A stretch of 64,000 nt of DNA from Styela clava (Eukaryota). The DNA lies in assembly GCF_964204865.1 (NCBI RefSeq), contig NC_135257.1, forward strand, positions 12,896,001 to 12,960,000. The letters run 5' to 3'. This document shows, one piece after another, positions 1-64,000 of the stretch. The notes under the pieces are model-generated. The model was not told the DNA's origin. It ran no database searches and was given only the letters and a program-made list of their open reading frames with translations. Positions within the stretch are counted from its first letter, which is position 1, and every line of letters begins with the position of its first letter. The position numbers and the translations under genes were made by a program.

Positions 1-1054
1 CTTGTAAATTTTGTTTCTTTTTACATCTCTCGGAAAAGCAAGGGCAGTGAAGACGAGCGATCAAACATTTTCAAACCAGTATCAGTGTTGAACTTATATG
101 TATGTGTATATCCGTGGAATTGTATATATTATTTAATATTTCAACGATATGAACCTGTGTTGCGCGAAAAAGCGAGATCACCCGTAGACAAAATACGTTG
201 TCGAACGTCAGATCATTTTTCATAGAGTCAGATTTAGTCACAGGAATTCCTAATTAATTTGGTACTCGTTGTTGCAGCATATATTTAATACTCGGTATAC
301 TAAATTATTCTTGAAACTTCAAACTAAAATGCACAATTTGTGACCCCAAGGGTGACGACTTCCCAATAAGCTTCGGAAGTTGAGGAGATTCGATAAATAG
401 CCTGCTATGACTTTACAGCCTAGGTCCTCATTAAATATTTAGGAGTGCGGTAGAGGATATTTCTCTAGGGGGAAAATATTCTTTTTTATTATTATGTCAA
501 AGAGTTGGAGCCTGCAGTCGTTTGATGGGTCCTGTCCTATCCGAATGAACTGCGCTGTCAGCAGTAAATTATAAACGAAGGAGTTATAAACAAGATAATA
601 TATCAGAAAGATGAGTCATACGTAAGCAAATATATGTAACGCGATGTTAATTTTATTCGAAGCACAACCTCAAAATGGACTAATTAGTTGTTTTTTCGTC
701 ATAACTGACATGCTGAATACGAGAATAAAAGACTGCATTCGGTCTGCTCAATTTATTAAGTCGTTTCCTATGGAGAGCGCGATTTTACGCAAACAAAATT
801 GTTGAAGCTCCCGTATTGAGAATATTTATGTAACTGAATGACTGTATTCAACTACCGGTACTAACGAATGCAATTCAAGGCAACTAACGACTAGCTTTGT
901 TTTTCTCCTCTCATTATAAATTTATTTGGGAAACTACGTCATATTTTTATCGTTTATTGTCTGTGGGAATTTCAAGCTATATTTTTGGAAAATAATATTA
1001 AAAGGAGACTTTTCATTGAAGAATCTAACACATACGGGGATTAAGACAAAAACC

Positions 1055-4000
1055 ATGGGTCAATGTTGTTCAGACCAAAAAGCCTTTAAGAAGAAAACGT
1101 TGGTTTTGCCCGAAAAGGACGTCAGTGAATTGGCAAAAACAACGGGACTGGATGTCGGCGAGCTTAACAAATACTACAGAGAATTTGTAAAGGTAATTTT
1201 CGTTTTTATTTATAAATTTCCACATCATAATTTATAGTAACCAAAATGTAGATCATTCTAATAGAGACTCTGAGCAGATATTATGTAGGGCCCTAACATA
1301 TCGTAACATATATATGAGAAACTTCCCAGCAACAGAAATTTCAACTTGAATCTTCAATGTTTAGAAATTTTTAATCGGATTAGTAATACACCTGCCCTGT
1401 GTCTCTCTATATTGTAGGCCAGTTGATATGCTTCGACCTCCTCGGTTAAATATAAGAATGAAAGATTTGATTGTCTTTGAAAATTCTCGACGTTCTTGTG
1501 GTTTTCGTGGGCATTTCAAGGCAAAGTCTGATGTTGTCCGCTTGAAATATACTCTATTGTTGATTTGTAACTTGCTTTTTTTAAAATTGATTGATTAAAA
1601 CTAAATCCACGGATTATACCAGATAATACCGTCGTAGTATTTCCACTGCTTACTTGTGTCTGTCTATCCGCCTGATGTGCCCCAGTACATTTTAGCACAT
1701 GTCATATTTGACACAGATCATCGTACCGATTCCGGCAAAATTTTTCCGACTTTGGCATAGCAAGAAAGTTTTTAAATAAAAAAGAGTAATAGCCTTCTAG
1801 AGAAATATACAATCTTTAACCCCTAAAAATTTCAAAGCAATTGATTCAATAGTTAATGAGAATTTTTTCATAACAACACAAAGAAAAAATTTCAACAAGA
1901 ACAATAATAACAAAACAACCCATAGGTCTATTTCGTGTCCAATAAAGGAGTTTTAACAAATAAGTCATCACGCGAGGGTAACAAGTAAGATAGTTTAAAA
2001 AATGCTCTGTATTATCGATGTCAATAATTGTGCTGACGCATACAGGTTAAAATGCCAATTACCAAATGTTCAGTACGATTTTATTGCTAAATTGAGTTGT
2101 CTCTATAGCGAACTTAAGCACCAGTTAAACAAATTTTCACGATGGTCGCAGTAATTGGAAAGCAATTTTCACGCTGCAACTGACGACCTTTTGACGTGAC
2201 CGCAACTTATCAAATTTCTTGCTCTATGTTCTCTAAATGCACACTACGGCATAAATATGTTTATTATAGTTACCGATATGATTGGACTTCTAATTACGCA
2301 TGGTACGAACTGGTGTGGCCCTTTTGTAATACTAGTAACGTGCGGTGAAAAAGCAAAATGAAATCTTCATTTTTAACGAGATATTAGTTTCTACATACAT
2401 GCAACCAAAACAAGTCTCTGGGCATGCATGCATTTTTTTGCTTCAATACAGTGATTGTTGTAATAAGTCCTATATTACTGAAACTTTTGGGTACAATCAT
2501 ACACGAACAGAAGTTTGTGTTGATGTATGTTAATTAATTTTCTTAATTAACTAAGTTCTGTTTTGGGGTCATAATCAGTGATGAGCTGGAAAAATCGTAA
2601 CAACCGGAACGCACCAAATTCGCAAAAATATAATATACATATTTACAATCTGCGGACAGAAAGATTTGTCTGTTCTAAGATAGAGCCGAAGAACTGCAAT
2701 GAAATATGAAGATATTATCTTATATTAATATGTCTGTTTAAAATAACAAGAATAATCATAGCAAGCAATTAATACAATTGTCATCACTAGAAAGGAATAG
2801 GATAATATCCGACGGGGTCAAAGGTCGGGGAAACATCTATTAAACGTTACTGTTGTACTAATTATTTGTGTGATGTTATGTAAAAAGAATAACAAATTAT
2901 GATGTAACAAAACATAAATTAATAACTAAGTTTACCAGAAAAACTAGACTTTTGTGCCATAATTTTATTTCAACAACAGGAACGCAAAAGCAATAAAATG
3001 TCCAACAACCGGAACCTCGTTCCGGTGCGTTCCGGCTACAGCTCACCACTTCAAATTATGAAAGTTCTTGCTTTTACTGGTTGATACAATTCACTTTTCA
3101 CCAAATTATACTTCCTTGAAAATCATTCAGATCCTTGCCCGATTGGTTTTTGAGTTTCACTTACTAGAAGAGGTCATTATTTATTCTTTTCTTCAAAGTG
3201 TTGTAAAATGCATGTGCCAAATACGATCAATATAATCTGATGTAGATGAGTTTGAATGTGTTTCCTGGGTGGTATTTTTCGTTTGTTGATACTTGCCAAT
3301 GATAGATTGCACTCCCAGTGATTAAATTTGCTTATTACGGCGCGGAAATCATGAGTCGTGACACCAGGAGAAGTAATTAGCTTTTTGTAAAATTAACGTA
3401 CCTTCCTGACCCAAATACGAACTTCAATCCTTCGCTGTCGTTCAAAATATAGAATTTCCTTCAGAACTTTTTAAAGTTTTATGTCTTTGTATATCTAATT
3501 TTCGAAACTTTGACTCAGAGATGAATACTCTTGCCATAATGAAATTTGCATGCTAAGGATATACATTTCTCATTGAAAGTGAGTTGCTATGCTATTTTTC
3601 AGTGCCAATGCAATGGAAGATACTACATAATGCATTACACAAGGCTGTATTAGTGTGGTATTTAATTTTTTATTTCAACCTCGATCAATAAGTATGTTAT
3701 TTAACCTACCATCTATTCTAGATCAGAGTGTAATAATTGGAAAATATTTCGGCTCTCCTTAATGCATATAGACGACTGCTTACATAAAGCCTTATTCCAG
3801 CGACGGCGTGGAATACCAAATAAAATAACATTTTGTATTACTTTTTTACCATATTTGATCAAGACATTAAAATTCCAAGATTAAGCACATCATAAAGAGA
3901 TTATGATTGCTCCCGAGAGCCGTCTAGAATTAAAGATTTATAGATAAATATTTTATCGTTTAGGATTATCCGAGTGGGCATTTGACGAAAAAGCAATTCC

Positions 4001-7000
4001 AAGCAATTTACAGAGATTTCTTTCCAGATGACCCAAAACGAAAAAACTTTGCTGAAAAGTTATTCCAGACGTACGACCAAAATAATGATGGTATGTATTG
4101 CTCTATTATGATACATACACTTTATTAAATAGTTTTTCGTTGAAGATATTTTTGTGGCTTTGTGTAGACTACATTCTTTAATTGTTGGGCCATTTCTGAA
4201 GCACATGCACTCGTTCTACTGATTAGTGCTCCACAAAGACCGTCAGTGGGTGGCGGTAAACGATACGGTACTTCGTAGCTAATAAGAGCGCTTCGGGCTG
4301 TCGTATAGTGGCATGTGGTTCAAAAGCTATTCGTGCAGAGGAAAAACTTTTTCATAAATAAAATAAAGTCTTCACGCCACATTACATATATTTTAAATAC
4401 AGTTGCACGTGCTTCAAAATATATGACTATAAGTTGATTAAAAGAGTCTGTCGAAGTTAATTTTAGGGCATTATATTTTACACATGTATTAGCCTCGTGC
4501 CAAAGTATGGTGCCGACATTTCTCATTTCTGAACCGTACATGGCAGATTAAAATCATTTTCATAAATATTTGTCAATAAAATGCCATGAATTATGCATGA
4601 AAATTAGTACATTTAACGAATTCAGTTAATAGAATTTGAGATAGATTTTCAGCCCGTGACATAGTAAATCGATTTAATGTATTTGGAATAGAACGACAAA
4701 TGAGTTCGCAATGCGATTTTCAAGAAATTATGGTATTTACAATTTTGGTACTCCCGTACCAGGTGACGGTTAAGCCATAATTTTATTCCGATTTTCCTTA
4801 TTATAGTTCTATTACGAGTTCAGGGATTGTCTGTGTTAGCCACGTGAATATACCCCCTGCCCATAGGCTTCCGTCCCTGCACACAACTTGATGTAAAGTA
4901 GGCGAAAGAAATTAGTTACCTCCTTATTGGTACACAATATGAGTTGTAGGTTTATTAGTGATGACTAATAGTCAGATCAGCCGTTTACAAGTTTTGAAAA
5001 TAACTGTAATTTTATATGTATGCTACTTGTCAAAAAGAAGAAAAACTACTGTTTTGTTGTCTGTAGTTTTGGATTCGAAGTAAAAGCACAGTTAAATCGC
5101 AAATAAATGATTTGTATTCCTTGTTCCCGACAGGTGCATTATCAATGTGAGATATCAGACGAAAAAATCACCAAGTTTCAATTTTTTCTTATCTTATCTC
5201 AAAAGTTTACAATTGTTTAAACTGTTGTCGCCTGTATATATTTTTTCAAATACAAGTAATGCTAACTTGCCTCTGATCTGACTGTGATCTCACAATAACT
5301 AGCGACCAAAATAGTATAATTTGAGATAACTGTGTTCACTGAACGTACCCCACACATGGTATGTCAAATCCAATTAATATTTTTCGAAAACCTAATAAAT
5401 AACGGAACGTACAGAATCTAAAATATTATCAATCAGGTATAGGATTGCATGATGAGGAGCAATCACAATTACCTTGAATTTACAGTAAATTTACTGATTT
5501 TTATATCAGTGCTTCCTCATTTATTGTAATCTTTTATGTGGATTCCGACCACGAAATTTATTCAGTCGTTCATTTCCCTTTATTTAATTCCTCTGAGAAT
5601 TGACATAATTTGTTTTGTTTCATTTTCGTTTCTTTGTTATGAACAACAAAGAAACTTTCAAAAACAATAGAAGTTCAAAATTTATTATGACGTAATTTTG
5701 CATAATGTGGGTAGTAATATCCGCTCGGTGTTGCACTTCACATGAATTCAGTTTGAGTTAAAAGATTAAAGTAAGTGGCCCTCCACCCACCTCTATAACG
5801 AGAAAAAAGATTAAAGTAAGGGCTCGACTAATTCCAAATGTACTAAGACATTTAGTGAAACTTGTAAGATTACGAATGTGGACCATTACACACAGAGAGA
5901 AAATGAATATCACTATATTAACGCACACCTCTAATAAATATAGGAAACTGACGTTGAGTTGTTACAATCGCAGGTAGGAATATTTTGAATTTATTGAATT
6001 TCAACTTGTGTACGGAGATAATCCGGAATGTTTATTGCGTCTGTAGAATTAAGCGAAGCGAAATAATTCAATTTCAATGTAGATCAATCAAATTTTTGAA
6101 ATTGCGTGTTCATTTAACCACGCCTAAAATATTTATTAATTGGATTAATTTATTCAACACACCAAGGATCAATAAATTCATTAATATAAATATGCCGTGT
6201 TATGAAGATGACAATTCTTGCACTGAACCAAACGAGATTTGCGTCCGCCTTGCCAATTTGAAAGATTATGTTTAGCGACCAACATTGACGATTTCCAAAA
6301 GCAAGCAACTCAGTATCTCCTTGGGTCTAATTTCAAACTACAAACATATCGCGATGTGGTGTGTCAATTTCATTACGCTGTGGTCAAGATGACGGACTTG
6401 GACTAAACAATAGAATGGCTGTCTCGGGTTCAAACGTCAAGATTTTTTCAATAATATTGCATTGTGCCACAATCAAAGTTTAAGACTGAAATCACATATT
6501 CCTTTAACAATTTGAAATAAAAGAACAATTTTGTGCTTGTATAAGCATACCTCGAATGCCTTCGATATTTATGAAACACATTAATAAATACCTCTTTCCT
6601 CAGAAGCGTATTATATTTGTTAGCATATTTATTCAGGTTAATCAGCAAACGCTTGCGCTCAAAATTTGCTCGCGTATTCGATCAGCATGTCAACTTCCCA
6701 AAGAAACCAAAACCCACCCACCAGATATTTTCGCTTAAAATCCTCACGACTTTGGCATGTACATTTAGGGTTGTTGGTAAGTCTTTTAAGTCTTGCGATT
6801 GACAACGTTTGCAAAATATTTCAGTATTTTCAAATGAAAATTGTACATACTTTACATAAAATGTTTTTGAATTTTTTGAATAAGACAATAATATTAAAAA
6901 TTGCGAGTGTTTTTATTTATTCTAATTGACGGATTCAGATAAGTAGACATATCTATTCTCAGATTTGCAAGGGTCGTAAAATAATATATCCTTACGGATG

Positions 7001-10000
7001 TAAGTAATTATTTACGTAGACGGTTATGCAGTGATATAAAAAGTTACGAACCCCTCTCGTAAACTCTCCCCACAACCAATCTGAGGCAAACCCACATGGT
7101 GGCGCAATTTTACAAAAGTGGGTAAACACAAATAATATTAATAATCCACCAAAAGACACTTCTATTTTATATAGTTATGCAGTAGTTCAAACGAAAATAA
7201 ATGTTTAGTTACTAAGAATAACGTTTTTTCAAAACGATGTATATATCGACTTTCTGCCTCAAAAGTTCTACAGCTTCATTATTCCAGTCAGTTGTACAGT
7301 ATTATAGTAACACTGTTCCAACATTATTCTTAGAAAAATCTTTATTTCACTTGACTTGCCAGTGTTTTGCTCTTTAATTTACAATTGGCTCTCAGCCTAT
7401 TCACGACATCGGTGGCTGTCAGTGCGATTTTTCACATCAAGTTTTTAAATGCAGGAACAATCGATTTTCGGGAATTTATGATCGCTCTCAGCTTAATTTC
7501 AAAAGGAACCGTGAAGCAGAAGTTGGCTCTTGCATTCGACTTATACGACGCCAATGGCGACGGGGTCTTGACGTACACTGAAATATTGGACGTCGTAAAG
7601 GTATTTTCATGTTAATTAATCATTGAATAATTTAATTGGCCACATATGGCAGTTGATTGTAATCTAGGGTCGAAATTTTTACAGTATTAATCTTTTCATC
7701 TCTGCCGGTCAATAAGTTTAAACGAAAATAGTTTCCCATTAAAATTGCTGATGAAATACTTGGGATTTTTAAAATATGACAACTGAAAAATTTCATTTTT
7801 AACATTCCGATGCATGAAATTTTTCCCGTGTTTTTCCATTATTCTGTGATATAAATTTATCAAATTTGGTGGGATATTCCTTACGGCGGCTATGTTGGCA
7901 AATTCTAATTTTCTCGGTTTTTCTTCAAAAACCCGCTTTAAGTAAAATAAGAATTTTTTTAAGTACTTCTGACCGTAAAAGAGCTACAAATATTCATGTT
8001 TTCTTATTTGTAAATGTCAGATTCCACCAGTAGGAAAATAATAGGAGATATCTGTTTTCTGTTTGTATACAACCTTCATATTTGTCACAACAATACCTTT
8101 AAAATATTTGCCACGAAATTCAGTCATTTAAATAAACGTAGATTTCATTTAAACCTCAACTAAACTATATCTGTGGATAATAGGCTATTTGGAAATCTAT
8201 TTTGTGCTATTGAGATAATATTCCAATTATGCATTGAATTTCAAATAATCACATTCAAAAAAATGTAATTTGATTTTTAATTGCATACTGGTTTGTAATA
8301 TGTCACATTTCGTTTTACGCAAGAATGCTTCTTTGAAAATAATGTCCCCAAAATATCGTCTCGCCCATCACACGTTCCGTTTTATCGATGAAAGAAATTT
8401 TATTAATAAAATATTTTTGAAGTATCGTACAATTTAAGGACATTGAATTAATGCAAGTTGATGATGCATGCGCCATTTTATGAATTATTCAAATCCCTTG
8501 AAATATGAAATAAAAACAATAAGATCTGTGAACATGTTTTGATGAAAATGATGCAGAAAATTAAGAAGTGATGGAAGAAAATTTAAAATCATGAAGCTTA
8601 TTCATACTGAAGCATTTTGAATTGTTTATAAATAGTCCGAATGTACAATACAGTGTTATCAGTTTCAGATCTAAGGTCAAAAACGAGAAACGCTTTTGGT
8701 GGTTGCTATTTTGACACATTCAAGTCATCTCCATTTTTTATCTACCGTGCATGCAACGATTTTTCTCTAAATAGTCTGAATATAAGAACTCAACAATGCC
8801 TACGATTTTTGTCGGAAAACACGAAAATAAACGAAAAGCATATAAACGTGTTTTTCCCTTTCAAATATATAATTCTTTTGACAGATTAAGGCATTTGGGA
8901 ATAGAAAAACCATACATTTCCGTGACAAATAAATTAGATTTATTTAAAGTCTGTGTGGAAAAACTGTTTGTGCCTATTTGGCTTATTTTTCAGGCGATGT
9001 ACAACATGGCTGGAGATCCCAATGGAATTGAAGGCGTGCCACCAGCAGAGCTGTTTGCAAAAAAACTTTTTGCAGAACTTGATAAAGATCATGACGGTAA
9101 TAAAAAGTTTCACTTCAAATGTGCACGTGCTCCTTATCACGTTACGCCGTGTTTCATAGCGTGATGAACCCCCGGGCTTTTCGCATGAATAGCCGATTGT
9201 TCTATATGAATATTAGAAACATTGTGCATTATAATATTAGTTTTCCTTTCAAGCCAATTGGAAATTTTTGAGGTCATTTATTAAGTGCCTCCCAAAATTC
9301 AATTTCTCCGAAATATTTTCATTTCAAGTCAAAATAACGTCAAATTAAATCAGAATTTAAATGACAGACATTAATTGAAAACCAGTCCGATAAATAGAAT
9401 TAAATGCAATTCGCTGAGTTGATGTAATCAATAAAAGTTCAATTTCTCAACTTAATTTGAAAAGTAGATTGCACTCAATTTTATCGCGTGAACTATTTAT
9501 TTATAAATCAAATAGTAATCAAGGTTGATGTTGTGTTGTGGCAAAAGTTCAACTTTCAATCATTATTTCCATCGAATAATAGAGAAAGGGGAATTCTCAA
9601 TTTTATGTTTACGGACACGCCTACATTACTTTAGTGATATTGTAGTTTGTCATGGAATTTAGCAGTAAATTTCGAGCACCATCCTAATTATTGAATATAA
9701 TTCTAACAAAGACAGAATTGTCCAAAATCGGATAATTTTTCGTGTTTGAGAATTTATTTCCCCCTACGTTATCGGTAATGCATTCGGGATTTCGGAGGAG
9801 TGATTTATGACGCAATACCGGATGATTTCATTGTTTAAATCTTCAAAGCAACTAATAAAAAATCAATCATTTCTGATTTCCAATTCACTTCCAAAAAGTT
9901 ATTATTCAAAAACGCCGTTATAGATACATTTGATTTTTGATATCGCCATCATGATGACATAAAAATACGCACTTTCATATTTTCTAAATTAATTGATAAA

Positions 10001-11360
10001 ATATGTTTAATGCGTCTATTTGTGAGCGCGCATACTTCTCTGCGAGCACCTTAAAAGACACCAACGTTAAACGCCCGTATCCTTTTGATAAAGTAGTGTA
10101 TTTGAGTGCAATTATTTACATTCTATTTTTAGGAAATTCGTTTAATCATTACAATTGCGTGAGAAAAATATTTTCGGCGAACTTCAATAGTAATTCCTTT
10201 CAAGTTGAATATTGGGGTATGACTTGTTGTAAAAGAAATCAATATCATAAAAAATTTGTAATAAGTTTGGAAGGAATCTTATTTCTCCATTTAAAAAACG
10301 TCTTGCTTATGGAATATATTCCAATTTCGTGATATTGTCTTTTTACAAATATTTGGTATACACCAGCAAATTTTGATTTAATAACATCTGTTATTAGCAG
10401 TTTATGTAGTAAATTTTTTTTCTTTCAGTGCCGTATATTGATTTTCTTATTGCGGAAGTTAATTATTGTTGTTTGTCGTCGGATTGGGGCTTATTACAGG
10501 TTAAAGCGTTATTGACTGACCTCTTGCGCCACATTGCGGATCCCTCCTACAAATTACAGGATGGCATTCAAGCAATATGCACATTACATACCAACATCCT
10601 GCCGGCTGCCGCCATTTTAAACTTTTGAATTTAGGATGTTGTTTTCTTGTACACAATTTAATTGTTTGTTTGTCAAAGTGTTTTTTATCCGGAGTCGGGA
10701 GATTATTACAATATTGAGCCCATTCTGAACTAGGATTAGATCTGATGTTGTTTTTTACGTGTTGGGGTCGGGTGAAACCTTTCCAATATTCAACAGTTCT
10801 GTTGCTGAATTACATATACGCAGTGACGTGATTTACATCGTTTTTTTGTCGGCAGATCAAAACTCATTACTAAGAAAAATAACGCTATGATTATGATTGG
10901 TTAGAGTAGTGTGTCCGCACAAATTGTTGTTTCGCAATATTTTTCTTATAACTGACATATATATATATTTTATGATAATAAAATATTTTTTCTTGGTGGT
11001 ACGATGCTTAGAATCAAAGTCAGACCTCTGAAGTTCCTATTGTTACGTTGTATCACATCATAATAGAAATTTAGTTAGTCAATATGAGATTTGTGTCAGT
11101 ACTATGCTGCTTGCCAACGTTGTTTTCGTTTGGTGTTCCGCAAACAATTCAATTTTTTTCAAATCCAACCACATATTTTGGTCCAGACTATGTTTTTTCT
11201 TCCTATATATACTCACTTTTCAATACATTCTTTGTTTGCAGGGAATATTACGGTTGAAGAATTCACAGAAGTGGGATCACAAGATGTGACTGTGGCCAAC
11301 TTACTCTTGGCTAAAATAGCTGGAGAAGAGTTAAGCGAAGACGAAGATGAACTTACATGA
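1055..11360 (+). CDS. Neuronal calcium sensor family protein (hippocalcin/neurocalcin/NCS-1-like), 5 exons, 210 aa
   Basis: Exons 1055-1192, 3964-4090, 7455-7600, 8994-9096, 11242-11360; all GT-AG and phase-compatible, total 633 nt. Protein starts MGQCCSDQ, has degenerate EF1 (DYPSGHLTKKQF) and canonical loops EF2 DQNNDGTIDFRE, EF3 DANGDGVLTYTE, EF4 DKDHDGNITVEE, plus the NCS signature FMIALSLISKG..QKLALAFDLYD. AATAAA at 11856. Confidence 0.92.
1803..1945 (+). repeat. Interspersed repeat ending in CGTGTCCAATAA
   Basis: AAATATACAATCTTT..AAAATTTCAAAGCAATTGAT..TAGTTAATGAG..CAAGAACA..TTTCGTGTCCAATAA is shared with 22891-23090; the 3' end is also at 18733-18824. Confidence 0.65.
2576..3050. mobile_element. 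Degenerate hAT-type MITE in calcium-sensor intron 1
   Basis: TIR-like CAGTGATGAGCTG and CAGCTCACCACT; repeated CCGGAAC/GTTCCGG subterminal motifs at both ends. Confidence 0.6.
4747..4936 (-). mobile_element. Intronic copy of the same MITE family, one end eroded
   Basis: Its reverse complement aligns along its length with 47953-48149. Confidence 0.75.
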
Positions 11361-12919
11361 TTAATAATATGTACAGTGAATCGGGGAAATGACAACTGAA
11401 ATCTTATTGCATGGCACTCTAGGGACCAGGAGTTATAAAGCAAATTTGCAATTTCAAAACAATCAAATATAACGACTACATTCTTCTGTCGTTATGTTTA
11501 CTGCCTACCATCCGGACTTATAGCAATCAAGATTTTTGAAACATTGGTTCAAAGACTTAAATATCTCATTAAATCAAAACGCAATCACATTTTTGCCTGA
11601 TATATACCAGAAGTGGTGAACTACTGACCCATGGGTCACAAAGTAGCCCAGCATGTTTTAGTTTGAACCCCCAAGTATAACATGTTAGTGACAAAAATTT
11701 ACAATAGGCTAGCCTTAAATTCAATCTATCAATAATAGAACTGCTGTAGCATGAATGACGAACCTTTTTTAACGAATAGGTCAAAATCGATTACAAATAA
11801 TTTCCTTGTGGAAAACTAGACTGTGGGTCATAGGCATGTAATCAAAGTTTGCATCAATAAAAAAAACTGCTGTTGCATTTTTTCCGCTGGTCTTATGATC
11901 CCTGGTTGTGAAACATGTAATATATATTGATTCCATTAATTAATGGATACGCATCGCGCGCTCGCCATCGTAAGAATTAAAAATGAAAATGCGTGGTTAT
12001 AGCGGTGATCACCAGTTACGATATTACTACACTTAATAATATTATTGTTTGTGGTTTTCAGAGAATTTGTATAATATTTTTTTGTCGAATTCAGTACAAT
12101 GCAGAATTTGGAATCGGATGGTTTTGCCATTCTCAATTCCCAACAAAATGCTGCAGAACCACCATGTATGCTGAAAAATGTCTGTGGCTTTGCATTTTCA
12201 AGTGAATGTGGCTATAACACAAACAACTAAATGTAGTATTCGGCATCTATAAGGCTGAGGAACATCGTGGTAGAAAGTTGCTTGTCCACATAATGTCGTG
12301 TAGCTGCTAGCGGTTTATTAGTTGGTGTGTTGATTCTAAAGTCACTCATTGTTCAGTTTTCCTGTTTTCGAGTCGTACGGATTAGCTTTGCTCTCAGAAA
12401 AAATGCGCCCTTGGGTAAATCTCTTCTCAATTTGTTATATAACAATCTGCTAATAATCACTCATTTCTATCACAAATATATTGCGTTCACACATACTTTG
12501 TTCGTTCATTCGCCCAATAATCACATAGGCCCACGCCATCCGGGGCTGGTTCAAAAGGACGTAGACTAGGTATTTCAACCACGTCCTAAAAATCACGATT
12601 TCTATCGTGGAAGATTTGAAACTCGACCCTCAGACGATTGACTTTCTAAGACTAAGTCATTACTATTCTACTACAACGTTATTCCAGATTCCAATTGTCG
12701 TTAAGCTAAATGTGAGAAATGAATATCTCGGTTATAGAGTTATGTCGTAAACGTTGTAACTGCATTCTTTTAGAACAGTGGTTCCCAAACGGTGGGGTGC
12801 GCCCAACGAGAAGGGCCTAGAAACATTTTTTAGGGAGCGTGAAGCTGAGTAAAAACAAAAATATTTGTTAGATCTTGCCCGAATCACTTTGGATATTTAC
12901 ATTTCTTTATTGTTTAGAG

Positions 12920-13155
12920 GGGGCTCCCGAAGTATGCGAACCAAGATGGCGGACATCGGAATGTAATATGTGTACTAGGTTAGGGTTAGGCCATAGTTTT
13001 AGTTATAAATACTACGGGAGGCTCTTGGCTAGTCTTCAAACTGATAATAGGACTAAAATAAGGAAAATTGGAAAAAAATTATCGCCTAACCCTAACCTGT
13101 TACCCATGTTACGTTCCGATGTCCGCCATCTTGATTCTCATACTTAGGGAGCACC
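12920..13155. mobile_element. 236-bp MITE with long TIRs, Merlin-like termini
   Basis: About 70-bp imperfect TIRs starting GG(G/T)GCTCCC; perfect 8-bp TSD GTTTAGAG (12912-12919 and 13156-13163). Confidence 0.85.
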
Positions 13156-15498
13156 GTTTAGAGTTTGTAGAGAGTTGTGCCTGTTGTTATTTTTTGTTAT
13201 CTGATATACAGTAGTGGTAGGCAGCTGGTAAGAATGCTGTTACGACATCTATGATTTTGTTGAATTACGACCACGAAAATCTCAAACAACAGTGGAGCCG
13301 TGGTTTAAATGAGATTAAGCTCGATGAAAAATACGCAATATTAACTAAACTAAAAGACTTGCGGAAATTATGCAACAGCAAGTTCCTCATTGATGTAGAC
13401 ATTGATAAAATTACCCATGGCCTTATGTCATAATATTAATATGATTTTTGACCAATTGATTTAAAAACGTTCGTCATCACTAATATATACTGTGGTGGGT
13501 TGATACAGATAGCCATAGTTGGATGAAGTGGCCACATACCACTTGTTGTATTATTACCATATTTTGTTCCATGCTCTATTTTTCATAGTTTATATCACGA
13601 GAAACTTGATATGAATACCAAATTAACCAAAAGCGTCCTACGTAACTATTCTTCGGCTCATTTACCTTAGAAACAATGTAGGCTAATATCGCTGTTTCAG
13701 TCGCTTCACTCTGCCATGCATTCCATTAGTTTCCATAGGGAAGACTATCTTCATTTCTCCCGGCTATGCTTTCCTTACATGAAATATTGTTACATTAATG
13801 CTGCAGCGGTAAAATTTTGTTCGTTGCTTGGGTTGGGTTGCTGACCTTGTTGAATATAGCTTAATAAATCAGACAAAGTCTATAATATTGAGATTAAAAT
13901 ATTTAAATCTTAAACGAACGTATGAACAAAATGATGTTCATGGGGGGCATCACGCATTATGTACCTGTCTAACGGACGAAACGATTAGCCAAATTGAGTC
14001 GAGCAATTTTGTTCTGGTCGGCCCCACCATTTATTTTGTGAAATAAATATATTGTGTAATACGGTGACGCTTTCATGTTAACTGAAATAAAATTTATTTC
14101 TTTGCGTACAGCATAATATTAAATTCTGCACCGACTGCTAGTTTGGAAATATCATCATAACTTGTCAAATTCCTGCCAACGATAATAAGTTAATAAATCC
14201 CTTATTATCTTGTTGGGATTTTGCTTGGGCGTAGCGGTTCTTGAATTTTCAATGACGCCGCAATCCTGAAGGTCATATTGAGGAAGTAGGCCAAACATTA
14301 CCTTTCTCGTGTACTATTTATGTACAAGACCTAGTCATTACCGGCACTCAGAATGATACAGTTACGACAAAATATCAGATACATGTAGGACGTAAACAGG
14401 ATGCAGCAAATCACCTACAGAATAGTCCGATTGATTGCTTCTGTAATAAGTTGAATAATACAAATTTGTTTACCACTATCGGAGTTAACCAAATATCTGC
14501 TAAGTGTAACAACTCAAACACTGCTACAGCTTGAGCAAACAGGAATTTGAAACACCTCATCGAGATGACCTGACGACCGAGTCTGCCTTCTATACTCTCG
14601 ATTTTATCCAAGTTCGCGATTGTTTTCGGATGCGCAATGCGAGTTTTATGTGCTCGACTTGAGCGAGGTTTTTACGAGTGGCATAGCCAAAGACTGTCTT
14701 ACTTCGATTTAATTTGCTCGCCCCAGGCTTGCCTGGGTATGTATGATCCAACCACACCTGATTGAGGTATAAATAATAGGCTGTGCTATACGTATTCATA
14801 GCGTGGCGAAATAATGGTTGGACATTTGCTAACCTGCTGAGATATTGCGCTTATAACATTGCACTAAGTGACTAGTGAATCAATTATAAGAAACATAATT
14901 CTTTGAGATGATTGTTAAATTAAATAAATACAAGGCAAATATGCAAATGATTTATTCGTATTCATTTATTATAATACCTAGCATATACGTATATACAATG
15001 CAAAATTATTTAAATCGAATAAGTATTAATGCACAACAAATATTAGAAATAGAATCTTGTGAGTTTATGAAGCCCTTTATCAACAATAACAATATTTTAC
15101 TTTGCTGAATACAACACTATGCAACTACAAACCAAGGATGTCTGTACAGTCGACAGGCTGAAGGTTTTATAGCCAACAGTTTGTAGCCGACAAAGTATGC
15201 CACCATTTTTTATGAGCTATAACAGTCAATTTATAAAAAGATATACAAATACTAGATGTTCCAAGCTAATAACAATTTTTCTGAAGGGAATGCAGTCTTA
15301 AAAAGGCGGCCCGAACAAAACAACTTGCATTTTATTTCATGTAATAACCATAAAACTTACTTAAAAATTATCCAATAAAAATCGACGAAGGTGCGAAATT
15401 CAAACGATGCCATTCTCATAAAACTCAAGATCAACATAAACACAAATTTTCAAATATTATTAGCACTAATTATAAGTAAAACAGAAGGGATTTCTTAA

Positions 15499-17783
15499 TT
15501 ATTTCTCACAAAGATAGAATGTTTGAAAACTACAATGGATATCTACTACTTTGTACTGATAGTCAATCCACATACACCCACATCTTTCATTTCGGCCATT
15601 TGGTTCTCCTCCACTCCATGGTGTATTAGAATAAGTTGATGAAACTCCGTCCGACCATTTCCAGTTGTCCTGTCTCTCAAGATCGTCAAGTCCTATCCAA
15701 ATCGAAGTTCCTGAACTTCTGATGAACTTGTCGTGTAGATCGCTGAAAGTAATATTATATTATTTTTATTTCGGACCAACAATGTCAAAAAATTAACAAT
15801 TTTGAAAAATTTGAATATCAAAGTTTAACGTAATTATTTCTAAAGATTTGGATTTCCAACATTCTTTATTTTATTGAATGTGAAAAGTGAAAGACGAAGA
15901 TTCAAACTGTTCATTGTTACTCTTTTCCGTTTAAATTGACGTAGACGAAGTTAAACTGAAAAAAATATTTTTATATAATGCAACACCCATCTTTGTTGTT
16001 GGGAAATGTCGCCTTCCCGCAAATTCTAAATTAATCGATTTGAATATTTCATCATTTGAAGGTTGAAGCAGTCGGTGGAAACATACTGAACTTAATTTAC
16101 AATTGTTTTGTCTTCAATCGAGCCAAAGTTTCACCGGAAATTCAGCTGGTTCTCGCGACAAATAAGTCTGAAACTGTATAACTTTGACACCCTATACGAA
16201 GAAACATATTTGAGGGGGTTTGACAATGAGGCATCATAGCTTTTCCACGGTAAACTTGCGATCGCGAATTTTTTTGTGGATAGTATTGATGTTTGAATAT
16301 TTGTTGGCCCGATAACTAAATGACAATGCTACAAGCATAGTAATATACATTGTTGAACTAATTACCTGCGAATAGTTGGATTCCGAATACCATTTGCTGC
16401 TAATCGACCACCCATGAGTTCGCATTTTTTTCTGGCTGTTTGATAGTCCGACGATACTTTGACCAATTTGTACCAATATGGGTAACTGTGAACACGATAC
16501 CAACCATCTGCTAAAAGTTGTAATTCTCGAGCTAAAAATAAAATAAGAACAAATATAAAACCATATAAAAAAGCTTTATAATTGCTTAAAATAGGGATTT
16601 TTCTGAAAAGCCAAAGCCTCATATTGGCGCAAGATAGCAATTTGTAAATCCTCATTTTTTGACATATGCAACACTTGCGACACAATCAATTAACGTTAGG
16701 TTTTTGAATAAAACAATGTAATTAAATAAAGTATAATAAGGCTATGAATTTGAGATATCAACCTTTTTCTTCGAGGATTTGAACTTTGTGTGCCAACTCA
16801 TCATATCGTGAGCAAATACATGGTGTTCCGCTTTCTCCTTTAGCTCCCTTAAGTCCCATGATACCATTTTGTCCTGTCGGTCCGATGTCACCTTTTGTGC
16901 CTTCTGGGCCTTTCTTGCCTGGTCGACATGTTGCTTGACATTGAGAATCGTTTGGAACTAAAGAATAATTATTTTAGTTTACAAAATTCTTACACGTGAA
17001 CGTTGAACGTTGCATAGTTATATTTGTATTTAAATGTAGCCTTTACATTGAGTTTCTTGTGTTCATGAAATTATCATTTCCAACTAATTATTCATTTCAT
17101 GTCTGTAATATTTTAAAAATAATCCAATATTTTACCATTTATTGCTGTTTCGCGAGCTTTTTCCATGATTAAAAGTGCCATGTCCCAAGTGTCTAAAACT
17201 GAAAATATATACTTTCTCAAAACTCAATAATCTGACTTAGTTTAAAAATTGTAATAACGAAATATCGCATTAAATATAAACCGATATTTTAGACTCAGGT
17301 TTCCCGATTAAGCAATGCTGCAATCTTGCAATTAAATCGAAAATTATTTTTGTAATTTACTGATTGAGATTAGAGCAATCACCATCGGCTTATCAATAAG
17401 ACTTAAATCTATGCTGATAATATTTCGTATGTAAATTTGATAAACATGGAAAGGTAAAGCAAAATAATAGAATTAGTATAAGAATCTACAAACAGATATA
17501 TATTTTTAAACCCACATGACGTTAGCGAGCACTTCTTATTTCTTTCTCTCTCAATTTCTTCCAGTTTCTGTTCCAGCGATTTGATTCTGATATCGTGTTG
17601 ATCGATTTTTGTTGAAGTAACATTTTCGATTGCACTAGATATGCTTACGTCGTTATAAGAGTTTCCCGAGCCAGGTTCGGTATCTGGACTTATTGTGACA
17701 ATGCGAATATTACTTCGATCTTCTTGAGCGCAACATTCAACTACGCATAGGAACGTAAGAATGATGGATGTTAACAAACTCAT
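15499..17783 (-). CDS. Secreted collectin-like protein (signal peptide, coiled coil, 11 Gly-X-Y triplets, neck, C-type lectin domain), 4 exons, ~290 aa
   Basis: Exons 17783-17516, 16957-16763, 16531-16366, 15742-15499, total 873 nt in frame; the exon 1 donor GTGGGT was inferred from phase. Signal-like MSLLTSIILTFLCVVECCA; collagen GKKGPEGTKGDIGPTGQNGIMGLKGAKGESGTP; CTLD with ARKKCELMGGRLA, WIGLDD, WKWSDG, WSGGEPNG..ERC..C...YLCEK*. Confidence 0.9.
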
Positions 17784-17850
17784 TTTGTAGTGAGAACCAG
17801 CACAAGAGTATCGATTTACGATAATGAAGGTATGACTTAGGAACCAACGC

Positions 17851-17858
17851 TTTTTATA
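17851..17858 (-). promoter_or_regulatory. Probable TATA box of the collectin-like gene
   Basis: TATAAAAA on the minus strand about 70 nt upstream of the ATG at 17783. Confidence 0.5.
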
Positions 17859-18022
17859 TGGTGCTTCATTTTTTTGGCAACGAGTGCCTTTTTTGTCAAT
17901 TGCCGGGCGACGCAATAACCTCGCGGTTAAAGTCTTAAGATGCAAATGGCATCGCAAATTACACAAATCCCATGTGCCCTGCCCCACTCGGGGAGTAATA
18001 AATTGGATAGGCACTGCCGAAC

Positions 18023-18050
18023 AAGGGTTCAGGTCAAAGGGTTCAGGTCA
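18023..18050. promoter_or_regulatory. Candidate nuclear receptor response element (DR3/DR8) formed by a perfect 14-bp tandem repeat
   Basis: AAGGGTTCAGGTCA x2 contains AGGTCA-aag-GGTTCA (DR3) and AGGTCA-N8-AGGTCA, about 170-190 bp upstream of the collectin TATA. Confidence 0.35.
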
Positions 18051-19749
18051 TCCCAAATAAATAGTAGCTACTCAAATATCATTAGATGTCAGTGGCTGCT
18101 AATATATGAAATTGTTTTGAGTGAAAGGCGCGGGTAAGCGTCGAACTTAAAGAAAATTACATTTTCTCTATCTTTATTTTAACAGAGAATGACTCAGGAT
18201 CGTGAGAGTGTTTTGTTTTGGAATATTTTTGAAACGTTAGTCAATTGTGGAATCATACATTTGTAACTATCTTCTCTTGCTATTATTAAGGATTTATAAA
18301 ATTTTACTCGGTGCAACTTACTCATTCAAGTTTTCCCTTTTAATGAGTCGATACTTATTTTATATTCCTGTTTTATACAACAACTATTTGGACTGATAAA
18401 AATACATTCGATTCTATTTCGTCTAATATGAGTCTGTAATATGCTCAAAACGAAACGCTGGTTATGCTATATATTTTCATAACGGCTGATGAAGTGACAC
18501 AAAGTAACAAATCTCACTATTGTACTAAAACGAATCGACATAAAGATCAGGGTACAAAACGACATGTATGCAAAAGTGAAGCTGTGAGAGCTGCATTTGA
18601 CCGAAAAAGTCGCTGATAACGCGTGTGATTGTATTTTTGTTAAAATCGTCGATTATTTCAGTCCCCCACATCGGTTTTTATTCTCTTTATACCCTTTGTT
18701 TCAGTAATCAAAGAGAAAAACGTGTCAAAGAAAAACAAGAAGAATAAGAGTGCCAGCATAAAATGCAAAACGATCGTTATGTCCACTGACGTGTCCATCA
18801 ATAGGTCCACTACGTGTCCAATAAACCAATATACTAAAACACTTCAATGTGAGACTTTTCTAGTATAGTTCTAATATACAATATATTGATATACACTCAG
18901 CGTCGGATTGAGAAAATAAAAATAAAAGCCATAGGCTTTCGGGAGGCCCACTTTAATATTGACGTCACACAGGTCGTAGATACATTATGCCGTCATAATA
19001 TAATGTCTTCTTTTTTTCAATAAAAAGGTATAATAAAAAAATCCGAAATTAGTGACAAATATAATAATTTTTAAATTCGCTGTTGTTTAGAGCAAATGGT
19101 ATAACTGAATTTTCCTCATCAAAAAATAAAGGCGTTATTGGGGTAAAACTGTTTAATTCATTAAAGTAGCATATTTTTAAAGGGGGAAAAGCTTTTTAAA
19201 TTTAGACAAATCCAGTCGTTCGATCGTATATAATATTTTAACCTTTCAAACGTTAAATATTTGGGACAAGAATTATCGAATTAAAAACTAATATATATTA
19301 GTTTTATAAAATTCTAAACAGGTGTCATTCTGGAGCAAGCATTCAAAATTTAAAACCACTAAAAATGACCAATTATTCAAAAATGAATGTTGAGTATCCA
19401 GGCTTGCCTAATGGTAAATCCGGCCATGGAAACACTATATCCAACAAATTGCAGGGTGCCTTCAAAATTACATGGACTCGGAACATAGCAAAAGAATTTT
19501 GTTTAATTAGTTTGTAATTAAGACCAGGGTAAAACAACAGTTGGAGAAATAGTTCGTATAGGCTCACAGATATGTAACAATCCCTGCCAAATATGAAACT
19601 CCGTTTATATGAGGACGAGACACCAAAAATAAAATGTAGTACCACCTAAGTTCCAAGACATGATTTATTTTCGAACTGAATATTAAAACGAGAGAGCGAT
19701 GCTCAAATAAATGGACACGAAAGGCAAAGCCAAGCAGTAGTCTAACAAC

Positions 19750-22700
19750 CAGTGGCGGCGCGTCAATAGGGCCAACCGGGGCAATGCCCCGGTTGTTTTT
19801 TCGGTATAATAAAAAATATTCAAAATATACCTCAATATCGGTTGCACAGACTGTCTACACTAGCCATATTCTCCCGACATGGTTCATTTTTTGCTCGCAA
19901 AGCCTTCGCCGAACGTCGACGGGGCGACGCCGATTTTGCCCCGGTTGCTCATTGTATATCGTATTCTCTCTTTTATCTTCCACTCGCCGCGTTTGTCTCG
20001 TTTGTTTTCTGTTTCTTTTACTAAATCATCGGGGCCGATCGGCGCTAGCCCCGAAATTATGACGACACAATGCCGACGTTTCTTACAACAACGTGTTGAC
20101 ATATTCACGCATTCCTTCTCGTTCGTTGGTTGCTTGAAGAGTTGATAGTTTCCTCGCCTTCCTTTTTGTCGCTTGTTTCGCTATTTGAATCAGTTAGAGA
20201 CCTTTAGTCCATTTGCTTTCGATTTTCCACATTCCTTTTGAGCTCCTCACTTCTTTCCAGCTTCGCATTTCTTAGCCTTAGACCTCATAATGAATAAGGT
20301 TGATGCACTACTTCGCACTCCGTTTTCGCAACTGCCGCTGGAACAAAAACTAGAGGTACAACGTCTTGGGCCTTATCAACCAAAAAATTGTTCACTGGAA
20401 CAATCCCATGACGGAGGAAAGCGTCGGCGTACATTCTGCGCAGAAACTTGGTATAAAAAACACGAATGGTTGTGTTACAGCGAGGACAAAAATGCACTTT
20501 TTTGTTTTTATTGCCTACTTTTTGCTACCGCCCGTGACTCACGTTGGTGTAAATTTGGTTTTAGAGATGTTAAACATCTTCCCGAGCGTGCCAGGGATCA
20601 TCAATCTTCTATGGAGCATCTGGACAATGCAGTAAAATACCGAACATTCGGAAATGTTAATATTGCAGCACAGTTGGATGAAGGACGCGCGGTTTCTATT
20701 CGTCGGCACAACCAAAACGTCGAGAAAAACCGCCTTGTTCTCGGTCGATTGATAGATGTTTTGAAGTTCATTGGTTGTCACGAGCTGTCCCTCCGTGGGC
20801 ACGATGAACGGGCTGGCTCTTCTAATAGAGGGGTATTTTTGGATATGGTGGAATACACCGCATCCCTAGATACAGTATTGAGAGGTCATCTTGATGCCGC
20901 AACTGTTTCGAAAGGGACATCTAAGGATATCCAAAATGATTTGCTCGACTCAATGTATAAAATTTATTTACAACATTTGGCTCTGGAAATTGAGAATTGC
21001 CAGTTCCTTTCGATTCAGTCTGACGAGACAACTGACATCACGTGCGTTTCCCAACTGGCTGGGATTTTTCGGTTTGTGAAAGATGGTAAACCTACCGAGA
21101 GATTTCACAGCTTTGTACCAATCGTTGATCGCACGGCTTGCGGGATATCGGCTGTACTGAAAGAAGTGTTACAGCCTTACAACGCGAAGTCAAAATTGAT
21201 AGCTCAAACTTATGACGGCGCGGCAGTCATGAGTGGGTCGAAACATGGTGTTCAAGTTTATATAAAAGAAGATTTTCCTCATGCGCATTTTTTACATTGT
21301 TATGCACACCAATTTAACCTCGTTATTAAAAATATGTGTCTTGATACCCCTCTTGTCCGTATGTTTTTTGCAAATGTTTCGGGGTTTTCTTCATTTTTTT
21401 CCGTTTCGCCGAAGCGCTCTGACCTCCTTCGCCAGATATGTAGCCGTCGTCTCCCAGCTTGTGCACCAACACGTTGGAACTTCCAATCACGCGTGGTGCA
21501 GGGCGTGTCCGAAATTAGGTCTGAGCTCATTGAGTGTTTCAATGGCATTCAGAGCTCTCCGGTTTGGGACGAACGCTCTGTGAGGGAGGCGGCAGGTCTA
21601 AAGCGTCTGCTAGAAGATGGTGAGTTTTCATTTTTTCTCGCTTTTTTCTCCACAATATTCTATCACGTGGATGTATTATACGGCGCATTGCAGTCAAGGC
21701 TAATGGATGGAGCGTCTGTGCAGTCGTGTATTTCAGACTTCTGCGATGCTGTATCTCGTATCCGGGAAACAATAAAATACGACGACACATGGAGTGCTTC
21801 TTTACGCCGCGGGCAAACAACGCAGCGTTTGATTTTGTCTGCAAAGGAATGCTGTGACATTCTTGTGAATCAAATAGGCGATCGTCTGCGCACTGAACAC
21901 CTTGCCGCGTTCTCTTTGATGAACCCTAAAAAATTTTCAAAATTTGCACGTCAATTTCCCATCCATTTGTTGGCTACTGTCTCCAAATTTTACCCCATGA
22001 TAAACGTGGGTAAATTGGAAAATGAATTGCGATGTATATACACCAATCAAACTTTTTTGAACATCACATCAACTTGCGCGCTCTATGGGTTCCTCATAGA
22101 TAACACTCTAGTAACTACCTTTGCGGCGTCTGCAAAATTTCTGGACATCATTTTGACGACGCCTATTTCTTCCGCCGACGCAGAGCGAACATTCAGCACG
22201 CTGAAGCGTATTGAAACGTATCTCAGAAACACAATGAAGCAAGATAGATTAAATTCCTTGGCTGTTTTATCCATTCACAGAGACGTTATTTCTGGGATGC
22301 ATGACTTTAATCAGCGCGTTATTGAGCATTTTGCTTCCAAGAAACCGCGGCATGTTGCATATATGTTCAAGCAGTAGAAGTCTAGCAGCATATATATCTA
22401 TGAGTGAGCGACGCATGTCCTTATCTTTGCATTAACTTTCCTTTCTTCATAGTAACGTTTTAAACCTTATTTTAGGTTTTGTCTGCTTTCCCGAAGTTTC
22501 TGTTAATATGTCATTGTATTTATCTGGGTAAATATTGCCTTTCCTTTTGAAAGAGGTTTCAAAATAAACTATGTCTATATTTATTAATCCCTTGACTTAG
22601 ACCGGTTTTAAAGACACTTTCTTATAGTTAAAAATTGTCGCTTTTGCCGATTGGTTGTTACCGATGGAATGGTTTTTATACTCATAAAATGATGGGAGAA

Positions 22701-22791
22701 CTTACAGCGCTCATCCTGTCCCCGTAGATGGGGGTGACATGGTCCCGCAGTAGCTTGCCCCGGTTGTCAAAATGACCACGCGCCGCCACTG
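19750..22791 (+). mobile_element. Full-length hAT-superfamily DNA transposon, 3042 bp
   Basis: 14-bp perfect TIRs CAGTGGCGGCGCGT (19750-19763 and 22778-22791). Perfect 8-bp TSD CTAACAAC (19742-19749 and 22792-22799). Repeated subterminal GCCCCGGTTG motif. Single intronless transposase ORF. Confidence 0.96.
20290..22377 (+). CDS. hAT transposase (ZMYM1-like/TTF-type zinc finger clade), 695 aa
   Basis: N-terminal WLCYS..LFCFYCLLF zinc finger; LRGHDE..SNRGVF; catalytic-type motifs QSDETTD, TYDGAAVMSG, HCYAH (CxxH), PTRW and SADAERTFSTLKRI in the C-terminal dimerization domain. Confidence 0.95.
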   Translation: MNKVDALLRTPFSQLPLEQKLEVQRLGPYQPKNCSLEQSHDGGKRRRTFCAETWYKKHEWLCYSEDKNALFCFYCLLFATARDSRWCKFGFRDVKHLPERARDHQSSMEHLDNAVKYRTFGNVNIAAQLDEGRAVSIRRHNQNVEKNRLVLGRLIDVLKFIGCHELSLRGHDERAGSSNRGVFLDMVEYTASLDTVLRGHLDAATVSKGTSKDIQNDLLDSMYKIYLQHLALEIENCQFLSIQSDETTDITCVSQLAGIFRFVKDGKPTERFHSFVPIVDRTACGISAVLKEVLQPYNAKSKLIAQTYDGAAVMSGSKHGVQVYIKEDFPHAHFLHCYAHQFNLVIKNMCLDTPLVRMFFANVSGFSSFFSVSPKRSDLLRQICSRRLPACAPTRWNFQSRVVQGVSEIRSELIECFNGIQSSPVWDERSVREAAGLKRLLEDGEFSFFLAFFSTIFYHVDVLYGALQSRLMDGASVQSCISDFCDAVSRIRETIKYDDTWSASLRRGQTTQRLILSAKECCDILVNQIGDRLRTEHLAAFSLMNPKKFSKFARQFPIHLLATVSKFYPMINVGKLENELRCIYTNQTFLNITSTCALYGFLIDNTLVTTFAASAKFLDIILTTPISSADAERTFSTLKRIETYLRNTMKQDRLNSLAVLSIHRDVISGMHDFNQRVIEHFASKKPRHVAYMFKQ

Positions 22792-22890
22792 CTAACAACC
22801 ATATCTTATACAGTACCTTACCAAGTTTACCATACGGAAAAGATCGCAGAAGCGCTCAGAACTTCAAAGTGAAAAACGGAATGCCCGCAA

Positions 22891-23090
22891 AAATATACAA
22901 TCTTTGAGCACTGAAAATTTCAAAGCAATTGATCTAGTTCTAGTAGTTAATGAGAAAAGCGATTTTTCCATTGGGTAACGACAAGGAGAAAAGTACCAAC
23001 AAGAACAGCAACATAACGACAGAATCGATCAATTGACCCGCTTGGTGTCCAATAACGAAACGATCTATATGTACATTTCGTGTCCAATAA
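22891..23090 (+). repeat. Second copy of the CGTGTCCAATAA repeat family, with duplicated 3' end
   Basis: Aligns with 1803-1945; GTGTCCAATAA occurs twice. Confidence 0.65.
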
Positions 23091-23840
23091 TTTAATCGAA
23101 CTTAGTCATCCATAATCGCAGCTAAGAAGTTGTTTGTAGTTTACACAGTTCTTAGCACATTTATCGATATTTTTAATTTAGGTTAGATACATATGACATA
23201 TATTGAAAAGAACAAGGCTTTAAATAACACACTTGATTGGCGATACACTTCTTGTGTGGGTAAATGGTAGCCTAATATGACCTCTACGGACGGGGTCATT
23301 CAAATGGCGATTGGGACAATGTAACCTTCCCTGTTCCCAACAGATATTACGTTCACCAATATCCCATCGGGCTGTAGCAAGTATATGAGCTTCAATTTTG
23401 TGATAATCGTTAATATGAAAATATACTTTTTTCACTTTTTATACGGTGTATTTTTCATGATGCCGGCGCCGAAACGCTGAAATACCGAGATGTATAGTAG
23501 GGGTAAGCCTTTCATAGGCACTTCTGTTCTTATGAGCATGCATGAACAAAAGATATGCGTGTTAATATGTATGTGCTTATCTTATAGTGCCATTTTTTGT
23601 AGCTGTCGTTGATTCAGCGAAAGACATACGTAGAACTTTTTATTTTAAATCCTAAATATATCACGTCCATTGAAAAATTACAAAGAGTTTTTCAATCATT
23701 CATTTTCTTGTGTAGATTCAAAGATGAATAGTATGTAATCTACTCAACTCATCTGGAGAGGTAACACAAAAGTAAGAACAATTGACACAATGAAAAAGAA
23801 ATAATTGAAATCAGGATAGATACGAATTCGATGGAAACTC

Positions 23841-25792
23841 TATAGCAACTAACCCCCAAATGTACCCCATTTCATGTTAAAAATATGAAAACAAAGTTAA
23901 TTTTCCCCAAAATTCGAACAAAGACTTTCGTAGGAATCAAATTACACCAGTTTAAGAAACATAACATGTTCCATCCATTCATTATTAAATTAAAATTTAT
24001 ATTCTCAAGACCTTTGACACTGATTGAAATAATTATATCTAAGTTCCCATCCGTACGATGTACCTAATTACCCTTGTTGAGATGATAGGAATTTCTGTTT
24101 ATAACTTGAATCACGAGCTCGCGTTTACAGTATTTAATTGGATTTATGATCAACGTATAAAAGACTCCTCCGATATCTTTCGATAGGAGAAGACGATGTA
24201 AACCACTCTAAGCTAGTCTGGATAAATGTTATAAGATTTATATTCTGTGTGTTGTGGAAATTTACGAATAAAAACATATAGAGATTTTTAACGAATATGG
24301 ACTGTATTGAACATCGATCGAAATGAACTCTTTTAGAACATAATATATGTTCGAGGTGAAAAACCTAATCAAAAACGAACTGTTGAAAACAATGAACTAT
24401 ATGGACTGTTTTACTGTAAATTACGCGCTCTATTCCGAACAATAGAGAAATTGTCGCGCTTACCTAATGGATATACAGATCAGGAGCATGAAATTCCACA
24501 ATTTGTTTCATGATTTGCAAGTTTTTCTCCTCATTGAGACAGACATTTTTCATTCTTCCACTAATACTAAGGTAAAGTACTTCTTTGTTTTCTTATATAT
24601 ACATGGCGTTTCAATCGACTTTCAATTTTTATAAATCAATTAATGGTAACAACTTTGAATATTCTAATTTCAAATACCTTTGAAGAGATTTATATTATTG
24701 AATATTTGTGGTTAGCATTCCTTTTCGATTAAATAGATTTCGTTATTATTAAAATGCTTTCTAAAAGTAGATTCGAGCGAGTCATACTTTTAATTATTTA
24801 CAAAGCCGTCATATAGAACGGTAAAATAATAAGCTCGTTTAACAAAAATTGTATCCAAAAGCGTTATTTTTTCAAAAAAGCCCTGAGATGGCATAAACTT
24901 AAAAATGCGTTTTTTTCATCCCGACATGGAACAAGCATATATTGACCAACTAGGTCGCAACGCGTTTTTTCTTCCCGACATGGGACAAGCATATATTGAC
25001 CAACTAGGTCTACAAAATCGTAACAATGCGATAAAGCGAGTATAAGTAATTTAACTTAGCGAAATACATTGAATTGAAAATATGTTTTAACCGTCCAAAC
25101 CAAAATTTTTAAAATAAAAATACGCCATCTTTCTGTAATTCTACTTTACAATCTTTACTCTTTCTATAAACTCTTCTTTATTTCAATGTCGTGTCTCATT
25201 ATAGATCATATACATTTAAATATTTTTTTTTGACCTATATCATTAATTTTAGCATTGTGTATTGTATTTTTCTATTTATTTTCAATTTATTAGAGGGTGA
25301 CAAATCTTTAAACTTCCAGTTAGTAAGATGGGGAGATAATATAGCAACTAACCCCCAAATGTACCCCATTTCATGTTAAAAATATGAAAACAAAGTTAAT
25401 TTTCCCCAAAATTCGAACAAAGACTTTCGTAGGAATCAAATTACACCAGTTTAAGAAACATAACATGTTCCATCCATTCATTATCAAATTAAAATTTATA
25501 TTTTCAAGACCTTTGACACTGATTGAAATAATTATATCTAAGTTCCCATCCGTACGATGTACCTAATTACCCTTGTTGAGATAATAGGAATTTCTGTTTA
25601 TAACTTGAATCACGAGCTCGCGTTTACAGTATTTAATTGGATTTATGATCAACGTATAAAAGACTCCTCCGATATCTTTCGATAGGAGAAGACGATGTAA
25701 ACCATTCTAAGCTAGTCTGGATAAATGTTATAAGATTTATATTCTGTGTGTTGTGGAAATTTACGAATAAAAACATATAGAGATTTTTAACG
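23841..25792 (+). mobile_element. LTR-like non-autonomous element: two 453-bp direct repeats (23841-24293, 25340-25792) around a 1046-bp non-coding interior
   Basis: I counted 4 substitutions between the repeats. Each repeat has TATAAAA (24156/25655) followed by AATAAA (24267/25766). A purine tract AAGATGGGGAGA (25325-25336) precedes the second repeat and TGG lies 4 nt after the first. No TG..CA termini or TSD found. Confidence 0.55.
24907..25010. repeat. ~54-bp tandem duplication inside the LTR-like element
   Basis: GCGTTTTTT(T)C.TCCCGACATGG.ACAAGCATATATTGACCAACTAGGTC occurs twice. Confidence 0.8.
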
Positions 25793-26676
25793 CATCTTCA
25801 TTCACGTGGGCGTTGAAGCTGAAGGGTGAACGGGTAACTTGCAAGTCAGAGACAATCTACGAAATAGCAATATACGGTAACATCACATTCATCTAACAAT
25901 CATTTGTGCTATAACTCTTCCTTCTGTCTTTATAGAACTCTGATGTTTTTGAATGACAATAGGAGTATAGTACGCATTTGGTCTTCCAAGTATTTCTGCA
26001 TTTTGCTTTTCCGTTTGTTGTTGTTTTTTATTATCCAGAGCGGCCAAAATAAAATTGATTGATATTTTAGTCAGCTAAAAATTGCCATTTTCGTTGAGGG
26101 AACTGTTGAACTACGGCTGTCGGTTTCATAATCACGTGGTTTTTATCACGTGATATCTATCACCGATTGATTAGGTCAAGGAAGCAAACGGAGTTCACGG
26201 CGGGTTTGCGATTTGCGTTTTTTCACCTTCCCAACGCATCTGTCCCGCAGCGCGCGAGAATTGCTTTTTTCATTGATGCATACAAAGGCCTTTAAATGAT
26301 GAACATTCAAGTTCACTTCATTCTTCTTGAACTAAGCCGTAGAATGCAAGGAAGATGCCTTGTGACTATTCAGGCCGCTCTCTGTGTCTGCCAGTAAAAC
26401 AGATTTCCGCAGTTCAGCAGTTTAAAAGATTGATAGGATTTTGGCATTGAACTGGCATTCGATTTTCACGCAAATTGTTTGTGCTAGTCCAGATGTTAGG
26501 GAGCGAATTATATTGCTTGCTGCGTGATGCCTGGATACAGGGATACGGCATGTAGTAGCCAGAGAGTAGTGGATTCTGTATCACTTTCACTGTATTCTGT
26601 TTGAATTACTGACTAATTTAAGCCTTATTACTTTTTAAGAACTTTATTTCTTACTGATTTAACCATCACACTAAAA

Positions 26677-29600
26677 ATGTCAAGTACTATTGAAGATGAT
26701 CGCAGTGCCATAAGCAAGCAATGGGACAGTTTCAAAGAATTTGCATGGAATCCAAGGGAAAAAACAGTCATGGGAAGAACCGGGAAAAGCTGGGGTATAA
26801 TTTTATTCTATACAGTTTATTACATTGTTTTATAATAACTAGTGCAATTGCAGAAATGCGTGATAGCTGTCCTAATGCTGTAATGCAGTGGGTTTTGGCT
26901 GCCTGGAAAATGTATATTCTACCCGTTTTCTGGTTTTGTTTTCTGTTTACAAATTACTGCATTATAATTGTAATAATCATAATGCTGTAATGCATTTCTT
27001 CACAATACTTTGTACGGTATGTTTCAAGTGTCCAGACTATCTCTCACATTTTTGCTAGTTAAAAAATTCGCAATGCTCTACATCAAAAATTGAAGATAGT
27101 CTTTTTCTAATCTTAAAATTTCGCAGTTTTTAAAACTAAATCTACTGAAGGTGCTGTATGTATAAAACGAAGTTGATTCCGCCTTAGCCTATCTCACACG
27201 AATAGAGTTTCATCACTATATTTTTATCTGTTTTCCCTTTTCAATTATATTTTATTGTATTGAAATAGACGGCCCATATTTGTACAAGCAAACCGCATAA
27301 ATATGTCTGAGAATAGAGCTTGATTTTTGTATTCTGGCATTGATTTATGAATGACTTTTTCTGTGTATAACACAAGATCACCTGCTTCCCAATTCAGGCA
27401 GTGTGGAATTTAGGTGAAATTAAATTATAAGCCTTTCGAATACATACTGTATAATACTAATGTTGGAAATATTAATATGTTCCAGTTTGTTGACTGGAAC
27501 GAGTTTAAAATGCTTCAAATCATTTTTATTATTCACTAATGTTATTGACATTTTGATGCCCTTGCTATAATAAGTCCTTGTTAATGAACTTGCCATTTTT
27601 TTGCCTCTGAAGAGGAATTTTTGGGGTTGGTTTTGAATGAATGTTAGGTTTATCTGAAATAAAATAAAAAAATAAAATTTCAGAACTATAAAATATTTGT
27701 TTTTTTGTTGGCTTCTGTGTTGTAACAAAATTTTCAAATTTTGATTTTATTGATGCCGTTCAACGTCATGAACCTTTTTATTATCACCCCATACTGCATA
27801 GTATGATTTATCACGGCCTGTTAAATTTCTACCATCTGAACATGTCAAAGCAAAATATATTGTTTTATATACAACTTTAGTGGAAAACCACCACAGGCGC
27901 AAATATTTTGACTTACTCACTTCAATATTCAATAATACACTGCCCACTTACTTCCTATCATTTAATATCTCGCAATATGAACTGTTATTCAGATTTTAAC
28001 TGCCTGTATATTGACATTCACATTCTACCGTGTGTGAATAGTCGAAGATAAATCATAAAAAACATTGTTGTTTCATTTTTTCTCAACCTGTATTTTTTCG
28101 GAATTTTTAAGGACTATCGTACTAAAAATCTCATCTAACAAGCTCGGATTACCACGATTAACAGTTAAACTCTTCTTGCTTGTTAAAAGAGAGAAAATGT
28201 TTTCGCAAATATAAAATGGGTTAAAAATCTAGCTTTCCGGTTGCTTGGGTACCAGGTATGTTGTCTGTTCCTAACCAACCATTAAAAATCGTGATTCCTG
28301 GTTACTTAAGTTTTATAAAAACTCTTATTAGAGGTTGCCGAGTGTGTTCCACTTCAGTTGATAGTTGCATTAGACATTCATTGCCCGAGGGTATAATCAT
28401 ACAGTCTTTCTGGTGTTCATTTCTTGAGAGGGGCTTGGTTTCACTTTGTCAGTTCTATTATAAAACGAGTACAATGAGTTCTGACAAAAAGGAAAAGTCT
28501 AGATTAGATATTGCTCGTGAAACCTGGAATGATTTTCTATTGTTTTTGTACAACAAGGATGAAGGCACTGTATTAGGCAGAAATGGAAATAGCTGGTGTA
28601 AGTGTATTTGGCAATGAGATGGCAAAATATCATTATTCTTTAAACTTAATATTTTTCTTAAATATATATAAATGTATGAATAATTTTAAGTAGCAAAATT
28701 AGTCTAATTTGATATAACACATTCATGTATATTCTGAATTTTATGTTTCTACTCTCGCTCATGCGAAGAATCATTGTTTATTCTTTTTTTTTCTCAGCAA
28801 AAATTCTCGTGTTCTACATGTTCTACTACGGATTTCTGGCATGTCTCTTCGCAGCATCTATCAGCATTGTCCTCAGTACACTGAGTGATTACACTCCCAA
28901 ATACCAGACGAGACTGCAGACCCCTGGTAAGGATTTATCATGACTTAAATCAACTCCCATATGGTAATTATAAGGAACAATATATCACAGAGGATATTTT
29001 TTTTGTTTTATTGAGTTATTGCCCTTTTGAAATATTAGCAATTGGCTCAATTAAAATTTTTTCCATGCTGTTTTCTACTAGTGTATTACCTCTTAGAAAA
29101 TTTTTTTTATTCAAATATTGAACTTTGCATTAACAGGTTTGTGATTTTAGCAATATGAAATACTTCTTTGTTTCAGGTGTTGCAATTCAACCCAAAACTC
29201 CGTCCGATATCGAACAGACTAGCAACATCAAATACAATCTGAAGAATTATCAAGATAATGCCGGCTACCAGCGTTTGACACTTCAGATGGAAAAATTCCT
29301 TTATCGTAAGATGCCATTTCCTACTGTTTATGAATAAACTGGATTAATATGTTTGTGACAGCCTCACTTATCATTGTGGTTGGTAGGGTGGAATTTTCGA
29401 AGTGCTACAAGCCTACAATTGATTTATTTAATGTTCTAATCTTATAAAATCAGCTGCCTAAGATTATTGATTACTATGTAAATTATTACATTCGACCTAC
29501 TCTGATTGATTTGTTATTGATCCGAAACAATGGATTAGATGGCTAATGAACCTTGAGGTTTGTGTAGACTTCTCTCAAAACCTTACTATTTATGTCAAAT

Positions 29601-31320
29601 TCAACATTTGACAGTTAACTGTATTCTGTATTGCAAATTTGTGAAATGTTTTGCACGAAACTCTTTGAAATGTTTTCCTACCGCAGTTCTACATTCAAAA
29701 TGATATTGTCTCACTTTGTAATATTCATTAAAATATTTGTTTTGCAAACAGCATATGCAACAGTGAATCAAACAGATAATGAAGTATTCCAAGATTGCAT
29801 TATGACCCAACCACCTTCCACCAACCAAAATTTTGAAAAAGATCAAATCGCTAAGTCCTGTCGATTTGACATAACTAAATTGGGACCATGTTCCGTGAAA
29901 CCATATGGATACGACAAAGGCCAACCATGCATCTTTGTAAAAGTCAACAGGGTAAGAAATGCTGGACCATGGGAATTATTAATGAGTTCTGTACTTCCAT
30001 TTATCCTTAATTAATTAGCAGTATTAGCGAACATGATAACGATTGATTATGCATTTCAGTACTTGCTTAGACAGCGTCAAAATTGCAGGTTCTAAATTTA
30101 TACTTCAATGAACCTTCCTCATGCACTATTATGTATTGATAGACTCTGAAAATGTCTCATCTATTATTCATTGAAATACTCCCGGAAGTTTCAATTTCAG
30201 TCATAGCTAATATTACCAAAATTTCTTTGTTAGTATACAATAAGATTTCTGAATCATATTAAAATATTTTGTGTTTTACGCAGTCTTTTTTGTTTAAAGA
30301 TCATTGGATGGTACCCTGTCGGATACACCAATCTTTCAAGGGCCGTAGGTAATTCACAGTCTGATGCGCCACCTCTTTCTGATGTACTTGCTACCTATGG
30401 ACAGTCATATCAACCATATCTCATGTACACACATTGCTATGGTGATGTAAGTTACAATTTTCGCTGATTTATCGATATGTTATGAAGTTATCTTTCGTAA
30501 ATAAGCTTAATGGACTATCTTCCATAGCTACCACTATATAAATACACCTATATATATGTGGGGCAGTTTTATAATATTTTTCTTCAATTCCTAAGTTTTT
30601 ATCTGAGTTCAGTCCTGTGTTCAATGCAGATAGTAGATGATATAGTTATAAATTTATTCTGATTTCAGTAATAACTCTGTTAGTTATTTAAGTTTGATTT
30701 TCTTTTTAAGTTTGTTTTGAGTTTCAACCATAAATGAACTTAAGACAGCTTCCACTGAGCTGGAAAACGTTGAATTTGAATGTTTGTGGACTTTAAATGT
30801 TTCATTTATTAAGAGGCTGAACTGTGTTTTACAGGAACCGGAGGACAAAAATAACTTGGGAGGAACACTCGACACGAAGTACTTTCCAACACATATGGGC
30901 ATTCCATTTGTGTATTTCCCATATGCAGGAAAGAAACGTCAACCTGCATACATTAATCCTATTGTGGCTGTTCAGTTCACAAATGTTACAGTAAGATTTT
31001 ATTTACAACTATTACTCATACAATTTTTTCATATCCTTGAATCTGTTCTGAAAACACCTTTGATATACATAACAGATTGAACAGACAGACATTGGGTAAA
31101 AATGTCCTATTGGCATTGCATTTCTCAATGTTTTATCATTTAGGTTATTTATAAAATATCATTATTAACACACTGTTCTAATATATCACAATTTTCAATA
31201 TTTCAGAAAAATGTTGACATCACCATCAAATGCAAGGTGTATGCTCTCAACATTCGTGACAACAAGGAAATGGGTGAAGGCTACTTTAAATTTGACATGA
31301 GAATCGACGACAAAGAATAG
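26677..31320 (+). CDS. ATP1B: Na+/K+-ATPase beta subunit, isoform using first exon 1a, 330 aa
   Basis: Exons 26677-26794 (MSSTIEDD..WDSFKEFAWNPREKTVMGRTGKSW), 28798-28926 (TM KILVFYMFYYGFLACLF..PKYQTRLQTPG), 29177-29305, 29752-29951 (CRFD..LGPC..YGYDKGQPCIFVKVNR), 30300-30446 (IIGWYP), 30835-30990 (YFPYAGK..YINPIVAVQF), 31207-31320 (IKCKVYALNI). Six ectodomain Cys. AATAAA at 31733. Confidence 0.9.
28474..28597 (+). CDS. ATP1B: Alternative first coding exon 1b of the Na+/K+-ATPase beta gene (332-aa isoform, 28474-31320)
   Basis: Encodes MSSDKKEKSRLDIARETWNDFLLFLYNKDEGTVLGRNGNSW with a phase-1 GTAAGT donor, the same phase as exon 1a, and splices in frame to 28798. Confidence 0.85.
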
Positions 31321-34300
31321 CTTTTTATGTAACATTTCATACCTTCATATCACTACTCAGTGTAAAACTTTGATTCACCTAGTCAATATAAAAAAAACAA
31401 TTCTTTTTGCCATGTTATTTTGAAAAACCATACAAACCTGGGTATTACCATCTAATAGTTTCAGAACCTTTAAAACTTTGCTATGTTGAGGGGCAATCTT
31501 GCATTTTATTACTAACACTGAGTGAGTGGTGTGATTGTTGAACCATTTATGATATGTGTTAATGTTACTTCTTGTTTTGTTTGGGTTTTACACTGCAGTT
31601 CACAATATTTTACTAAAAATCGAATTTTTAAGAAGCGCCGCGGTTGTCAATATATAATCCTAGTCAATTATTATTACTATTGTATTCACTGGAGCAACCG
31701 TTGTTTTTTTGTAATTGTCAACATTTGTCTTCAATAAAATATGACCGGTTGAAATTTAGCAGCTTCTGTATGTTGGGTCACTGGGAAAGTTAATATAAAG
31801 GCACATCGGTTTATATTATCTGGGATAGGTTCTGTGGTTAACTGGTAAAATAACTAACGCCTACAAGCGCGGGGACGGGCGTTACGCAACATTTTCTAGT
31901 TGTTTACATAAGGTGGTCAAATATTTGTGTTTGAGAATTGCATACTCGCTGAAGCATCAAAATGTATTCATGGTCAAACACAGTAGTCTGGATTTAGTCC
32001 CAACTGGTTTTCCAGTGAAGAACGCTCTGATTGGATTTGTAAATTGAAAGGGAATTGATCTTGGTAATATGTCGTCTACCGATTCATTGATCATGACTGA
32101 TCTCTGATTAGTAAACATGATACGATTAATTGCTTTTGTTCTCTGTAGGTCATTTGAAAATAATCCGATCGTCTGCCTTGACATCTGTTTGCAAAACGTT
32201 TAATTGAAAACATTGATCCATAATCTCTGTGCGAACGTTCGTTGCTGAGAAATAGATTTGCCCCAATTTCCGCGAAGTTAATCATTGACGCGAGAGAATG
32301 CCGGCGTGTCCTCTATAAAGACTTTTGAAGGTCGTACTGCGGATTCGCGCCGACGCAACTCCCTGCGAGCTTCATTCGCCTTTTGTCTGGAAGCAGTCAA
32401 GCGAGGAAATATCGAGCTATGAGTAACCACGAGTTTCCGACAGCACTAATGCTGAAAAACATTATTAAATTACGTTATTAAATCTGTTTTCTAAAAAATA
32501 TTTGTCAGTCATGCAATAACAAAGTCAAATTATTTTGTCGCTTAGTCATGTTGTCTCGTGCCCTCCAGGATTAGAGTTTGTTGCTACCTATAAAATTACA
32601 AACAATCGAGAATGACAAATTATGCAAAATATTTTAGCGCTTATGTTCATTAGCGCCCTGTTACCTTGTCCTTGTAAATGAGTCTACAAGTTAAATATAT
32701 TTATTTGGTTTTTATAGTCACATTTGTTAAATACAAAAAATTTATACCACATTTGACCTATTCCATGGATGGAAATAACGTCTAAACCAAAAGCCGTCGA
32801 AGTCTGTTGAATACATTTAGCTTTTGGGAAATTATTAACGAGGACCAGAAAGGCGAGTAGCATTAACATGATCAATTTCTCAAATTTATTAAGAAAAACT
32901 AATTCATGGCGAATCTGTTGTATTCGAATAGTTTCTTGCTCAGAGCGGATGCGTGAATGGAAACGCGTACATCGCTAGTGGTTGGTTAAATAAAAGACAT
33001 TAGTGAGATTTGAATTTGCGAAAAAGACATATCATGCATTCACGAGTTTGTTCCAAGCCGATGTGTTTTAATGAACAAAACTTGTTACTACGGAGTATTG
33101 GCTTGTACTAAGCATAATGTGGAGCAAATGTAAATTTTCGTTTCGTGACGCCATCATCTGACGAAAGTTGGTAGCCAGAATATCAAATCTTACGTCTTCG
33201 ACATCAAGTTTTCGTATTCCCAATTTTTTCTCTCTTTAGCATCATCTAGTGGCCAAACCTCCGTGTCAACCAAATGCTAGGTGGCGTGGGCAAGCAACAG
33301 TACAAATAAACTCCGCATAGGTTATTGTTGCTGGTAAAATATACGGAAGAAGTATAGTTACATATTTTATAGGAAGCTTCTGTGTCTTTCAAAAAAATAT
33401 CGGTATATTCAACAGCATCTGGAGTGAACGAATGGATCATTCAGATAACAATTTTTGTGCGAGAGTCCACGTACACAACGATATTAACTGGTTTCATGAA
33501 AGAATTTCCAGACAAACCATCGAAATGGTCCACAGATCTGATAAGATTGAAAAGTATTGGGCACAAAGCCATAAAGCGCGAATGGACAGAATAGTAATCT
33601 ATAAATCTACACCAATCGCTCGTAATAAAATTTGAAATATCGAAAGAAGCTCATCAACAGCATCGTAGAACAATTTCTACATTGTGTTCTTGTTAAACAC
33701 AAATTAGGTTTATGTATTGATTTTTGCTAAGATGTCGTTACTGATAATTGATGCTGACAGGACAAAGGTCGTTTTTCTAATTTAATATTATAAAGAAATT
33801 TGATGTATTTTGGTTAAAAACTTTTTGCGGGACCTCAACTTGCGAGAATATAAATTTCCGAGAACGCACCGATTTTCACATCCTACCGAGTGGTATCGAT
33901 GTGTAAGTTTATAATATTTCAAGGTTTAAAAAATTGACATCAGCTTGCATTAATCTAAATCTACTTCAAAAGATTTCACCATGCGGAATTTTGAAATACG
34001 TGGTTTTGCAATCGGATGTATTTACCCCTAGAGATCATTTGTGGTTAAATGTAATTTGTAATATTACAACCAGTCTCTTGGGATATCCGTCTCCATCTAT
34101 GAGTCACCAATTGTGTGTGTAGCAGCCCGCCATAACAAAGTACCCGAATGGCTGCCTGAAATTCCTGGTTTCAGACAACTCCACAACATATATCAACGAC
34201 TTATACCAATAGTTAGTGGGATTGAGACACACACGTTCTGACTGCTAAATTTTACTGAGTCTGTGTACTAAGCTATTAAAGATAGGGTTTTATGCCCATC

Positions 34301-36618
34301 GTGTTCTTGAAAATAGAGCGACTTTGCGTTTATCTGTGATTGACAGAAATACGACGCCTTTTGCTCGACATAGCAACATGAGCAAAATTACAGCACAAAA
34401 ATCTTGATCAGCGGTACATAGATTTCTGCTTTGTATATATAAACTACAAATTTAGTATGTGCAAGAATATTCATGTTCAAGTCACACAAAGAACAATAGT
34501 GAAGAGTGAATATAAACATCAGCACGAAAAAAACTAAAACATTAACTCAAATAATAATGGTTTCAGCAAATTTTTAAGCAATTTACAGCAATTTACTAAG
34601 TTTGAAATTCTAGGCAAATAACGATATGTTGTTGGAATTTAATCAGACGGCAATTACTAGACTGAATCATTATTTTTACTGGGGTCGTTTTAGTTCATTA
34701 AAATAAATATTACAAATTAGGACTATAAAATGAACAAAAACAATACTGCGAGTTTGAAAGTTATATAACAAGCTATAATAATAATCGACTACAAAAATTT
34801 AATCAAAACGTAAAAAATTAAATAAAAAAACAGTTGAGAAATTACGAACAATCCGTATGCGCACTGTTGTATGTGCTATGAACAATGAATGATTGCCAGT
34901 TGACTAACAACTGATGTCTGTCGATGTTCGAATTATTATAAATAACATAAACTCTTACGAACTTTCTAACAGTTAGCTTGAAGCATTTAACAAACAGTAA
35001 ACAAAACAAAAATCTAACACAAAAGATCTTTTATGGTGGAAAACCGCGTGTCAAATTATGATGCACATCACAAAACCATTAAACGGGAAACGTGATTTGT
35101 CGTTTGTCAAAAAATTGATAAAAAGAAAGTCTAAAAGTTCATTTTATTACGTAATTCAGTGAGTCTAAATATAATATAGTAATAGCCAATAAAATGGGTG
35201 AAATCAATGTTTACTCGTCGTTGTCCCATTCATGATAAAAGGATAATTATGGATACGGGTTGGAGAACTGTTGAATTGGGTCAGACTTTTGATATTTCAT
35301 TCATAGCATGTTTAAAAATCTGTGATAAAATGAGTTGTTCGTCAATTCTGATAAATGGTATGTAATAGAAAATTCATTCATTTACTTCACACCCGAAAAC
35401 AAATAGTAAACTACGCACAAAGCAGTGTATATAACTACTTCAAAAGACGATAAATTTTACGAAATTATTCGATAATTTGCTACAATAGTTACATATTTCT
35501 TATCACATCATTCGCATCAATGTTACTTGAGATACAGATCATAAATATGACAATCTTAAGAATATGCACAAGATTACATCCCCAAAGATAATTTGCAATC
35601 GTTCGAATTTGGTAATTGTATCGTATCGTGTCTATGATACGCCATTATTTTTTAAAAATATTCCCTAATGGTTCGCGTAAGGTAGACAGACGTCTTGTGC
35701 CGCGGGCGCATTGCTCCTTACTGTAGCGTCAACAAACATGTTCTTGCCTTCCTGTGAAACAATGTCACAACTAATTTTTGTGAACGAGACACGCCTGATA
35801 ACTTGGTATTATTTACCAAGTAAAATTCCATATAGTATACGAAACGCTATTGGTTGAACATGGGCCTTATATATTTCACATGAAAATGTTCCACAAATTC
35901 ATATGGATCGAGTTGGCCTTTGGCAGTCTAACTCATTTGGCTTGAAATATGTGGCGTGTTGGTTTGCCATAGTTTATGTAACGATTTAAAGTTCACGACA
36001 CAGATTTATGGTCCTTGCGGTATCTAGTAGCGTAAAAATTGTCTGACACAAAGGCTGGGGCGTTTCCGGGCTTCTAAGACGACAGGTGTTGTCACATAAA
36101 CACGAAATGCACTTTGCTTGAGCGGCCGATTAAACGACAGGAAAACATATCTAGCATATTTGTTTGCATTTATTCTGACAATGTGTCGCAGTAATGAAGG
36201 CAAAAACAGTAAAAACATCATTGATAACACACTAGCAACAAGAACAATAATTTAGACATGCTGGTTTAGAGGCGGCAAGCATTGTTTTACTTTCAGATTT
36301 ACCACAAGCTACATTGAAAAGAAAATGTAATAATAAAAAACAGTCCAAATTTACTAAAAATTAGACGTAAATAAATTGGGTAAAATTGGGAAACTGCAGT
36401 CCACTGATTTTCACATCAATGAGAAGCGCCCTTGCCTCAGGAAGATCAGTCATTTTGATGAAAACTGACTGATAAGTCTCTTCATTTTGCGTGGATCGAA
36501 TTTTTATTACCAGCATTCTGCAGCAGATGGAATCTGCGGAGCGATACTACAATATCCCGATTTGCTCCGATGGGATAAAGTCTTTCGATAAATTCGTTAG
36601 CGGCAAATCCGGTTATTT

Positions 36619-39600
36619 TCACGAGCAAAGATCGGGTGTAAATTTCTTACTTAGCCGTCGTAACATTTTGAGCTTTTTTGGCCAACGATAAATAGCAGAA
36701 ACCAATAATTTTCGGCCCACTTTTCCTCCCATTACTAGGTAAAAATCTTTCTTCTTTTTCTTGCCCTTTCCTTGTGGTTCTAAATGAGGACATGTACAAG
36801 ATTTTCCACCTCGAATAAGCAATGTCAGTTTCCGCAGATCTTTTCTTTTTAAAGAGCCTTCTTGGTAAATAACCCTTTTACGCTTATCTGCCATCAATTT
36901 CAAATCTTTGCGAGATGTTTTGACGGATCGTATCTTGACTTTCAGAACTGAAATGAATAAATTATAGTATTATGGATAAATATAGTAAGCAATGAAAACT
37001 GGAAAATTGTATTTTGTGGGACAGCATAAAGTAGTAGAACAGTCAATTGGAAGAAGGAACCGACTATACATATATATATAACTTTGCCATCGGCAAAATT
37101 TGGTTATTCATTCACGATTCATCTAAATTTAAATCCTGCTCATTTTCGCACGTGAATATCTATATTAAATTGCCCAACTTGCGATAAAATCCCACACGCA
37201 CCCAAACACTCGAAAGAGATGGGCATTAGTCGCTAATAAAAATAAGCAAAATAGGGAGTGGCTTGAGTAAATTATTGAATATTCAAGTGAACCAAATGTC
37301 TCAAGTAATATAATTCACGCCTTGGGTGTCAAGAAGGTGTCGCATAATAAGGCTGATATTTCGATTAGTTTGACTTTCGCTTGGCCTGGGCTAAATATAG
37401 GCGTTTTCAATAAGCCATGACGAAGTATATTGGTATATGAGCAATATACTGCGTATAGCTAGATACTTCCACCCATAACGAACAAAGAAAATTCTTCATG
37501 CCCGACTCGAGTGCTTCACACCGCAATGCGTGCTTGCAGCCACATCCCGGATGAATATGAAATATCGGAGTAGGTGCGTCTCGGAACCGCGTCTTTGTTC
37601 GGGTCTTAATATTGAAATACGATACTAAGTTGATGCTGGGAAGATCTGTCCAAATAAGCCACCCACTGACAGATATTCAATAAGTCGGCATATATTGCGG
37701 TCGTGTCTTGTTTTCAGTTAACACATTTGTCTGTACGTATATGGCGTGCGACTTGTTTGCGCGACGTGACGCCAGACATTCTTTTTTCGAAAACGAATAC
37801 GGAACAAGACAAATATGTCAAGGTTGGAATAATTGTAGAGTATGACCAAAGTGATTAATAGCGTGGTAGACGATAGGGCGCAACGTTCACGCATCATTGT
37901 TGAACCAGTGACCGGGTGTGGTTTGGAATGATTAAAATGTACTTCATTTCGAGTGTCCGACTGAGAAATTAAAGCGCCTGAATGTTTTATGTCGCGGAAT
38001 GCTGGTACCAGAGCATTGAACCCTTGAATACATCAAACCGATTCGTGATCCTGTTCCAACTCAATGTACTTGCATCAATGCTGGAAAATTATGATTTTTA
38101 GTCAGTCAGATTTTCATAGCCAGCTTATTTAAACATTTGAAAACACAGTAAAGAATGTATTGAAGCACGCTAATTTGGCTATGCCTATTGGGAGATTGCT
38201 CAAAAGTGTGGTCCACGTTAACAATAACAACACATGCGTTTCAATACTATTTTCAATCCCGGTTCACGTTATTTACATAAGTTCCTTACATTTCGATTGA
38301 AGCCTCTAACATTCAACTATTTTACCTGGGAGGTCTGTCCAACGAGACAGACAATGGATATCCGCTGTTGATATGAACGACAGATTAGATCTTCTGTAGA
38401 TAAGTACCGTTGGTTGTCAGTAAACATGATTTCACAGGTTTACTGAACAACCCACAACTAATTTGGCAATGTCGTCATTATATCCAAGCCACGGAATGTA
38501 GCCGTGTAACGATGTAACGTTGCCGTATATACCTCCTCACATATGTTAGTACTCGCTATTAATATAATTGGAATCATCGGTTTACATGACTGGATAAATA
38601 TACTCAAAGCACATTATAGAAAACGTAAGTGTGACTGACCCAGACCACAAAAAAATTCTTATTTCTGCTAAAGTTATTACGCTTTGAAAATTTCAAAATC
38701 AGGGCATCGCTGAGTTGCATACTAACACAGTTGGAAAATGACACTTGTCCATGAGGAAACCATGTGAACATTTTCGATAAAACTACGACAATGTGTGGTC
38801 TTTAAGGCGTCGAATTCTGACTAAGCAACTTAAGAAAAGTGTTTAAAACCAACCGCATCCTTAAAATATATTAAATTGTTTATGTTACGAGGTCGGAATA
38901 ATATTTGACTAATATATTTCAATAAAATACAATAATATTTTCTTATTGTAAAGACATAGACTACGATAACATTTTTGTATCAAGAAAGGTTCTTCAAAAC
39001 ATACGGTGTTTTGAATCAAAGTTATTTCTAATCTAGAAACTTGTGAATATTGCCACCATTGAACAAAATAACTTGATACTGAGTCAACATGTGAATGAGT
39101 TGGATATTCATTTATATACATGAAAGAAATGTAAACCCATTGTACATGGAGAATGTGACAATATTTATTGATATTCCGAGATTTTTCTGACTCAAATTTA
39201 ATATGAATAATTCGTAAGATCATGTTACAAACAAATTACCAGAAAAAATGTTAAATAACCTTATAACTTATGATACTAATAACTTTAATATATGAACCCC
39301 AAATGATGAAATATTTCGAGATATATAAAGATGCTAATATGTAACAATAAATGCAAGTTTAATTGCATGGTCTGTTACATGCCGGACGCTTCAACACAAA
39401 ATTGATTAAATTAATAATGAATAACGAATAATGCTGAACGACCCAAAAAATAATAAATTAATAAATGGATTCTTGATACGATACAATACAACATTAGAGA
39501 GACATTTATGGACTCTAGCAAACTCACCAATGTACGAAGTAAATATGATACTTTTGTAATTTTATATTCTCAAATTGTATAATATTTTAACAATCTTCAT

Positions 39601-42600
39601 TTTCTGAATGATAGATTTGCCCTCCCAACCGTATTTTCTGGATTTTTCAAGCATATTTCACCTGCTGTTTCGACCTTATTTCGGTAGGAGAAAGTCTTGC
39701 ACACAAATACGTAATTCCAGTGCCCCTTAGTAGCAATAATGTAAACAATTAATACGGCCGTAAGGGATATTTTCTCAATTTTTTTTTTTGACTTTTATTG
39801 TTGACAGGCCAAATGTCTTACGGTGAACTGTCGGGAACTACCCCATATATAACGATATTCGTATGACGCAACCTAATGTGCAAACAGTTATATGCGTGAC
39901 TAAAAACCACAATGATTTCCGTTAAGGAGCTGACTCTGGTCTCATAAATATCATGGGTTCAAAGAGGAATTTCGTATATTATAACTGGTACCATATGCCT
40001 GAATCAATGTCGGTCGGCCGAATGAAAACTACATAAACGAAGAAAATTTTCACGTCATAAAGAATTTTCTTGCAGTCAAGTTTTACAGCAACACGAAAGT
40101 CGTTTTGTGTTTTTGGATATGTTAAAGACCATGCTCTGTTTAACTGCCGACAGGTGCTTGACCGTATTTAACGGCTATGTCATAAACGGCAATAAAGAAT
40201 AGATTCGAAGTCAAATATTGGTTTAGTGGGAACTGCGTCATTCCACGCACTCGTAGGCCATTACTGGTATGATTAATGAAAAAATCGTGTCTGAGATATT
40301 TTTCACAGATTTTACAAATGTTGGAGATGGCGGTAAGTAGGCTACTGTGTGTAAATATTTGGTCGAAGCATATTTCCAGTCATATCAGTATGGGTCGAAT
40401 ATATGAGGGGAATTCTGGGTCAATGATTCTGGATATGTGCGGTATAAGCAATTTATAAGTTTTGAAACGTAATCTGGGTGCTAAACCTTTGGGTCAAGAT
40501 ACTGCACCCATATAAAAAGACTTCACTCAAGCAGGCCATTAGAATAAAATGACATTGTGTGAGAAAAGAACATCAAAAATATCAGCATGACATGTTGACT
40601 AAGACACACGAAGTGGTCATTTTACGACGCGATCAATCTGCAGCATACATTATTGATTACAACAATCACTTGATGTAAGTTTACATACCCATAACATACT
40701 TCCACAGAATGGTGTGGTAACAAAGAAATGTATGTGTTATTTAAAAATAGGAACAGGTCTGGACTTTGATATTTGCCAACCTGCGATGGATTTAATTTTG
40801 ACCGAATTGTGTTTTATTGTCTTGTAAATATTGTACTGACGTAAATTGCGTTTGATGCGGTCTGATCTACCACGTCGATATAGGTCGATAGGTGCTATTT
40901 TAAAGTGGTTGCCGACAACAAAAATATCAACTTATCATCGGCAATAAAGTTTTCGCAATACCTGGAACGACATTGACTCCTCTCCACAACGTATTTTATT
41001 ACGACGAAAGGTGTGAACTTGTGATATCGGGCTAAATTGCCGTGAACAGCTGGGTAGCTAGACGCGTTTGTGGTTGCGGTCATCTGCCGACATATTTTGC
41101 GCACTCCGGCATGAACGTGGGAACTATTAAACACCGGTCAGTAACAAGCATTTTAACACTCGTGCTGAAATGGTCAATATAGCCAAGCGGACGGTGAACT
41201 TTTAGCGACGCGCGCGAAAAAAATCACCGCTGGGAATGAGCAATTGACTATTATTTCTTCGCAAATATCAAAATATAAAATACTCTTTGCAATTATAAAG
41301 TCAAGGGTAATCGCCCATGGCACATACTTGAGCGTATGCATTGATATATCGACAAACTTTGTTAGTGTTTTGAGTTAAAATGCGTGTTACTTCCCTTTAC
41401 CTTGCCCGGCATTGATATAGTTTTAATATGTAAATTACAAAACTTACCGAATTCGACTGCACAATACAGATTTAATATAGTTTCAGCATCGAGTTCATTC
41501 CCGCATGCAGGACAAATTGGAGTACCTAGTAACAAGAAATGGAAATTTCATACCAAATACAAAAATCGTCTGATACAGTTTAATTTGCTTTGGTAAAGCA
41601 TAAAATATTTGTGAAACAGTAAAATATATAAATTATATTATTTCATATACAAATTAGGAAATAAAAAGAACACACAGGAGAAGAAGTAAATTTAATCAAG
41701 ATTTCCAAGCATAGCATGCATAGCGAAAATATTTTTTGATGTATGTGAACTATTTTGACATTATGCAAAAAGGAGTATCTCATGTATTTCAAAGGCGAAA
41801 CTTCACAGCATTAAAACAATACTTCATTATGCAATCTTTACTGATAAAAGTAGGGCCAGATACGAACATAATAGAGGAGTAGCTGGTAAATTGAAATTAC
41901 GGCATTATCGCCTAAAGTACTTTCAAGTTATGCCGACAAAATTTTAGCGCTAATTCACAAATTAGGGCTTTCATCGAACTACCAAAATCTCTTTGATCTT
42001 TGAGCCGTGCTATCTCCAAACACAATCCGCAGTTAATTGCACCAGCTTAAAATTAACCAGACAAAGTGGCCGTAGATGTATATTGGCGTTGTTAGACGTG
42101 AGTTAAACCGAAACCATATATTATTGTCGACGAATATATGGGTCTTATCTTTGCAAAAATGCTATGACTGCGAATTGCCACAGCCGAAATTTGATCACCG
42201 ACAATCGACACAATACGTTTAGGAGAAATTGTTTATAATCCGTAAGCGTATCATTGGTATATAAAAAAACAGAAGATAAGACACAGGGAAATTAGATTCG
42301 AAAAAAACATTGATTATGAAAAATATTAAAAACATTTACGATAAATGTACACCTTCGCTCTATATAAGGCTTTTGAAACGAGGTTACGTGAAATCCCATG
42401 CTCATATTAGTATTAAAATGTCACCGGCATTGAACATTGTACTCTTACTGATTTACTCTGACAAGGTTCGAGACTTCGTGGATATATAAAACACGCATGA
42501 GTTGCAAAGATTATCCGGCGTATTATCCCGATTAGAAGAGATTGTGCTCACAAAATTGACAGCCACAGGGCGCTTGAAAAGGCCATTTCAGACTATCGAG

Positions 42601-44486
42601 GCATTAAACAATGGAATATATATATCATATATATAAAATGTAATTTTGGTGTACATGAGCGAATATTTGTATAAAAGTTAAATTTTCATGATAAAAACTT
42701 GAGATTCTAATATTTCGGGCGCAAACAGCACTGATTAACATATTGTTACACTTCGTTCATAAATTTGTTGTTAGAAAGCTTCTGTGCCCAAATAATACGT
42801 AATAATTCAATTTGAAAGCGACTGGGCGGCCGTACGCGAAACATCATTTTGGTTATTATGATAACTGGGCGACCGTAAGCGAAACGTTACTTTGCTCATA
42901 CTTAGCTATAGTCGATGCAAGTTATCCAAGATTGAATAAGAGCCAACGATTGCGTTAAAGATTAGAACAAGTTGTTAACCGCTCATTTAATTACTGCTTT
43001 AGAATTTAGATTACTGTGCCAATGTCAGAAAACTGTTTATATACCGTATTTTGGTAATTGGAGATCTCGAGATCAGATGTTTAGAAGATTTAAAATGTTG
43101 GAGCGGGACATAACTAAGGTATTTATTCGCAGATATTGATATTAAGTGTAGCTTGTTTTAATTGAGTAAATTAAGACCAGGCTATATTTAAAACCCATGC
43201 ATTAACTGAGTTATTTTCGTAGTTATGATGTTATGTTCTATTTGTAAATAGACATCTAACAGCCCAATTAGAGCCCAGAGAGAAAAAAATAATAACACAA
43301 AACAACAATTAGGAAAACAAACATGCGTTAATCGTACTTGTGGTTGCTGGGATGTTATTCTCGATAGTGTGGTTCGTGCTTTCTACTGTACCTAGATTAT
43401 TGTCAACACAAACAAGAGAAGAAAGTTGAAGTTAATGAGGTGCTATTTAAAAAGAATTTTAATAGTTAAAAGATGAAAGAACACTTTTCTTTATGTAACA
43501 TATGTAGTATGAGTAACTGGTGGTATTGTTTATTCAGCTACATATACGTCAGCACGGTGATATCCTTGAAACTATTTTATCTGAATACTGTGGTCGTTTC
43601 GGTTTTTCCTTTCGTTTATCATTCAATTAGATATACAAACAATTCAGCAATACACCCAATTTAATTAGAAACACTATTTCTACTCTTTTATACACAGTAT
43701 TGTATTTTCTGAAATTTGTTTTTCACCTTATCATCCACGAATAATTTGCTATACACCCAAATTTAGTCACACTACACCAACCGGAATCTATCTATCTAGA
43801 AACACCAAAAACAAGTACTAAATTATTGCCTTCATATGTTCAACCATGCAATTAAAGTAGGTCACTTTTCGAAATTTTCTGGCCGTGTGGGAACGGAATT
43901 TAAGGCGATTTTCGAGAAAAATTATGTTTCAATAGACCGAAAATACTTATTTTATTAAAAAGTTGGCAAGAGCACAATTTGACTTACTTTCTGGTTCAGC
44001 ATAGCTGGAACAATTATGATGACATTCTTGTGGAACACACATATCGTTATCGCGGAATTTATCGCAGGAAAGCATGTCAGGCCACGGGTATCCAACTTTT
44101 TGCATTACCGGTTCACAGGCACCTTTTACCGCCTGACAAAGTGACTGGCACGGGTAGATCGGTTCTGGTGAATCTTCGATGCACACTGGTGAAAACAACG
44201 AACACAGCAGTCTCTGCAAATCTTTATGACAACGTTTGTTTAGTAGCGGAACCCAACTTGCTGCCTGTTGCTTAACTTCATCCATGGTTTCATGGCCTAA
44301 TAAGTTCGGCAACCTCATTTGGTTATAGGCAATGTTCCGGCATAGTTTTAGACTGTGTGGAATAGGTTCACACACAAAGTTTTTCGCAAATGGTGATGCC
44401 GTATCGACGCCAGTAAAAGCGCCAAAAGTATTTGCTGAGCATAGTAGTGCGTTCAAAAGCACGATAACAATACTACCTATTGTCAT
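36619..44486 (-). CDS. SFRP1/5: Secreted frizzled-related protein (sFRP1/2/5 class), 3 exons, 301 aa
   Basis: Exons 44486-43988 (signal peptide and 10-Cys Frizzled CRD: CEPIP..LCRNIAYNQMRLPNLLGHETMDEVKQQAASWVPLL..WPDMLSCDKF), 41525-41448 (TPICPACGNE..YCAVEF) and 36947-36619 (netrin domain LKVKIRS..CTCPHL..YLVMG..YRW..C). Total 906 nt in frame. Confidence 0.95.
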
Positions 44487-47400
44487 TTTCCAGCTGACTC
44501 ACGAGACGATGCTCACCTCAACAAACTGAATCACGAATGTGTCTGTCTGAAATGTGGAGCGTTGTACATAAGAATCTCTCACTCTACACAATTTTCCCTT
44601 TTTCTCGAACAATGTGCGTAGAGAGGATTTAGTTCGCGCTGACGAAAATCAGCCTCGCGGCAGCCTGGCATATCAGAATGGCGCTTCCATAATCCATTCG
44701 ATTAGCGTAGATTAAAGCGAGATAATGAGGGTTTCGAGAAATGCGCGTACGATAATCTTTCGCCACCTTTTCCGATTCAAAGGGGCAGTTAGAGTTCGAC
44801 CCGGAAGCAAATTACGACGGCAATTAAATCTCTTTGTCACAGTTCGCAAATAGGCTAGGAGGTCTGGAATACGACTCATGATGCCCTTTGTTTGAATAAA
44901 TATGGGACGTGAATAAATGTTTGTTTTAGCGTAGTAATTCACATTTTTCTCCCTGTGTAATTAAAACGCACGACTGCTTTCCGAGAGTTCCTATACTAAG
45001 CAATTATTTTAAAGTCCGGAATGTTAAACATAACCACAATCTAAATTACCCTGAAGATTTAAGTCGAATTACGTTAATTAAAACACAATCATTTTGTGTT
45101 ATTAGACGTTATTGACAAAGCTTACCAGTGATTAAGATATACGTCGAAACAGCATGGTTTATGTGCACGTCATAGAATCTCGTTTTCATGTATCATAAAA
45201 TTATGACTACACATATTATGTGTGTAGTTGATTGCAAATTCTTAGTAATACCAAAATTATGAAATATAAAATGGCTGGGCTTCAACCATTCCCGTATATT
45301 TTTGAACATAACTGCGTGGCATAATCAAAAACTAAACGTTTGTTTACTTGCACATCGAGCCATTGATAAATCGCGCCGTCTTGCAGCGATACACAGAAGG
45401 GCATTATATGTTATCAACGACAGTTGTTTTAAGTTAAATGCCAATGTCCATAATACTGTATTTGAGGTGAACAAATATACAACAAACTAGCGTGGAGTTT
45501 TATTGTTGAAGCCATAAAAAACGTGTTAATATTGCAAATAATTACTTATAAAAATCAATGGTCCGACATACTCAATTATTGACCCGATAGAAATTAATTT
45601 CGTTTCTGTTCTAAGCAGTGATGGCGTTCAATGCAAAACTCCATCGTGGTACGTCATATCAGTGTCGTCGAATTTTTCATAGCGACAAAAACCAAAGATC
45701 GTTCGATATCCGTATACGCTGTGTGTAATAGGCATCATTGTAACACTTCATCGTTACTCTGATAATTATTTTGTTGTCCGTGCAAAGGCCAATCCAACGT
45801 CATACCAGGTTATCAATGCACATCTATAATGAAAATTGTTGTACCGACTTGTTATTCAAATTATCAGCTAGAGTAAAACAAAATTCATTTTCGCAACTTT
45901 GTTTTAAGCGATGAATATCGTATCACTCGTTAACCGGGGTGAATGGACTTACATGCGATATACGATACTCAATGACACCTGAGAGGTCATACCGGGGTTC
46001 AAAGAGCAGAGTAGCAACATAAATAGTAATACTGTCTATGAATATTTCAGTTGGGAAAAAAATTTAAAATATACCTCAAGTTTAAAACAGCAGGGCATAT
46101 GTTTCCAGAAATAGTCATGCTCCCAACACTTACATGTATGAACAGAATAGTGACGCCGAACACAATCATTTTGGTGGCAGCATAGTTTCAATATGGACTG
46201 CCACTGAGGCCTCTCGTATCCTAGCCTGAATCACGGTTCGAATATTTAACACATGAAAGTCAAGTTCATGAAACTTTAATGTAACACATGGAACTTTTCG
46301 AGCACTATGTTTGAGTTGTTTCATGATTAATAACTCATAAATGATTTTAACTATGACTCAAACAGTGATAAATATATATCCTGAATAATTTGATGCAAAT
46401 GAAATTACAAGTAAATCCTTGGTAAACATATCTGGCTATACCGCCAAAATATTTATTTTTTTTTGAAATGCTGCTTCATATTTTTATTTCGAACGGTGAC
46501 TTAAAAACAGAACCCATAAATTTCTTGTTTACTTCTGCAAAAATGACGAAAAATTATTTAACACCTGCATCTCTGTTTTATGATTGTACTCATAAATTTC
46601 AGTAACCTGGGAGGCTGGGCCGCTTGGCATAGAAGTTATATATATTCTCTTTTGAATATGTTGCAAATAATCTGAGTTGTTTTTTTGGGGGGTCATCGTG
46701 TATTATAAAATACTATGACAACAATTCGCTGAAGTCTCGGAATTATTAGGGCGTTTATGATCTCTTCTCGTTCATTGGAAATGAATTATCTTGTCTAATC
46801 AATAGATGTGCTGTCACTCATGAAGCATTTACTAATGCGTGCCTAGCAATTTATTGATATATATTTTTAATTAGAACATACAATTTACATGAACGTAAAT
46901 AACCTATGTGGTACGCTTGTTGAATCAAACGTTCTCCTTGGTGGTAAGTAAAATACAATTCATCCCATTTTGTTAATTTTTTCGAACAGAACATATTTTT
47001 TCTATTTGTTCATATTGTTCTGAAAATATCAAAAATTTCGAGTCACTTTGTTGTAAGAGGTCCGGTGCAGTGTCGATGATGGCATTTCTCAACTATTTCA
47101 GTAAGAATTCCAGTTTGAATTCGGAAATGTCAGAAAAGGATTAACATTTGACCTCAGGATAGTCTCCACGCTGCCACGCTGCTGTGTAAATATGTTTATC
47201 GACTGTTACAAAAATGCACTTCTGTGTGACATAATGGACAAACGAAGAAAACACCAATTACGTACAATTTCTGAAGTCCGAGGTCAAGTGTTGTTTTTAA
47301 TTTGCCATTTTCAGAAGAATGGTAAATAGCTTTGCAGCTTTAAAAGGTTCCATTTCATGCGTTTATATACATGCCATTTTTGCCTTTATAAGCATGATAC

Positions 47401-47940
47401 AAAGTTGACAGTTTGCCTTCGCAAATTGAGACGCTGTAAAATAAACTAAAAAAAAATTAAAAGGTATGATTTAGGAAGGCATGTAAAATCACGTTGTTCA
47501 TGGTAAGCGCAAAATGAAATGGACGACTTAAATTAATCGTTCTGCAAGAAAATGTCTAACGAGCTCTAAGAGATGAATAATGCAAGATTGTTTACACGCG
47601 AGGTATCAGAATACAAATTATGGAATTTTGTAAGCACTTAGTAAAACCCAAAGGCCAAAATGTTTTTGAGGCGTGTTCGGCGCCTTTGTCTGGCCACAGG
47701 AGAAAGTTATAATAAGGCATGAGTCATGTGTTGTCGATATTCATGTGGTTTGCTCGGATTTAAAAAGTATTTTGACGGTAACTGGAGTGATTTGCTAATC
47801 TGGTTTTCTAAAGTATGTGTAGAATCTACACATTCTTACATAATACCATATTCATTTAAAACCATTAATAAAAATAACAAAATAGCTAACTCAATAAAGT
47901 GTAATTATATTGAAACACAAATGAAAGGTAATAGGTTTTC

Positions 47941-48149
47941 GGCTCCAGAAGTATGTGTACCAATATGGAGGTAACTAATTTTGTTCGTCTACTTTACACC
48001 AAGTGTAAAGGGGCTGATTACTATGGGCAGGAGGTATATTCACTTGGCCAACACAGACAGTCACCGAACTCGTATTAGAACTAAAATAAGGAAAATCGGA
48101 ATAAAATTATGGTCTAACCCTTACCTGGTACACTCACTACGGGAGTACC
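47941..48149 (+). mobile_element. MITE of a related Merlin-like family
   Basis: Ends GGCTCCAGAAGTATGTGTACCA and TGGTACACTCACTACGGGAGTACC. Aligns by eye with 4747-4936 and 61389-61527 and shares the CTAAAATAAGGAAAA..AAAATTAT..CTAACCCT module with 12920-13155. Confidence 0.75.
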
Positions 48150-49926
48150 AGATTTCTATGTTTTCGACATAAGATCTGCAATTTGCAAAGTTAGAAACAT
48201 GATCCGGTGACATAATATTATAACTGGGCGGAAATATTCTGATAGGATATAGTCAAAAAATATCCTGTGGTATTTCGTACACTTTTGTGAAGATGAAGTC
48301 AGATCTCACCGTTCTCAAATGGTACTTGTCTCTGAATGAGTCAACTTTTCATTAATTTCAAACACATTCCATTAATATTATTAAAAAAAAATTAATAAGC
48401 GCGTTTCATGGATTCTTGTTCCCAGGAGAACTGTCCTTACTATGTCTCTATATTTAGTTATAAACAGTCCAACTGGAAGAAAATTTGCAAATCCAAACTC
48501 AAATATTAAAAGTTGAAACATAGAGTGTAAAAGCGTATAATATTTTATGATATTTTGTAGACAAATTTCAAATTTATTAGCATAATTAGATAAACGCCCG
48601 ACACCGTTTTCGTCTTGTCCAAAGCCTAAAGCAGTGCATTTTTATGAGACAAATTGATGAAGCTAAATTGATAAGAAAAAAACTGATTGTGTTTCCTCTT
48701 GACTTTTTCAAATATGTAAACGAGCGCATACCGGTGTACCAACGTATAAAAATATGTTGCCTATGGATCATTAACTTAACCATAACATTCAATTTGGTAT
48801 ATGTAATATGAAAGTAATGATGAATAATTAAGAAATTAAATAATAGCGAAATACCAAAACTGAATATCGAATTGGATTAGGAAATAACGACCACCCGGTT
48901 TTCCAGTTAAAATTAATTATGAAAAATAGATATTCTGGTATGATTTGATTTGGGTAAATTATTATGCATATCAATTGCAAATAACTCCTTCCGGTTGAAT
49001 TTTGAATACACCACTAGCAAGCTTGATTTGTTGGAAGTTTTAATGGAATTCTTGCAAATTGGGGGACAATCCTATTAGTTCGAGATGTTACATCAGCAGT
49101 CGGACCACACAAGAAATTGCAATTACCATGTTGTAATGAACGTAGGTGACCGTTGACTGGGCAATCTGTTGCATCTGAACTGCATGGAGTCAAAGGACTG
49201 ATCTGTGTCTTACCTTTTATGCTTAGCCGGTCAAATCAAAGACAGGTAATATTCAAGGCATAATTATGCATTGGTGTATGAACGTGATATCACAACTCTG
49301 AAAAAAAATAAAGATAGACCATTTATTTCACGTAATTATTACAGAAGATCGCACATTTCGGGCCACTTATACCGCTTCAATGAAACACTTGGATTTGATT
49401 TTCGCATTTTTACTTTGAACTCAAATAGGCTGCAATTGCTTGTTGGTTAAGTTTGTGTAATTGGTATCGTCTGTGCACTATCTATCCCTTTCACACAATC
49501 ACACTTATCTTCCAAATGATACTGTCAGAACATAATCAATAACCCAAGATATCTAATACCTAAACATCTGGTATGCATGCACTTGTTTTCAAAACTTCGC
49601 TACATTAATGTCATGCACAAACCGGTTATTGTTTGTGGTCAGTTAGAAATATTTTATCGTTCGGTTGACGTTGTCTGGGTTAGACTGGATTAGGTTTTGA
49701 TCTTATTATTCCAATAACGAGGTTGTTGCAGATAAGGCAACAAAGCCCCCGTCAGTTAACTCACTAATATTACATGTTCAAAATGAACTGAAGTAGAATT
49801 ATCGATTTGACAAATTTTATTGTGACGTCATAATCCAAAATTGTATTTATAATAATTGCGCCTTTTTTGACCAGATACTTTCGAAAAGGGGGTTAGATTG
49901 CCAACAAAAACACTGTCGAAATCAAA

Positions 49927-52900
49927 ATGATTAAATATCGACAAGGAGGAAGAAAAGATAAGAAAATGACTGGAGATCCGAGTGTATGGGCTATTCAAGA
50001 TAAAATAACCGAAATTAGAGGTTAGCGTTTTTTTGTTGAATTTTATACCTCTAAGTTGAAGTAATCAATGTAATGTGAAATTTCGACTCAGAAATGGTTA
50101 AACCGTGAGAGAAGTTTTGCGCGGCCTCAAAATCACACAAAATAGGATGAAAAAGAATTAATTTTGAGAAGACAAAACATCCTTTTCTTTCGACACAAGT
50201 GCACATTATCCTCCTGGACGAAAGTTACGATGCATAAAATGTGACCTGACTAACTAAAAGGTTTTGTGTTAAATAAGAGCAGTAGAAAATGTACACCGAT
50301 TACTTTTCTTCTGAAAATCAGTTTTTGAATAGATAAATTGTGATTAATTTTAAGTACGCAATACTAATACATTTGCAGGGAAGCTCACGTTGAAGCAAAG
50401 AGACCAAGAAGCTTATTACGTATTTTCTCAGCAACAAATAAAAGAAAATGAACAATTGATCAAAAGTTTGAGATCGGAGATTCACGAGAAGCGTGTGCTT
50501 ATGAAAATGAGCGTAAACGCTGACGACCATGTCATCAGGGAAGGATTTAAAAAGCATCGCGAAAGTCAACTTGCAATGCAAAGGTACGAATTTTTTTACC
50601 TCAAATTTTTTTTTAACTTTCGGTAAGCATACTGAATCTAAAGGCTTTTATTATTCTGAACCAGGTTAAAGAAACCAAAAGGTTATAATTGTCCTTTTTC
50701 TACTTAATTAGAAGAGACAGAAAATCTGAAAGAAGCGACTCTGGTTTTTTATTCGATTAATTCCATATAAATATCCCCCCTTTTATAAAGGTAATAGGGC
50801 CCCATGCTTATTCACGAGTTGGATTTCAACGAATATGGATGAACGTAATAGAATGTACACAATGATGATTACTGGCCAATATATTGTTACTTATACACAT
50901 ATATGGCAAGAGCAAGTGGTAAAATTAAATTTCTTCTAATTCTCCTTAGCGCCAACTAATGAATGTTTTGTGACGAAAAATGTGATCATCGCATTCCAAG
51001 TCAAAATTAGCTTCGATTGTGAGTATTTCAAGTTTTGTTTTTGCATGTGAAGGTACACCGTTGACAAAGCAAAGAAAGAGAAAAATGAACATGTGTTCGA
51101 CAAAGTCGGACAACTGGATGCAGCGAGGCATGAGAGAAAGAGAAAAATTCGAAAAAGGAAGGATCTCGCACTCATCTTGGAAGTTATGAAACGAGATGCA
51201 AACGCAGACGTCAAAGATGGAAGCGACCAAAGATTGCGGGTTTTGTCGACATCAATAGATAAAATGCAAATGAAATATTCATCCGCTTGCTTTATACAGA
51301 GAACGTATTTGCAGGTATATTCGGAAAAATTATTATTCCTACCTTTCAACGTTTGGAAATATTGTCAAAATGTCTTGTAACCTCACATATTGCAGAGGGA
51401 AAAAAGTCTGAGTTTGTAGGTATTGATTGTACATCAAATAGCTCAAATCTGGACTGGCATATTTTTTTGATGTAAGTCTTGACCTAAACAACAAGACCTC
51501 TTTATACTCCGTTGGAACAACTGGAAAATTTGGAGACTTTAAATTAGAAAACACGAAAAATTGCGACTAAATCTAATTATTTGATATATTCTCACAGTAA
51601 CTTGCCATTGTTATTTTCAATAGATTCTTCGCCATCTCGAGCGAGAGAACCTCAAATTACCGGGCCGGCTTCGTGCTTTGGAACAAAGCATCCTAAATAA
51701 TAGATCGGAATTAGATGGAGATTTGTTTCAAATCCAGGTTGATGCACGAAAAGCTTACAGTAACACGAAATCTGTCAAGGTACTTATACTCAATCATGCT
51801 ACACACTAGCAAATTTAAGCGACACCCCGCCTTCATAATTCTTAGAAAGTAAGCACACAGAAAATTGTCACTTTTCGCAGGAAAAGATGGAAGAAAAAAT
51901 AATGAAGGAGAAACGGCGAAGAGATAGAGACCTTGCTGAAGTTAGGCGAAAATTCAAGAAAATGAATCAGAAGGAAGAAAAGGAATATCGACCACGAAGG
52001 CGGATTACACATAGGCAAGAAGCAGACGATCAGGTCAGAATGAATATACACTCTACTCGCTAAGTATACAGCATGTGAGAAAACATTAAATAGTTTGCGG
52101 CCTCACGTTCAAAAGTTTAAAAAAATCAATCAATGAAATCTCATTTCAACTCCCAAATTCATCTGATTGTTTTTGACACCAAAGGAGGAAACAAGCGCAA
52201 GCTTTTGGGAAAAGGTGCGGGAATTTTGGATGACAAAACGAGCAATGGATGACTTGCAAGAAAAAATGTCTGTTCCTCGCCCACAAGATATTGCGTATTG
52301 TTTTCAGAAGCAAATCAATAGGTGAGTAAAGTTCTACCCATTTATACTAATGACATGTAAATGATGAACTTATGTTCTATCTAAGATTGAAAAAATCGTT
52401 TATTTTATATTCGGAGAAGGGAAACATTCAAAATGTGACAAACAAACATGTATAAAGTATAGGTTTATTTCGATTCCATAATCAGCATAACAGGCAATAA
52501 AATGATTCATAAAAACAACTAAATAAAAACTGATTATGAAAAACAGAAACGCAAACAAAACCTTAGACAAGGTTTAACGTACAGAATATATATTTTGCCA
52601 AGGAGTGGTACGTGTTCACTCACCTATTGTGCTATCGATTTAGATTATAGAATTAGCTAGAGATATTTGCCAATCCTTCAAACCCTTTTCAGTTATCCGT
52701 TCCTTCTATATTTGCTCATCGTATACTCCAAACTCAGAAATTAGACATAATCTTTACAGTCGTTTATTTAATTAATAATATATATCAGCTTAAAATTGTA
52801 TCATTAATCACACGTCGAATGCACCAGACAAAATGAACTGAAAAACATTCTTGAAAATCTGAACTTCAAAAAAAATGCATGGATGCGTGATTTAGGTAAG

Positions 52901-54441
52901 TGACGTCATCTTCATCCTTTTTTACCCTTGTACATGCGAATAGTCTAGCTAGCCTTACAACTGATGAACCCTATGTAAGGTATTGCACGCTTTAATTAAC
53001 GAATGTACATGTAAGTGATGAAGGTGCCTGCTTGTAGATTCCTGAATAATTATATATATATATCCAATTTTCAAGAAACTGCGATTTTGTTATAGGCCGA
53101 AAGCTTCAAACCCCGTGACTCGTATCTTCTTGCCAGTCATCAGAATTGTCTGACTTAAGCAATACAAAGGTTTGCTTGATAGATTCTCAGTTATTCCGAT
53201 AAATCAAACCCTTTTTAGGTCAACAGCAGGAATTGTTAAATGCAGTTTCAAAATCACACCATGCTATGATTGAAGAATTTGAGATGCATAACGCGGATAA
53301 ACTCTCGAATTTGGACTGTTTACAAAACGACACAACTATCGTTAAAGAAAAAGCACTGAATTTGGAAGCCATATTGACAGATGTTATAAACGCAATATCA
53401 ACAATACATCAAAAAACTTCAACGTGTGACTGGGTCTGTAATTGATAGACAAACGCTTTAATTGCTTAAATTTATTGCTGATTAGATTACAGTAATAAAG
53501 TTAGTTCGTAGGATAAGCAGTATTGGGCGCACAATCATAAAATATTTGCGCATCTATAGACTATAATATTGTCCTTTAAAAACAGCGTACCTATTTTGGA
53601 TCGGATCATCATCAGCAAAGAATAATAAAATTTTAAATTCAATAATCAACGAACTTTTCTGTCACCGCTTGGGGATATTGTCCCCATTGTCCAAAGTTGG
53701 TGATGCATTCCCAGTTAATCAATAAGATTTATCACATTCTCGTTTGCTAATTATTTAGATACCGAAGCATGTTCGTAAACGCAATGCGAGAATACCCCCA
53801 CTCGACGCGGTAGTTTCATCGGGGGATTTAATGAGAGTTCGAACGAACGACGTAGCAGGACTTTTATCCGCATGTGGAGATAAACTCAAAGAACTCCAAA
53901 TAATGGCAGAAACCTTTCGTCAAACCAAAGAAGTAAGTAGAATTGATAGATTAGCCTACGGTACATAGATTCCAATGAACCGAATCAACAAAAACGATAG
54001 ATGTCATTAATTACCCGCGACAAATATGGAAATTTTACACCTTACCTGCCATGGGGCTTCACACCCACATATTCAAACACGAATTTTCCAACATGCTGCT
54101 AGGTATATTTGATGGAGTATTCGACTATTTAATCATAAGCTTTTCGAAAGCCTTGCTTGGACAACGAGTAGAATGATTACACATTTTCACAGGATCTCCT
54201 TGCTGAATTTCCCACTGAAGAAGGTCAAGAACTGCTTGTGACCGCTACAAGCAGCGCACCAGGCAATACGCGGGTCTGCATAGCTGATGAAGATGACTTG
54301 TTGATGACAGAGGATTTCTTCGGAGATGATGATGATACGAACGATAAATATCTATCTCGAGAAGCTATTAAGAAAAGTATGCTTCAATTTACAGAAAATC
54401 AGACGTCACGGAAGAAAAAACGGAGGGCGAAAAAGGAATAA
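49927..54441 (+). CDS. ODAD3: Outer dynein arm docking complex subunit ODAD3/CCDC151-like coiled-coil protein (CCDC183-like paralog not excluded), 10 exons, 570 aa
   Basis: Exons 49927-50020, 50379-50583, 51053-51314, 51624-51779, 51881-52033, 52185-52321, 52828-52895, 53219-53433, 53759-53932, 54193-54441; total 1713 nt in frame. The N-terminal ITEIRGKLTLKQRDQEAYYVFSQQQIKENEQLIKSLR and the C-terminal NTRV..FFGDDDD..SREAIKK..RKKKRR match my recollection of CCDC151. Confidence 0.75.
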
Positions 54442-56612
54442 TAAAATCTTTTATTATTTGGCTCGCTACCAAAAAATATAGAATTTCATTAACTGGTGTG
54501 TTATTTCAAAAGATATTCTTCGAGGCAGGAAGGTGGAAAAAATCTTGTTATCACAAACAATAACAACACCATCTAAGTTATAAGGAAATTGGTTACACGA
54601 CTTTCTCCGAAAATTACTTAAACTTAAAACTGTATTTTTTAAGGCTTCAATTGGTAGAAAACGAGACTTTGTTGCTGCGTCCCAACCAAGTGTCCGATTC
54701 GGAGATCGTGAGCAGTGCTGTGGAATCGAGAATTTCGAATATATTTTCTCTAGAGTCAAGAGTCGTGTTTTCAAACTCCTGTGAGACGGAGTCTAAATTA
54801 TCTGGAGTCGGAAACGTAGACATTCAAACGCCCAAGTATTCACTACCAAATTTTGATTTTCTCGGTGTTCGGGACTGGTGTCTAGTTCCAGTCTAGTTTT
54901 TTTCCCTCAGCCGAGAGACAGATTTTTTGTCTATTGCGAATTTTCCGCGACTCCGCAAGTCATGGTCGTGAGTGAAACAGACTATAATAAATTATTTTGG
55001 GCGTTTCAGAGTTAAAAACATGCCTTCGTCTGTGGCTATACTACTTATTATATGCCAAAGCGTCAGCACATCATATTGATCCTGCTTAATATGTATTCAG
55101 GTCGCCAATAGTGAGCCTACCATCGGTTGATTGGGAAAAGCCATGTAAATAATCAAATTTTCACTTGAACTAGTTTTCAATCAGCTGTTGCCTGACAAGA
55201 TTGACTCTAATTGTTTTCAAATGCCATGTTAATGCCACCTAAAATCTCTGCTCTTGTAGTTGAGAGCTTGAGATAATCTGTCAAAAGAGTTAAAATCTAT
55301 ATTGATTTATATGGATTTACCAGTCAATCCGTAAGGTTTTTTATTGTGTCACAGAAAAAAATTTCATAGTAAAAGAGCAGCACAGCAGCTCATATAACCT
55401 GCCATCTCAGAAATGAATAGTTGCTAAGACAATTTCGCCAGTAATATAAGTATACGCACAAAAACAAGTTTCACAATGTGTCCGAAAGCTTGAGAGTGAA
55501 AGGCAGTCATGCAACTTGTTCATTGAAAAATATGCCAGTCCTATAGTTTCAATGGTTTTGTTCAACTTACAACAAAGAAATTTGAATAGAATATAACAAG
55601 CGACAATAAAGAATTCACAGGTTTTATACATTTCTGCCTAGCAGAGATCATCCAAAAAGACCCTTTATGCAGTGTTATCAATGGAAGGGTTTTATTTGGC
55701 AAAGTTTAAATAGGAATTGCTACTGTGAGAATTTGCGTGCATCATACACACATTCATATGGTGAAGACAAATGAACCATAACAAACACTGTTATGAGATG
55801 CAATACCAATAATTACAGTAATCAATCAACAGGGAACATCCTTCATAGCATAACGCTACAAAACATGTATAACAAGACTGTGCCAAAATCCAATTGAGAA
55901 TTATTTACTTGTATCATGAAAATATTCAGTAATTGAAGAATAGATGTTCAAAATAAATCGAATAATAAAAATACATTATATTCGATATAGTGGACCTTGA
56001 TTTTAAAGTTATCAATAGTGAATTGTTATTCTGACATCTAACTAAATATTCCACGAATAATAACTGCTTTGCCTTAATTCTGACAACTGTAAACAAACAG
56101 TAAACCAATCTCAATACCGTCTGGTGTTAAAATTTCAGTGGTATAAACATCAATCTTTGTAAATATACAATGAATTGTGTATGTTGTTTGTTGATAGAGC
56201 CACATTCAAAGTATATTTTATATTTGAAAATATTTTTTCTGAATTTCGGAAAAAAAATATGGACGCTTCATACAAGATCCAATTTTGAATGTGTTTAAAT
56301 TAGTAATAACAACCATGACACTAAATGAGCAGATGGATGCCCAACATATGATAGGCAGTGATCACAACACAAGATATATTTTAGAGCCTTTAGAGTGGAA
56401 AAATCACATTTTGTCAAAGGCAGAAAAACTTCAACTTTACCCTGCGCTTGCTAAAAGTCGCCATTTTGAAAAAATGCAGCTTTTAGTCTAAATATGCAAT
56501 GATAGGAAACACAAAAAACTTACACAAGGAAGGAATGTGAGAAAAAAGTGCATTTCAAACAAGAAACTAGCTTTTTATGACTTTGAGTCAATTCAGCAAG
56601 AACAAGTTTTTT

Positions 56613-58924
56613 TCAAACGGGCAAGTATAGAGTATGTACTTTCCTAGAATCCAATTTCTTTCGGCAAGTTGGGCATTTTTTATTATGATGTATTGCAGTT
56701 GCTATGCAAACGTTACAAAATATATGACCACATATTGTCGATTTTACTTGACCTCCATTTCGAACAATCTGGAAAAAGGAATATTGCCATGAGTCATTTG
56801 CATAATCAATACAATTCAAAAATGGCATTCATTAATGGATTTATATAATAGTTTCATGCAAAAAACAGATGAGTATTCAACATTGTGAATAGTCAATCCA
56901 CCATTGTAAATTATGAAATAGTGTTTGTGATACAAGTCAATAACATATATAAAGTTGTAAAAACCAGGGGTCGGCAACCTTTTGTCGCTCGCGGGCCAAA
57001 ATTAAAGGTTGCAAGTCATTGGCAGGCCGCACATATTTTTAGAAAGTTAAAAATTGAATGGATGACCGATGAATCACATTTTATCACACAGATCATAAGT
57101 TAAATTTTAAGCAGCGCACGAAGACTGACCATTTGAATTTTTTTTGCGCCATTAAACCATTTGCACTTAGCATTAACTTTTCTGCGTTTTGTTGCCATTT
57201 GTCTAAATTATAATTAAATTATACGCTCATTAAACGAGTAATGGTGAATTATATATTTATTGCGTTATAATATAATTTAGTCTACACGTAAATTCTTTTG
57301 CGTAAACAATATAATCGACAAAACAGCTATAATTTGTTCCTATAATTCAGTGAAGCGTCGCCGGCCGGATTCGCGGGCCGTAGGTTGCCGACCCCTGTTG
57401 TAAACAATCAAGTGTGTCAGCGTTATATGAAAGCTTTGTTTAGAATAACAGGAGTACAGAGCCCAGATGAATAAAGCAAATATCACAACAATATATGATA
57501 TCTGTATCCGAATATTATCAGTATAACAATGATTGATTTCATAACATAACAAGCTTATTGACAAAACTGAACTATAGAGGACTGGTTGGGAAACCCAAAC
57601 ATAGAAAAACATAGCCAATATTGCTCATACAATAGTTTCAAGTTCCCACTAAGATGATTAAATTAGTAGTAGCCTCAAAAGTAAATTAGAAAAAGTACAG
57701 CACCTTAGAGAACCTTTCTAAACAAACAGGACACGACAGCGCAGGTTGTGTGGGAGTTGGACTTTCGACAGATTCATTTAGTTCCTCCTCTCCATCACTG
57801 ATTTCAAATGTTACTGGCGCAGGCTAATGTAAAATAGAAAAAAAAAATAATGCCAGTTAAAAGTGCTGAGCTGATTTGACTGCTTTTATCCGACAAAAGG
57901 CTTCGAAGGCATAAGTATATAGCCCACACAAATTTTAAAATCTGAAGGGTACAACTCCTTTCTTATAGCAGTTAGTATCATATTATAAAACAAACAATTT
58001 TTTACTGCTTTGACATATACCAACCTCTCTTGTTGCTGTGTTAAAATCTGGTGAGGTTAGATCAACAATAGCATCTGGAGAACAGGTCAAATCAACTAGA
58101 AAAAATACAAGGCATGTACAAATGATTTTATAACCTGTTGAAGTCCTGAATTATTTTGGCAAACTGGTTGTTTCTTCACCTTGGTAGCTCATTACATATC
58201 AGGTGCTACTTGACAAGATTCTCGTTCAGCGTGAAGATGTATAAGTGTTAAAAAGGGAGAAGCAATTGACTTCAATGAAAAGTCATTATGAATGTGCTGG
58301 AATTATTGATAAAACCTGAAAGAATATCCCTTGAAAAACTAGTCTATAAAACTACCTCAATGAAAAACTGATTTAGCTTCACACTAAAACATCATACTGT
58401 TTTTTGAGTACCCAATTATTAATCTTTTAAAAAAAAAACATACCGTATGTAGCCTATGTTAAAAATACAGCTGGAGATAAACAAAAGAGCATACAGAGAC
58501 TCATTGAAATTTACCAATGCTAGTATCTGCGTCGGTGTTCAACTCTGGAAGCATTCTTCTACGACGTCTCGGTATTACAGAACTATTTGTTGTGGTTGGA
58601 CTTGATGGACTATCTAGAACGATTATGTCAGCAGAACTTCTCCTCATATTTCTTCTAAACAATATTCGTTACAAACTTTAAAAAATTGTTTTGGAGAAAC
58701 AAATAAATCATATTTGTTAAATTGGAAAAAATAGATTTTATGGGTTGAAATAGACATTCATAATTGTTATGCACAATGCAAAAACCTAAATAATTTCAGA
58801 GAAAAAAATGTATGAAAATGAGAAAAAGGGATAAATTTGCTTACCTTCTGAGTCGTCGACTTCTCCCACTGTCTGTGACAATATTATTCCCAATTATAAT
58901 TTGGGGTGAGTTTTCAGTCATCAT
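56613..58924 (-). CDS. RNF4: SUMO-targeted E3 ubiquitin ligase RNF4-like, 5 exons, 188 aa
   Basis: Exons 58924-58845, 58654-58515, 58095-58025, 57823-57704, 56768-56613; total 567 nt. SIM-like motifs IIVLD, IVDLT, IVDLT, FEISD precede a C-terminal RING CPVC..STICGHIFCNVC..CPTCRKKL..HTLYL. Confidence 0.92.
56965..57397. mobile_element. 433-bp non-autonomous hAT (Charlie-like) MITE in the last RNF4 intron
   Basis: Perfect 16-bp TIRs CAGGGGTCGGCAACCT. Flanks TTGTAAAAAC and TTGTAAAC fit an 8-bp TSD with an A-run slip. GCGGGCC subterminal motifs. Confidence 0.85.
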
Positions 58925-60516
58925 TCGACAATAACAGAGCTATAGTATAGCTTATAGATAAACAAGTCAGCTTGGAATAAAGTTTGAAGTGAGGATAAAC
59001 ATTTGGGTCTAGTATAGTTTAGTACCACAAGTACTTTCGGTTTTTTTGTACATGTTATTCCTAGCTCCCACTTGACTATGTCATCCAAAAATTATGTCAC
59101 TACGACTTCACAATCACGTCATAGAGCTTGCCAAGTTTAGCTACCATCGTCCGAAATGGCATCTGCGCAGACTATACCGAACTCACTAACGTCAGCCTTC
59201 TCTCATATCGGGTTCGTTGCAACGAGAAAACGAGAGAAATAGCTTGCTCGATTTCATCTGCGCATGTTGGACGACCATATGTACACTTTGGAGGTATTTA
59301 TTACGCTACTGTGGCGTCGTAGTGACGTAATATTTTGGTGACGTAGTCAGGTAGGGGTTAGGATTGACATATGCAATAATTGTCGAGCCAGACCAACCAG
59401 AAGTGCATGTGATATAAACTATACCGGACCCAAACATTCAACCGACAGCTCGAATATCGATAAACTGTGTGCTAGAGGTGTAATAAACCTAGCATACTGC
59501 TGTACTGGCATAAGTAACTTGAAAATGACAGCCTGTTATAGTACGGTACTTCCTTAATAAAAAATTTTTAAATGGATATCATTACATTTTCTGCAAAGTC
59601 GTATAATGACAACAAAATTCACTCCAACATGCCAAGCCCAGTAAGGCTTTAAAGGACTGAAAACAAATTACTTATACAAATTCAAAAATTTATAAAATAA
59701 TGGTGGAGGGCAGATAATAAGTCTTATATTTATATTCTTGTAGAATTGTAGTCTGAAAATAGGATAAAGATAAGGTAATTTTTTTTAAAATACATCGAAC
59801 ATCTGTATACTCTGATATAACAGTATCGTGATTATAAATTGTTCCGTGTTCGATTATTCAAAATACTGCACTAATTCAGTAATTGAATACAAAAAATAAA
59901 TTGCTGAGATGTTACGGTACCGGTATAACTACAATACATTTCAGTTATCTCTGTATCTAAAGACCAAAAATCAACAGCCTCCCTCTGTACGAAGACATTT
60001 CAGATTTCAACATTTTAGCGACTTCAGCCACTTTGCTCTGTCGAAAAAAAGCATCCACGGATAATTCTTCTGTTTTGATTTCAGCTGTTAGTAACTGCAG
60101 CCGCCCACTCTACTGAAAGAAGTTTCATCCGCTTTTTAGATTTGTGTACTTCAGTGATTTCAACAACCCCACTCGTAAGTAAAAATTTCAGTCATTATTC
60201 TCGTTCGAAGACTTTCAGACTTTTGGGAACTAGGTAAGCCAGTTCGCAACTTCCTGATTTCTGGAATTTGCTGTCCACTCGGAAAAAAATGTTCTTTCGT
60301 TAGTTTCCTTTTCTGGTTATTCAATATTGTCCATGCGCTAGTTGGCGCAAGAGTTCGTTTCTGCATTGCTTGGGCTTGGTGAATTGATTCACGGGGTGCA
60401 GGAGCGAAAGGAATAGAGTCGACCAATAGTGTTGCTGATAATCTAGAACTAGAGGTCCTGCTTTGTCGGCTTGGTGACAGTCTACACACTGACTCAATTT
60501 ACACATCATTGAAAGT
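58925..60516. promoter_or_regulatory. Divergent (head-to-head) RNF4/PGGT1B promoter and 5' UTR region
   Basis: The start codons face away from each other about 1.6 kb apart. A CpG-richer segment at 59100-59350 carries several TGACG half-sites. Confidence 0.5.

Positions 60517-64000
<3,484 letters not shown>

Follow-up and report, generated by a model that had tools for sequence, protein, structure and literature searches.

The stretch of Styela clava DNA analysed here (assembly GCF_964204865.1, contig NC_135257.1, positions 12,896,001-12,960,000, forward strand) is 64,000 nt long; we refer to it as the window, and all positions below are window positions. It contains a Na+/K+-ATPase β-subunit gene in which two first exons, 1a and 1b, each supply a cytoplasmic tail to a common transmembrane exon and ectodomain. 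The features of the locus are as follows.

26640..26676, + strand: likely 5′ UTR of isoform 1a, downstream of the acceptor-like AG at 26638-26639; candidate start or spliced-leader acceptor
26677..26794, + strand: coding part of exon 1a, 118 nt from the ATG at 26677, a 39-residue cytoplasmic tail; joined to 28798; RefSeq isoform X2
26795..28797, + strand: intron of isoform 1a, 2003 nt, with exon 1b inside it; branch A at 28780, acceptor AG at 28796-28797
26795..26838, + strand: read-through of the 1a donor, a 52-residue frame together with exon 1a; identified by profile score, shuffles and simulations
28453..28473, + strand: likely 5′ UTR of isoform 1b, downstream of the AG at 28451-28452; candidate start or spliced-leader acceptor
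28474..28597, + strand: coding part of exon 1b, 124 nt from the ATG at 28474, a 41-residue cytoplasmic tail; joined to 28798; RefSeq isoform X1
28798..28926, + strand: exon 2, the common transmembrane helix (PF00287 positions 33-74, 47.8 bits; RNA joints)
29177..29305, + strand: exon 3, ectodomain (RNA joints; model identical to RefSeq)
29752..29951, + strand: exon 4, ectodomain, with four cysteines (RNA joints; sequence model)
30300..30446, + strand: exon 5, ectodomain (RNA joints; model)
30835..30990, + strand: exon 6, ectodomain (RNA joints; model)
31207..31754, + strand: exon 7, coding up to the stop at 31320, then 3′ UTR (model; poly(A) loose end)

Both first exons end in a phase-1 donor (GT at 26795, GTATAA, for exon 1a; GT at 28598, GTAAGT, for exon 1b), and in RNA run X2 a poly(A) loose end lies directly behind 31754. 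The initial annotation had described two ATG-containing exons, each with a complete β tail and a phase-1 donor leading to the common exon at 28798, and these coordinates hold. The spliced models of 330 aa (1a) and 332 aa (1b) are identical to RefSeq isoforms X2 (P0002) and X1 (P0001), respectively, and are the same apart from the cytoplasmic tail and the junction residue. Scores of 268 and 275 bits against PF00287 (curated cut-off 23.3) place the whole proteins in the β-subunit family, and both first exons match positions 4/5-31 of the profile, 1a with 28.4 bits and 1b with 20.8 bits. In a full-length alignment to PDB 3wgu_B (E 1.7e-54) the short tail with its motif, the one helix with its FYxxFY-type start and six ectodomain cysteines align. 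Own-genome searches, in which counts are lower bounds, found no second β locus; this is the only Na+/K+-ATPase β gene detected in S. clava and is apparently single-copy. Our main reading, to which we assign a probability of about 0.8, is that this gene makes two isoforms through alternative first exons spliced onto a common transmembrane exon, and that the pair of exons likely goes back to an old exon duplication.

To follow splicing we used assembled contigs from 8 of the 16 listed runs, of which six (X1, X2, X3, X5, X6 and X7) are same-organism runs. None of the examined runs is recorded as RNA; that they contain RNA follows from joints located at GT..AG boundaries. Both junctions whose mapping had been proposed as a check were seen: 26794>28798 (1a to exon 2) in 6/6 same-organism runs from three studies, and 28597>28798 (1b to exon 2) in three of the six (X2, X5 and X6; two studies), in contigs whose short side measures 30 letters each, one below our 31-letter bridging rule. 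Together with the RefSeq-identical models, these joints bear out the earlier claim of two β isoforms built on one ectodomain from a duplicated first exon. Contig depth for 1a and 1b varies between runs; since contig depth cannot rank expression, we claim no tissue specificity. Two runs assigned to other organisms, X10 and X12, carry near-identical sequence at a depth of 4-6 and were therefore not treated as relatives or used for dN/dS. A 38-nt insertion allele is present in intron 1 at 27449/27450 (runs X2 and X3).

One contig of run X3 jumps back from 28779 to 26795 with a single T between the two positions, where the genome has an A (28780) located 17 nt upstream of the acceptor G. Reverse transcription across a lariat branch point is known to leave such a mismatch at the back-jump. 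The contig is a lariat of the whole 2003-nt intron, and 1a transcripts lose 1b in one step. No joint from 1a to 1b was present in the 8 runs examined (contigs drop rare forms), and no joint from upstream into exon 1a or 1b was present in the same number of runs, examined from 25500 or 26050. Thus, as far as contigs from 8 runs and a single lariat can tell, the two first exons never occur together. Classical mutually exclusive internal exons are cassettes joined to a common upstream exon, and no such joining was found. Both exons start with an ATG, neither is entered by a joint from upstream, 1a is not joined to 1b, and there is a single lariat spanning the whole intron; exons 1a and 1b are therefore alternative first exons, and the label ‘mutually exclusive’, used in the initial annotation, does not fit them in its classical sense. 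The initial annotation had also argued that tandem inclusion looks excluded, given the TAA reached when 1a is spliced to the AG at 28452. This splice does read into TAA, but an open in-frame 1a fusion would result at 7 of the 30 other AGs scanned from 28100 to 28597, so the reading frame alone cannot rule out tandem inclusion; the better evidence against it is the missing 1a>1b joint and the lariat contig.

Exons 1a and 1b resemble each other when anchored at the donor, with 27/52 nt identical (shuffle p 2.5e-4), or 40/82 nt over a longer span (shuffle p 5e-5), and 12 of the last 27 residues identical. No likeness was found between their flanks. Taken together, these comparisons indicate that the two exons are homologous but old. 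Both first exons also show signs of maintenance. In a comparison with one relative, identity is 82% for the 1a tail and 76% for the body; for the last 17 residues of 1b, the score with the corresponding tail of cluster c39 is 85 (1a scores 44); and among the variants listed all coding variants in 1a/1b (3/3) are synonymous.

A feature absent from the initial annotation follows the 1a donor. Read through the donor, the frame continues for 13 codons, GIILFYTVYYIVL (the split Gly counted), before TAA TAA; GIILFYTVYYIVL resembles the start of the β transmembrane helix and together with exon 1a makes up the 52-residue frame. A family search and an unrelated β protein both extended their alignments through the donor into the intron, and inclusion of the read-through raises the PF00287 score by 20 bits (48.5 vs 28.4). 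Scored with a profile of 149 family segments, the read-through reaches 28.5 bits, compared with 39.2 for exon 2 and -28 for the 1b read-through; it is the best of the 6979 GT sites in the window (next best 11.9), scores at least as high as 42 of the 149 natural segments, and is matched by 0/100,000 composition-keeping shuffles. At the other six donors, read-through compared with the next exon scores -10 to 1, against 29 for 1a. The likeness ceases at the double stop (p 0.62 beyond), and no further β relics were found in intron 1 beyond the 13 codons. The feature was noticed post hoc and its register was picked by protein likeness; with this reservation, the scores argue that it is real.

Two accounts of the read-through compete. 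We give slightly better than even odds to selection on the short peptide, now or until recently, and somewhat poorer odds to a dead relic, a fragment derived from exon 2 or a lost paralogue and copied together with exon 1 when that exon was duplicated. The read-through and exon 2 share 19/36 nt, distributed over the codon positions as 6, 10 and 3 of 12, and neutral decay simulated from exon 2 never reached the score at the observed identity (12 settings of 20,000 draws each; simple models without indels). When decay was started from any family segment, the signal survived in 3% of cases at 0.2 and in 0.05% at 0.5 changes per site, being mostly lost by 0.2-0.3 changes per site. Both results speak against a relic, as do the shuffles, the restriction of the likeness to the codons before the double stop, and the lack of a source paralogue in searches of the own genome. 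Decay could, however, have been slowed if the U-rich stretch aids the weak donor, and several properties of the read-through favour a relic. Its spacing is one residue shorter than in the stored family proteins (0 with the same spacing), no RNA enrichment over it is visible in the contigs, and its hydrophobic stretch comprises 13 residues after the Trp (mean hydropathy 2.1), which is short of the approximately 18-22 residues of a full-length single-span membrane helix. Moreover, in an ascidian-like genomic contig (L030; 5316-5435; 5999 onward) exon 2 starts with GT directly after the acceptor AG, so that a fused copy could create a donor.

If selection has acted, one candidate target is a protein. 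Unspliced or intron-polyadenylated 1a RNA would encode a 52-residue ‘mini-β’, consisting of the tail and the α-contacting half of the helix without the ectodomain, which could occupy the β site of the α subunit and serve as an internal control on the assembly or activity of the pump. We consider this bold proposal less likely than not. Intron 1 contains AATAAA at 27658 and 27671, candidate signals for RNAs that terminate within it. Contigs across the 1a/intron boundary have just 25-30 letters in the exon and so do not demonstrate intron retention, and the 52-residue frame is not among the four members of the protein cluster. Should the frame be made, its product would be similar to FXYD proteins, phospholamban and sarcolipin in size and in having a C-terminal hydrophobic stretch, and would differ from these single-span regulators in being cut from the β gene itself and in having only 13 hydrophobic residues. 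It would then be a pump regulator carved from a β gene, of which we found none described; if the peptide is not made, the read-through still offers a rare legible record of the origin of a duplicated first exon with its donor. No paper on a tunicate two-tail gene or on a truncated β from the 1a donor was found in the open-access literature.

The choice between the two exons is likely set by the position of the 5′ end of the mature RNA, with exon 1b coming first only in RNAs whose 5′ end would fall between both exons. A second promoter is, in our judgement, the most likely source of the 1b 5′ ends. The alternative, which we consider rather unlikely, is a single promoter near 26210 with a spliced leader joined to AG 26639 to yield 1a, or to AG 28452 to yield 1b, in which case 1a is lost in a long outron. 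The arrangement of ATGs would suit such a mechanism: the 1a and 1b ATGs lie 37 nt and 21 nt downstream of an acceptor-like AG, and upstream ATGs are found only ahead of those AGs (0 in 26640-26676 vs 8 in 26211-26676; 0 in 28453-28473 vs 3 in 28101-28473). Likewise, contigs extend to 26211-26220 in runs X3 and X2, yet in runs X5 and X6 of one study a contig end abuts the adapter at 26643, although contigs cannot prove a start. Trans-splicing of a 16-nt leader with loss of the outron occurs in Ciona, according to the accessible part of PMC3074122. Against a leader, no leader-like loose end was present at AG 26639 or AG 28452 among the loose ends listed (contigs may lose short tips), the 1b contig of run X6 is unbroken from 28101 through 28452, and no report of a spliced leader in Styela was found in the open-access literature. 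For the second-promoter reading, the contig ends at 26211-26220, 26643 and 28101 are hints at start sites, which contigs cannot show directly. An in-frame ATG at 28258 that would extend 1b by 72 residues was rejected as a start, one run carrying a TTA>TGA allele at 28283. Separately, TCAGTT hexamers are located upstream of the 1b ATG at 28449-28454 and 28354-28359, with the AG at 28451-28452 inside one of them; they resemble an initiator element, and the likeness may be due to chance.

Of the 20 other clusters inspected, 5 combine one body with two tails and 15 show one tail or none; two of the inspected clusters are large, with 15/17 and 15/24 members listed. In Ciona intestinalis, RefSeq isoforms X1 and X2 share 100% of the body and 39% of the tail; the corresponding values for Schistocerca X1 and X2 are 100% and 37%. 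Three clusters placed on the tunicate side by the body tree have two tails with bodies 94-100% identical (one cluster is partial), and in L019 and L020, two transcript contigs, the switch falls on the same Trp codon, with 99.5% identity after it and 57% before. In L030 the proximal first exon is of the 1b type with the same phase-1 donor, and no second tail was found within 5.3 kb upstream. A first metagenome scan confirmed none among 595 stretches. As a side observation, P0016-P0020 are β subunits about 480 residues long whose N terminus is extended by a very long charged segment.

In a tail tree of 34 columns, 1a groups with four tails of near relatives (support 69/98) and 1b with one (86/84). 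Lineage-specific duplications were rejected by none of six AU tests on the tail-only tree (p 0.17-0.34), and Styela-Ciona tail pairing gave p 0.06 over 17 aa and 0.29 over 27 aa; neither analysis rejects independent duplications. Parsimony would nevertheless place the two-tail state before the Styela-Ciona split. The tunicate and insect systems are unlikely to go back to a single duplication in the bilaterian ancestor. The tail switches at the same Trp, and in Styela, Ciona and Schistocerca alike one tail is of the W type and the other of the Y type; however, both residues are frequent at this position (W in 52 and Y in 41 of the 95 motif-bearing among 140 representatives), which led us to discard the W/Y contrast as evidence of deep homology. 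Styela-Schistocerca tail pairing gave p 0.19 and 0.31, and the AU test was uninformative; a common origin with the insect exon pair is thus not supported by these comparisons. Finally, the initial annotation named as refuting the case that one of the exons is part of a separate truncated gene. Applied to exon 1a, with that gene lying upstream and 1b as the true first exon, this reading is refuted for the present gene by the joining of 1a to exon 2 in all six same-organism runs; moreover, no ectodomain relic was found in intron 1, and whole proteins in relatives carry 1a-type tails. The helix-like read-through resembles the stump of a paralogue, and such a gene may be the origin of exon 1a.

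Drosophila nrv2 is a published precedent: in the accessible part of PMC2172966 it is one β gene with two transcripts that have different 5′ starts and common 3′ exons, and, as in Styela, where two complete tails are joined to common downstream exons, Nrv2.1 and Nrv2.2 differ only in the cytoplasmic domain. The fly has further β genes (Nrv1; same source, accessible part), whereas the Styela genome shows one. Both isoforms are moreover already present in automated annotation of Styela clava (XP_039271281/2) and Ciona intestinalis (XP_078487327-9). The two-tail layout is therefore known and is neither new nor lineage-specific, and the view that it is peculiar to this lineage has to be given up in light of Ciona, the three tunicate-side clusters, Schistocerca and Nrv2. 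What sets the Styela gene apart, as a variant of the Nrv2-type layout, is the helix-like read-through frame, which is not mentioned for Nrv2 in the accessible part of PMC2172966. The two-tail layout recurs in tunicates and insects, so that it was either retained from far back or invented repeatedly at the same intron.

As to what the tails might do, Xenopus work points to a K+-dependent interaction of the β tail with α (PMC2120891, accessible part), while a swap of the vertebrate β1 and β2 tails barely changed the Q/V curve (PMC4742777, accessible part). In the fly, the barrier is rescued by either Nrv2 form, and both are found at septate junctions (PMC2172966, accessible part). Because the tail swap had little effect and both Nrv2 forms rescue, we infer that separate expression control is likelier to be the main use of the two exons than functional tuning. 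The main gain would be that a single-copy gene can be controlled separately by tissue or stage, and any tuning of K+ activation or trafficking through contact of the tail with α would probably be modest. The Styela gene offers a clean test of the role of the β tail, on which the accessible parts of PMC2120891 and PMC4742777 disagree. Here, in the sister group of vertebrates, an apparently single-copy gene swaps tails naturally while helix and ectodomain stay the same.

Vertebrates have the separate genes ATP1B1-4, which vary tail, helix and ectodomain together, whereas the Styela gene varies the tail alone. Paul et al. (2003 and 2007) reportedly compared the two Nrv2 isoforms in function. For the putative partner subunit, 7 of 43 α candidates were scored; one multi-exon locus (L031, G000:C4:11030000-11039999) has motifs of a Na+/K+-ATPase α-type pump. 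Six intronless frames of 1004-1024 codons (L008-L013; G000 C6, C10 four times, and C18) were also noted. L008 matches SERCA in PDB, L009-L013 are 76-80% identical to it, and the four C10 frames are 97-99% identical to each other.

Upstream of the gene, a hAT transposase frame of 711 codons with DUF4371 and a hAT dimerisation domain occupies 20242-22377 (+), about 4.3 kb from exon 1a. A 300-nt direct repeat follows at 23841-24140 and 25340-25639 (99% identical, 1499 nt apart), and between 25500 and 25995 many RNA contigs have loose ends, suggesting a dispersed repeat.
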